A stretch of 60,521 nucleotides of DNA, the filler included, from Asterionella formosa (lineage: Eukaryota), in NCBI GenBank assembly GCA_002256025.1. It is 12 parts of 12 records of this genome, joined end to end, with 100 filler letters (N's around TTAATTAATTAA, not from the genome) between each part and the next. Parts side by side here need not be neighbours in the genome. Positions count along the whole stretch, not along the records: positions 15,194 to 20,152 come from NKIB01013281.1; 11 more parts are not named here. One strand, 5' to 3'. The number at the start of each line of letters is the position of its first letter. Position 1 is the first letter of the stretch. Under the pieces are notes generated by a model. It was not told the DNA's origin and searched no databases. It was given only the letters and a program-made list of their open reading frames with translations. Shown here one piece after another: positions 1-60,521 of the stretch. The translations under genes and the position numbers were made by a program.

Positions 1-127
1 AAAACTCTTAGGAACGATTACAATCGATCACGGAGACATCGTTGTTATATCTACAGCCTATTTGGTCCCTGACGTGTCCTTACAGGATACAAGAAAGCAT
101 AGAGTGCTTCGGGACGCAATTTCAACA

Positions 128-300
128 CCTTGGGATGAGGAAAATTTCCTATGCGGTGTAAATTTTGCACAGACCTCGCTGTTCTTTTATAGAAATGAGG
201 ATATCTTTTTGCGAAATTCTGGTTGCGAGTTCTACTGGCAGGTGCAGGAACCTCCGTACTTCCTCCGTACACACGTGGAAAACTCCTTATTTGTATCGTG
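128..300 (+). repeat. Left arm of a ~173-bp inverted repeat (partner at 4319-4492), followed by a degenerate second subunit at ~301-385
   Basis: CCTTGGGATGAGGAAAATTTCCTATGCGGTG...TTGTATCGTG is the reverse complement of 4319-4492 with few mismatches; CACAGACCTCGCTG...GGAACCTCCGTAC recurs at 301-383. Confidence 0.9.
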
Positions 301-1394
301 CACAGACCTCGCTGTGTTTTATCAAAAATCTTGCGAAATTCTATGGTCGCGAGTGCTTCTGGGAGATACGGGAACCTCCGTACCTCGTACTGGTAACTCG
401 TCGCTACTTGGAGATATTCTTTTGAGGGATGACAAAGTTGAAAATCGAAATGACAGCAATCCACCCCTCCTCATTGTTTGCTGTTGTTGTGGATCTCCTC
501 TCCTATTCTCCTTCGTTTTTGTTCGGAATCGTTAGCACATGCATTGCTTATTAGTAATGAAGTAGAAGAAGGGCTTGCTTGTAGCTATGCTTGTTATTTG
601 TCAATCACAAGCAAACTTACTCTGTGAATGCTGTTCTTTGTTTACAGCAAAATCAAGTTTGCAACTCCTTTTGGCATGGAGAGGGAGAAAGAGCTTTCTT
701 GGCGGGAAGGCTTGCTGGACCCATGGTCAAGGATGAGCGGCGATTGACAGATGTTGTTCTGTTCTTGTTGTTGTTGTTGTGTACCTGGTAGTGTGTACTT
801 GGGATATACATATACGACACACTATAGTATATATATACATACCGAAAAATTCGATGTGCCCCATATGCATTGCCCCTGAATAAAAATGGCAAGACAATAG
901 CTGGAGCGGGAATTGCTAATGGAAAATTTCAGCCAATGGTACATTTGCTCTGTGCATCATAGCATGCCCACGGTTTGCAATCACTGCAAAACCTAACTCA
1001 ACTAAATAATTACGTTGCAGAGTGGCTCTTCCTGTAAATTCAAACTTCACATTTAACTTCCAATCACTGCTCTCTGCACGATTCTTAAGAAGTTGGTTCT
1101 CTCCTGCATTGTTGAGCCTTAAGAACTTCTCTGGTGTTCCACTTGCCTTCCATTTAAACAGCTGTTCACATGTTGGTTCAACCATACCACTTTTTGTCTC
1201 AAGAAAATCTGTAAATTTCATTTGAGTCCTCCTTTCATCGATCATAATTCTCCAGTTTGCTCGAGTTATTTTCATGTCTTTATTATTGTCATTTTCCTGT
1301 CTTTTCACTGTTGCTTTGTCCAAAAAATTCGTTCATTGTTTTCTTTTGCTTCTTCATGTTTACTTTCTTTGGGAACATTCTTTTGCTTTGTCTT

Positions 1395-1432
1395 CCCTGC
1401 AGCTTGGCTAACCCTAACCCTAACCCTGCAGC
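1395..1432 (-). repeat. Interstitial telomeric insertion (TTAGGG)2TTAG flanked by a 9-bp direct repeat
   Basis: Plus strand CCCTGCAGC-TTGGCTAACCCTAACCCTAA-CCCTGCAGC. Confidence 0.85.
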
Positions 1433-3021
1433 GCAAGCTTCACATGGCTTCATGCCGCCTGAAGTCAAGATCTAGCCAATAACTTTTGCTGTCTTCCTTG
1501 CCATATCTTCATTCACATGTCCAAGTTTATCATGTACTTCTGTAATTGATAATTTGGCACCACAATCTGTGCCTGCACCAGCAACTTTTGTCACCGCCCT
1601 CTTCATGTACATGGCATACAACAGACCTTTTGGAGTTGGAATTTTGATGTCAAATGTTATTGTTTATCATCCTTTGTCAACACAATTGCATTATCATCAC
1701 CACTTAATTTCCATCCCTTTTTCATCATTTTTGTCAAAGTGAATAAATTGTACTTGCCCGTAGGCAACAAAGTCACATCTTGCATGGTTGCTTTGGCAAT
1801 TTCAACTTCATGCTCCTTGTCACACAAACAGCTTTTTCACTCATCCCATCGCCCATTGTGATAGCATCTGATTTTTCTGCAACACGTAAATTGGTCATAC
1901 CATCCATGTGTGGAGTATTGTGGACTGTTGCAGCAGTATCTGCAATCCACACATTTGGATCCATCAATATTGCTTGATCAGTACGAAATGTCATTCCACA
2001 CAATAGAAATTCAACTCTTGATCCATTATCAACTGCTAATTCTGCAGTTTCTGCACTTCTGGACTTAAAACCCTCTGGCCTTTTATGTTTATTCTCTTCC
2101 TTCTCCCAACAATTTGCTTCTTTGTGCCCAACTTTTCCACAATTGAGACATTGTCCATTGAAATTTTCACCATGTCCTTTAGGTCTTGTTCCTTTTCCAT
2201 CTTTATGCTCTTTATCGGGACACTTATTGGTTTCATGCCCCTTTTTCTTGCAATTATAGCAAACACCTCCAAATGCACTCAATGATATTTCAGCAACATC
2301 ATTGCCATTATTAGTCTTTGGGGCTTTCCCTTGTCTCCAAAATTGATTCATCGCAGTCGCTCTCTAAATCATTTTAAGTCAACTTATCACTGCGAAGCCT
2401 CTGTTCCGTTGTAATTACTGCATGATATTCTTCTGGTGCTGCATCAAGTATGACAGCAATCAAATCATCTTCATCTATCTTGACCCCTGGATCATTGTAT
2501 TGATTCTCAATACTACTCACTTGCTCAAACAATGTAGCAGGGTCTTGATTTTTCTCCATGGTCACTTTATTAAGCTTCTGCCTGAGCTCAACTCTTGTAA
2601 TTGTGTCTTGAGGTCGATACTTCTTGTTCAGAGCTTCCATTACCAAATAATTAAGCCCACCTGGCCAATCTGGAGTCATCGCCTTGTACACCAATCCCAT
2701 TGTTCCTTCAGATGTGAAAGCCATTGACAAATTAGCCATAGCTACACCATTTCTCCTGATGGCCAACGCTTTCAACTTACCATTCTCAGTTGTTTCATCA
2801 ATCAATTCATCTTCTCTTGCTGGCATCATGGCCTGTGGGGCTAGTGCCTCAGCAAATCTGCTAACAGTGGCAAATGATCTAAATCGAGTATTCCACATTT
2901 GAAATTTCTTGTGGTCTCCATCAAGCATTGGAAGTCTCACACTCCTCATCTTGTCACTATCCTTGGATCCATCCATTGTGACTTACAAACTTTTGTTTTA
3001 TTTCTTTCTTTCACCAACAAT

Positions 3022-3040
3022 CAGCGTCTGGGTCCTAACC
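3022..3040 (-). other. Candidate primer-binding site of the internal tRNA-iMet type
   Basis: Minus strand GGTTAGGACCCAGACGCTG resembles the copia PBS GGTTATGGGCCCAG; it lies between the LTR and gag, although 17 bp from the LTR end. Confidence 0.5.
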
Positions 3041-3057
3041 CCTTATACTTTGAAGTA

Positions 3058-3298
3058 TGTTGAAAGGCTCCAAAGACTACCTTACTCAAGTCAACAAGTT
3101 TTCTCAGATTGTAAACTAATTGTAATTATTTCTAAACTATCAATCAATCCAACTGGTCCTGCCAAATTCAATCTTACCAAATACAATTCAAGACTTCTAC
3201 TCCAACTAATTTTGATCCCACTATCAGTCCCATGAGATATTTCACGACTTGACTCATCAGACTCTCAACCTCACCCGGATTCTTTACAACCTCCAACA
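3058..3298 (-). repeat. Candidate 5' LTR (241 bp) of the copia element
   Basis: On the minus strand it begins TGTTGGAG and ends TTTCAACA (TGTTG...CAACA termini) and lies just upstream of the PBS-like motif and gag; no second LTR is present to confirm it. Confidence 0.6.
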
Positions 3299-4318
3299 TC
3301 AGCATCAGCTAAGCAACAAAAACAAAATTCGTCGCCGCATGCCTACTCCATCCAATCTTGTGATAGGGTAGCTAGTAACAATATCCTCTGTTTGGAGGAT
3401 AAAGCGTTGGTGGAGGCCGCCTGCTTGTCAGATAAGCAACGGTTGAGGAGGCGACGGTAAGTTCATTGCGGCTGGTGTCAGAGGTATCACAATCCTCGTC
3501 TCATCGGTGCCTTCATTGTTGATTGTCAAATGCCATTTCTGGAATGTCTTCTTACGAAATGCATGTCTTCTTTCATAAACCTCCTGCAGTAGGCACAGTT
3601 TGCTTAGTTCAACACGGAGATATACAGAAGGCATGAAGAGGTAATAATCTTGGCAAAGGAGACTTGGGTGTCCCTTTGTTGATTCATCATCATGTTTGGA
3701 GGCAGATGGGAGTGGTGATTCGGGATTGCTATATGGGAAGAAGGAGGCTGTTAGGTGCAGGTTGATACACTTGGAAGCGAATTTGCCTGCTGTCCCATGA
3801 CGAGGTGTACAGCCAGCTATATCCACCAACAATCATCCGATGTCACAAATTGGTGTTAAGAGGACAAACTATTCACTTTATATGTTCATAGAAATTAAAA
3901 ATTAACAAACATAGACTTAAAAGTGTTAATCAATGCATCTACTGCCCTTGGTTCACAGCAGTAGCTGTATTGGTTGTTATCATTAGCAAGAGCAACCATG
4001 ATGGACCTATCAATTTGTTGCAACAAACTGGCACGCACCATGATGGTACCAGAAACTTCGGGAGTTTCCCATCAGACAAAGGAGGGGGGTTTGTGAAACG
4101 CTAAAATATTCGACTATAGAGAAAAGTCAAGAAATAAAAATGAAAAATTCCTTAAATAACCATTGGCCTACATGACGCTCAAGGAGGCGACATACCGGAG
4201 CAAAATTTAGATAAAACATAGTATTTGAAAATGACTTTTCGTACTTCAGAGTTTCCGTCAACTCCCCGGTACCAAGGAACCTCCCAGAAGCACTCGTGAA
4301 AAAGAACCGAGGTGTCGT

Positions 4319-4492
4319 CACGATACAAATAAGGAGTTTTCCACGTGTGTACGGAGGAAGTACGGAGGTTCCTGTACCTCCCAGTAGAACTCGCAACCCG
4401 AATTTCGCAAAAAGATATCCTCATTTTTATAGAAGAACAGCGAGGTCTGTGCAAAATTTACACCGCATAGGGAAATTTTCCTCATCCCAAGG
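4319..4492 (-). repeat. Right arm of the ~173-bp inverted repeat
   Basis: Reverse complement of 128-300; an inner subrepeat CTCCCAGAAGCACTCG (4281-4296) matches 350-365. Confidence 0.9.
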
Positions 4493-4670
4493 GATCGAAT
4501 TTTAACAATTACCAGCCAGGTCGATGCCGAATAACAATACTCTTTGACAAAATAAACCCTTCTACTTAAAGACTATTTTCTGGGCATTGTTGTCTCATGT
4601 CTCATAGACACAATTGAAGACAGTTGTGCCTATAGCTTGTGGTTTCAACGCTCCTATCATCGTCATCAGC

Positions 4671-4970
4671 ATGGTGCAGGTACGAACTCCTCGGCAGCAG
4701 GGGAAAACAAGAACCAAGAAGTCGTTGCACTTGTTGCTTCCAATATCAGTTTTGTTTGTAGGTTTCATTGGTTTCCAATTGTTCTCGAGCGCAGGTTTGC
4801 TACAATCGTTTTTTGACCTGTTCGTTACCGGTAATAAAGCGCAACAAGATCCACTTGACATTTCCACTCTACGAGCACAAGTGAAAAGATTGGAAGATGC
4901 AATTGCTGGCACTAGCACCAGCACTACACCAACAAAAACTATACAGACACTTCCCACCTGTCGATCCTTA
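4671..4970 (+). CDS. 5' part of a type II membrane protein (secretory-pathway enzyme-like topology), cut by the contig end
   Basis: MVQVRTPRQQGKTRTKK basic tail, one hydrophobic segment (LLLPISVLFVGFIGFQLF), short coiled coil, Thr-rich stem. Confidence 0.6.
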
Positions 4971-5070
4971 NNNNNNNNNNNNNNNNNNNNNNNNNNNNNN
5001 NNNNNNNNNNNNNNTTAATTAATTAANNNNNNNNNNNNNNNNNNNNNNNNNNNNNNNNNNNNNNNNNNNN
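4971..5070. other. Artificial contig-joining spacer; identical spacers at 10035-10134, 15094-15193, 20153-20252, 25217-25316, 30269-30368, 35317-35416, 40363-40462, 45407-45506, 50448-50547, 55485-55584
   Basis: 44 N + TTAATTAATTAA (stop codons in all six frames) + 44 N, repeated 11 times about every 5 kb. Confidence 0.99.
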
Positions 5071-5689
5071 CATTCGCACTTACAGTGGCCGTGAGGCGAG
5101 CTGCGTTCATCATGGTTGACAGTAAATCAGAGAAGCAATAACAGAAAAGGATGGAACGATTTCTGGTTTGGTCGGTGATTGTTACTCCCTGGTCTCGCAC
5201 ATGTGGTGAGACTTTTATTTAACAAATTAATATATTCGTATACGTATGAAATCTAAATATACCGGTAGTAACATACCGTACCCGGTTGAATAAAATGCCT
5301 GGCTATAACCGTGGATTTTAGAACCGGTGTGTACATGTCATGCACACACTATACCAGTACGGCAAATGCTGTACACATGTAGGAGCAATCCACGTTTCTT
5401 ACGCTCGACTGAGTCGTTCCTTGCTTACGAAAACGGCGGCTGCTATGTAGTACCAGGTACCTGGTGAGCGATCCTGCGCATCGATACAGATGTATATAGG
5501 ATTAGGGTTATATCAAATAAATCAGAACTCAATAATGAGAGAACTCGACTAACTCCTATTGTATACTTTGGTGTCAACTTAGGAAACGAGTTGTACATGA
5601 GAATTAATTAATAAGCTCATATATTCAACAAATACTACTACTTCTAGTTAGATCCTTCACTGTCAATTTTACAACGATAATTTTACTCC

Positions 5690-5930
5690 AAGTGTTTTTT
5701 GTGGAAGAGCGCGTGCTATTGTCAACGCAGCTTGTCGCACATGGGATCGTCAGGCGACTGTTTGTCATCAAGCTCAACAAGCCAGTCTTACATACCAGGA
5801 TAATTGTGGCCCTTGCCCGGTACATCCTGAAGGTCCACATACTTGGGGCAATTGTTTTCAGAATCCTGGTACTCAAGGTAGTCGAGCAGGTCTCATCGCT
5901 CCTGGTCATCATAGCTAATGGACGTGGCCA
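5690..5930 (-). pseudogene. Decayed reading frame of unknown family
   Basis: A protein-like frame (SISYDDQER*DLLDYLEYQDSENNCPKYVDLQDVPGKGHNYPGM*DWLVELDD...) broken by stops compatible with C>T changes. Confidence 0.35.
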
Positions 5931-6459
5931 TTCCAGTTTCAGTGGACAAGGACATTTTGGTGGTTGTGAGGCGGCTCACACAGCAATCCTATGGAAGTCT
6001 ACCATACTGACACTGCTAACCCTGTGCCTGTTCCACTTGCTCATATGTTAAATGCATAGGGTCATAACACTCATCCATCCGGTGGGGGTACTGTGCCAAG
6101 TGCCGATCCTACCGAGAATACATCTGCCCAAGAATTTTCAGTGGTCACAAACCATCCTGCTGGTCAGATATTGACTTTTGTCCCTACTGCACAACAGCAG
6201 ATTGCTGATTGCCATCATAGAGGTATGTGCGATAATAGCGATACTATTCATAATGACTCATTGCGAATATCTCACGTTAGTCATCACCTGAATACTATTG
6301 TTTATTAACAGGTTGAATACACTATGAATACCGCTGTTGCTGAAACGCGGGACATACATAAATGCATCGATGGACATGACGTTCCACATACATATCAGGG
6401 TTCAATTCCGGTTTGCTGTTTTATTTCTAAGGATAAATTAACGTCAATTGATTTGATTC

Positions 6460-7165
6460 CGATGTCTCTTTTAGCGCCACGATTGGTGAATGCTTTACCT
6501 AATCATAAATTACTACAAGTATTATTTGATAGTGGAGGATCCTTATCCTTAATACATGAACGGGTTATGCTTCAAGGTATTTCTTTGTCTTACGAGACTT
6601 CCCAAATAATACATACCATAGCTGGTACTTATTCATCTCATGCCAGTGTTATTTTACATGACCTGATTCTACCTGAATTTAATCGATCTGCTCGTATTGT
6701 ACAACAAAAGTGTCAAGTTTTTAACATTTCATGCTATTTTAGGACGTGACTTCCTTCGTCAAGTTAGTTTAACCATTGATTTCGTAAATGACACCATGTC
6801 CTTTATGGATATGATTGTTCCTATGCATCCTCTCACATTCTTTGATGATGGAGAACTTTTAAATGATGTAGCATTCTCTCACATTCTTTGATGATGGAGA
6901 ACTTTTAAATGATGTATTATTGTATTTTGATGCACCTATGATTGTGGAATCTTCATATGCGCTGGAAATTAAAGCTGCTGAATATAACCCCCAGTGGTGG
7001 ATAAACAGATATTATTGGATAATCCTACGACTTTGGATGATCGTGGACAAGGTCCTTATACTATTATTCAAGTACATGCCAATGGTACAGTTACTTTTCA
7101 ACAAACTAGTATGCATATTACAGAACGAATTAATATTCGTCATTCGTATCAAACCTTTTCATAGG
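6460..7165 (+). mobile_element. Internally deleted Ty3/gypsy remnant: aspartic protease joined to the integrase C-terminus
   Basis: VLFDSGGSLSLI and ILGRDFL (retropepsin), then GQGPYTIIQVHANGTVTF...ERINIR..RIKPF (GPY/F module, from 7051); 46-bp tandem duplication at 6825-6916. Confidence 0.85.
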
Positions 7166-7284
7166 GAAAAGGTTTTCCCTAAAGTGTTGGCCCCACAGTT
7201 GTACATCGCGAGGTCTGTTTTTATCCAAAATATTTTATGATGTACTTCAATCCACACAGTACGTACAACTTAATAAAATACTTA

Positions 7285-7535
7285 AAGGTATGCCTACGGT
7301 TGTAGCATTGCTTCACTTTATCGATGTCGTGATTTGTTCTTTGATACCACTGTACTAAACTGTGAAGAACTCGAAATTATTTTTCCAGAAGAAAAAGAAG
7401 AATTTATCAAATTGGCTTCCAGCTTTGAATGCAAAATCTCCGAGGGCATGATGAGAGGATGTGTTGGTGCTATTGACGGTTTCCTAGCAACCATCAACCG
7501 CCCGACTTAAGTTGAAAGTGGCAACAACCCTGGTT
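7285..7535 (+). mobile_element. PIF/Harbinger transposase fragment (DDE_Tnp_4-like)
   Basis: Frame IIFPEEKEEFIKLASSFECKISEGMMRGCVGAIDGFLATINRP; GCVGAIDG at 7457-7480 is the first catalytic Asp motif. Confidence 0.85.
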
Positions 7536-7899
7536 CTCTTTGTTGCATCTTGGTGCTGCTGAGGATTGAAGCACTTGAAGTTTCACTGCATTTACTCGTT
7601 CAAAACACTCTAATGCATTTGCCATTGCCATTTGTACCATAGAAGAGTAATGATGGGAATGATTGGATGAAGTAGATGAACATTTTCCTTTCTTCGAGCC
7701 AACAGTCTTCGATGATGAGGATGAAGATTTGGCACTATCAGTCCTTTCACGGAATGATGATTATGGAAGCAATGGAACAGCAAAATTGAGAAGGTGAGGA
7801 ACTTGGCACAACCATAAATGGTAGTAATATATATAAGGTCAGCTTCCAACAAAATTAACAAAGTCATAATGACTTCCTGACTTTTTGTTGTTCCTGTAT

Positions 7900-9215
7900 G
7901 CAATTTGGTAATGATAGTTAATGTACCCCAGCATTGCCATAGAAAATTCGACAGAGGACAGAGTATCATACGTCTTTGGGTAACAACTGTCTATCCCCAT
8001 TTGTTCCCAATAAGGATCTTGTGAAAAGGTAAGATTATTGCTGTCATCATCTTCATCATCAAGGAATGTAGTTATGAGTCTATCGAAAATGTATTTGTGC
8101 CTAAATTTCCTGCATCCAGTTCAGCCATAGTTGGAGGCTGACCAAGCATCAACACTTCACTTCTGTGTTGCTCACACATGTACACATTGATGACACGAAA
8201 ATATGTGTTAGCACAAGTGACACTGCTCAGAGGAGTTGATTTTGCTACTGTAGCCTTTTTCTTTTCTGTTGCCTTCTTTGCAACAGGAGGAGGAAGAGGC
8301 AATGATTTTTCATCGTCATCACTGCTATTTTGCGAATTAAGAACATAGTCAGGGTCTTTGTCTGCTTCATCTGGCTTCCCTTTCTGTGAACAATCAGAGT
8401 CCATATCAACATTGCCACAACTCTTTTCTTCATCTTTAATAATAGATTCATCATTATTGATGCTGTTGTTGTGGATGCCAATCACTTCATTATAAGTGAT
8501 CATAGGAGAAAGGGGATATAGTTGACCAACCAGCCAGTCTCTTTTCAGTAAACAGGGAATTAAGGAAATAGTGAAGTCCTTCTTTCCATTCCTGTACCCT
8601 GATACTTTAAATCTCACGCAAATTTTTCAAAGTACCTTCACAGATATATGTTTTATGTCAATTCCTTTTATATGAATCAATCCCAGCCCACTTTCATCCA
8701 GAACAAAGTCATCTGGTACTATGAGCGAGTTGACGAACTCATCAATATTGGCTAGACAACCAGGAAAGGGTTTCCTCTTTTCAGGGGGCAATGTCAAGAA
8801 GTGTACCAGCAGTTGCAGGTATTTTATTTTCAGATGGATCCAACTGGTCAATGTCGGTTGGACCAGCAGTTGGAGGTATTTTATTTTCAGATGGATCCAT
8901 CTTGTCAACGTCAAGTATACCAGCAGTTGGAGGTATTTTCTTTTCAGGTGGACCCATCTTGTAAATGTTGGTTGGACCAGCAGTTGGAGGTATTTTCTTT
9001 TCAGGCGGACCCATCTTGTCAATGTCGGTTGGACCAGCAGTTGGAGGTATTTTCTTTTCAGGTGGACCCATCTCGTCAATGTCGGTTGGACCAGCAGTAG
9101 ATGACTCAACAATATCTTCGACGTCCTCATCAGCTACAAGGCATTGATTCTTTTCCGAAATGGGAATATCGGCAGCATCGGAAGTTTCAGCTGTATCCAC
9201 TACTTTGCTGCTCAT
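7900..9215 (-). pseudogene. Frameshifted gene, probably the accessory ORF of a Harbinger-type element, with 19-aa tandem repeats
   Basis: ORFs 8781-9215, 8627-8780 and 8072-8617 chain by frameshifts; acidic/Lys-rich; YFRVINVYM...PTMAELDAG motif; convergent with the transposase fragment. Confidence 0.55.
8805..9097 (-). repeat. 57-bp coding minisatellite, about 5 copies (PPTAGPTDIDKMGPPEKKI)
   Basis: ACCAGCAGT at 8805, 8862, 8919, 8976, 9033, 9091. Confidence 0.95.
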
Positions 9216-9409
9216 TGCGCCAATTAATCGAGATATAGTCGATGTTGGAAGACAGGTATAGAGATAAGCGGACTACTGATTCTTGTTTGACTGACGAAGC
9301 TGAAAGGTAGGGTATACAGAGTACCATATATATATATAACAAAAAATAGTTGGTGCAATATTTAATAGTGTTGTGCTTGCGTATTTACAGTCATTTTATC
9401 AGTGCCAAC

Positions 9410-9628
9410 GGACGTGATACACAGTGATCGTTTCAATGGCTGTATCACTGATACAGTATTGGTCAGGGGTTCATAAATTGTATCAGTGATACAGCCATCA
9501 TGATACACCGGTGATCAGACCAAAAAAGCCATTGGTGATACACCAAAAAAACCAAACAGCCATTTTTGTATCATATTTCGGAGATGATACACCATTGACG
9601 ACCAATGACAGAATGATAAGAATGGCCC
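9410..9628. mobile_element. Putative Harbinger-type terminus with subterminal TGATACA repeats
   Basis: About eight TGATACA/TGTATCA motifs in both orientations, ending ...AATGGCCC followed by TTA. Confidence 0.55.
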
Positions 9629-11399
9629 TTACCATATCTGAATATAGATCATACCCCTACTAAGTCGAGCAATAACTGTATCTAAGCATATGCAAAGTGG
9701 TCGTGTTGGTAAAAGCAAACTTTACCTTTAAGGTTCCTGCATTTGAACCTCTAGCTCGAGGTAGGGTTAAAAAAATAATATTAAGTCAGAGTAGTCAAAC
9801 ATAGACTTCTTACGAGTAAAACGTAAATGTATATCGCTAAACGGAGCTTTCACCAATACACACCCTTTCCACATGCTTAAATACAGTCATTTATCAAAGT
9901 AGGGGTATAGGTCAACGCTATATATCGTCAGGATATAGGATCTGGCGAGAAACTGCAGAAAGGAACTTCGGTTTTTTAACTATGCTGAAAATAGTGGATT
10001 TTACCGGGCTAACTCGTTTATTTGGCCTAGTAAANNNNNNNNNNNNNNNNNNNNNNNNNNNNNNNNNNNNNNNNNNNNTTAATTAATTAANNNNNNNNNN
10101 NNNNNNNNNNNNNNNNNNNNNNNNNNNNNNNNNNACTTTACACTTTGTAATATTGTGAGCTCTCTGTTAATAGTCTATCTAGGTCTTGTTCTTGCCTGAT
10201 TTCTCATGTAATCCCAAACAAGACTTCTCACACTTTCCTTGATCCCGTCAAAATGATCTTGATTACTTTGACAATAAGTAAGCATATTCATTTGACAATA
10301 AGTTAGCATCTGATTCACTTGTCAATAAGTAAACATCTCCAGTCATTTGTCAATAAATGTCACATGTTTTGGGTCTTGGTTTCTAATCACTACTAAGAAT
10401 ATTGATTCTCGATTCGTTGGATTCCATATATTCTATCACTAGAGAACATCTCTGATCAGAAACGTGTCACTGAAACAACAGACACTGCTTTTCTTGATCA
10501 AGAGCAACTCAAGAAACGGGCAAAGACCAAAAAGAACACACGCACCAGTTCCCGAAAATATCGACTCTACACTGGCAAAAATCAAGACCCAACACTTGTA
10601 CCAGCACCAGGAATTTTTTTTTAGACTACACTTCGAACAAAGTCCTAGATATGTCATATCAATAGTCATTTGGAAAGGCAAAGCGATCGTGATATTCCAA
10701 AATTGTCATACAGATCTGGGATGACAGCTTTGTCCAAAATGTCAGGGCAAGGCAAGAAATTCCCGGATTATGTCTGTTAACTATTTTTTCAATGGGTGGA
10801 ATAATGGGTTCAGAGAACATGCAATTAGAAAAGGATTTCACATTGCTGTTATGGTTATGTATATTCTATCAATGACACTTTATTCATACCGCAGTATACA
10901 TCAACATGTATTGATATTTTAGAGGAAGGGTGAAGAGATTTATGTCAGCTCCGGCAAAACTACTTCCTCGGGGAAATTTTATTTTCTCCGACACAACAAC
11001 CATTCTCTTAGCGTCTATTTGTTCCTTGAAAAGCTCAACTGAAATGAAAATTCATAAACGTATGCTGCTTTCTTGCAAGAGGAGACACCTTATGCAATGA
11101 TACAACTGAATTGAGCGTTGTTGAATTTCATAACATACTTTCGGCAGCATTTGTTGTTCCTGCTTTGAAACCACAGGAATCAAGACAAGGAAATCTCTGA
11201 AACCGCAAGAAGTTTTGGAACAGATACGGAAAGATAAATTTTATGTTGCAATGCCTCCAAGTCATTTATGGAAATCAATCGGGTGGGACCAAAAACTAAC
11301 AAGCGAACGTTGAGAAATACAGAAAAATAATATAAATAATAGTGATAATATAGTTTTACATACTAGTTAAGTTATTAAAAGGTTTTCACAAACTACAAT

Positions 11400-13440
11400 G
11401 TCCTGAGGAATGATGAGATTGGATGATCCGCCCCAATGGTTCATTTTTTGTTTTTTTTCACTCCCAAAGAACCTAAGATGGTCCTTCTCGTTTCGTCCGA
11501 AAATTTTCTTCTCCACTTTTCAACTGCAGTTCGATATATGCGAGTCTGTAAAATTTTTCAATTTGATTCCAGAAGGGCTATCATCAGTTACAAAACATTT
11601 TTTGAAATTTTTGTCAATTTTGTTGCATCCAGAAATTTGGCCAAGTGGTAGATGGTTATACCATCTGAAGGGAGCAACTTTTTCATTTATTTGTTTGATC
11701 ATGGATTTCACCTTGACAACATCATCCTTCTTGAAAGATTAATTCCAAGGAAGACGCCCAAATACTTCGTTCAACATTTTTAAATCTCAAGAGGAGCTCA
11801 AAAATTTTGTCGATACAAAATTGAAGACCAGTTATTTCCAACTGAAACAGATCCTCACGAATGTTTGTCTTTGTCACTTGACGCCAAACTGTTCCAAGAT
11901 GAAAGTATGTTGACTTGGTTGGTGGGTCAAATGTAACAGATAACAAATCGTCTGTTCGATCAGTTGCTACCACCTGACGTTTCAAAACTTTCCAGGACTC
12001 TGTCTTCAAACGGAATTGTGCCCGGTTGCCAAGAAATTTGGTTTTGCCATTCCTCTCTAGTTGCAATATAGTTTCCAATACTTTCACAATTGTAAATGGT
12101 CTACATGACCATCCATTATCATCTTCTGGTTGAAATAACATGGAATCATGTTCAGTGGCCATAATGATCTGCAATGGCGCCATGCTTTGGTGCCAGTATA
12201 GAAACATTCCGATAAACCAATTTCTTCAGGTGCATGTATTCTTGTGGAAGATATCTTGTATCGGTGCTTAACAATTCCAATTGTTTCGTGCATCCAGGGA
12301 TGATGCAGTACTTATGGGCAAGGTGAAATACTTGATCATAATGTTCATCCAAACTTGCATCTTTTCCTGGATCACAGACTTGACATAATCCATCATTTAT
12401 AGCAAAAGATAATGCACAAAATGGTTGTTTTCCTCCTCATCTGATCTTTTGCAATAAACAATTAGCACATATTTAGCTACTGTCATGATGAAGTGGATGA
12501 CAATCACCTTGGTATATAAATGGTTTGTCATTACCATTTTCTGGGTTCTCATCCAGATAAAATATAGTATAACCTTTACATCAGTTGGATGAAGTTCATG
12601 AATTATATAATGGATCATAGAGGTAATTGTTTCAAGGTCCCAATATGCCAGATCTTTAAAATGTGAAGATGATTCTTTGATACCTTTGACTCCATAAAAG
12701 ACAGAGGCGTAATTGCATATTTCTTGTGGGGTACGTGTGTACAAATCTTTCCACAATTTTAGTTGTCCATGAATTTTCGGCAAACTCAAGGAAAATTCAG
12801 TTTGCTTTGGCATAATAACTCTAAACATTTCACATGCTGACTCTTCACAAAAGTAGCTGCCTTCCGGATTGTTCTCGATGATTTTACAGAGAAATTCTTT
12901 TTTTTTCATGTGTGATTTGGAAAAAGATTCAATTTCTCTGTCTGCATTGGTCTTCTTGAATTCGAGGTCTTGATCTAGCTCAGACTTTTCCTTGAATATA
13001 TTTTCTTTGAGAAATGCAATAGTTTCTCTGCTTTCATGATGTCAATCTTGATGTGCGTTCTGGACGAAAAGTGAGACATATTTCTTGGTTTTGCAACTTT
13101 TCAACCATTTCTACTTCAGAAGTGATGTCTCCCACATTTCCGCCGGTATTTTCATTCATCGCATGAATTTGTTCATCAAATGAATGAGAATCACTGGTTT
13201 CTTCTTCATTATCAGCAATTTCAGGAGAATGAGGAGCAAAATACGACACTGGATGGAACTGAGACTCTGTAGGAATAGAGTCTTCATCCGTGAAGTACAA
13301 CTGTTTGGGTTTCCTCTCCTCTTCGAATGCAATCTTTCCTTCTTTTCAATCTCTGCCACTATTGTATCGGCATACTTGCTTCATTATTTTTTCTGGAGTA
13401 TTATGAATCTGTTCAAATTCATCTGATCGCTCTTTGAGTG
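11400..13440 (-). pseudogene. Long degraded gene, possibly with a Ulp1/C48-like cysteine peptidase domain (transposon cargo)
   Basis: Chain of same-strand ORF pieces (13034-13300, 12397-12909, 11722-12207); NNHFVHYLL and QPEDDNGWSC(R)PF resemble the His and Gln-Cys motifs of C48 proteases. Confidence 0.4.
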
Positions 13441-14354
13441 TATCCAAAGTAATCTTCGATTGATTTCATAAGTTGCTTCATCTTCTTTTCCGAAGACATA
13501 AAGTCGTGTATTGTAACAAGTCACGTTTCTTGTTTGACTGATCCTTTGCATGAAATCCATGAAATGCCATTTGGAAAGCAAGTTGTCAAAGGACCAGAAG
13601 ACTATGATGTAAAACAGTGGAAGGGAAACGCGGAGCTTTTTGCGGCGCTTGTGAAGGTGCAACTGGTGTGATGTAGTAATTGTTGAACAGAGCACAGTGT
13701 AATAGTATGCATGTTCTGCCAGTGTAGTGTTTACACAATACCAATGCCGGTATATATATCTATAACAAGGAAAAAAAACGACAATGAACGTGATCATGGC
13801 TGGTTGTTGAGGATACTGGTATGTGATATGCATCAATCCATATCACAAATCATATTATGGTGATGTCCATATTAACGCATCTGCATACTTAGATCCTATC
13901 CAGCACCATATAATACTATCATATTACCTGTTGGCTTTTACTGTATACATTAAAAGTCGAATTTATATATTAAGTATCATAATTATAATTTATTTATTTT
14001 CTATGATGTATTGATAACACTTGCGTATATATTTATCGTATTTTATTGTCATTGTATTATTTTAACATAATCATATTTTGATCAAAATTATATCATAAAC
14101 ATTTTAAGAAATCATCACAGTTCTATGATCAATGCATCATAGCTATGTGATATACTTTACTCAAAATTACGTATCATACTTTGGTGATGTATGCATCGAT
14201 GTAAACCTATCGTGATATCACATTATCATCTTATCAATCATGATGAGATGATTGGGAACTGTAGTATTCTGCATCGTAGTACAGAGTATGATGTTGAAAC
14301 ACGCACTTTAGTAGCTAAGTCACTCCTGTAATGTACACAAGTCGACAGCGCACA

Positions 14355-14785
14355 TACACACACGCTAATCAGGTTTGAGGCATCGGACAGTGGTTCCAAC
14401 GAGCGAATGACAATAGCAAGGGTACCAATTTTTCCAGCGGCAAACCGCAATGATGAAGGACACTTGTCCCTCTATTGATGAGGATGACACGGACAACGAC
14501 TTTTCCAGGAGCAAACAACAATGAAGAGACCCACTTGTCGCTCTATTGATGGTAACAAAGATGCGGACAAGTTCAACAGTGAGACGAATACAAGAAAAAC
14601 ATACCAATGAAAACAAGTCGGCAGTGTGTGTACGCACACGCCAAGCAGATTTGAGGAAACGGATAGTTCCAACAAGCAAATGACGATATGGATATCAAAT
14701 ATTTCCTACGAGCAAACAACAATGAAGAGAGCCACTTGCTTTTGCTCTCTTGATGGTATCAAAGATGCGGACAAGTTCAATAGTC
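14355..14785 (+). repeat. Diverged local tandem duplication (~200-275-bp period)
   Basis: GAGCAAACAACAATGAAGAGA...CAAAGATGCGGACAAGTTCAA at ~14510 and ~14710; CACACGC...TTTGAGG...GTTCCAAC at ~14359 and ~14635. Confidence 0.8.
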
Positions 14786-14855
14786 AATACAAGTACAGCA
14801 TGCCAAATGCAGAAACGAGTGACATGAAAAAGAAATTGTAATCAGAATCATTCTA

Positions 14856-15093
14856 TAACTATAGCTATGTGGACTGTAGTCTGTTACATTTTCGCATCTC
14901 CTTCTATGCTGAATTTCAATAGTAGATGTAGTATCATGTGAGAATTGAAAATGTCAACGAGAACAAGTAGAATGTGTTTGTTTACAGGTTGATTGGCGAG
15001 ATTGTAACGCTGGTGGTCGACGAAACGGATTTACAATGTGCACTGTGTGCGGAACCATTACGAGTTCGAATGATTTCTTCTCTGTAAACTCTT
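14856..15093 (+). repeat. Dispersed repeat, copy 1 (copy 2 at ~51047-51292)
   Basis: Shared blocks TCTCCTTCTATGCTGAAT, GAGAACAAGTAGAATGTGTTT, ATGTGCACTGTGTGC, TGATTTCTTCTCTGTAAACTCTT. Confidence 0.9.
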
Positions 15094-15193
15094 NNNNNNN
15101 NNNNNNNNNNNNNNNNNNNNNNNNNNNNNNNNNNNNNTTAATTAATTAANNNNNNNNNNNNNNNNNNNNNNNNNNNNNNNNNNNNNNNNNNNN

Positions 15194-16293
15194 ACCAAGA
15201 CATCTTCGTTGCGCAAAGCATTACAAAAGGTTTCGGCTTGTGTTCGTCCCTCTTCACCCCCTGGAAACTCCCTCACCATGCCCCTTCCAGTGGTATGAGC
15301 TGACATCATCACTTTCTCAGCACTGTCCTCATCAAGAGCAGCAACGTCTTTCAGAATTTGAGCTACTCTTGTTCGTTTGTTCATGCGATCATTGTACAAC
15401 ATGACACGAAAGGTAGTGGAAGAATTGTTAGCCAATGATGAACGACTGATGTGCTCGTCTTCCTGGAGTCGATTTATGAACGCACGGCATGTCCCAGCCG
15501 AGACTGCATAATTGCCAAGAGCACGCATATCAGGACGTATCAATGCATTCATCCCCAAGACAACGCCATTGACATCCACAAGGGGCCCACCAGACATTCC
15601 TCCTGCCATGGCAGCATCTGTCACAACAAATGTTGAATTTCTTTCTGTGTAGCTCGTATCATTGTTTGCTTTTGTCGTTGTCGCAGTACTGGATCCAAAC
15701 CATTCCGACACCCCCTTTGCCATACCGCAAACTATTCCCATGGTCATGGCTGGTCCACCCACAATTCCAGAAGGATATCCGCTAGCAAACGCTAATGTGC
15801 CAACAGGAATAGTTTCGTTCAGACTCAATTGCAATGGTTGGTAAGTACGAGTACTATTGTCTGTCTTGAAACGGATCAAGGCAACGTCCGAATCTAAATC
15901 CCTCCCTACGACTGTGGCCGCATAGTAAGCAGTTGTCGTTGCATCAGGAAAGCACACCGTTAAACCAAGTCCTGGTGATGCCACATGTGCCGCCGTGAGA
16001 AGATAGACGTACTGTTCGTTATCATTGTAGTTCACCACAAAGCCAGTACCTTGCGACGTAATGTTCCGTACTCCTACGGGTACCACCTTGGCAACCTGTG
16101 GATGGATGCTCTGAGCCACATTGGTGGCAAAGTCGGATCGCACTGAACTTTGAATGCCGAATGGGGCTACTCGGTGCTGCTGCACAAAAGGACGAACTAT
16201 TACGAATGCATGGCAGGAAAATGTGGCAGTTAAACAAGACAAAATAAATAGAACTGTAGGTCGGCGGGGAATGATTGCGGAACCAAAGGACAT
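15194..16293 (-). CDS. Putative plastid-targeted trypsin-like (Deg/HtrA-type) serine protease fused to a C-terminal ClpS domain; last few codons cut by the contig end
   Basis: Signal peptide with SCHA/FVI (ASAF-type) site; QGTGFVV, LLTAAHV (His), GRDLDSDVALI (Asp), TDAAMAGGMSGGPLVDVNGVVLGMN (Ser); C-terminal FRVMLYNDRMNKR...AEKVMMSAHTTGRGMV...AETFCNALR matches the ClpS pattern. Confidence 0.9.
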
Positions 16294-17155
16294 GTTTGGA
16301 AACAAGTGATTTGTGTTGGGAAATGCCGCTATTATAGTTAAGAAGGTTGGCATGTATAATACGCAGTGCTGCCAAGAGCCAATTGCAAGGGACGATGATG
16401 TTTTATGAACGAAAGGATCACATTCTTTGTTCCACATGTGCCGGTATGCTGTCTCAGTCGTCAGAGTTTGGTCCAGAATCATCAGACATAATATAAGAAT
16501 ACCAGTATTCCAAATACCTGTAGGACAGATTCTCGCAGAACGCCGATGAATATCTTTTCGGTTCTTCCACTTTGCTACTGTACAGACGATACCTGCGATG
16601 TTTACACCTATGTACCGGTATATTAGATAAACTGTAAGGTTTGTACCGGTATTTCTTTGTCAGAATACTGAGGCTATGTGGCTAGGAGCCTACCGGTACA
16701 TATCAACGGTAACACCTGGAACGACATCTATGTAGTACCTGTTGCAGTATGTAATTAATATGCATGTGTACCGGTATCTACTGCCTTTTACTTACCTGGT
16801 AGTACCAGGGAACAGTGATGCTGCAAATACTAATCGCTCATTTTAGTTTTGGTCATGATTGATGCTCCGTCTCGTCAGGAACATTCACTGGAAGCAACCC
16901 CCTATTATCCTCTTGGATCATGGAATGTCAACCGAACAATGGCAGTTTTCGCAATACATACATGAACATAAATAATAAAAGTCTAACTTTGATATTGATA
17001 AATAGGTTCACCAAAATTAAATGTTCAAGTTTACAAAATTCTATTTCTTGGTTTCTCAAGATCCACTAATCACTTGGCCATGCAGCGCGGTACTAATGAG
17101 CCCAAGGGTGGGTGGCACATTCCATTCAGAAATATCCCTCATCACACCAGTCACG

Positions 17156-19222
17156 TTAGACATTTGAACATCCACAGAGGATGGCATTCACTTGCACAAT
17201 GGCGTCTTTTTGCGTACATTCCTGACGAGTCCACGCATTAACAATACCATCCAACTCTTCACACGTCATAGCTGTCGACATTTGTGCAAGTTGTGTAGGA
17301 TATAGAGGCGAGGAGCCATTGGGACACAAGCTGCAATCGCTGGCCGCTGGTGCAGCTACCGAACAACAACGAATGGAATTTTCCTCCATGGCGAACTGTT
17401 GAAGAGCACACACGTCTGGAGAAAAGTCCCGGACCATTGCAGCCAAGTCTCCACAGGTGCCTCCTCCTGGTAAAATATACCCTAGATCGGATGGAGCATT
17501 CCCATTGATACATAGTGCACATCCATCGGTAGTTGTGACATTTACTTCCGTTGATATCCCTTCATTATTAGTAGGTATGGTCACATTGGTCGGATCGGCA
17601 GCATTGGACGTACTATTGGTGTTGCCATCTGGAATCTCGGGAAGATGACACCCACAATAATCAGAATTGATTTGAATTAGGGAAGACTGTTCCTTGCACT
17701 CACCAGCAGAGAATTGGGCAATCAAATGGTCGAGATCTCTACAGGATAGATCTCCTGATAGTGAAATCCGATCTGGGTCATACACCAGACCAGAGGGACA
17801 GAGTGAACAGAACATGGATGGACACCCACAATTGACAGCATTAGGAGTGATCATTGACCTCTGTAGACTTGCGCATTCATTTTCACCGAGAATGGAAATG
17901 TATCCATTCAACTGCTTGCAGGTCATTTCGTCATTCAGGGAACGAGAGTCCGGCAATGACGGATAATCACCGTTTGGACACAGAGAACATGACTGCTGCG
18001 CAGTGGGGCAGCCACAGTATGCAGCACTTCCTTGGATACCAGAAACAAAGTCAAATGAACATTGCTCGCTCGAAAGAGTAGAAACGAAGCTGTTCATTTC
18101 AGCACAGGTATCATTGAAAACAGGAATTGTCAAGTTTGAAGGGAGCAGTCCAAAGGGACAGAAATTACAAGTTGAACTGTTAAGCGAAGGAATTTCAGGA
18201 CAACCGCAATAATTAGCAAATATTTGAATGTCTGTGTTGCATTTTCCACCCGTACTGTCAACAATGAGTTGGGCATTCTCGACAAGGTAGCTGCAGGTAC
18301 GGGGCGTCGATTCGTCTCCATGCCGAAAGCGAGGGATCAGCTTGCCTGGATTTTCCACGTTGATGTTTCTGTCTGGACAAAGTGTACACGTAAAATCAGT
18401 CGGAGCTTGTGATGGAGATATGGACTGGGAGGGAGCTGCGGATGGCTCCACACTGAAACTTGGGGAACTAGTCACTATTGGAACATAGTACGGAGCGCCT
18501 TCACTGGAGGTGGACGCTGAATGAACCGATCCTGATTTAAGAACTCCCCCCACTACTCCAATAATAGCCCCAAAAAAGAGCAAAATACCCAGAAACCAGA
18601 AAATTCTCCCTTTGGCAGGATGATCATCGATAATCTTGACCACATCCGCTAGGACTGCGGATCGAATAAATTCATCTCTGAGCCTTCCTAGACGCTGTTC
18701 GACTTGCGCTTCAATGTCCGCAGATTCCTCCACAATTTGGGCAACCACGATGAATTCATCATTCGAATGGCTGATAGCGACAGTCGCTGGATCCAAGGAT
18801 TGAGGTTTGAAAATATTAATTTCCTCCGCTTGTTCCTCAGTAAAGACCTTTGGTTGTTCTTTTAGCAAAGACTGGTTGCTTCTTTCCTTTCTCCTCTCCC
18901 GAGCGGCTTGGTGCATGCGATCCAGAAAGCAACTCGTTCCCGTCGATTCCGAATCAATCTTGCAATCTCTCATCTTTCGTCGTTCTCGAGCAGCTCGATG
19001 CATTTCATTTGTAGTACGTAGCTCCACTCCTCGATGAGATAGTTTGTGTAGCTTCTTTTCTGTGTGGCGTGCTGCAGTCGCACTGCTGGTGATGGCAGTT
19101 CCATTAGTTATAATAATAGGATCATATTGTTCCGAGGCTTCCATCATGGCGACAGCGCCAGGTACCACCACAGCACCAGCATCAGGTTTCATTTTCACGA
19201 CTTTTGCACAAGTTGCGTTCAT
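17156..19222 (-). CDS. Single-pass membrane protein with about six diatom-type cysteine-rich repeats
   Basis: Open ~688-aa frame; TM segment IFWFLGILLFFGAIIGVVGGVL, PS-rich stalk, repeats C(S/T)LCP..G....TC..L......C......CGC; start could be 19222 or 19192. Confidence 0.9.
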   Translation of the reverse strand: MNATCAKVVKMKPDAGAVVVPGAVAMMEASEQYDPIIITNGTAITSSATAARHTEKKLHKLSHRGVELRTTNEMHRAARERRKMRDCKIDSESTGTSCFLDRMHQAARERRKERSNQSLLKEQPKVFTEEQAEEINIFKPQSLDPATVAISHSNDEFIVVAQIVEESADIEAQVEQRLGRLRDEFIRSAVLADVVKIIDDHPAKGRIFWFLGILLFFGAIIGVVGGVLKSGSVHSASTSSEGAPYYVPIVTSSPSFSVEPSAAPSQSISPSQAPTDFTCTLCPDRNINVENPGKLIPRFRHGDESTPRTCSYLVENAQLIVDSTGGKCNTDIQIFANYCGCPEIPSLNSSTCNFCPFGLLPSNLTIPVFNDTCAEMNSFVSTLSSEQCSFDFVSGIQGSAAYCGCPTAQQSCSLCPNGDYPSLPDSRSLNDEMTCKQLNGYISILGENECASLQRSMITPNAVNCGCPSMFCSLCPSGLVYDPDRISLSGDLSCRDLDHLIAQFSAGECKEQSSLIQINSDYCGCHLPEIPDGNTNSTSNAADPTNVTIPTNNEGISTEVNVTTTDGCALCINGNAPSDLGYILPGGGTCGDLAAMVRDFSPDVCALQQFAMEENSIRCCSVAAPAASDCSLCPNGSSPLYPTQLAQMSTAMTCEELDGIVNAWTRQECTQKDAIVQVNAILCGCSNV

Positions 19223-20252
19223 GTTGTTGTTGTCCGTGGAGTAATATAATGATGGTCCACACCAAGAAATAAATGAGTGACATGTTTTGTTTCGATCCAC
19301 GCCAACTACACTGGCTGCCTAATTTTGGGCATTTTGTGAGGGGAATGGAAAGAAATTGTCATTTCGTGACTAGCACGTTTTGTAGTTTACCCGGTAGTTC
19401 CATCGTGTGTGACTGAGAAATCAATCACAAGCAGTCAACCACTGTCCAAACCAGGCGTGCTGCTTGGAATGTTGTCATTGATCAGTCTGGAGGGCTCGCC
19501 TTTCCTATGTTCTCAATCCACACATATATACTATTGCTGAGATTGTTCTCGATCGACGACCTGTTTATTTTTTGACATGTGCATAGATACCGCCATGTCC
19601 ATATTGCGGTGTGGTATATTTCTTAAATCTGCTTGCTTGTCTCGTTCACATATGTACCGGTAATTTGACAGCTCACGAAGTGGTGACGACACGAGGTGAT
19701 ATTGATCAGCCCCAATTGCTTCTTCACATGATTATTGTCGCCGGCCGTCGTCGCTGATACCGGTCCAACAATTCTTACATACTGTACCTCGTGTTCTACT
19801 TTGTAGTACTTCCAGACCTTAACTACCGGTACGGAAAATCTAATGTTCAATTCTAGCTTACCTACCGGTGCATGAAATAATAAAACAGGTGATGTGTTCG
19901 CAAATGATGATTTCCCAGCCACAATATCATGTTATGTGATTATATAATATATATGCGGTAAACATACTATTTATTTAGGAAGGACTGCATATAGCATATT
20001 CTTATTTAGCCACACTTATTTAAATGCCTACCGGTACGACTTTTTCAAACGCACAAAGATTTCGTAGACATTCATTCATGATCATTTTTTGGCTTGCCGC
20101 CGCAGCAACAACAATCAGAAATATAAATATATGATTGAACATGCTTTACCCTNNNNNNNNNNNNNNNNNNNNNNNNNNNNNNNNNNNNNNNNNNNNTTAA
20201 TTAATTAANNNNNNNNNNNNNNNNNNNNNNNNNNNNNNNNNNNNNNNNNNNN

Positions 20253-20831
20253 CAAAAGAGCCATATCCTGCTGGTACAATCCCGAGATTCGATGTTCTAA
20301 GTGAGTGAGAAAGGTTTCGACGTTCTTCGGTGTTTGCGCCATCCTATCACGCAAAGATCGATCAGCGTAGGATTCAAATACTTGTTTCACAGATACCTCA
20401 TGTCGTACCTTCCGCAACGACTCCAAAACCTGCAAATTCTCTGGACAAGAGGTGGACGTTTCCATATAAATGTGTTTTCTTAGTGTTTGATTGGGAGAAT
20501 AGCGCAAAAGGGCATTGGAAATGGACGCATCTTTACTTAATGTCACTTGAGAAGGAGTTCGTGTCGATGATTGTGGAATGTTGGATTCAATCACATGACG
20601 AGATAAAACATCGTCGACCCATTGAGCTTCGACATTAAAGTAATGAGTCGAATTAGTAATGTTTTGCTGAAACAACGATTCCAATTGTACCACATGTGAC
20701 TGCAATTGTTGAACATCAAATTGTTGTTCGATGGACAAATGAATCCCATCTCGCTCAAACTCTGCTTTTAACAAGGATGCAAATCGTTGTTGCTCTTCAG
20801 ATAGAGTAGGAAATACCAGTGAATTGGTCAC
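20253..20831 (-). CDS. Internal fragment of mitochondrial intermediate peptidase (peptidase M3); 5' part absent
   Basis: LSEEQQRFASLLKAEFERDGIHL, LRKHIY, ENLQVLESLRKVRHE, FESYADRSLRDRMAQTPKNVETFL match the MIP/Oct1 pattern. Confidence 0.8.
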
Positions 20832-20924
20832 CAGTACTAGTGCATTGAAAATGTTGGTATCCGCATTAAGTTGCCCAATATAATCACATAGGATGGAAAA
20901 GGCATGACTGGCACTCTCTTGCCA

Positions 20925-21130
20925 TTGAAGTAGGACAATGCCTTCTTGTAATATTCCAATGAGGTTGATCTACCATATGTTGGATTGTCGTTTTGGCTTG
21001 GGTTTGGTTTACCATAAGTCTTCACAGCCATCCATTTGTATATGTGTTCAGGCTTGATGTCTGCTAGCTGCTCTAGACTAAACTCATAGTCAGTAGCATA
21101 TTCTATCCCATCTTTGTAGGTCATCATCGC
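20925..21130 (-). mobile_element. Fragment of a stramenopile repeat-associated ORF, possibly the N-terminus of a Crypton-like tyrosine recombinase element
   Basis: LADIKPEHIYKWMAVKTYGKPNPSQNDNPTYGRSTSLEYYKKALSYF recognised from memory as a multicopy family; no catalytic residues seen. Confidence 0.4.
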
Positions 21131-21537
21131 CAATGGAATCCTCCTGTATCGATGGCATTGCAAAGGTTGGTTCATTCCTATCAACATGGTCTGCCTAGTT
21201 TTGCTTTAATTTAAAATATATATGATGTATATGTATATATCAGTCTATATTACCTGTAAATAGTCTATTCAGGAAGCCTTCTATAAATATTGGTGTGTGG
21301 GCAACCATCTACCGGTAGTATGGCACCAGTTACCTATGCAGTGGTGGTTCCTGGTCCTCCGAGTACCAGGTAGTACTTTATATCAATCTTACGTACATGG
21401 ACAAATAAGATTGATTTATGATGGTGCAGTGGTTGAATTTCCCAAGAGGTTACAACAATATACGACTAATCTGAGTTGAAAATTCAACCAAAGGAAAAAG
21501 AAGAGGAAAAATTCGACCGCCAATGCAACCGGGTTGA

Positions 21538-21667
21538 AATTCTTGGAGGTCAATACGTCCTTGAGTAAATGAGCCCCAAAGGCACCAGCCGCTACTCCTG
21601 TCGATCCCAACAGTGCTGCTATCCATTGAAGTTGTGGAGCATTGCTGCTATTGCTGCTTGCTGTCAT
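21538..21667 (-). pseudogene. 5' fragment of a TMEM256/DUF423-family gene
   Basis: IAALLGSTGVAAGAFGAHLLK signature; similarity stops after TSKN. Confidence 0.75.
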
Positions 21668-21979
21668 TGTGTATATTATTTTCTACTAATGGCGAATCGT
21701 AAAAAACGAAGAAAACGAGAGCAGTGGTGTCAAAAACACTCCAACCACTTACTTTCTCCGAGTATTAGACTAGTACCAGGTAAGGTTTATATATCATATG
21801 ATTCTGATGTTAATGATCAAGTGATGCGGATGAACAAGAACTACTACCTGGTACCTGGTATCATGGCCGATGTGGCTGTAGGTGCAAATACAGGTACCAG
21901 TAGTTTGAGAACATTGGGTACATAGGCTCATGTGGACCTAGTACAAAAAAGAACCCTAACCTTTCAATTGAAATAATTA

Positions 21980-22810
21980 TCACGAAAAAATACTTGTTGT
22001 TTTGCCTTGCCAATTGGCCTTAACTGACCATCGCTTTTCTTGTTCCTTGCTGTGATCTCACGGATCCATCACTGGTTTGAGCATTGTTAAATATTTGGAC
22101 TAATAGAATGAGTGGATGGATCCATGAGGGAACTCATCACTTGTCTTCCACTGAGTATTTACCATTTTTAACATTGGTGTTACAATAAGCACCAGCAATT
22201 CTTGACTTGCTATTACTAAGCGTAATACACAGGACATTTGATCTGAGGAGGTGGTAGAGGAATGGACCATGAGAAGTATGATGAAACTCAAAACTAGCTA
22301 GGGAAGATAATAAAAGCTACAATATAATTAATAACATAGCTACAGTAATAGTAAATGGAAAGAATAGCTACGTTCAATGATATAGCTCCATTCCAAAACA
22401 TGTGTGGTGGAGCAGTACAATGCCTGAGTAGACCATCTTGCACTTTGCAACAAGTAAATTAAAGTATGTTTGGTGAATAACAAAGACCAAAATACATTGC
22501 ATTTGAGAGACAATCACCCAGCTTCTTTTTCTTTCCTCAAAAGATGTTCATGGACAGAAGTACACTAGTGGTATATAGGTGTGTTGAGAACACTCAATTG
22601 CAGAATATAAATTTGAATGGATACACCTTCACTCTTCTAAATATAAAATATCGCCAAAAAATGCTTGTTGTTTTGCCATTACAAATGGCCATCACTGACC
22701 ATTGCTTTTCTTTGTACTACCTTATTGCGATCTCGTGGATCCAACTCCGGTTCAAGCATCTCAACCGTCTGGATTCAAAGAATGAGTCGATGGATCCGCG
22801 AGGGCACGCA
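21980..22810 (+). repeat. Two diverged direct copies (~21980-22135 and ~22650-22810), probably transposon subterminal sequence
   Basis: AAAAAATRCTTGTTGTTTTGCC...ACTGACCATYGCTTTTCTT...GATCTC..GGATCC in both copies. Confidence 0.7.
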
Positions 22811-23329
22811 TTCTCAGTTAATTTTGAGCTATTTTAAAATTATTTGCGCAAAATGTTCCTAGTGGCTGAAATGGATTCCGATTGAGCTCTTATGTGACCA
22901 CACACACCTGAGATTTAATGTCGAAGATGACATGAAGACTATGCTGACAAGAACGGTTTTCAAAATTCGTGGAAAGAGAGGCAAATAAAGTGGTTCTGGC
23001 GGAAAATGTTCTGGTTGACATGTATCGGCATGATTATTGTGAGAAAGGAAGTGGTCAGCATGAGTTTCTATACCTGACAATGGAAGAAGAAGACATGCCC
23101 GAGTCTCCATCTGAAAAGAATGCATCTTTTTGAATGGATACATGTGTTGCAAAGTGATTATGTGGGGGGAGGGGTGAAAATGTAGTCATTGATGACATTT
23201 CAACAAAGTTGATAAGGACACATGATCATCCAACCACCAATAAAAGAAAATTCAATTTTGATGACAAAGCAAGGAATAGTGAGATGTCATAGCAGTTGAG
23301 TCTCGTTGTTCCAACTCACTTGATGATAA

Positions 23330-24545
23330 CAATCCACCTCATGTTCCTGGATTTGTTGATTGATGAACCTCTGGCGATGCCCGGCTTCTTTTTGAGCCAT
23401 CTGAAGCAAAAATACAGCAAAGTTGCAATGTGAAGAACATTGTCATGGACAGAGCGAATTGAACTACTTGAGTCAGTGAACCGGAATTCAAGCAAGTGAA
23501 GATTTGTTGTAGAGGAGAAGGATAAGGAAAATACATGCAGCTCAAATGTGTATTTGTCATTCGACAAAGGTGCATGTATTTGGTGATTGCCCTAGTACAA
23601 AAGTTTGTAAATGAAGCACACAATTCAATGAGATGGACACCATGGCAGAAGTGCATCATGCAATCTATAAGTGAAATGAATGATGTTGGTATTAAAGTCT
23701 ACACAAACTGGCGACCTTTACAGCGACGGTATCGTTGAATTGATACTACTAGATGTGATGATACTTTCTTGAAGGCACCATCATTCAAGCAATCAATTTC
23801 ACCATTTTTCTGGTAGCACCCAGATGCTATGGATGCATTTAAAAAATACGGAGTGTGTCACTTGAAGGAGCTGTCCATTGAATTGATGCATTGTAAGGTG
23901 CACAATAGCTTGATACCAGCTACAATGAAGAGTCTGGGAGAGTCATTTGACAACGACAGAACAAACAGCAACAATTTGAAAAATATTCCCGACAGCAGCA
24001 ACAAAAGAATCTTGTTTATCTAAGAAGATAGGGCATAAAGTGTGTATCCATGTCTAAAAGAATATTACACCGGATGCATGCTGTTGGATTCAGGTCCAAA
24101 TCAGAGCAAAACATATTTTTTAGGTGGTCATGAGAAGGCCACAACTTTTGAGTATAGACCAGCATAAACAAAGAGTAATCTCAATTTGGAGGTACAGGCA
24201 CTCAGATGGATTCAGTTCAGTATTGAAGAGTCTAAGTTATTAGAGTTACAAGGTTACTTAGCAAAAGATACAGACTATCACTATATCACTTCTGGTGTAA
24301 GCATTGTAGAGTATCACGTCAATAATTTTGGGAAGATGCCAGATGTTCAGTGTGGTGGTAGTAGCCTCAGTGTCAGAAAGATTCTTGCTCAGCAAGGACC
24401 CTGTGGTCGTTTTTATTGGCCAAGATGAGGCCATATTCAAGCAATTGCTTCTACCATCTAAGATGTGGACACGTCCTGGTGGTGAGAGACCACTTCTACC
24501 CAAAGATGAGGGCTCCGGCTTAATGATTAGAAGTTCCCTTATCTG
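23330..24545 (+). mobile_element. Decayed IS630/Tc1-mariner-related DDE transposase
   Basis: GGHEK...EYR, LRWIQFS, VFIGQDEAIFKQ, WTRPGGERPLLPKDEGSGLMI motifs across frameshifts. Confidence 0.65.
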
Positions 24546-24619
24546 TATAGAATATGGACTTAATAGGGTACTGTAACTAAAGAAAAGTATGGCGCACATT
24601 CATGATGCCTGGTGGATTT

Positions 24620-25079
24620 TTAATAACATGTGGTGCAACAGGCACATGTCACTTCAGAATTCGGAGTTTTACAATCAGCTGAGATTTTTTCAAGAAACAT
24701 CAGATCAATTTGATCAACAGGTACTGTCAACATGCAGATTTCATTAGGCATGGTGCCAACAAATTTATTGGAGTGAAGGTACAATCCATTTAAGTCACTC
24801 AAAAGGCCTAATTCAGAAGGAATTGTTCCTTTGAGGGAATTGAAACTCAGATCCAAAGCATACATGGCACTGAGTTTTCCAAATTCAATTGGAATTGTTC
24901 CTGTCAGCACATTATGTGACACATTCATGAAAGCCAAACTTGCTGTGTCACTCAATTGAGTAGGAACTGGTCCAGAGAGCTTGTTGGAACTCAAAAATAT
25001 ATATTGCAGATTCTTAAGTGTTCCCATTTGAGTAGGAATGTGTCCAGCAAGCTGATTACTCCCCATATCTATTAGCATA
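24620..25079 (-). CDS. 3' part of a leucine-rich-repeat protein, interrupted upstream by a repeat terminus
   Basis: Five 24-aa plant-type LRRs (LxLxxNxLxGxIPxELGxL) and the diatom-type tail ISADC...VTCACCTTCY*. Confidence 0.85.
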
Positions 25080-25216
25080 ACATCTAAGCCGCGAAATACG
25101 CCACTTTTCGAAATTTCGTCTACGTATGAGTGTTAATTATGTGGTACTTCACATGCATTAATGCCACTCTTCACGTAAAAAAGATTACTTTTAACGGTTT
25201 CATGTGAAGTTTTAAC
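25080..25216 (-). mobile_element. Terminus of a young dispersed element (second copy at ~36044-36177, opposite orientation)
   Basis: ACATCTAAGCCGCGAAATACGCCACTTTTCG... is the near-exact reverse complement of 36044-36177; similarity ends sharply at the same base. Confidence 0.85.
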
Positions 25217-25316
25217 NNNNNNNNNNNNNNNNNNNNNNNNNNNNNNNNNNNNNNNNNNNNTTAATTAATTAANNNNNNNNNNNNNNNNNNNNNNNNNNNN
25301 NNNNNNNNNNNNNNNN

Positions 25317-25435
25317 GGGTGGCAAAAGACAATCGCTGCCCCTATACAGGTGGAAGCACCTGCGATACAGGAAAGGTAGAGTGGAGTCCAATCATCATTG
25401 TTGACCTTGATAACTACGTCCAAACCATCGGTCAT
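25317..25435 (-). CDS. 5' end of a ZIP/ZupT-type metal transporter
   Basis: PLYLSCIAGASTCIGAAIVF matches TM1 of ZupT/GufA-type ZIP proteins (L..AG.ST.IG); cut by the contig end. Confidence 0.7.
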
Positions 25436-25779
25436 CGTCGCTGATAGCAGTGGGTCTTTGCTGTTACGACTATACCGGCACATGTCTATCGAAGTAACTT
25501 CGCCACAATTACCGTCTCGTCCGTTTTGTCTTCCTCCATCTGTGTACCGTGTAGGATCATATGGACGTCATAGGAATAAGACTAATACGAACCGTAGAAA
25601 TGTTGAATAAAGAGCCAAGAATAAAGCTAAATATCGTGAATGGCTTTCTGAGTTCGTTGCTAAGCAAGTAACGTGTCCCGTTCCCAAACTACGGGCTCGG
25701 TCCGTGTCCTTTCTCCGGGTTCTGCGGCAGTCGAGTTGCGCTTAGCCATGGTAGGAGGGAGTTATCTTAGGGTGAGACC

Positions 25780-26990
25780 TTCTAGGTACCAATGGAGGGT
25801 ACGCAATACTACGTTCTCGTACAAACAACCTAACATGACAGTAGTATCTATATGTAGCTAGAAATTGGAGGTTATGCTAGAACACATTCTTGTGCAAACA
25901 AGGTGACATTGGTATCATGCAGACCTTGCAATGTGTGACTGGTACAGGGCCACAACCTTAAGTCTGGAATGCTGCCAAGATATGAAGAAGGCTTAAGTCT
26001 GGAATGCTGCCAAGATTTGCTAAGAGATGAAGTAGTCGAAAATCGCAAATCGCAAATCCTGGCAATTTCATAATTTTGGAGATTCATCATTCATATATTT
26101 TTATGTTGAAAACTTCATAGACTTTGTTCTCCCTCTGATGACAATATGGTAAAGATAGTACATATGCATAGAGAACAAGAAAAATTCACCTAACCACAGT
26201 TAGTGACAACAATCAGACTATTGTTGCAAAACTTTGTCAACCAGAATCTCACTCAGTTTTCCATTTTCATATCTCTTCTTTCTTGATGAAGCAGCGATAA
26301 CAACGATATGAGGAATGGGTAGTTCATCTGCAAGAATCTAATATGCATAATAATTATCGTCATACTAGAATATTGTTAAGTATAAATGTATACATACATG
26401 CATTTATGTACTAATGTTTACCACCACACCACAAAATCAGCAGTCGCTCAATCAATTGACATTCATTACTAGGTGATGGAGAGTATGCAAAAACGTGTTC
26501 TCGTACAAACAACCTAACATTGGTATCTAGGTGATGGAGGGTAGGCAATTACACGGTCACGTAGAAACAGCCCATCATTAGTACCTATATTTAGTACTGG
26601 CAATCATGCATCATTAATGAGACCACAAAGTTTTATCTGTAAAGTTTGATGTCTATATCCTATTCGTTCGATAAATGCATATTGATCACATGATAATGAT
26701 GTCATTAATATGAAAAATGAATGATCAAAATTAGTTTTAAGTAGTAGGAAATATTGATGTTAAAAGTAAGATCAAAAGAGCTAAATAGCTATTGTTTTCC
26801 ATGATCTTTTTTTGACAATCTTTTCTACCCATAAAGTAGGATCTGTAACTCATAAAGTTTGATTTGTTTATCCTCCACGTTTGATCAAAGCATAATTATC
26901 ATATGATAAACGGTGTCAATGATATGAGAAAATGAATCATCTAATTATTATATGATTTGCACCATGTGAAACTCCCGCTAATTGAGGGGC
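25780..26990 (+). mobile_element. Non-autonomous DNA-transposon-like region with internal repeats, ending ACTCCCGCTAATTGAGGGGC
   Basis: CTAGGT..ATGGAG...GTACAAACAACCTAACAT units at ~25782, 26469, 26527; 35-bp tandem at 25958-26016; 26834-26990 matches 44131-44305. Confidence 0.6.
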
Positions 26991-29399
26991 TTAATTAAAT
27001 CACTTAGCTACTTGTAGGTACAAGAATTGATATGGAAAAATTCAAAAACAGTACATCAGGTTGTGGAGAATAATGATAGGATATTCATGCATTGTATATA
27101 TGTGAATTATGTATAAGCTTAACTGATGATAGTTCCCACATGATGTGCAATATAAAGAGTGTCTTTGAACTTTGAAAGTGTTCAACTGTATGTATATTCA
27201 AAGGTTACAATTTCTTTAATGTATACATGGCTAATAGCTACATTTGAAACCATGTTTAACAGTTCCTTTTCATGCATACCGGTACACATACTGAGATGAA
27301 AGATCAAATCAGCCACATAACAAAGAAAACTGAAGTGACAATACAACATAATGATAAACCTTACGGCTTGGGGGGAGAATTATTGAAAAAGGAAAAGTGA
27401 ATGGAATCTATTTATGGTACATCAAGGGCACATGGCAGGATGATCGATTTTGGGGTTCACAAAGACTTGATGATTGCTTCCTTCTCAAGTAATTCAATAG
27501 CGCATTTTTTATTCAGTTAAACCTGCCAATGTGGACAAAAGAGAATTGGTAAGTTCTCTTGTTGGATCAATGCGTAACTGTGAGACCATAACTGAATCAT
27601 GAGTGGTTTTTATCTTTCGATAATTGTAATCAAACACTATTTGTTGTAAGTTATAAATGACATTCGTGGAACGATTTATTGGTTTGTACATATGCTATAC
27701 TGGACTTATTATTATTACCTAGAATGGGAAGCGTTTGTTGTGGCGTAAACAAGCAATACATAACTATCAACTTGCTGCTTCTTATTGTCACTGCGAGTAG
27801 GATATCAATACAAATTGTAAATGGATCCGCATCTCATTTCGGTAGTAGGACCTATGGAATGGAGCAAATTGGCAAGCAAATGAAAAACCGAAGTATCACA
27901 TGATACTAAGAAGATAAATGAGCAAAAATTGATGTGAGGGCAAGCAGAACAAGGTTGATGAGTGATTGGCAAACAATTCTTTTCGAAGTTGAGTGATATT
28001 GAGGAAAGTAAGTTTGTCTACGATCGACATGAGAAGTGTGGGAACCTAGGGAAAGGCTCAGTCAACCAGAGGCTTCGCCATCATGGTACAAGAATCAAAG
28101 AACAGCAGGCAATGGTGATGGCATGGATAGTGTGGTACTAATGATGGCGGCCTAAATGGCGGGTAGCAGGTTGAAAGATAGAAATGATTTCTAATTATAG
28201 TAAAATTACAATCTATTCCACTATATTTTGAAAAATTTGATAACTCCGGTTCAAAAATTTGTTCAACACAAACACAAATTTTTTACAGTAGTAAATAACC
28301 GGCATGTGAAATATAAAAATAGGTTCAGGCATGAATGACAACATCCAAATTCACAGAAGTTTTCAAGACTTGCGTGCTCATACCTGAAATGGCTTGCTCT
28401 CTCCATAGAAGGTACACAAAATATTGACTTTATATGTAATGTTGGTGGATGGACCTCAATGTACAATGCGCGAATGTCTGTATCTCAAGCAAAGTTGGTG
28501 GATGGGCCTCAAGGTACAATGCGTGAATGTCTTCATCTCCAGCCATGTGCAAGATTGGTGATGCATGGCAAATCAAGATTGACAGTCTTTATTTCTTGTA
28601 TGTATGCGACAACAGAAAATAATAAACATTATTTCTGAAAAGCTTGATGGATTGTTTGTTATCCTATATCAAGATTCGTCGCTTGTGGACCCTTTATTTC
28701 TGAATTATTTCACTACAGGCGGATTAGAGGAAGTCCGGTGTTTGTAAGGCAACTTCTGCATCTCCTTATAAAGAGCAGTTTTAAATTCTTCCCTGGTTTT
28801 CTTGAAAGTTTTTTCCTTTTTTCTGGCTGGGACAAGCAAGGGCTTCCGTTCGATCTGCTGGTAGTTCTTTCATTTGTTCCTAGTTGCGGAAGACACGTCC
28901 ATCATCCCTTTCAATTTCCGGTGATTCTTTCACTGCGAGTTTCCATCCTGATATCATGGCCACCTTTCTACTGCCTTTCATATTGGGCATGTTTTGAAGA
29001 TGGCTCCAGGCATCCAATCGATCAGACCATTTCTTCATACACTCCTCAATAAATAAAGAAGTTTCTGTCACCTTGCACTCCATGATAATGAAGTCAATGG
29101 CACTTCCAGTAAACACAAGAAGAACTGTACTCATTCATTTCTTCATGAAACGCATCGACTGGAGGAATCGCACTTATCGCTTTTGTTTTCGGGAACAGAC
29201 CGGCCATAGGGCCATTGATAGGAAATGGATTACCGGTACTCACACTATCAAGAATTGAAGCCGACAATTCCATCTCTGCCTTTCCCCTTGCATCAAAGAA
29301 CTTCTCCAGAGCTTCTCGCCAATAATCCAAGAGTTTACTGGCCCTTTTTAGTTCGAGTGTCACATCAATGATAAAAACTATATAAGTATTGAACATAAG

Positions 29400-29598
29400 G
29401 GCGGGGCATAATGCACAAGAGGACGCATCGCTATGAAAATTTAACTGTTAATTTATATTTACTCTTAGATAAGTAATCTAAAATATTTCGAGTATCAGAG
29501 CGCAATGACGATATTATGTCATACCGGTATTATTTCACCAAAGAATTTTTATCATAAAATAATTGGCACAAATTAATTTGGTATTTCGAAGCGCGCCC
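29400..29598. mobile_element. Terminal region of a GGGCGCGC-ended PHIS-type element
   Basis: Collinear with 42480-42683 (GCATCG.TATGAAAATTTAACT, ATAAGTAATCTAAAATAT, TATCAGAGCGCAA); ends GCGCGCCC|AGT. Confidence 0.75.
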
Positions 29599-29739
29599 AG
29601 TAAACTATTAATTTTAATATTAGATTGGTGTTACTCCGTACCAGGTACCAGGTACCACAGTTGCTCAATTAAGAGTTGATTACAAACGTTCACAGTTTTG
29701 TGGTGCAATCGAACAGAATTCTTTCTTGAACACCACGAA

Positions 29740-30268
29740 ATGCAAGTCATGCAACTGCTTCAAACTCTTGGGATTTATTCCTTGCGAGCTTTCTTGGCTT
29801 ATGCATCTTTGTGCTTTGTGTTTCCTCTTGTCGCTGCATACCAAGAATACAAAATTTGGAAGCCCAAGGGTTTACCCTCAATTTCTGTTTACGGATTGAT
29901 CAAAGTGTATATTTTCAACGTTCTTTGGACTGGATTTTGCCTTCTAGGGGCTGTCATCATCTTTCCAAAGTGGCTATTGACTGGGCATGTGGAGCATGAA
30001 GCCCATTCCATTGTCGAGCGGAAAGTCGCTCAGCTTTGTGTCGACTCCATGGTTGGCCCTGTCGAAGTCAGAGGCCAAGAAAATCTTCCACCGAACAAAC
30101 CAGGATCACCAGCGCCAGTGTACATTGCCAACCACGCCTCCCAAATTGACGTCGCCGTAGTTTATTATTTGTGGCGTGAATTCAAGTGGATTTCCAAGGC
30201 CAGTGTCTTGATGTTGCCTGGCGTTGGTCAAATCATGTATCTAGCCAACCACGTTTTTATCAAACGAA
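29740..30268 (+). CDS. 1-acyl-sn-glycerol-3-phosphate acyltransferase (LPAAT, PlsC family), 5' part
   Basis: N-terminal TM segments, VRGQENLP, VYIANHASQID (NHx4D), FKWISKASV..LPGVG, HVFIKR. Confidence 0.92.
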
Positions 30269-32001
30269 NNNNNNNNNNNNNNNNNNNNNNNNNNNNNNNN
30301 NNNNNNNNNNNNTTAATTAATTAANNNNNNNNNNNNNNNNNNNNNNNNNNNNNNNNNNNNNNNNNNNNCAGCTAAGCATCGGAGTACCAGGGGGTACAAT
30401 ACCTGCAGGTGCAAAAGTCGGTGCGTATGAGTCGAAGATATGCATGGATATATCGATTCGTTCGAATGTATGACTGTAAAGAATCAGCCATGCGGCATAT
30501 TTTTAGCAGCGGCATGTAGTGAACATTTCGGTACCCCTGGTACCGAAAAGTCAAGGACCACCGCCGGTTTTGATCATATACACATAAGAGGATATGTATG
30601 GATACAAATACCGGTACATAGTGCGTTGCAATACTTGGACCATAACAGGTAGAAGGACATAATACCGGTAGGTTAACTGGTAGATATAAATATATAAGTA
30701 TATGTATAGAAGTGAGAATTGACCAACGGTTCAAAAAGTCCACCCAACGACCACGACAATGAATTGAGCGAACAATTGCAACCAGAACAAGTGCAACTCA
30801 TATCAACGATCCAATCGATGATACTCAGGATAACACATCCAATAATGAACAATAGTGACGTGGCTAGGCCCAGTAACTCGATTCGCTAATAAGACAAGTT
30901 GTCAAACCAAAAATGGTGGAACATTGGAAAGTCAAGCACAAGTGGGAACGCAGTCAATAGAATACCAGCAATGAAAATCAAGTCCACAAAAAGCTCGTTT
31001 CTTTCCTCGTTTTTCTGAAGGGGCCGGCTGAGGAAGCTGCATCTCCCAACGTTTTTCAATGACGCGTCAATCACAGGATGCATTCTTGTTTCATCAAGAT
31101 GAAGATGAAGAAGCAGAAGCAGAAGCGGTAGCAGCTCTCCTTCATGATGGAGAATATGATGGAATTGATGAGATTGAGATTTTCATTACGGAACATACCA
31201 AGGATTCCTTGCAAGTGGATCGAAGGAGCAAGGAGGAGGCCATGCGTATTATTTGCAATAGCACCTCCCGCAGGTCCTACAGAAGAAATGGTACAGCTAG
31301 TAGTGGTGGTGGCTTTGAGATATTGATAGACCTGACATTAAATGAAGATTAGGCAGGGCATTCCGTCTCGAGGTGGTGGGTGGATTTCTTTTAAATACAT
31401 ATTTATTTACTGGTCTTGTGGAACACAAAAGAACAAAGGAATTTAACTATTATGTTGTGATCACATGAATGTCTCGTCATCTCCGGTTTTTTAATTAATC
31501 ACGCAACCATCATAAGCCAAGAAAGAAACATGCTAGGTGTACTAGCAGAGATGTACAAGAAGTGTAACAAAAAAGTGTTGTCATGAATGAATCAAAGCTT
31601 CATTATCCCTCATGGCACCAAATCTATACCTTGTTTCACGTTGTTTTGTACAATCCATTGTATCTTTGACAGAGTCCTCGCTTCTACCATCAGATTCCAG
31701 ATATGAGACACTTCGAATCTTGATGAGATGATTGTATAGTTTGATGTTGAGAAGAGGTCATGATGTGAGCATTCTTTATTCACGTCCGCCTTTGCTCACG
31801 AAAATTGTTTCCCACAAACATAAAGCGCCATTGAAACCGCTATTGCTATAGTTCATGGATGAATTCATTCGACATAGCTCTCGATAGATACTACTAGTAC
31901 ACCATAGAGATCGATGTGTGACAACTCCTACGAAGACTGCTACTTGTATAGTATCAGATCAACTACCGGAACTTTCAATCGTTTCATCTGAAGATCGTCG
32001 C

Positions 32002-32516
32002 GGAAGCAATAAAAAAGAATGTAAAAATATATAATGACCAAAAGAAAAACTACAATAGTATATACAGTACCAGTATCACGTAACAAAAGAAATTTTAACA
32101 TGAGCAATCCTAAGTAGGGGGGGAAGTTTTGCTCGCTTCCCGTATCTTCACTTGCTAGCAGGAGCTTTTGCTTCTTGTACCGCTCAAAGGAGTACACCGT
32201 TTCTACTGACGGTCCCTATTCTACCTGGTTGTCATCATGCCGGATTGTCATCAGGTGGTGGGGGACATTATATGTCCCTATTTCCCGTGCTTGGTGCAGA
32301 GAAGGAAATCGTGCCTTTGCAGCCCTAATCCCTACCTATGAGTCCTGATACAGTTCGGGGCATTCGACAGTATCGAACCCCCGACCTCACCCCTACTGGG
32401 TGGGCCTGCCAATCTTAGAGGATCATTCATTATATATAAACCCTGGAAAGTTTCAGTTTCAGTTTCCGTTTCCGTTTCCATTTCCGTTTCAGTTTGAAAT
32501 TGAAAGAATTGTGAGG
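32002..32516. repeat. ~0.5-kb near-identical direct repeat, copy 1, hairpin-rich, with a (GTTTCM)n tract
   Basis: Matches 34213-34715 apart from a few substitutions and microsatellite copy number. Confidence 0.97.
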
Positions 32517-34212
32517 CATCGGTTTTCGAGTGTTTCTTCATGTACGAAAATGACAGCTCGATTATTTTAGCCATCATATACCTGTAGTTCAATAATTTCT
32601 GCTTGTGCGTCAAGGGAGAAGCAAATATACGACAGTCCACACCCATACCGGTATGTATGCAAATGATTAGCAAATACCAGTTCACACTACATGACGGTTT
32701 ATGTACAATTTTAGATACTGGTAGAAAATGCTTTACCGTACCATACTGCATACATCCCGGTACAGATATCAATGAAGCACCCAGTGTTCTGTTAATTCGT
32801 TGAGGATTGCTGTCGTTGGGCTTGTTGTTCTCCTGAACATTCTCCCACATCATGGATGCTGCGCCGGTCGTGTCTTTCCTTCAGCAGCTCATCACTAATA
32901 TCATCTGATTGTTTCTATCATGCTCTCGAACCTCGCTCCGAAAACGCTTCCTGGCATATCGTACTCCATATATTCAATCATTTGTTAGTACAACTTCCTT
33001 TTTGTGTGGTAGTACTTACTGAACATTCTGCAGGGGCCCCTGTCCCAGTACATCAACAATAAGTGTCCCAACTGTGGCACGATTCCCGCCCTTTCGTCCA
33101 TTTGTAATGTCCATGAGTAATGTCCATGAGTGAACGATCACTGAAAAGTATGCCGATGCCCAATGCCTTAGTACCACTGACACAATCCTGATTAATGATT
33201 GGATGCGCAGATGGGAATTTACGTGTTTATTCATGTCGCAAATCACAGATGCGATTGCTCGGCTTTGCTTTCAGAGAAACGATGAAAATGAAAGGAACGC
33301 GACTTTAGAAATGTTGAAATGTTTTATTGGGAAGGTCGTGGTGATCATGGTAATTTTGCTGTTCCACTTCCGCAAAAAGACATTTTGAAATGAAAGTCTT
33401 TTTAATCCATCAGAGGAAGCAATTTCGAGTCGAAATAAATACAATCATCAAGCTTTTGTCGCTCCCTCATAGAGGAACGTAATTGGATTGATTCCTTTTC
33501 ATGTTGATGCAAGAATAATAAGTCAAATAAAGAAATAGAAAGCCGCAATGATCTCATCGATGCATGAACAATAAGTCTCAGGGAGATGCAAAGAAGGAGC
33601 ATTAATTTTTGCGGTTACTTGTAAACGAATTGAAGAGTTTGAATGTCATTTGAGATTACTTGTGTTAAAGCTGACTGAAAACAGAACAAATAAGCAAGCA
33701 AGCAAGCAATTCGCAATGATAAATTGATCTGCTTCCTGAAAACGTTGCTGAGATACTTCCGTACCGCCAGCTGGTACAGTAGTACAAATGACTGAACAAC
33801 TGGACAATCTTCTTGCTTCCGGCAACAACACAATCACTACCGACTTGCAGGCATGCGTACAGCTGACACGCCTCCTGAAACACGATGTGATAAAAAGAGA
33901 CGAGACGAGACGAGACGAGACAAGAGGAGCAAAGCTAGAAGCTAGACGGAAATTGGGAAGCCATGGTTCCGGTCAAGAACCCTCATAATGACGCTGAGAC
34001 CGAAAGATGGGAGAGGAAAAGAACTAGAACTAAAATAAGCAAATCAAAGTAAGCGTTTTACAGAGACTCCAAAACTAAAGCGAAGGCGAATCATCATTAT
34101 CGTTTTGCTTGAGCCATTATGTTTGCTTTGCTGTCTATGTCAGCAAACGGAATCGCAATCGCAATCGCAATCAAAGATTGTGTCCATTGTTGTTGAACAA
34201 TCGTAAATCCGT

Positions 34213-34715
34213 GGAAGCAATAAAAAAGAATGTAAAAATATATAATGACCAAAAGAAAAACTACAATAGTATATACAGTACCAGTATCACGTAACAAAAG
34301 AAATTTTAACATGAGCAATCCTAAGTAGGGGGGGAAGTTTTGCTCGCTTCCCGTATCTTCACTTGCTAGCAGGAGCTTTTGCTTCTTGTACCGCTCAAAG
34401 GAGTACACCGTTTCTACTGACGGTCCCTATTCTACCTGGTTGTCATCATGCCGGATTGTCATCAGGTGGTGGGGGACATTATATGTCCCTATCTCCCGTG
34501 CTTGGTGCAGAGAAGGAAATCGTGCCTTTGCAGCCCTAATCCCTACCTATGAGTCCTGATATAGTTCGGGGCATTCGACAGTATCGAACCCCCGACCTCA
34601 CCCCTACTGGGTGGGCCTGCCAATCTTAGAGGATCATTCATTACATATAAACCCTGGAAAGTTTCAGTTTCCGTTTCCGTTTCCGTTTCAGTTTGAAATT
34701 GAAAGAATTGTGAGG
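34213..34715. repeat. ~0.5-kb near-identical direct repeat, copy 2
   Basis: Matches 32002-32516. Confidence 0.97.
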
Positions 34716-35416
34716 TGCGTAGCGGTTATCGAACAGAGTAGCGGTACTGGCAGCCCCCTTGTACCGGGCTGTATCTCATCGTGTTCGAAAATGAATTCTG
34801 TATTTTTTCAGCCATTACCGGGCTTACGTGCTATACATATACCTGTATCATGCATATTATGTAGATGTATATGTATATAGACATCAACAACAATTAACTG
34901 TTCAGTAATTTACTCCGAGTACTCCAGTAGTGGTGCATTGATCTTTTATAATTTTCTAATAAATCAAAAATGTTGGTATATCAAATATATTTTTGATATC
35001 AGGTATTTGAATATCATATATTCGTTGGCGGATCTATGTTACCGGTACCTGTGGTAAGAATTTTTACTTGTTATGATCCAACCGGTATCGGTACATATCA
35101 CAAATCATTCCTCCTCTGTGACTACTCGAGGGCGTTATTTCTATTGTTCATCACCTTCCACCATTGCTTACTGTAAATGCATGAAATAGTAGCACCATGA
35201 TCGGTGGCATGTCAATAATACTCGTCCTATCATCGCTCCACCTGATGAATACCATTTCCATAACTGTCACTGCATCCTTTTGTAAAATAAATAATGCGAA
35301 GAGGCCGCAATCCGAANNNNNNNNNNNNNNNNNNNNNNNNNNNNNNNNNNNNNNNNNNNNTTAATTAATTAANNNNNNNNNNNNNNNNNNNNNNNNNNNN
35401 NNNNNNNNNNNNNNNN

Positions 35417-35565
35417 GATGATGTCTGCGATGCTTGAATCTGAGATTGAATCATATCTTGTTGCCCACACAAGGGGCTGTGTCTATGATGACCACGAATT
35501 GATTTAAAAGGACCTTTACCACAGAATTTACATTTGTCCTCGTCGTTATTGTCACACAGATCCAT
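35417..35565 (-). CDS. 5' end of a gene with an N-terminal zinc-finger-like motif (possibly transposon-derived)
   Basis: MDLCDNNDEDKCKFCGKGPFKSIRGHHRHSPLC; open to the contig end. Confidence 0.45.
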
Positions 35566-36043
35566 GATATTTACTGTCGTTGTAGTGCTGTGTTGGCGAG
35601 AGAAAAATAAGAATAACCGGTAGCTAAAATAATGAATCTTGTTCGGCACATATTTGGCAAACAATACTACGTGGTACCATCCTCATCAGTAGACATAATT
35701 CCACCAGTGTTGATTTTGAGTATTAATAATAAAAAATTGGGTTGCCTACCACTGGCTAGTAGTACATTTACCTACCGGCAGTACCGGTAATAACCTACAT
35801 AACATGAAAACTGGGAAGAGGGAGATTTTTTACCGGTAAGTGTGAGTTCTTCATGTGATGTGTACAACCGTAAAACTTTGATCTCAGATGGATGACATAA
35901 GACACCACAAATATCCTTACTATCCCATTAAGTAAAATGCGTGTTGTGAATGTATTAGCCTCAAGAGCAGGATCTTAGTTGAACTTTCAAATGAATTATT
36001 TGAAACATCAACTAATTCAGTCTTGCGTTCAAAATTCATTGTG

Positions 36044-36177
36044 AAAACTTCACATGAAACCGTTAAAAGTAACCTTTTTTACGTGAAGAGTGGCATTAAT
36101 GCATGTGAAGTACCACATAAGTAACACTCATACGTAGACGAAATTTCGAAAAGTGGCGTATTTCGCGGCTTAGATGT
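36044..36177 (+). mobile_element. Second copy of the element terminus seen at 25080-25216
   Basis: ...GTGGCGTATTTCGCGGCTTAGATGT, reverse complement of 25080 onward. Confidence 0.85.
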
Positions 36178-36555
36178 GGGGTGGATGTTATGAATCACTG
36201 TCCTATCAGGATGTAGATTCATGTGTCTGTCTGTTTGTCAGTGAACGCCTGTCTCGTGTTCTCGCTCTACTTTCTATCTCTACAAAGTCTACAATAAATA
36301 TACTATAATCACTCTTTTAACATACCCCCCTTCCAAACTCCTCTTGAGCTTGTCAGGTTAGTTAATTGACTCACACCAATCTCCTCCTCCTCCTTCATCC
36401 TCGTCGTCCTTCGCTACCGTTCCCTCTTTCACTGCATAATATCGCACCTCCTGGTCCAACAATTTCTCAGAAACATCCTTTGCCATCAACACAATATAGT
36501 AGAATTCCTATTGAGGCAATTATTGAGATAATAGAAATGAATCAGCAGAATGCTG

Positions 36556-37619
36556 TCATTCCTCATTCTTTTTCTTGTCCTCATACTCAGCCAAGATCCA
36601 AAGTGCTGCACAACCATAGAGTAGAACATCAGCATTGGTTAAATGAGTCTTCATTGCAGACAGAATCATAGTGATACTTCCTGCATAGTGTTGCACATCC
36701 ACATTGGAAGAATGAGTCTTCATCAAGATTGTAGTGATACCTCCTGCTTCAGCAATTGTCACCTTGTTGTTGTCATTATTGTAAGGCAAGACAAAAAGTG
36801 CTCTACAACCAGCTTCTTGCACTTCAGCTTTTGATAAATGAGTCTTCATTGCAATCAGAATCATCGCAATACCTCCTGCATCAGCAATCATCACCCTGTT
36901 TTTGTCATTATTGTAAGACAAGACAAAAATTGTTCCACAACAAACTTCTTGCACAAAAAGATTGGATGAATGAGTCATCATTGCTGACAGAATCAAAGTT
37001 ATACCTCCTTCTTCATCACAAACACAATTGTACTGATACCTCCTGCTGCAGCAATCATCACCTTGTTGTTTTCATTATTATCAGTCAAGTTCGAAAGTGC
37101 TGCACAACAAAGGTATTGAACTTTAGAATTGAATGAACGAGTTTTCATCGCAGACAGAATTTTAGTGATACCTTCTGCTTTAGCAATTGTCACCTTGTTG
37201 TTGTCATTATTGTAAGACAAGACAATATGTGCTCTACAACCAGCTTCTTGCGCAAAAAATTGGATGAATGAGTCTTCATCGCAGACAGAATCAAAATTAT
37301 ACCTCCCTCTTCAGCAATCGTCACCCTGTTCTTGTCATTATTAACAGCCAAGTTGCTAAGTGCACCACAACCATACTCTTGCACATCATCATTGGAGGAA
37401 TGAGTCTTCATTGCAAACAGAATTGTAGTGATACCTTTTGCTTCAGCAATTGCCACCCTGTTCTTTTCATTCAAAGCCAAGTTCTGAAGTGCTGCACATC
37501 CATAGTGTTGCATATTGATATTAAATGGAAGACTTTCCATCCGAGACACAATCATTGCAGTACCTCCTTCATCATTAATCATCACCTGGTGGTTGTTGTC
37601 ATTCTCAGCCAACTTCCAA
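36556..37619 (-). pseudogene. Frameshifted second array of armadillo repeats downstream of the kinase-ARM gene
   Basis: 37026-37619 is nearly identical to 38010-38601; 36556-37020 holds further ARM units not identical to those in the main gene; 1-bp and larger indels. Confidence 0.9.
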
Positions 37620-37793
37620 CAACAATGTGATGATTGTTAAAGAAGATCATATAGAGAAAGCTATCAATGTTTAGAAAATATGATCCTACTTAGACTTTTC
37701 TTTCTTTTCTACGATAATACAATTTGTAATAGATACAAAAAATATTAATCAATCCTCATAAATAAAACCATATTGACTACTTCCCATGTTGGG

Positions 37794-40362
37794 TCAATAT
37801 GGTTGAAGGATACGTAATGCTTCATGGCCTTTTTCAATGACACCAACATTGGAGGAGTGATTTCGAATAGCAGATTTAATTGCATCTTCTCCACCAGCAT
37901 TGGTAATCATCACCTTGTTGTTGTCATTATTAGTAGCCAACTTCATAAGTGCTGCACAACCACAGAATTGCACAGAAGCATTGGAGGAATGGTTATTCAT
38001 TGCAGATAGAATTGTACTGATACCTCCTGCTGCAGCAATCATCACCTTGTTGTTTTCATTATTATCAGCCAAGTTCGAAAGTGCTGCACAACAAAGGTAT
38101 TGAACTTTAGAATTGAATGAATGAGTTTTCATCGCAGACAGAATTGTAGTGATACCTTCTGCTTCAGCAATTGTCACCTTGTTGTTGTCATTATTGGAAG
38201 ACAAGACAATAAGTGCTCTACAACCAGCTTCTTGCGCAAAAAAATTGGATGAATGAGTCTTCATTGCAGACAGAATCAAAGTTATACCTCCCTCTTCAGT
38301 AATCGTCACCCTGTTCTTGTCATTATTAACAGCCAAGTTGCTAAGTGCACCACAACCATACTCTTGCACATCATCATTGGAGGAATGAGTCTTCATTGCA
38401 AACAGAATTGTAGTGATACCTTTTGCTTCAGCAATTGCCACCCTGTTCTTTTCATTCAAAGCCAAGTTCTGAAGTGCTGCACATCCATAGTGTTGCATAT
38501 TGATATTAAATGGAAGACTTTCCATCCGAGACACAATCATTGCAGTACCTCCTTCATCATTAATCATCACCTGGTTGTTGTCATTCTCAGCCAATTTCCA
38601 AAGTGCTGCACAACCATACTCTTGCACATCCGCCCTGGAGGAATGAGTTATCATAGCTTCAAGAATTGTAGTGATACCTCCTACTTTGGCAATTGCCATC
38701 CTGTTCTTGTCATAATTCACAGCCAAATTCTGAAGTGTTGCACAACCATTTTGTTGCACATCGGCATTACTCGGATGAGTCTTCATAGCAGAAAGAATCA
38801 TTGCGATACCTCCTGCATCAGCAATTGCCACGCCAACGTCCTGAAGTTTACTAATGATATCCGCCCAACAACGATGGCGCTCTTCTGGATTTCTCTTCAG
38901 CAACCTTATAAGCAGAGGTTTCATGGGATTCCAGTCATTGTTGTCCCGCACATAGGTATCGACCTTTTTAACATAATCTCTGTCACTCCAATTTACTATT
39001 TTGCTTAGCTCATCCAGCTCCACTTCTTCACGAACATCCATAACAAAAAGTTGTTTACCAGTGCAGAGATAATAAAGAAGGACTCCAAAGCACCACATGT
39101 CATATTGAGTACTGGCTTGAACTTTCGAAGGACTCTCACCATGTTCCTTGTTTAGCTTATGGTACTCAACAGCAGCCTGTTCGGGAGGCAAGTATCCAGA
39201 GCTTGTTTGCTTCTGACCAGCATCTTCCAAGCCAATTAATGCCGCATTGTCAAGATCGATTGCAGCATATCCAACACCCTCAACACAAGACACAAAATTT
39301 CGAGCCTTCACATCTCCGTGCATAACATTACACTCTTCATTAAGAAACTTAAGGCACTTGGCAATTTGGATTGCAATGTAACGCACTGCATGCACGTCCT
39401 TGCCTGCAATGTTTTGATGTGATATAACATCACTGAGGTCATTCTTATTCCAACAATCCATGACTAGGAGATGATTGAATTCAATGTCTCCTTGTTTCCA
39501 TTCGATTGTCTGGTTACATTCAAACTTAGTATGCGGATAAGCAGATGCATTCAGCCCTTTCTTGCTGTCTGTATATGCAGCTCTCACAGCAATTACAAAT
39601 TGGGTTGCACCAACTTTGCTCCTGATCAAGTCCCGCTTTTCCAATTCACGCAGGAAGGCGGAACTGTGTTTGAAGAATTTGAAAGCTACATTGGTTTCTT
39701 TCCTGTTTTCAGATTTATCTTTAAATTCTGTTCCAAAATAAACGACACAGCTATCTGACAAATGCTTCTTCTCCTGTATTTGATATTTTCCAAGAAAACT
39801 TCCGTATTTCTCACCCCACTCTCTGAGCTTGGGATGCGTGGACAACTTTGCCCTATCAGCAACCTTTTGCCATGTTTCTTTTTTAACTTGAGCAATGGAC
39901 TGAAACGACGCTACTTTCGTTGCGATATGATTATTAATGGAGATTTCCAGCTGATCCTGTTCTTCGGACCCTCTCAGCTGTTCCTCTATCTGGAAGAATA
40001 TATTGGCCGCATCAGCCGTTCCAAGATCCACCAAGATTTCCAAAACAGTCCAGTTAGTTATTGGTTCATGATTCAAATCGAGGAGTGGGAGAGTCCTGCT
40101 TCGATCAAATTCATTGATGGCGAGCACCCAAAAAAAAAGCCCAGCCGCTCTGGAACAAAGAAATAGCTCAGCCCATCTGAAACTTTCTCAGCTTGAGGTG
40201 TGTCTAGCATGCACAATTGCTTGAGGTCCCCAACATCATTGAGGGATGCACACAAAAGCCGCAAAACCTTATACCAAATTTCAATAGGAATCAACAGTTT
40301 CTTTTGCAACTCGTACTGTTCGAAAGACAGATTGCCATCTCCAAAATCAAGGGTTGCATATT
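37794..40362 (-). CDS. Ser/Thr protein kinase with about 8 C-terminal armadillo repeats; 5' end lies beyond the contig; apparent frameshift at the A-run near 40130-40138
   Basis: VAFKFF, HGDVKARN, IDLD, SSGYLPPE, DMWCFGVLLY; ~43-aa repeats GGITTILSAMKTHSSNxxVQEYGCxALxNLA; overlapping upstream ORF 40073-40309 in another frame. Confidence 0.9.
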
Positions 40363-40462
40363 NNNNNNNNNNNNNNNNNNNNNNNNNNNNNNNNNNNNNN
40401 NNNNNNTTAATTAATTAANNNNNNNNNNNNNNNNNNNNNNNNNNNNNNNNNNNNNNNNNNNN

Positions 40463-41050
40463 CAGCTTCACAGAGTTAAGAAACCAGCCAACTGGTGGGG
40501 ACCCAACATGCCCTGCTGAGGTGAGATACACCAAACAAATCTTTCGAAGAATCAAGCAATGAGAAGACACAAGTGCTGAGACTGACTCCGCTGATCTTGG
40601 AATAGAGATCAAACAAGATGAGCCCAATTTTGATAATGATTTTATAGCGATTTCTGGGGAGAGTGGAGGCAATGGTGGAGCAAGCAACATCTGCTGCTTA
40701 TGCTAATTTCTCTGGTTCAAGATTTCCTTGACCTACTATGGTGTCCCCTTGATTTAGAGATAAGGCAGTGTCAAGCAATACTGGGCCTATTGAGAAAGTG
40801 CTTTCTCTTCTGTCGATGCAGTTGCTTCAAAGGCTACTAGAACTGATACTGATAACCTGCAGCAACAACTACAGAAACAGAATATGATGAACATGATGAT
40901 GATGTCAATCCTGGCATCATTGTTGAATGATGGTGTACCTCAAACAACCACCTTCAATGACAGTGCTGATCCCATTCAGGCAATGATGAGTTCAATTATT
41001 GCTTTGAACATGATTTCAATGCAGCAAACAATTCAAAACCAAAAATAACC
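40463..41050 (+). pseudogene. Accessory gene (DUF6818-like) of a PHIS/Harbinger element, degraded
   Basis: RVKKPANW/GDPTCPAEVRYTKQI resembles the KPTGDPxCPxEVRxAKxI motif; M/Q-rich tail; convergent with the transposase. Confidence 0.6.
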
Positions 41051-41224
41051 TCAAGAGCAAGTTCCAATGCACAACAAACTTCATCTGCCTCAACTCAATG
41101 TCAAACACCAAAAACTAACAGTGGAAGCAGTAGTGATGGTAAATAAATGAATAACCTTAAATTAATTCATTCTAATATAAAATAAAAGATGTGATGGTAA
41201 ATAATCATGAATAAATAAATTCTA

Positions 41225-42425
41225 TGAATTACATGGCATTTTTATCAGCATTCCTATGCAAATAGGGCATATACACTGCTGAAGCAATCCGGTTCTGACA
41301 AACTTTGCTGGCACAAAAGTTGTAGAGCAATCAATAATTTGGATTATTAACGAAATTTGTCTTTGATTCTCAGAAATGATATCTGAAAGCATCGCATTTC
41401 CCATTCAGACAGCTGTCAGATTGAGGTGGCTTGGCGATTCACATCAAATCTTTGTTGAGGATTACTAATTACGACATCAACATTATTTTGATGCGATTTC
41501 AACAGTGCATTTGATTTCTTAGATGCAAATGCTGAATCCACAACTACTTTTTACCTGTATCCCTGTAAACTGTTTCATTCTGATCATAGATCGATGACCA
41601 AATTGCCATGATGAGTGAAGCAATGGAGAACACCAGGTGCATTGAAATATGAGCAGCAAATTTTGCCATAAGGCAAAAAAAGCAACATGTTTGTCACATA
41701 GTGTTATTGATTTATGAGTCCTTCCATTGCAGAATTTGTTCTGCTGTGTTTCATTTCCACCTCGTTGCAAGGCCAGTTTTATAACATCCATTGCTCCCAA
41801 AAAATTTGACATAACTGGGTATTTCTGATTGATCATGGTTGCAAGCAAAAAAGGGAGCTCCATTTGCAGTAGGCAGTCTCACAATGGTATCTTTATGTGT
41901 CAGCAGTACGTTTAAAACCATTCGCCTTGACAACCTCAACCAAACACTCAAAGAACCATGTGTCAAGCCAAAAATTATTTGAAGAATCATATAGGAACAA
42001 CGAGTCCTGGCACATGCTAATCCAAGCGCTAGACAACTGATGGAACAGAGGTATCTTTGCCGACCTTTCTTTGTTGTTGAATTTCTAACTATGAAATCCG
42101 TATTTTTCCTACAGGGAGTCAAGGAATCAAAACAAGGTTTGAACAGATGGTGTAGGAGCTCGAAAGAAGAATGGTCAACCCACACAAGGTTATTAGAGCA
42201 TCATCATGCTTGCTGTTGAACAAAGTCCAGAATGGACTTGACACTGGATGCTGTAGTGCATGGTGACAGATGTTGGCACTTCTTCTTCTGACCTGTCAAA
42301 CTTTCCCTGAACAATGGCGTCTTATTTACTGGTGAATATCACACTGCTAACAGTAGCAATGTGATTATAATGTCATCATCATCATCATCATCATCATCAT
42401 CAGGAGATGAGAGGAAAGTCGTCAT
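41225..42425 (-). mobile_element. Degraded PIF/Harbinger-group (PHIS) DDE transposase
   Basis: SPFWTLFNSKHDDALITLCG, KKGRQRYL...CLALGL..ARTR....LQIIFGLT..SLSVWLR, KYPVMSNFLGAMD(V)IKL, QNKFCNGRTH; several frameshifts. Confidence 0.8.
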
Positions 42426-42479
42426 GGTCAGTGACTGACAATGATGAATATATGGAGCTCATGCATATAATGAACAAGA

Positions 42480-42683
42480 GGCGGCATAGCATACAAAAGG
42501 ATGCATCGATATGAAAATTTAACTAGTAAAAATCAAAGTTAAAAATATATCTAATGTCAAATAAGTAATCTAAAATATCTCTATTATCAGAGCGCAAGGG
42601 CGATATTATGAAGCAAATCAATAAAATAATTTGTGTTATAATACACACATGATATAATAAATTTTTATTGTCAGAGCGCGCCC
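42480..42683. mobile_element. Terminal region/TIR of the PHIS element
   Basis: Ends TGATATAATAAATTTTTATTGTCAGAGCGCGCCC|AAT; matches 54910-54943 and 29400-29598. Confidence 0.8.
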
Positions 42684-43521
42684 AATGATGATACACCATC
42701 CTCGCCAATACTTACAATACACGAAGGTTTTTACTATATGGAAATCATAGCTAAATTTCTCATTTACCGCAACTTGCCCTGGTAACTCGGGGAGCTGCGG
42801 TAGAAGACGTTTTTACCATAAGGAAAACAAAGCAAAACTAATCAGTTACCGCAACCTCCTCTGTTCTGGTACCAGGGTACTCCCTTTGGTTGAAAATAGT
42901 TGCGTCAAATCGCTGGCACCACTAGTGCCTCTACCGTTCCCATAGGACCGATTACGTAGACGACATACCAATTTTCTACGTCAGGGTCAACTTACTCGAA
43001 AAATGCGTTAGTTATTAGTTACATAGACGTGAACTGTAATTAAATTATTAGCATTTAATTAAATTATCCGAAACCAATTTAACATACGTATATTAATTGT
43101 GCACATGTACATATTGCCAAATGCCTTTTTACATTGGCCAGCCACTCAAATATTTGTGGGAAGCAATCCGAATACAACAAGCCACTATTATAATCATTAA
43201 TTGAATAGAATAACTATCATTTGGTATAAGTTCTACGGTTGTTGCACTTACATGGACCATACCGTCGGATATTTACCAGTGATTTCCTCAAAACGAGCAT
43301 ACCGTCATTTTTTTTTTCCCATCATTGCCCCTTTCAGGGTCGCGCATTCCATAGTAATTGAACGCAAGCTGCCGTTTTTCTACTGTTATATCGTACTTTT
43401 CATGCATGTTGAGAATAAATGGTTCGAAGAAATATGGGACCTCGTGCATCTGGGAGTTGACAGAAACTCCAAAGTACAAAAAGTCATGTGCAAAACCTGT
43501 GTTTAATCTAAAATCAACCTC

Positions 43522-43705
43522 GTATCACATTTTCCAAAAAGAACGCGAAGGTTGCTAAAGACTGCAAAAGTACGCAAAAGAATGCGAAGTTCGCAAAAGA
43601 CCGCATAAAAACGTCGTATCTCCGGATATTCTCGTTCTTTTGCTACCTTTTGCAGTTTTTAAGGTCTTTTGCGGTCTTTTCGTTCGAACTTTCTCAGTGT
43701 GATAC
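43522..43705. mobile_element. MITE-like ~185-bp foldback
   Basis: GTATCACA...TGTGATAC ends; internal GCAAAAG motifs on the left mirrored by CTTTTGC motifs on the right. Confidence 0.55.
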
Positions 43706-44130
43706 TACCAGGGACATCCGAAAAACGTACATAAAACCGTTTAACAGCAATACTTTGGGCGGGGTTAAATATTATTACCAAATCATACAGAACTTAATCT
43801 ATACATAAAGAGCGCGTCATGCAAGGGCAGGCACACTTCCGTGGGCGGAGGCTTGTTGGCTTGTGCTCGTGACCCTTGCTGTTTAAGTTAAAAGTGAATA
43901 ATCATTTGGTGCTTAAGTTAAAAGTAAATGAGCGTCTGGTACTTAAGGCCAGTGCTAACAGCGGACAAAAACGCCAACCAAACAGTGTTTCGGTCTCTGT
44001 AACCCTAAAATGCGATGATAACGGGAGTGAAAATCCCAATGCAAACGCGTTGTTTGTATTAGCTACTCGTAGGAGATATATCCTGGAAATTCCGGGAAAG
44101 TCTGAATATTGGCAATTTTTTCTAACCAGA

Positions 44131-44305
44131 AAGTATGATCTGTAATTCATTAAGTTTGATTCATATATCCTACATGTTTAATCAAAGCATATTTATCATA
44201 TGTCAAACGAAGTCAATTAAAGGCCTATGAGAAAATGAATCATCTAATTATTATATAATTTGTCCCATATGTAATTTTTGTTTGACTCCCGCTAATTGAG
44301 GGGCT
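44131..44305 (+). repeat. Second copy of the ...ACTCCCGCTAATTGAGGGGC terminus
   Basis: Collinear with 26834-26990. Confidence 0.8.
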
Positions 44306-44394
44306 GATATTTTTTATTAGTAGACGATCCTACCACCCCCTTATTGGCCGAAGCTAAAAACCAACATGGTTCACAACAAATGATCCCACCCCTT

Positions 44395-44541
44395 GATACC
44401 AATTTGGATCCAAATTGGTAGCAACATTTCAGACCTTATCACTAATGCCACCAATAGATACCAGTTTGGAAACCTGATTGGTACTAGTAAAAATAAGATC
44501 GATACCAATTTGGATCCAAATTGGTAGCAACATTTCAGACC
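44395..44541. repeat. Two copies of a 41-bp unit containing a perfect 24-bp palindrome, with a degenerate copy between them
   Basis: TACCAATTTGGATCCAAATTGGTA at 44397-44420 and 44503-44526. Confidence 0.9.
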
Positions 44542-47229
44542 CTATCCCTATGGCTGGGTGCAATTTCTGGGGCCACAAGATAGGCCCCGTAGGCCTAGTA
44601 TTAGCAAAACCCCTGACCCTATGTTTATAATATTTCACACCTAAAAGCTTGTTAAAATCATATTGACCATGTCTGTATTATTCTGTTGGTTTACTCAACA
44701 ATTTTACAACCTCCCGCGCCGCTTGATTTATCAAAATAACCACCATGATCAGCGCTATCAGTCAGTAAACGCATCAAGCGGCGCGGGGGCACACAATTTC
44801 GTTTATATATGACCTATTTAGTGTTAAGCATGGCAAATCCACGCCTACATGATCAACCAATTCACGTGCAGAAGCTCTTGAGCTTGACAGTGGGCTATCT
44901 GGAGTTGAAACTGTACAGGAATGCCTCAAATACGGTCCCATAGCAGTTATAATTAAGCTACTACTACAACGATTTCACAACCATCGCTGTGCAATGGACT
45001 TCTATTTCAATTTCATCATGAATGAACTCAGCCATGACAACAACAAGATTGAATAAAAAAATTATTTAAATGTATACATAACATTTATTCACATGTATGT
45101 TAATTATGTACAAAATTTTACTTAAGCTTAAATTATGTTGTACTTGGTAGCTATTGTGGCTAAGTAACGAAAGTATGAGTGATGTATGTACATATGATTA
45201 TTATTTCATTGCCGGTTATAGGACCGTTACCATGGAATATCATAAGATGATGTCAGCATTGGATATTTGGTTTTGAATCACATATACCGCCATCATTACC
45301 TGTGCCACCATCACTTCCGGCATATATAATATGTAGCTCACAATTTCTAATAAATACTTTAGGAATTAGTCGTCATTACAAACCTTCCGCTTCTACAAGT
45401 TAGAACNNNNNNNNNNNNNNNNNNNNNNNNNNNNNNNNNNNNNNNNNNNNTTAATTAATTAANNNNNNNNNNNNNNNNNNNNNNNNNNNNNNNNNNNNNN
45501 NNNNNNTACCACGTATTACGCGCCCTCCTTTCTGGTTCATCAGTCATTTCGCTCGTTCACACCATCATGTGTGCGTGATTGCCGGGCAATTAGTGCTGAT
45601 AATAATACGAATAATAGCTAGTACGGATGACTAACTGTTCCCAGATGGTGGTACCAGGTACCAGTAGAACTCCGTGGACTGGTACCAGGTACCATGCATT
45701 CCGTAGTATACACCTGATCATAGTATTTTTAGGTCCGGGTATGAGAAACGATTTTAAATCATGCAGACATGCTGCGTGCAGCAAGAATTGTACAGCCCGT
45801 TGGTCCTTCTTGATGGTACCTGGTACCAGGTACCAGTACCTGGTACGGAGTAACCGATTTTAAATTTATGTGTGGACTACATACATATTAACAGTACGAT
45901 ACATGTATTATATTCCTCCAACCATACCCGGAGGAAAAATAATTGATTTAATGAATACTGTATACATAAAAGACAATGCAGACCCGCGTATACAGCATAA
46001 CGGCATTTTGGAAATATTTAGCTATAATCGTTCTGCTATGCATATCATGCATGAATGAATGGATTTAAAAAAAGGGCCGACTTAGCTACGGTACCGAAAT
46101 AAAGTGGAAATAAATCCTGTATCTTAGGTAAGAGGCGACCGAGGGTGGAGACTGCCTGTGAGTCGGGGGTACCTGCAAGTTGCGATAATTTTGCTTATCT
46201 AAGAATTTAGCTTCCTTTATCCGAGATTAAATTGTTTATATAAGCAAAATGACCGCATCTGGTTGCTGTACCTACAATGCACAACCCTAAGGTAATACAG
46301 TCTACAAATAATTGTAAAACAGAAATTATAAGAATATAAGATAAGTTTGTAAACCCAGAGGTGAACCTCAATTCGAAAAGCCTCATTCGAGAAGCCAGAG
46401 AAGCTTCAATGAGAAGCCTCAAGTTCCAAACTCCTAATCTAATTAGTCAAATGAGTCGCAATAGTCAATAGACTCTCGCATGCAAGTTGCAGTAATTTTC
46501 CTGAGATGGTCAACGTGTTATCGGACAGCGACATATTTTATCATGTATACAGAACATCTTCTATTCATAGCATGATTCAGCGAAATAAACAGCGGAATTC
46601 TTCTAATTGCAAAAATTAGAACACACAGCATATGACTATGACTTTCAGGAAAACAATATGAATTTCAGGAAATGACTATGGCTTTCAAGAAACTTAACCT
46701 ATTTCTATAGATTGTATGTTGGATGCGAATTTACCAATTGACCTTCATGGAAAACATATTTTGTATATTTCATGTGCTCCATTTTTGGATTACCGGTACT
46801 CAATCCTGCAATTGCCCTTCTTTAAAAACATATTTTGTTCATTTCATATACTCCATTTTTTGACTGCCAAACTACCTTCAATGTTTTCAATAGCCCCCTG
46901 ATTTTATTGCCAAAATCCACGGCAGTTTATTTAAAGTAATTTGATTGCTGATATCTATATCCCCTCAATTGACTGCTGTTAACTTAAGGAAAATTGACTG
47001 CCGAAATTGGAAGAGAGTAGGATGAACCACGTGAAGGGGTGAAATGATGGTTTTCTGTAAAGTGTTATCGTCAATTCCATTACATTCATCCCTATTATCT
47101 TTCAGCATGTTCAGACTCATACAGACTGAGACTGCGTTAATTGATGAATCAAGTAACGATTCATGGATGTGGCTGGTTGTTGGATGATTCGACTTCTGGT
47201 GACACTTACTTGCCTGTCATGGTGGCGCC

Positions 47230-48735
47230 AAAATTTTGTTATTTTCGTCAGATATGATCAGCCATTAAATTTTAACTATAATTCTTTGTTATGTTTTCTA
47301 TGTGTCCTACACTAGCTAACTCAAATCAGATCTCGGCAGCAAGTTTTAGTGCTCAATTGTTGGCTTTTCTGTTGTTCAAAATAGCATTGTTTCTGTAGGC
47401 TGTTTAATCACAATTATTGTTATAACTACATTATCATAAATCGACAATGACAACGCGAACCAGAAGCCACATCTGGTACCCTAAAAGAGATATCAGCTTG
47501 AGTTGAGAAACACCACCCAGGAAGACAACAGGAATCATTGAACTGCTCTTGTTGTTGTGGTTGGTTCATTTTGATATGTTCTGTTGATTGTTGTTTGGTG
47601 GCTTCTATGAGAATTATGGTACTACCAATAATCAAACTATATTGTTTTCCACATAAAACATCTTGGCGATGATACATTTTACTCACATTCCAATTTTCCA
47701 AGGATCCAGCATCACATTTGTTCCTTCCGGCTATAGCTGCAATGTTTCTAATGTCTCAAATCAATTCCCAAGCAGTGGAACATTCTATTGATTGTTGAGT
47801 ATGCTTGTTTCCATTCATCTTCTCTGAACTCAATTTCTCTTGTAATTTGCTCCTGTTCACGTTGTCGAACAAAAATCGCCTATCGGATTTGTTCTTTCCA
47901 ATCAAAGCAGCAACTGAATGATTTCCAAAACAATATTGGAAACATTATGATCTACATCATTCACGCCAACAACATGACTTGTTATATACCATGCTCCAAT
48001 GCCACACCACACCAACGCAAGTGAAAAGACAGGCTGATTGTCATTTTAATTTTTTTTCTTCTCGAGTGATCCCTCCTGTGATTATGTAAAGTGACTCCAT
48101 CACTGCATGCAATCACATTTTCCACCATGATGTTTATCTTGATCCCATTCCTTGAAAATCCAGCATCCAAGCGTGTCTTCTTTCTCCTTCTCCTTAAATA
48201 TTCTTGCATCACTCTGCACTAACGCCACCAAAGTTTGCAATCGCGCCTGTGCTTCTTGCTTCCTCCACAACTACCACAAGTCACAATTCTTCCAGCATCA
48301 TTGCCTCCTGAGCCGGTTTAACTATCGGTTGCTGATTCTCCAGCCAGGCCTGATTGAATGTTTCATTTTTTCGCTTTGACGACATGAAAGAAGTGTAACT
48401 TGACAATTGTTGATGAACATGCATTGACAATTTTTCACATACGAATTTTCCACTAACTTAATTTCTTTTTTCATTGTTGCTTCTTAACTTTTGATTTCCG
48501 CTTCATACTTTGGTTGCTTAAAACCATCATCTCGAATCATTCTTGTTTGATTATTTTTCTTCACTCCGGCGTGCTTTTTGATGTGGCTGATGCATATCGA
48601 TATCAAAACTTACCAATGAAAAATATTGCCCCTAAATAAAAATTACTTTGAGATACCAACAATTACTTTGATACCCGTAGATATCATCGAAAAGCAAGAC
48701 AATAGCTAGGGTGGGGTGTGGGGATTGCTCCAGTA
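47230..48735 (-). repeat. ~1.5-kb dispersed repeat, copy 1, with a decayed DUF6824-like coding remnant
   Basis: Collinear with 58291-59860; the minus strand reads DVLCGK in both copies. Confidence 0.85.
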
Positions 48736-49296
48736 TCTTTATTGTTGGGATTCACATGCAACAATGCACGTAGTCAAAATTTTCCAGTTTTCCGGGTTTG
48801 TTGTTAAAGCTAAGCAAAACTTGTTTCTCTCGATTCCTGTCAATAAAAACCTATAGTACTTTTGAAGACAAGTTTATAGTAATCATCGGTCAAAATTGAT
48901 TTGATACCCCGAAAAATCAATTAACACGCATGACAAAGCTAGTGACTTTCTAACGACCATGGCGGTAACTTTATGACCACTACGGATCTAAAAACAACCT
49001 TTAAAGGCAACAGGCCTGTCTATTTGGATTCATTGGAGATTATGTACGACTGTTACAGTAAGTGAGTGAGTTTTTCAATACAAAAATAGGGACAATATAT
49101 TGGGACCAGATTTACTAGCTTCGTTGTGTAGTTTTTCATGTATCATGGTGTGACAGTAAGTCATGATAGTTGCTGTTGAAGCTGTACTATTTCTGGTCGA
49201 AAATCAAACAAACAATCCATTCACCAATGACATATAAAGGAGTAGTATTATGTTAACCATGTATTTCTTAATGAAATCGTAGAATTGATTATCATT

Positions 49297-49590
49297 TTGC
49301 CATGTGTTGGTTCTTGGCAGTGAGATCTTCTGGTACCATTGTGCTTGTTGGTAGTTGTTTTTGTGGGCATTTGTGTGTTTTGAAAACAGTCTTGTTCTTG
49401 ATTTCGTAGATTTTATTGCTGTTGCGGCGCTCATAATGCCTTGTGTTGGTTCTTGGCAGGGAGATCTTCTGGTAGTATCATTGTCACTTTGGTGCTTGCA
49501 TGCTTGTTGCTTCTTGCTGTGGGCGCTTGCTTGTTATCACTTATGTGTACTGAAAACAGTCCTTTTGTTCTTGATTTGTAGATGTTGTTC
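49297..49590. repeat. Diverged tandem duplication (~140-175-bp units)
   Basis: TGTGTTGGTTCTTGGCAG.GAGATCTTCTGGTA and TGAAAACAGTC..TTGTTCTTGATTT each occur twice. Confidence 0.8.
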
Positions 49591-50265
49591 GTTCCTGTTG
49601 TGGCACTTGTGATAACATTTGATGCTTTGTTGGGTGACATTTCCATTGTGGCACTGGTTCGTTGTTGGATGAAGAGGGTGCTTTCAACCAATTGATTGTC
49701 ATTTCCACTACTAGCTACATTCAAATACAGACAACTCTTCGATTTATTTCTGTAAAATGGTAACATTCATTGCACGATGTTAGCATACTTCGAGGTCAAC
49801 AGCCCTGAGGAAAAGCGGAGCAAAAACCCATCCCAGTTAGCAGTACTAGCTAGAGTAATTTTTGATTGAATCAAGCTCACTAATGTGACAATTCATCTAA
49901 ACATTGCAAAGAAGTTAGAAAATTCTTTTCACAACCAAAATTAATTACCCTTTTAGTTGTATCTAGTTTGAAGCACATCATGTTGCATGTGTTATGTGTC
50001 ATGTGGTATTCTCATGCTTCTTTGGCACGCCTCTCATGGAGCAATGAGCAAGGTTGCGTAGGGGGGGGATACTACATAACACAGTATTCACGCTGTTAGC
50101 ACGTATGTAATGCCAGACGTTTTACCGGTAGTAATATTTTTGTGTTCAAAGAGTCACTTCCCCTCGTAACCAATCCTACGTAGGCGGTCGGCGGAGTCGA
50201 TCTCGGATCGACAATTCCAACTCCTCCCGCCCTATCATTCCATCATCGGCATGTGAATTTGAAGA

Positions 50266-50447
50266 ATGTCTTCACCATGGGCAGAGAAACTTGAAAAGCG
50301 CTTGACTGCGTTGGCAGATAGCGCGAGCAAAGATTCGTTGCAGACGCTTGCTAAATGGATTGGGTTCAACAGAAAACACGCTGCGGCCTTCTGTGAAGCC
50401 TTTAAAAAGGCAATGGAAGTTCAAACAAGGCAATTGTTATATTATCA
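50266..50447 (+). CDS. 5' end of a CTD-interacting-domain (CID; RPRD1/Rtt103-like) protein
   Basis: EKLEKRLTAL..SKDSLQTLAKWIGFNRKHA...RQLLYY matches the CID N-terminal pattern (S..SIQTLS.W..HR.HA). Confidence 0.8.
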
Positions 50448-50547
50448 NNNNNNNNNNNNNNNNNNNNNNNNNNNNNNNNNNNNNNNNNNNNTTAATTAAT
50501 TAANNNNNNNNNNNNNNNNNNNNNNNNNNNNNNNNNNNNNNNNNNNN

Positions 50548-50625
50548 AGTAGGCAGGACATCTGCGCTACTGTTATGCAATGCTTCTGGCGCTGTCTTAA
50601 CTTCAATTTTGTCTTGGGAAGCCAT
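50548..50625 (-). CDS. Possible 5' end of a gene at the contig edge
   Basis: GCCATGG start context; MASQDKIEVKTAPEALHNSSADVLPT is open to the edge. Confidence 0.4.
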
Positions 50626-51046
50626 GGCGCTGCAATTGTAAATCAGAATACCGGCAGTAAGGAGGAAAGAATAGAAGTCTGGGAATGTTTTGATATACTG
50701 GTATTAGTCTACCGGTAGTCGTTTCTCCATCAGTGACGAAGAGACCGAGATTTGAGAACTACTGGTAATATTTGTCAAGTCTTACCTGTGCGTACCTGGT
50801 ACAAGGTACATATCTACACCTGCTATCTAGCTTACAGGGTCATATACCAAGGTTACCTCGTACTGCAGGATTCTACCTTTACTTAGACAAAGATTCAGCT
50901 AAATATCTCGATTAGCGGATCTTCCAGGAAGGCCCGGTCGCATACGTTTTTTGTGCACTTATTCAGTTTCGACTCACTCTCAATTACTAGACCCATGCCT
51001 TCTGGACAAGATATGATGGCTTTCCATTCCAAGCTCTCTTCCATAC

Positions 51047-51292
51047 TAACTATAACTATGTGGATAACAGCAGTCTCTTACATTTTCGTATCTCCTTCTA
51101 TGCTGAATCTCAATTGTAGATGTAGTATGTGAGAATTTAAAATGTCAACAAGCGAGAACAAGTAGAATGTGTTTATTTACGAATTGATTGGCAAGAACGT
51201 AATGCTGGTTGATGGAAAAGATTTGCTTACTATGTGCACTGTGTGCTGAACCATTCCGATTTTGTATGATGATTTCTTCTCTGTAAACTCTT
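51047..51292 (+). repeat. Dispersed repeat, copy 2 (see 14856-15093)
   Basis: Collinear shared blocks. Confidence 0.9.
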
Positions 51293-52439
51293 AATTGAAT
51301 GATTATGAAGAACATAAGGTGCACTCCACATGATGATTACTCAAAGATAATAATGATCACTTGACCAACAATTGAAAACATTATTGCAAACAATCATTCC
51401 ACTTGTCATCACTAGTATTTATTGTTGCTACAAAAATCGGCATGAGGACTGATGAAGATGACAAGCCAAAGTGCATTACTTTAGCTAGTGCATGTTCCTA
51501 CCAATTTAAATACATGAACCAAATAGAAATAATACATATAATATTTAAATATACATAGTCAAAAGGGTTACTATTTAATTTATGAGGGCATTTGTCAACA
51601 TTATTAGATAATATAACGAAAAATTATGATCAGATGACCATAATTCTATGATGCATCACAGGAATATGATGGTTTTTATTTGCAGACGCCACCATGAACA
51701 TATCCCCAATCCCACCTCCACCAAACCGGTCTGACCTTCTGATGCAGGCTTCCAACAAATTTGGCTGTTTTTTAACTCCCCATGCCACATCTTACTCCGA
51801 TCCCGCCAAACTATTCCTCACTGGAAATCGTTGCTGCTCTCTGCCAAATCTTCATGACTGTCTCTTTTTACAACTATCACGCTTCTTTTCTTCCTATATC
51901 TGGGAATCCAGACAATCATCTTACTATGGATCACATTACAGCACCTAGCTCTGATCAAACTCTTCAGCACCTGATTCGACTGAACAACTTTTTATATCTA
52001 CTCCGTGGTGGCAGGAATTTAAATGAACGAATCGTTAAAGGAAGAATCCATTTGCGCACCTGCAAAGTCACCTCTGTTCGCCTAAACCTCATTGAGACTT
52101 CCCACGCACCCTACCTGGACACTCCAAGTAGAGAAGTTCTTCGGAGACCTACCCACTGATTGCGGCTGGCTTTTATACTCCTTGTCTAGAATGAACCGAA
52201 ATGATCTGCAGCTTCAACTCGCTCAAAGAAGCCCTTTCCTCCCTCGCAGTTCTTGGAGAGAGGTTCCTCTCCAATGCGTGTGGCTCAAACTCAATGGACC
52301 AAGCCAATCTGCCTTGGCCATAGTCATTTTCTCTCCCCCCCCCTTTTCAAGTCCAAGTGCGGCGACGACTCTTCCAGGAAATTATTTCCCCTCAAGAACA
52401 AGACCGAATCCTGTCTTGCTATCCCCCAAATTGAGAAAT

Positions 52440-52890
52440 CGACAATGCCTTTCTTGTATGTTGCCTAGTATGACAATGTTGCAGTAACGCCATTTCCAAA
52501 CCTTCATATTCAAATTTTGTTATCCATTCTGTAACCTGTACTTGATTGTCATAGCTGGGATTATTCACTTTGGACAAGGCACAACCGGACCTGGGGTTGA
52601 ATATTTGTTTAAGCCGTTGATATTCCCTCTTCAATTGTTCCGCATGAATAATTAATTTGAGTTGGCTAGCTTCCTTTCTTGTCAGCTTGGAGTTGCGGCA
52701 AGCTACCATTGGTGCCAGTTCCGTTTCCAATTCCTGTGGCAGTCATCTTACATTTACAGATTGTTTTTGAATGGTGCTGATGGCGATCTCGCTCGCCTGT
52801 ACCACATTGATTTCCACTGACATATTCAAATCTTGACTTATCTCGTTGATTAGCACGGCCGGTTCTTAGAGCCTGGAGGACGTCCATGCT
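52440..52890 (-). mobile_element. Possible non-LTR retrotransposon (Ambal-like) ORF2 fragment
   Basis: ASQLKLIIHAEQLKREYQRLKQIFNPRSGCALSKV..P...W.T.....EMALL resembles the endonuclease-RT linker of diatom LINEs; recognised from memory only. Confidence 0.45.
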
Positions 52891-52929
52891 TTCTAACTAC
52901 ACTGACCACTGGATTGATAACAAAGCACA

Positions 52930-54908
52930 TGTAGCTAGCGGTCAAGAAGTGGCTTCCTCAAGTCTTTGCAATAAAACGGGAACTTGATCAACATCTACCG
53001 AATATAGGGTCTCTTGGATTGAGTTCAGCCGTTTCTGTCATGGAGAGGAGATGTTGGCTGCTGGGGATGAAGTCTCGTACTGAAGCATCCAATGCTCGTG
53101 AAAATCGGTGCTTTGGAATGTTCCGGAGCTCTCAATTCTGTCGTAGATAGTATTTGTGCATAGGATACCATATTTTGTGCTGAAGTTACATTTGCAAATT
53201 GATTTTTCAACATTCTTGGCAGCTTTAAATTCCACCATGAACAAATCTAGGGCATGTTGCGACATTTTTCGAGTCAATGCAGCAATCATTCTTGGGTTAG
53301 ACTACCGGTGGGTTATCTGCATTGTCTCTTTCCCTATCAAATCATTAATCTCTGTGAGTTGGTTGTCAAGCATTGTGTCTATCTTTTTTTGAATAGACAG
53401 AAGCAAGTCATTATTGATTTCTTTGAGATACTTCTTCAAAACAGCATGGTTGCCTTCAATTCTAGAAGTGGTAACTGACCCAAGATGGATGTGTTCCAAG
53501 TTCTGGTAATATATTCTAAGGAATGTTTTGCAATAGAGTTGTACTTATCCTGGAAGACCTGCCAATTATTTAAGTCAATTTGTTTCCCAGAATAAAGGAG
53601 AGAATTCCAGTCGGACATAAAGTTTTTGAACCTTTCCTCAGAGTCCCATTCATCTGTCATGGTGTTCGTAAAAATATTGGTGTTGATATGTCAAATGCAT
53701 AGCAAATGTATGCGATTCGGGAAAACACTATTAATGGCATTCATCAGCGCAAGCAAGCTCTCGGTCTGGCTGTGATTAGAAATTTAGGCCCAACAATTGA
53801 CCCAAATGCTTCAAGAGCCCATTGATAATCTTATTCTTTTTCGGGAGACAAAAAAGCAAAACCAGCATTGATTGTTTTGAAGGTGGAAGTGAACCCAACA
53901 ATTTTCAGTAACGGCATCCCAAATTGATTTGTCTTGTAGGTACAATCCATCATAAACACATATTTGTACTACCTGCATGTTGAGAAAGCCAGCATGCTTT
54001 CCTTCGAGAAAAACAATGCTTTCAAATTGCCATTTTCGCCTAGTTTCACTTTAAAAGTATATCCACCAGTTGAAATCAAATCATAGAGTGCTTGTACTGG
54101 GGTTATCCCATTGAGAAATTATTTCCTGGCAGCTGCCTTCTCATTCGAAAATTCTCTTGCTGTAGTTAGCCGGTTTCCTGTTGTGAACTTCAAGTGAGTC
54201 TGGATTTGTGAGGTGGTCACCCCAGCTTTGGCCATATCTCGGACAATGGCTTTCTCCACCTCTGTCAACCTTCTTGCTGCCGATTACCCAGCAACATGTT
54301 CAGTGTTTTCATGGTTGTGATCTGGAACAGTTTCGCCTTTTAAAGTCCACCACATCTTCGTCTTCTTGCTGTATGTGGCTCTGGCCTTGAAAGGGCAATT
54401 TTCTGTCAGTTTTGGGCTGGTTTGTCTTTGCCAAGTTGCATCAGTCAGATCAAGGCGGTTATCATAGATTCCTTCATGATAGCATCCGAAAATAATTCGT
54501 CTACTGTCACTGCCTTTGTAGCTACAACTTCAAAAACACGTTCATATCCTTCTTATACTACTTCTTGGTAACAGTTTCAATGCATTTTTCTAGAGAATCA
54601 AATGTGACTTGATCCATTAGATTTACGTAGGATAAAATTTCATCTCCCTCCTCTGTATTGTCCCCAATAGGTTCTGACAGCTTTGGTTGAGGCATCAGAG
54701 TCAATTCGAACACAATGATGTGCATGTGTTTGTGTAGCACAGCAGTGTTGTCAAGGAGCCAACTAAGCAAGATTTGTGTGGCAAAAAAGTATTGGTGTTT
54801 TATTCGAAGACTATGTAGGCTAGTAGTAGGGTTTAAGGGTTTATCAAAAAGAGGGGGACGAAATATCGAACTAGGGGGGCGAAATATCTTTTTCCTATAT
54901 AAATACAC
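52930..54908 (-). mobile_element. Degraded MULE/Mutator (FAR1-type) transposon with one terminal region
   Basis: NCPFKAR, VFMMDCTYKTNQFGMPLLKIVG, DYQWAL, ALMNAINSVFP...LLCI*HIN, HLGSVTTSRIEGNHAVLKKYL, CKCNFSTKYGILC, DFHEHW; repeated GGGG.CGAAATATC at 54853-54888. Confidence 0.92.
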
Positions 54909-54943
54909 GTGATATAATAATTTTTTATTACAAGAGCGCGCCC
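54904..54943. mobile_element. Isolated TIR of the GGGCGCGC-ended PHIS family
   Basis: TGATATAATAATTTTTTATTACAAGAGCGCGCCC|ACT matches 42650-42683. Confidence 0.75.
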
Positions 54944-55584
54944 ACTAGGCACTCCTCTGCAGTATGCAGTTTAGCTAATATGTCAGTATACGTATGCTGC
55001 ATGTACGGCACCGGCACCGGCACAGGCACAGGATTGGAAGTGTACCACCGATACATGGATGAAAGGAGAACTCTTTTGACCTCATATGATGGCGCGCCAA
55101 AATATTGTTCCTGGTGGGGTTGCCTTGCTTGTCGTTGTAATTAGTGTACATTTCATGACCCGAATAGTTTTGATAACCAGGTATTCGCTCCTCATACAAG
55201 GTATATATCCTGGTACCAGTACTGGAGTATCATATATACCAGGTACTTGTAGCAAGTATGGATGCAATGTGTGCTGTGCATGGTCGATGCACCGGTTTTT
55301 CTTTTCTTTTAAAAAGCAAATCGAGGAATCATGTGCAAACGCATAGTGTGCACGCTATTGGAAAGATTTAATTGCTTCTTCCATCATGGGAAAGAAAGAA
55401 TTAGCAAACGGCGCTTTATTTGAGTTCATCACAGTAAGGGAGTCGGATCGCAACATTGCTGAAAAGGAAGTCAGTGGTGATGTGNNNNNNNNNNNNNNNN
55501 NNNNNNNNNNNNNNNNNNNNNNNNNNNNTTAATTAATTAANNNNNNNNNNNNNNNNNNNNNNNNNNNNNNNNNNNNNNNNNNNN

Positions 55585-55789
55585 GCACTAGGTCGAGATT
55601 GGCACCAATCACGCGTTGGTCCAGGGATAGGTCCTCCCGAGGCATACGGTCGATGGATGTTGTGGAGGCTTGTAGGCTGCGAGTCAAGGTCCCACGTGCT
55701 TTGGTGCACGAGGAGACTGCAAAGCCCCGGGTGCGCGAGACCAAGCAGGCGGCCCACAACATAATGGTTGCTGGTATCTTGAATTTCAT
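55585..55789 (-). CDS. 5' end of a plastid-targeted protein, possibly seryl-tRNA synthetase
   Basis: Signal peptide ending TRG/FAV, S/T/R-rich transit peptide, then LDQRVIGANLDLV resembling the SerRS start LDxxxIRxNxxxV. Confidence 0.55.
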
Positions 55790-58290
55790 AAAAGAAAACT
55801 ATTTTTGCTTTGTCAGTGAGAGGAAGGATCGATGATTCAGTTATTGTTCCTGAATCTAAATCGTTGTTTGGTCTCCTATTACCGGTTTATGTATAATAGT
55901 GATGTAACGAAAAATATGAAGGTCATGGTAAACGGCAGATAAAGCCAGAGTTGAATACGGTAGGTTTCTTCTCGATGACGAGTACATTATCCGCCACAAA
56001 ATATAGTAGTAACAAAGCAGGTATACAGCCCACGATGATGGAATGGGATGATGACATCAAGTGCGTGTCAGACCTTGCTAAATACATCCACCAATACTAA
56101 CTACAGCACTGAAGGTACGACACGACCGAGGGTGGAGCCTGGTGCGAGTTTTCTTGTGACCAGCGCTGCGAGAAGGTCTGTCAAGAATATTAGCCCGAAT
56201 CACAAGGATTGTGGACTCGATTGCAATCGAACGAGTTGAATGTTGCATTGCCACATCAATCAGCTGTCTACTTATGAGATCAAAGATTGAACATTTCTAT
56301 GGAAATGTTTAGTGGAAACTCAAACAGAGTCTTAGAAAGACTTTTCGGGAAGCAAAGATGCATGGAAAGGAAACATTTAGTTTAGCTTTTAATTTAATTT
56401 GAATTTAGATTATCAATCAAGGAAACAGTGGTGTGTTACTAATTGACAGGAAGGTCAATTAGTCAATCTAGTAGGAAGGCTAGAAGCAGAGACAAGAGAG
56501 AAAGTAAGTGGTACTAGGTAGTACTATGAGCACATAAGACTCCATGTGAAGAGAGACCCAGCCCGCAGGAAGGAGCATGGACCATTTCAACAAAGGTCAA
56601 CCTGCAAGGGCCTCCCAAGTTGAGTACCCAAGATTACGAGTAGGCAGACTCAACCCTGTAGGGTCTTTACTAAGCAGGCAATTCCTGCTCCGGCTATGGT
56701 CTTGCCATTCGGGTACTTCTAAGTAATTTTTAGGCTCTAAGCAATTTCTGAAGTAATTTTTATTTTGTGGCAATATGGCGCACATCGAATTTTCGGCATA
56801 AAAATTGCCAATTTTAGCATGACAGCCAGAATAATGGTAAAATACATAGAAAGGGTACAACAAGCGTAAAACACACGAGAATGATTGTAACAACATGCAA
56901 CATCAATGAAAATTGAGCATGATGTTTGGAGCAACCAAAGTATGAAATGCGATGTAATAAGTTTCATCAAAAAAGAAATAGAAAAAATTGGCATGGTTTA
57001 GAAATGAAGTAAGAAATAGGAGTTTCAATGGAGACATATGCATTGTGACTATTGTTGTACTTGCACAGGCAACATTGACTTTCCATCACACCATCGAAGA
57101 GCGAAATGAAACAGATCCAATTGAAATCTGCATCATGATATAGGGTAGATGATCTGGTTGCTGCAACCATGAACATCGCTGTAGTAGCCTGACACCAGTT
57201 GCAGTCCTTTCGCCACAGTCATTCCTCCCACCAAACAAGCAACCCTGATCATTCCATTCTGAGCAAGCGTGATCGCCAGGCTGCTCCAGCACTATTGACT
57301 CTCTCTAGCTGAGTATTGTTATGTAGCTTGTTGTGATACAAACTTGTAGTATAAATGTAGCAAAGCGCGTTAGTACAAGAAAAGCATTGCTTGGCGGCAA
57401 TATTGACATCATGGCTGGTAAACAACTATACACATCAACAAATATGATCAACAACAATATGTCTTCAAAGAGTAGTCAGAAATAAATACATTGGTTCTTA
57501 TGTAGATAGATAAAATCGAAACAAAACGACAGTGCGGAACGACAAACAAAGATGGAATCGACAATTAGTATCTACGATCACATTCAGTGTTCGACTGTTG
57601 GACTCACTGGTCCGCTCTTACAAGCGAAACACGCAGCAGACGATAGGCGCATAAGAAAGTCGAAAGATCCTGTTGCAAGCCCGAACTGAGCAACGGCAGG
57701 CAGGATAGAGTGAGAAATATAATTATGAGTACGAAATCGGGCATACGATACGTAAAATCAATTAATATGTGAACGAAATTATTTCACATTCTGGTCTCGT
57801 AAAAATAATACCGAGTCTACAGAGATAATAATATAACGTGTTCAAAGTAAGCGTTAAAGTTTAGCTCAAACCATCCATGGTTGATTTCAGTACCACGTAC
57901 ATATGTAGGCTAGATGACTACCGCTACCGGTAGAATATCCGTTAAGGCAGCATCATCACATGCATGACCTGAGCAAAAACTTGCCACCAACATCAGATGT
58001 ATCGCTACGATCGTTTGTCCAACGATGAAACCCTCGAGAAGACAAGGAATCCAACAAATCAACCACATCCGTTAGACAACGAATCGCTACTGGCGTCATA
58101 ACTGAACTGATTTCGCTTCAAACCGGTCATGATGGACGACGATCGGCATGGTGAAAGGTGAATTGCCGGAATCCACTTTCCAGGAGACGAAAAAAGAGGT
58201 GAATTCTAGATATAAATTATTAAAATCTGCGTATTATATACAATGGTTTCTTTAAGTAGACCCCTTGCCAATTTCGGAAATCCCAGGGCA

Positions 58291-59860
58291 AATTCGGTAT
58301 TTTCATCAGACATGATCAGCCGTTACATTAAACTATAATGCTTTGGTATATTTTCTACGTGTCCTACAATTCCTCGAATCAGATCTCGGCAGCAAGTTTT
58401 ACGCTCAATTGCTGGCTTTTTTGCTGTTCTAAAATCGCATTGTTTCCGTAGGTTATCTAATCACAATTATCTTTATTGCTTCATTATCGTAAATCGACAA
58501 TGACAACGCGACCCAGAAGCCACTTCTTTTACCCTAAAAGAGCTATCAGATTGAAGTGAGAAACAACACCCAAGTGGACAACAGGAATCATAAAACTTCT
58601 CCTGTTGTCTTGGTTGGTTCATTAGGATATGTTCTGTCGATTGTTTTTGGTAGCTTCCATGAAAATTTCGGTATTGACAATTATCAAACTACATTGTTTT
58701 CCACATAGAACATCTCGACGATGTATATCTTGCTCACAATCCAAAATCCAAGGAGCCAGCATCACATTTGATCCTTCCAGCTTTAGCTGCAATGTTCCTA
58801 ACAATGTCTCAAAATGATTCTCAAGCAGTGGTATGTTCTGTTGATTGTTGCATATTCTTGCTTTCATTCATCTTCTCTGAAACTTAATACCTTTTGTGAT
58901 TTACTCCTATTCACATTGTCTAACAGGATTGGCCAGTCGGATTTGTTATTTCCACCAGCAGGCAAGAAATCAGCAAACTGAATGATTTCCAAAAAATATT
59001 TGAATCATTATGATCTACATCATTTTCGCCAACGACATTACTTGCAATGTACCATGTTTCAACGCCACACTGCACCCGACGCAATTGAAAAATCAGGTTG
59101 ATTGTCATCTTAATTTAATTTCTTCCCAAGTGAACCCTACTGCGATTGTATATGGCGACTCCATCACTGTGTATGATCACATAAAATTTCGACCATTGTG
59201 ATGATCGTGATCCCGTTCCTTGAAACTTCAGCCATCGGTCATCTTTCTCCTTCACCTACAAAATACTAACTTTTACATCACCCCGATGCCACCAAAGATT
59301 AAAATTCAAGCCGGCGCTCCTTGATTCTTCCACAACCACCATAAGCCACAGTTTTTCCAGTACTTCCCAAGCCGCTCTAACTATCGGTTGCTACTTCGTC
59401 TGGCCTAATTGAACATTTCATTTTTTTCGCTTCGACAATGTGAAAGAAATGTAAGTCGACACTTGTTGATGAACACGTATTGGCAATTTTTCACACGAAT
59501 TTTCCACTAACTCAATTTCTTTTTCACTATTTTCTACTCCCTGCTTGTCATTACTTTTGATTTCTGTTTCATACTTTAGTTGCTTAAAAAGATTCTCGAA
59601 TTTTTCGATGCTTGTTACAATCATTCTTGTGTGACTATTTCTCATGCCTATTTGGGGCTCCATCCATTTTTGATGTGGCTTGCTTTCGCATGAAGATTCT
59701 ACTCCTGATGCTGCTCAGCCTAAAATTGACTGCCGAAAAATCCACTGTGCAACTATATTGCCCCTAATTAAAAATTACTTATTAGAAAACCAAAAGTTAT
59801 TCAGACACCCACAGTTCTCATTGATAAGAAAGACAATAGCTAGGATGGGGATTGCCAGTG
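58291..59860 (-). repeat. ~1.5-kb dispersed repeat, copy 2
   Basis: Collinear with 47230-48735 (e.g. CAGATCTCGGCAGCAAGTTTTA, AAATCGACAATGACAACGCGA, AAGACAATAGCTAGG). Confidence 0.85.
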
Positions 59861-60521
59861 TAGCTGCTGGTTCATGGTGGTGAAAAGTATCTAACCAGAA
59901 CAGTAACTGTTATGTCATGGTAATTGATAAATGTACAGTATGAGCTCATCAGTAAATTAGTATATCTAGACAAACAGGTAAAGGTAAGTTCATGGAATGC
60001 TTCATCGTCCAATTTAGATATAAATCGAGTTCTGATAAATGGCCTATCCATATATAGCTCGATATAGCTACATGGGATTGCTCACTCTCCCACACTTAAG
60101 GAAAACCTTGACCAATGAAAAGGTTGATATGATGAAATCATGAATCATCATCATACATTGATAAATTATCCTGCATAACAAATAGTATGTATGAACTTTT
60201 CGAACTGGCTATTCAACACAAACCTGAACAAATCTTTATTTTTATTTCAGTTGAATGCTGAGTGGATCAAAATCGATTTTCTCTTTCCAGTTGAATTAAT
60301 CATCGTCATCATGACAATGTTCTTTTGAAAAATCGAATCTGGTAATAGAAAGCCCCAAATCAATTTTCGTATTGCTTCCAGCCACCATATGAATTTCTTC
60401 ATCATTGTTATGATGATTTCATCCAACAACTCGAAACACAATGCTGGTCCTTGATCATACAAGGTGATGCAAATTGTCATTTATTATTTTGAACTGTCAG
60501 CATGTCCAATTGGAATTTGTC

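Follow-up and report, generated by a model that had tools for sequence, protein, structure and literature searches.

We describe a gene from the diatom Asterionella formosa (assembly GCA_002256025.1), found in a 60,521-nucleotide stretch of DNA (the window), and best explained as a nuclear diatom gene whose product is a serine protease of the HtrA/Deg (S1C) type that is directed to the plastid, works without ATP and carries a ClpS domain after the protease domain in the same chain. Our preferred reading of its product, to which we give somewhat better than an even chance, is a trimeric, ATP-independent HtrA protease in which the PDZ domain has been replaced by a reader of protein N-termini.

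Gene structure and N-terminal leader

The window is made up of 12 contigs of about 5 kb each, joined via 11 spacers (N...TTAATTAATTAA...N). The spacer at 15094..15193 (an N run, TTAATTAATTAA and a second N run) is an artificial junction between two unrelated contigs and is not biology; the gene meets it at 15193, that is, it runs off its contig. The coding sequence held in the window lies on the minus strand at 15194..16293, where translation is stop-free and gives 366 residues (366 codons from the ATG at 16293), with the 3' end cut by the contig end. The initial annotation described one uninterrupted frame, which is right for these 366 codons but overlooks that the frame is incomplete, 9 codons being missing at the contig end as judged from the 99% identical protein P0002, whose C-terminus continues ...EDVLVEVEQIKSY. 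Residue numbers below are those of the window protein, obtained as the P0002 number minus 63, and residue counts are taken over 104 family members. An in-frame ATG lies 20 codons upstream at 16351..16353 (minus strand) and is an alternative start candidate. Because the RNA contigs described below end at about 16384-16403 with this ATG inside them, the true start is 16353 or 16293. The open frame extends furthest upstream in frame to an ATG at 16482, which we set aside because all RNA contigs stop short of it, although the ends of contigs are a poor guide to the ends of transcripts and the argument is accordingly weak. A neighbouring 688-residue open reading frame has no Pfam family and no link to the fusion gene.

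We infer from the leader motif that the protein is probably directed to the plastid. Residues 1-29 (MSFGS...LTATFSCHA; 16207..16293, minus strand) form a signal-peptide-like leader, assigned from the sequence, its hydrophobic window, an A/F pattern in relatives and the ASAFAP rule, with a predicted cut between Ala29 and Phe30 (...TATFSCHA/FVIVRP). The stretch that follows, residues 30-54 (16132..16206, minus strand), resembles a transit peptide in that it starts with Phe, is basic, is poorly conserved and has low pLDDT. The diatom plastid rule ASAFAP (PMC4329603) calls for a signal peptide and, after it, a transit peptide starting with F, W, Y or L, and the signal peptide with a CHA/F cleavage motif that the initial annotation recognized appears to fit this motif by the rule as well as by the pattern in relatives. 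Across the family the consensus around the cut is xxAFxP; a full N-terminus is available for 87 of the 104 members, and by a crude motif count 73 of these 87 show a hydrophobic leader, after which an Ala-Phe pair occurs in 37 of the 73.

Conservation and transcription of the fusion

Among the best 120 relatives listed, 101 carry both domains in the same order and with the linker in common; they come from many sources and include named diatoms, one haptophyte and two MMETSP transcripts labelled 'complete'. RNA contigs from 4 runs belonging to 4 studies cover the gene from 15194 to 16019, 16312 or 16384 without gap or joint, with the proviso that metatranscriptome RNA contigs can contain DNA, and by these matches the gene is expressed in lake metatranscriptomes. 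A single transcript carries both domains. The initial annotation had named RNA across the junction at about 15411-15480, a profile scan for Trypsin_2 and ClpS in one polypeptide and orthologues with the same fusion as ways of checking its claim; the contigs span the junction without a joint, both profiles are found in one frame, and the relatives just described share the architecture.

These observations bear directly on the alternative that the fusion is an artefact, in which two adjoining genes were merged by assembly or read-through, or a ClpS-like stretch arose by chance. It is true that the window strings together unrelated short contigs and that the gene touches a contig end, but both domains lie within one contig and one frame, the relatives repeat the order and linker, transcript-derived proteins among them carry both domains, RNA contigs from 4 studies cross the junction, and the Pfam score of the ClpS domain is nearly twice its cut-off. 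Given the shared fusion and the junction-crossing RNA contigs, we reject this alternative, whose chance of being correct we regard as negligible. A homologue search with the ClpS part at shorter lengths gave 1 match among 3 candidates and is uninformative on stand-alone relatives.

The two domains are joined by a linker at residues 266-293 (15415..15498, minus strand), predicted from the model and from conservation to be a long helix followed by a short spacer, with variable sequence. Counted from the NYAVS motif up to the pocket Asn, which is not quite the same span, it has 25-65 residues in the family, with a median of 33. The mean share of the commonest residue is 0.57 in the ClpS domain and 0.57 in the first part of the protease, against 0.27 in the linker.

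Protease domain and predicted trimer

A Trypsin_2 domain (S1C, HtrA/Deg-type) occupies residues 82-248 (15550..16050, minus strand; Pfam, E 1.2e-23, 84.9 bits against a cut-off of 27.6), within a folded protease domain that spans about residues 55-265. The complete His-Asp-Ser triad of the initial annotation is borne out by the translation at all three motifs: His103 (TAAH; 15985..15987, minus strand) and Asp136 (DSDVAL; 15886..15888, minus strand) are each kept in 104 of 104 members, and Ser234 (GMSGGP; 15592..15594, minus strand) is kept in 102 of 104 and absent from the other two. The protein combines an intact catalytic triad with the HtrA fold. Its closest solved relatives are HtrA, HhoA and Deg1 by sequence and HtrA1, DegS, DegQ, DegP, Deg1 and Deg5 by fold. 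Directly before the TDAA...GMSGGP block, residues 194-220 (15634..15714, minus strand) form a variable loop that is modelled with low confidence; its position suggests the sensor loop L3 known from HtrA proteases. A Pfam scan of the window protein gave no PDZ match up to E 1, and the ClpS domain sits in the PDZ place. The full-length HtrA model of NCBIfam (TIGR02037) scores 80 bits, far under its cut-off of 416, and the protein atlas returned matches only to generic bacterial and phage Trypsin_2 clusters.

Three copies of P0002 residues 115-438 are predicted to form a trimer with a score of 0.87, compared with 0.00 for the best of 3 controls. The calibration mark for this score was reached by 21 of 30 proteins whose solved form is a pair of one chain and by none of 23 solved as single chains, in a setting unlike the present job, which used three copies. 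At least 86% of contacts agree between the runs and partner pLDDT is at least 74, although the score may reflect memory of solved HtrA trimers. All confident contacts fall within the protease domain and none come from ClpS residues.

ClpS domain and its pocket

The C-terminal domain covers residues 294-366 (15194..15414, minus strand), its last beta-strand being cut off by the contig end. Pfam matches ClpS at residues 292-344 (E 4.3e-11; 42.9 bits, the cut-off being 23), and the NCBIfam ClpS model spans residues 288-362. The best solved ClpS relatives by sequence are plastid ClpS1 of Arabidopsis (7d34; profile match covering residues 4-76 of 82 at E 5.8e-11) and then Plasmodium ClpS. The P0002 model has pLDDT above 90 in both the protease and the ClpS domains, and its ClpS part is modelled as beta-alpha-alpha-beta-alpha-beta with block-mean pLDDT of about 94-98. 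For a domain-only model of another family member (P0173), ClpS structures occupy Foldseek ranks 1-33 of those printed, with target-normalised TM of 0.85 to 4yjm and 0.86 to 7d34 (rmsd 1.3 and 1.5 A). Thus, the ClpS-like identity proposed for this region in the initial annotation is upheld by profile matches, by sequence matches to PDB entries and by the fold match on a family member.

The pocket motifs of the window protein read LYNDRMNKR...SAHTTGRG. In what we take to be the E. coli pocket numbering (N34, D35, D36 and H66), the triplet N301-D302-R303 (15385..15393, minus strand) aligns to N34-D35-D36 and His333 (15295..15297, minus strand) to His66, while the gatekeeper Arg307 (15373..15375, minus strand) corresponds to Met40 of E. 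coli and to an Arg in Arabidopsis ClpS1. Asp36 is needed in E. coli ClpS. The initial annotation stated that N, the first D and H are kept and that the second D is R, and both the alignment and the family counts agree: the pocket N is present in 102 members, and D, Met and His in all 104, with a gatekeeper that is basic in 102 (R in 57, K in 45). At the third pocket position the window has Arg, where Arabidopsis ClpS1 has Asn and bacteria have Asp; of the 104 family members, 47 have R there, 45 P, 6 N, 5 G and 1 M, and none has Asp. By its sequence, the pocket is of the ClpS1 type (NDRMNKR in the window versus NDNFNKR in Arabidopsis), and a review (PMC7966870) states that Arabidopsis ClpS1, whose gatekeeper is also basic, binds N-terminal F and W. 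The initial annotation also suggested that specificity might be changed. The loss of the second Asp stands, but by itself it is no sign of such a change, because Arabidopsis ClpS1 has Asn at this position and R and P are about equally common there among the fused proteins. A positive Arg beside the alpha-amino site could weaken binding or change the ligand.

This pattern of conservation also allows us to consider whether the ClpS-like domain has ceased to read N-termini and instead plays a part in the structure, oligomerisation or gating of the protease, or binds another ligand. We consider this an improbable explanation. The absence of Asp from the third position throughout the family, where 92 of the 104 members have R or P, is in its favor, as is a related clade (P0116 and P0091) that keeps the domain with a destroyed pocket and thereby points to some pocket-free use. 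A scaffold, however, would not need the N, D, Met and His found in 102-104 of 104 members, nor the basic gatekeeper; Arabidopsis ClpS1 likewise has no Asp at the third position and yet binds F and W N-termini according to a review (PMC7966870), and ClpS residues make no confident contacts in the predicted trimer interface. Moreover, as the same paralogue clade retains the domain after losing the pocket N-D and H, the pocket is not something that is retained by default.

Proposed mechanism

In our preferred reading, the C-terminal PDZ usual in HtrA/Deg proteins would have been replaced by a domain of the plastid ClpS1 type, and the protease domains would assemble into the trimer usual for HtrA, its rim bearing three ClpS domains on flexible helices. 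Each pocket would capture a free N-terminus whose first residue is bulky and hydrophobic (Phe, Trp, Tyr or Leu), and the captured N-terminus could tether the substrate to the protease, switch the protease on, or both. The PDZ domains of DegS and DegP act likewise on C-termini. If capture by the pocket does tether or activate the protease, it would follow that the N-terminal residue selects degradation without ClpC/ClpP.

An alternative is that the Clp machinery is joined and not bypassed. The domain could be a docking module that recruits the protease to ClpC/ClpP, or the whole fusion could be an adaptor or regulator of ClpC, in which case the two systems would be linked. We think this unlikely to be the case, though several features are compatible with it: stand-alone ClpS cores possess, besides the pocket, a face that contacts the ClpA/ClpC N-domain (PMC8666677; 10.1101/2024.06.12.598358), the fused domain traces back to the plastid ClpS1 type, which binds ClpC, and the C-terminal helix and last strand are strongly kept (in P0002 numbering, Ala416 in 104, Asp427 in 103 and Glu431 in 100 of 104 members), which could mark an interaction surface. 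On the other hand, E. coli ClpS requires an N-terminal extension that is free, disordered and at least 14 residues long, on which the ClpA pore pulls (PMC8666677). In the P0002 model the ClpS core is preceded by the folded protease and a helix, with no free disordered extension for an unfoldase pore, and hand-over to Clp is disfavored because these elements occupy the place of that extension. In an alignment made by eye, the positions taken to match the two acidic ClpA-contact residues of E. coli ClpS carry an acidic residue in just 36 and 67 of the 104 members. Neither point is decisive, because the surface that contacts ClpA/ClpC is poorly conserved even in true ClpS proteins (10.1101/2024.06.12.598358).

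As to what such a protease might degrade, the same source gives Phe, Trp, Tyr and Leu as the primary N-degrons read by ClpS, and PMC4329603 (the ASAFind rule) indicates that, in algae with complex red-type plastids, cleavage of the signal peptide leaves every imported precursor with a transit peptide that starts with Phe, Trp, Tyr or Leu. It is conceivable, if rather speculative, that the fusion is a dedicated ATP-independent N-degron protease that uses this import mark to clear released transit peptides, or stalled and unprocessed import intermediates.

Comparison with known systems

The initial annotation knew of no description of this architecture, and our full-text literature searches did not find a description of a protease-ClpS fusion either. 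Automatic database annotation already flags both domains. Among the closest parallels are the PDZ-bearing HtrA/Deg proteases (DegS, DegP, DegQ, HtrA1 and plant Deg1), which have in common with the fusion a chymotrypsin-fold S1C protease with a His-Asp-Ser triad, a trimer (predicted here) built by the protease domains, and a small domain that binds peptide ends (putatively so here) placed after the C-terminal helix of the protease. However, the domain appended in those enzymes is PDZ, which takes free C-termini, and here it is ClpS, which takes free N-termini. Deg5 of plants is also a plastid HtrA-type protease without PDZ (4ic5; target-normalised TM 0.75, rmsd 2.9 A), but it has no substitute domain for reading substrates.

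From the side of the recognin, plastid ClpS1 (Arabidopsis, 7d34) and apicoplast ClpS (Plasmodium, 4o2x) share the fold, the N-D-x-[FM]-N-K-R...A-H pocket, the basic gatekeeper and the AE..C..LR helix; they are, however, free adaptors of about 100 residues, whereas in the fusion the protease stands in the place of their flexible N-terminal extension. UBR-type N-recognin ligases such as yeast Ubr1 resemble the fusion in having a ClpS-fold domain built into a degradative enzyme instead of a free adaptor, with a weak fold match for Ubr1 (7mey; Foldseek rank 49, E 0.072). Their effector is a ubiquitin ligase feeding the proteasome, that of the fusion the protease domain of the chain itself, and the ClpS part of the fusion is close to bacterial and plastid ClpS.

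Three proteins from marine protist transcriptomes (P0142, P0154 and P0167) show the same order of protease and then ClpS, with the same ND-x-F-N-[KT]-K motif, but carry an additional N-terminal Lon substrate-binding domain (Lon-N + Trypsin_2 + ClpS) and a protease nearer to bacterial DegQ-like enzymes. The pocket His is replaced by Asn in 2 of the 3. This form appears to be rare: with P0154 as the query, only P0167 was matched besides the query itself.

Implications

To our knowledge, N-degron systems keep the reader of the N-terminus (ClpS or UBR ligases) separate from the protease and feed an ATP-driven machine. An HtrA protease that works without ATP and has its own N-terminus reader would represent a third N-degron design, and the fusion would mirror, at the N-terminus, the HtrA enzymes regulated by PDZ domains. 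If the transit-peptide clearance considered above were true, the import signal would be tied to a clearance pathway, and this would be the first N-degron pathway with recognin and protease in one polypeptide. The family is large and easily expressed, and a natural paralogue with a dead pocket provides a control; the fusion thus offers a testable handle on the in vivo targets of plastid ClpS-type pockets and on the fate in complex plastids of transit peptides that start with Phe. Diatoms, in which it occurs, are major primary producers, and it may equip the plastids of diatoms and of a haptophyte with a protease aimed at protein N-termini.

The fused protein and its expression

One expressed chain holds an intact HtrA-type protease together with a ClpS1-type pocket, and the two are conserved jointly. 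A Pfam scan of the window protein (minus strand, 15194-16293) places Trypsin_2 (E 1.2e-23) over residues 82-248 and, in the same frame, ClpS over residues 292-344 (E 4.3e-11, 42.9 bits against a cut-off of 23), so that the HMM scan suggested in the initial annotation recovers both domains in one polypeptide; one NCBIfam model puts ClpS at residues 288-362, and no PDZ domain appears in the Pfam scan. NCBIfam DegP/HtrA/HhoA models match the protease at 55-80 bits, far under their full-length cut-offs, as is expected of a protein without PDZ domains. Compared by sequence with solved structures, the protease is nearest to Thermotoga HtrA, Synechocystis HhoA, and plant Deg1, and the ClpS part to Arabidopsis chloroplast ClpS1 (7d34), followed by Agrobacterium ClpS2, Plasmodium ClpS, and E. 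coli ClpS. With a profile from ten short family members, the match improves to E 5.8e-11 for 7d34 (residues 4-76 of 82) and to 6.4e-10 for Plasmodium ClpS.

Aligned by residue, the window pocket motif (L-Y-N-D-R-M-N-K-R-T-R-V ... S-A-H-T-T-G) corresponds to L-H-N-D-N-F-N-K-R-E-Y-V ... E-A-H-I-N-G in Arabidopsis ClpS1 and L-V-N-D-D-Y-T-P-M-E-F-V ... A-V-H-Y-Q-G in E. coli ClpS, confirming the initial reading that the pocket keeps N, the first D, and H, with R in place of the second D. Arabidopsis ClpS1, like the window protein, has a basic gatekeeper and lacks Asp at the third pocket residue (Asn, where the window protein has Arg). The basic gatekeeper is named as a determinant of Arabidopsis ClpS1 selectivity in a passage of a Clp review (PMC7966870). 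By its sequence, the domain in the window protein belongs specifically to the plastid ClpS1 type, basic gatekeeper included.

A first search returned 243 homologous proteins at E up to 0.001; in precomputed annotation, 101 of the best 120 of these carry both PF13365 and PF02617, and 19 lack PF02617. Among these best 120, both domains occur in Attheya, Thalassiosira exigua, Seminavis robusta, Cyclotella atomus, Cyclotella cf. meneghiniana, and a source whose name begins “Syned...”, and also in the haptophyte Diacronema lutheri. Two MMETSP transcripts labelled “complete” carry both domains as well. An exhaustive search gave 142 representatives at E up to 1e-10, of which 57 also pass E 1e-30, and a scan of 23 further proteins found both domains in 12, Trypsin_2 only in nine, and ClpS only in two, both short. 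In a FastTree tree of 104 aligned members, a clade of 94 rows (local support 95) includes the window-like protein and all five named diatoms of the tree, with Diacronema outside it. The gene most probably comes from a freshwater diatom. A rarer three-domain form, with a Lon substrate-binding N-domain ahead of Trypsin_2 and ClpS, was seen in three proteins from MMETSP and Logan transcript assemblies (P0142, P0154, and P0167); their protease is nearer to bacterial DegQ-like enzymes, and the pocket His is replaced by Asn in two of the three.

The stretch with the fusion gene, whole or partial, is present in 20 sequencing runs, of which 19, from 17 studies, are recorded as RNA; all named RNA runs are lake or other freshwater metatranscriptomes. 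Four runs from four studies, two of them polyA libraries, were aligned to the window gene, with the caveat that RNA libraries may contain DNA. Each yielded one contig that starts about 260-340 letters beyond 15194 and spans the ClpS region, the linker, and the protease; the four end at 16019, 16384, 16384, and 16312, contain neither gaps nor joints, and show no intron or break between the two domains. The proposed one-chain fusion is therefore real, both in the homologues and in RNA across the domain junction. That it might be an artefact is hardly conceivable, and we reject this on the strength of the relatives with both domains, the gapless RNA contigs, and the residue conservation.

A full-text literature search found no description of ClpS fused to a trypsin-like or HtrA protease, in agreement with the initial annotation, which knew of none; the supplements of the Clp review and of the Nitzschia and Nannochloropsis papers may list such genes. 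In the passages concerned, the review describes plastid ClpS1, plus “ClpS1-like” proteins in some species, with no fusion mentioned (PMC7966870), the Nitzschia genome paper lists “ClpS (K06891)” among expanded families with no comment on architecture (PMC13149256), and the Nannochloropsis paper reports two nuclear genes with ClpS domains (PMC3999925). Automatic names already show both domains, as JGI uses [quoted passage not shown] and the UniRef name of the Diacronema protein begins “Adaptor protein ClpS core domain-...”. Thus, as far as we have found, the family is catalogued in databases, yet not described or studied in the literature.

Extent of the gene

The sequence TTAATTAATTAA, flanked by N runs, occurs 11 times in the window at a spacing of about 5050 bases (5015, 10079, 15138, 20197, 25261, 30313, 35361, 40407, 45451, 50492, and 55529; chance expectation 0.04), which identifies the window as 12 short contigs in series and not one genomic stretch. 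These contigs are unrelated, about 5 kb each with slowly falling lengths; genes at their edges are cut, and features crossing a spacer are artificial. The host contig of the fusion gene starts at 15194, and the minus-strand frame from ATG 16293 stays open through 366 codons until it reaches the spacer, not a stop codon, so the gene is truncated at its 3' end. P0002, a homologue 99% identical to the window protein, continues ...NEDVLVEVEQIKSY past this end, so that 9 codons are missing; the frame at 15194-16293 is uninterrupted, as first noted, yet incomplete.

Upstream of 16293, the frame is open to ATG 16482 (minus strand). The RNA contigs end at about 16384-16403 and include the in-frame ATG at 16351-16353 (minus strand) but not ATG 16482, which favours a start at 16353 or 16293; either choice gives an identical hydrophobic leader and SCHA/F site. 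For the same reason, the start of the annotated 438-residue form of P0002 is probably placed too early (residue numbers of the window protein are those of P0002 minus 63). The host contig also holds a 688-residue Cys-rich ORF (17156-19222, minus strand) with a repeated C.LCP...C..L......CGCP pattern; it has no match in Pfam at E up to 0.01.

Conservation of the triad and the pocket

Across the 104 members, the catalytic His and Asp are invariant (104/104 each) and Ser is kept in 102. The pocket Asp, Met, and His, and the Asn two residues past the third pocket residue, are likewise present in all 104, and the pocket Asn in 102, with a gatekeeper that is R in 57 and K in 45. On average, the commonest residue has a share of 0.57 in ClpS; the two protease parts reach 0.57 and 0.81, and the linker 0.27. 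The distance from the NYAVS motif to the pocket Asn ranges from 25 to 65 residues.

The third pocket residue is R in 47, P in 45, N in six, G in five, and M in one, and never Asp; as an Arg here might disturb binding of the alpha-amino group, the pocket could have ceased to read N-termini. We regard this as improbable, given that the remaining pocket residues are invariant and that Arabidopsis ClpS1 likewise lacks this Asp. A paralogous clade keeps a ClpS-like tail in which the N-D pair and the His are gone: P0116 from Skeletonema dohrnii, 36% identical, reads YRVMLYG-YSS...SAYSFG in the pocket region, and P0091 is alike. Decay of the pocket is thus possible, yet has not occurred in the main clade; the pocket-less clade offers a natural pocket-dead control. 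Its diatom proteins (P0116, P0091, and P0102-P0119) are longer, at about 500-630 aa, and most of them fall under the Pfam cut-off for ClpS, which P0091 barely reaches.

Structural models and a possible mode of action

An AlphaFold2 model of P0002, built with the 104 family sequences, has a mean pLDDT of 78.9 and a pTM of 0.72; both domains exceed pLDDT 90, with low values in the leader, the transit-like stretch, and one loop, and a long helix (P0002 329-350) connects them. Foldseek matches this model to HtrA1, DegS, DegQ, DegP, Deg1, and Deg5. As the protease dominates these matches and the window copy lacks its last strand, the ClpS fold was assessed on a model of another family member that also has NDR, P0173. 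Ranks 1-33 among the matches listed are ClpS structures throughout, the best with target-normalised TM 0.85-0.92 and rmsd 1.1-1.5 A. P0173, of 102 aa, has the NDRFNKR motif as in the family and just 18 residues before the ClpS core. It may be related to the fused domain and stand alone, or be one piece of a split gene call.

A prediction with three copies of P0002 residues 115-438 scored 0.87, against 0.00 for the best of three controls. In a calibration that, unlike our prediction, did not involve three copies, 21 of 30 proteins solved as same-chain pairs attained this mark, compared with 0 of the 23 single-chain structures. The runs share at least 86% of contacts, with partner pLDDT of at least 74, and the confident contacts are confined to the protease domain. 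HtrA trimers have already been solved, and the high score may reflect the predictor's memory of them.

PDZ domains bind free C-termini and so tether substrates or activate the protease. We favour, by a modest degree, a comparable arrangement in which the enzyme, as modelled, would be an HtrA trimer through its protease domains, with ClpS domains at the rim on variable helices, in the position of the PDZ domains of DegS/DegP. By analogy, these would capture free hydrophobic N-termini in place of C-termini, and so tether substrates or switch the protease on, with no canonical hand-over to ClpC. Such a hand-over is unlikely because the N-terminal side of the fused ClpS is a folded protease, and E. 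coli ClpS, as described in part of one study, requires an N-terminal extension that is free, flexible, and no shorter than 14 residues, on which the unfoldase pulls (PMC8666677). ClpS might instead be a docking module for ClpC, as its descent from a ClpC-binding adaptor and the strong conservation of its C-terminal helix and last strand would allow. We doubt this, since the free extension is absent and two positions that we presume, from alignment by eye, to equate with acidic ClpA contacts are acidic in just 36 and 67 of the 104 members. The relevant section of a Mycobacterium smegmatis preprint describes the ClpA/ClpC-contact surface as poorly conserved even among true ClpS proteins (10.1101/2024.06.12.598358).

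Plastid address and candidate substrates

The N-terminus of the window protein, MSFGSAIIPRRPTVLFILSCLTATFSCHA/FVIVRPFVQQHRV..., opens with a hydrophobic leader; next come a small residue, Phe, and then a basic stretch. The family consensus at the leader end is xxAFxP. Diatom plastid presequences carry this motif and require F, W, Y, or L at transit-peptide position 1, according to parts of the ASAFind paper, which ascribes the motif to diatoms, cryptophytes, and dinoflagellates (PMC4329603). By a crude motif script, as distinct from a trained targeting predictor, 73 of the 87 members with a complete N-terminus (of 104) have a hydrophobic window of at least 2.0. A small residue plus an aromatic one follows the leader in 66 of these 73, which is often expected by chance, and an Ala-Phe pair in 37, which we roughly estimate would arise by chance in only a few per cent. 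The fusion was seen in diatoms and one haptophyte, and haptophytes also use an ASAFind-type motif.

The primary N-degrons bound by ClpS are given as F, W, Y, and L in the abstract of the M. smegmatis preprint (10.1101/2024.06.12.598358). The first residues allowed in diatom transit peptides are this same set. After the signal-peptide cut, every plastid precursor and every released transit peptide would thus bear a ClpS-type N-degron. Tentatively, the fusion might act on these; this would give concrete form to the earlier speculation that transit peptides starting with Phe are its substrates.
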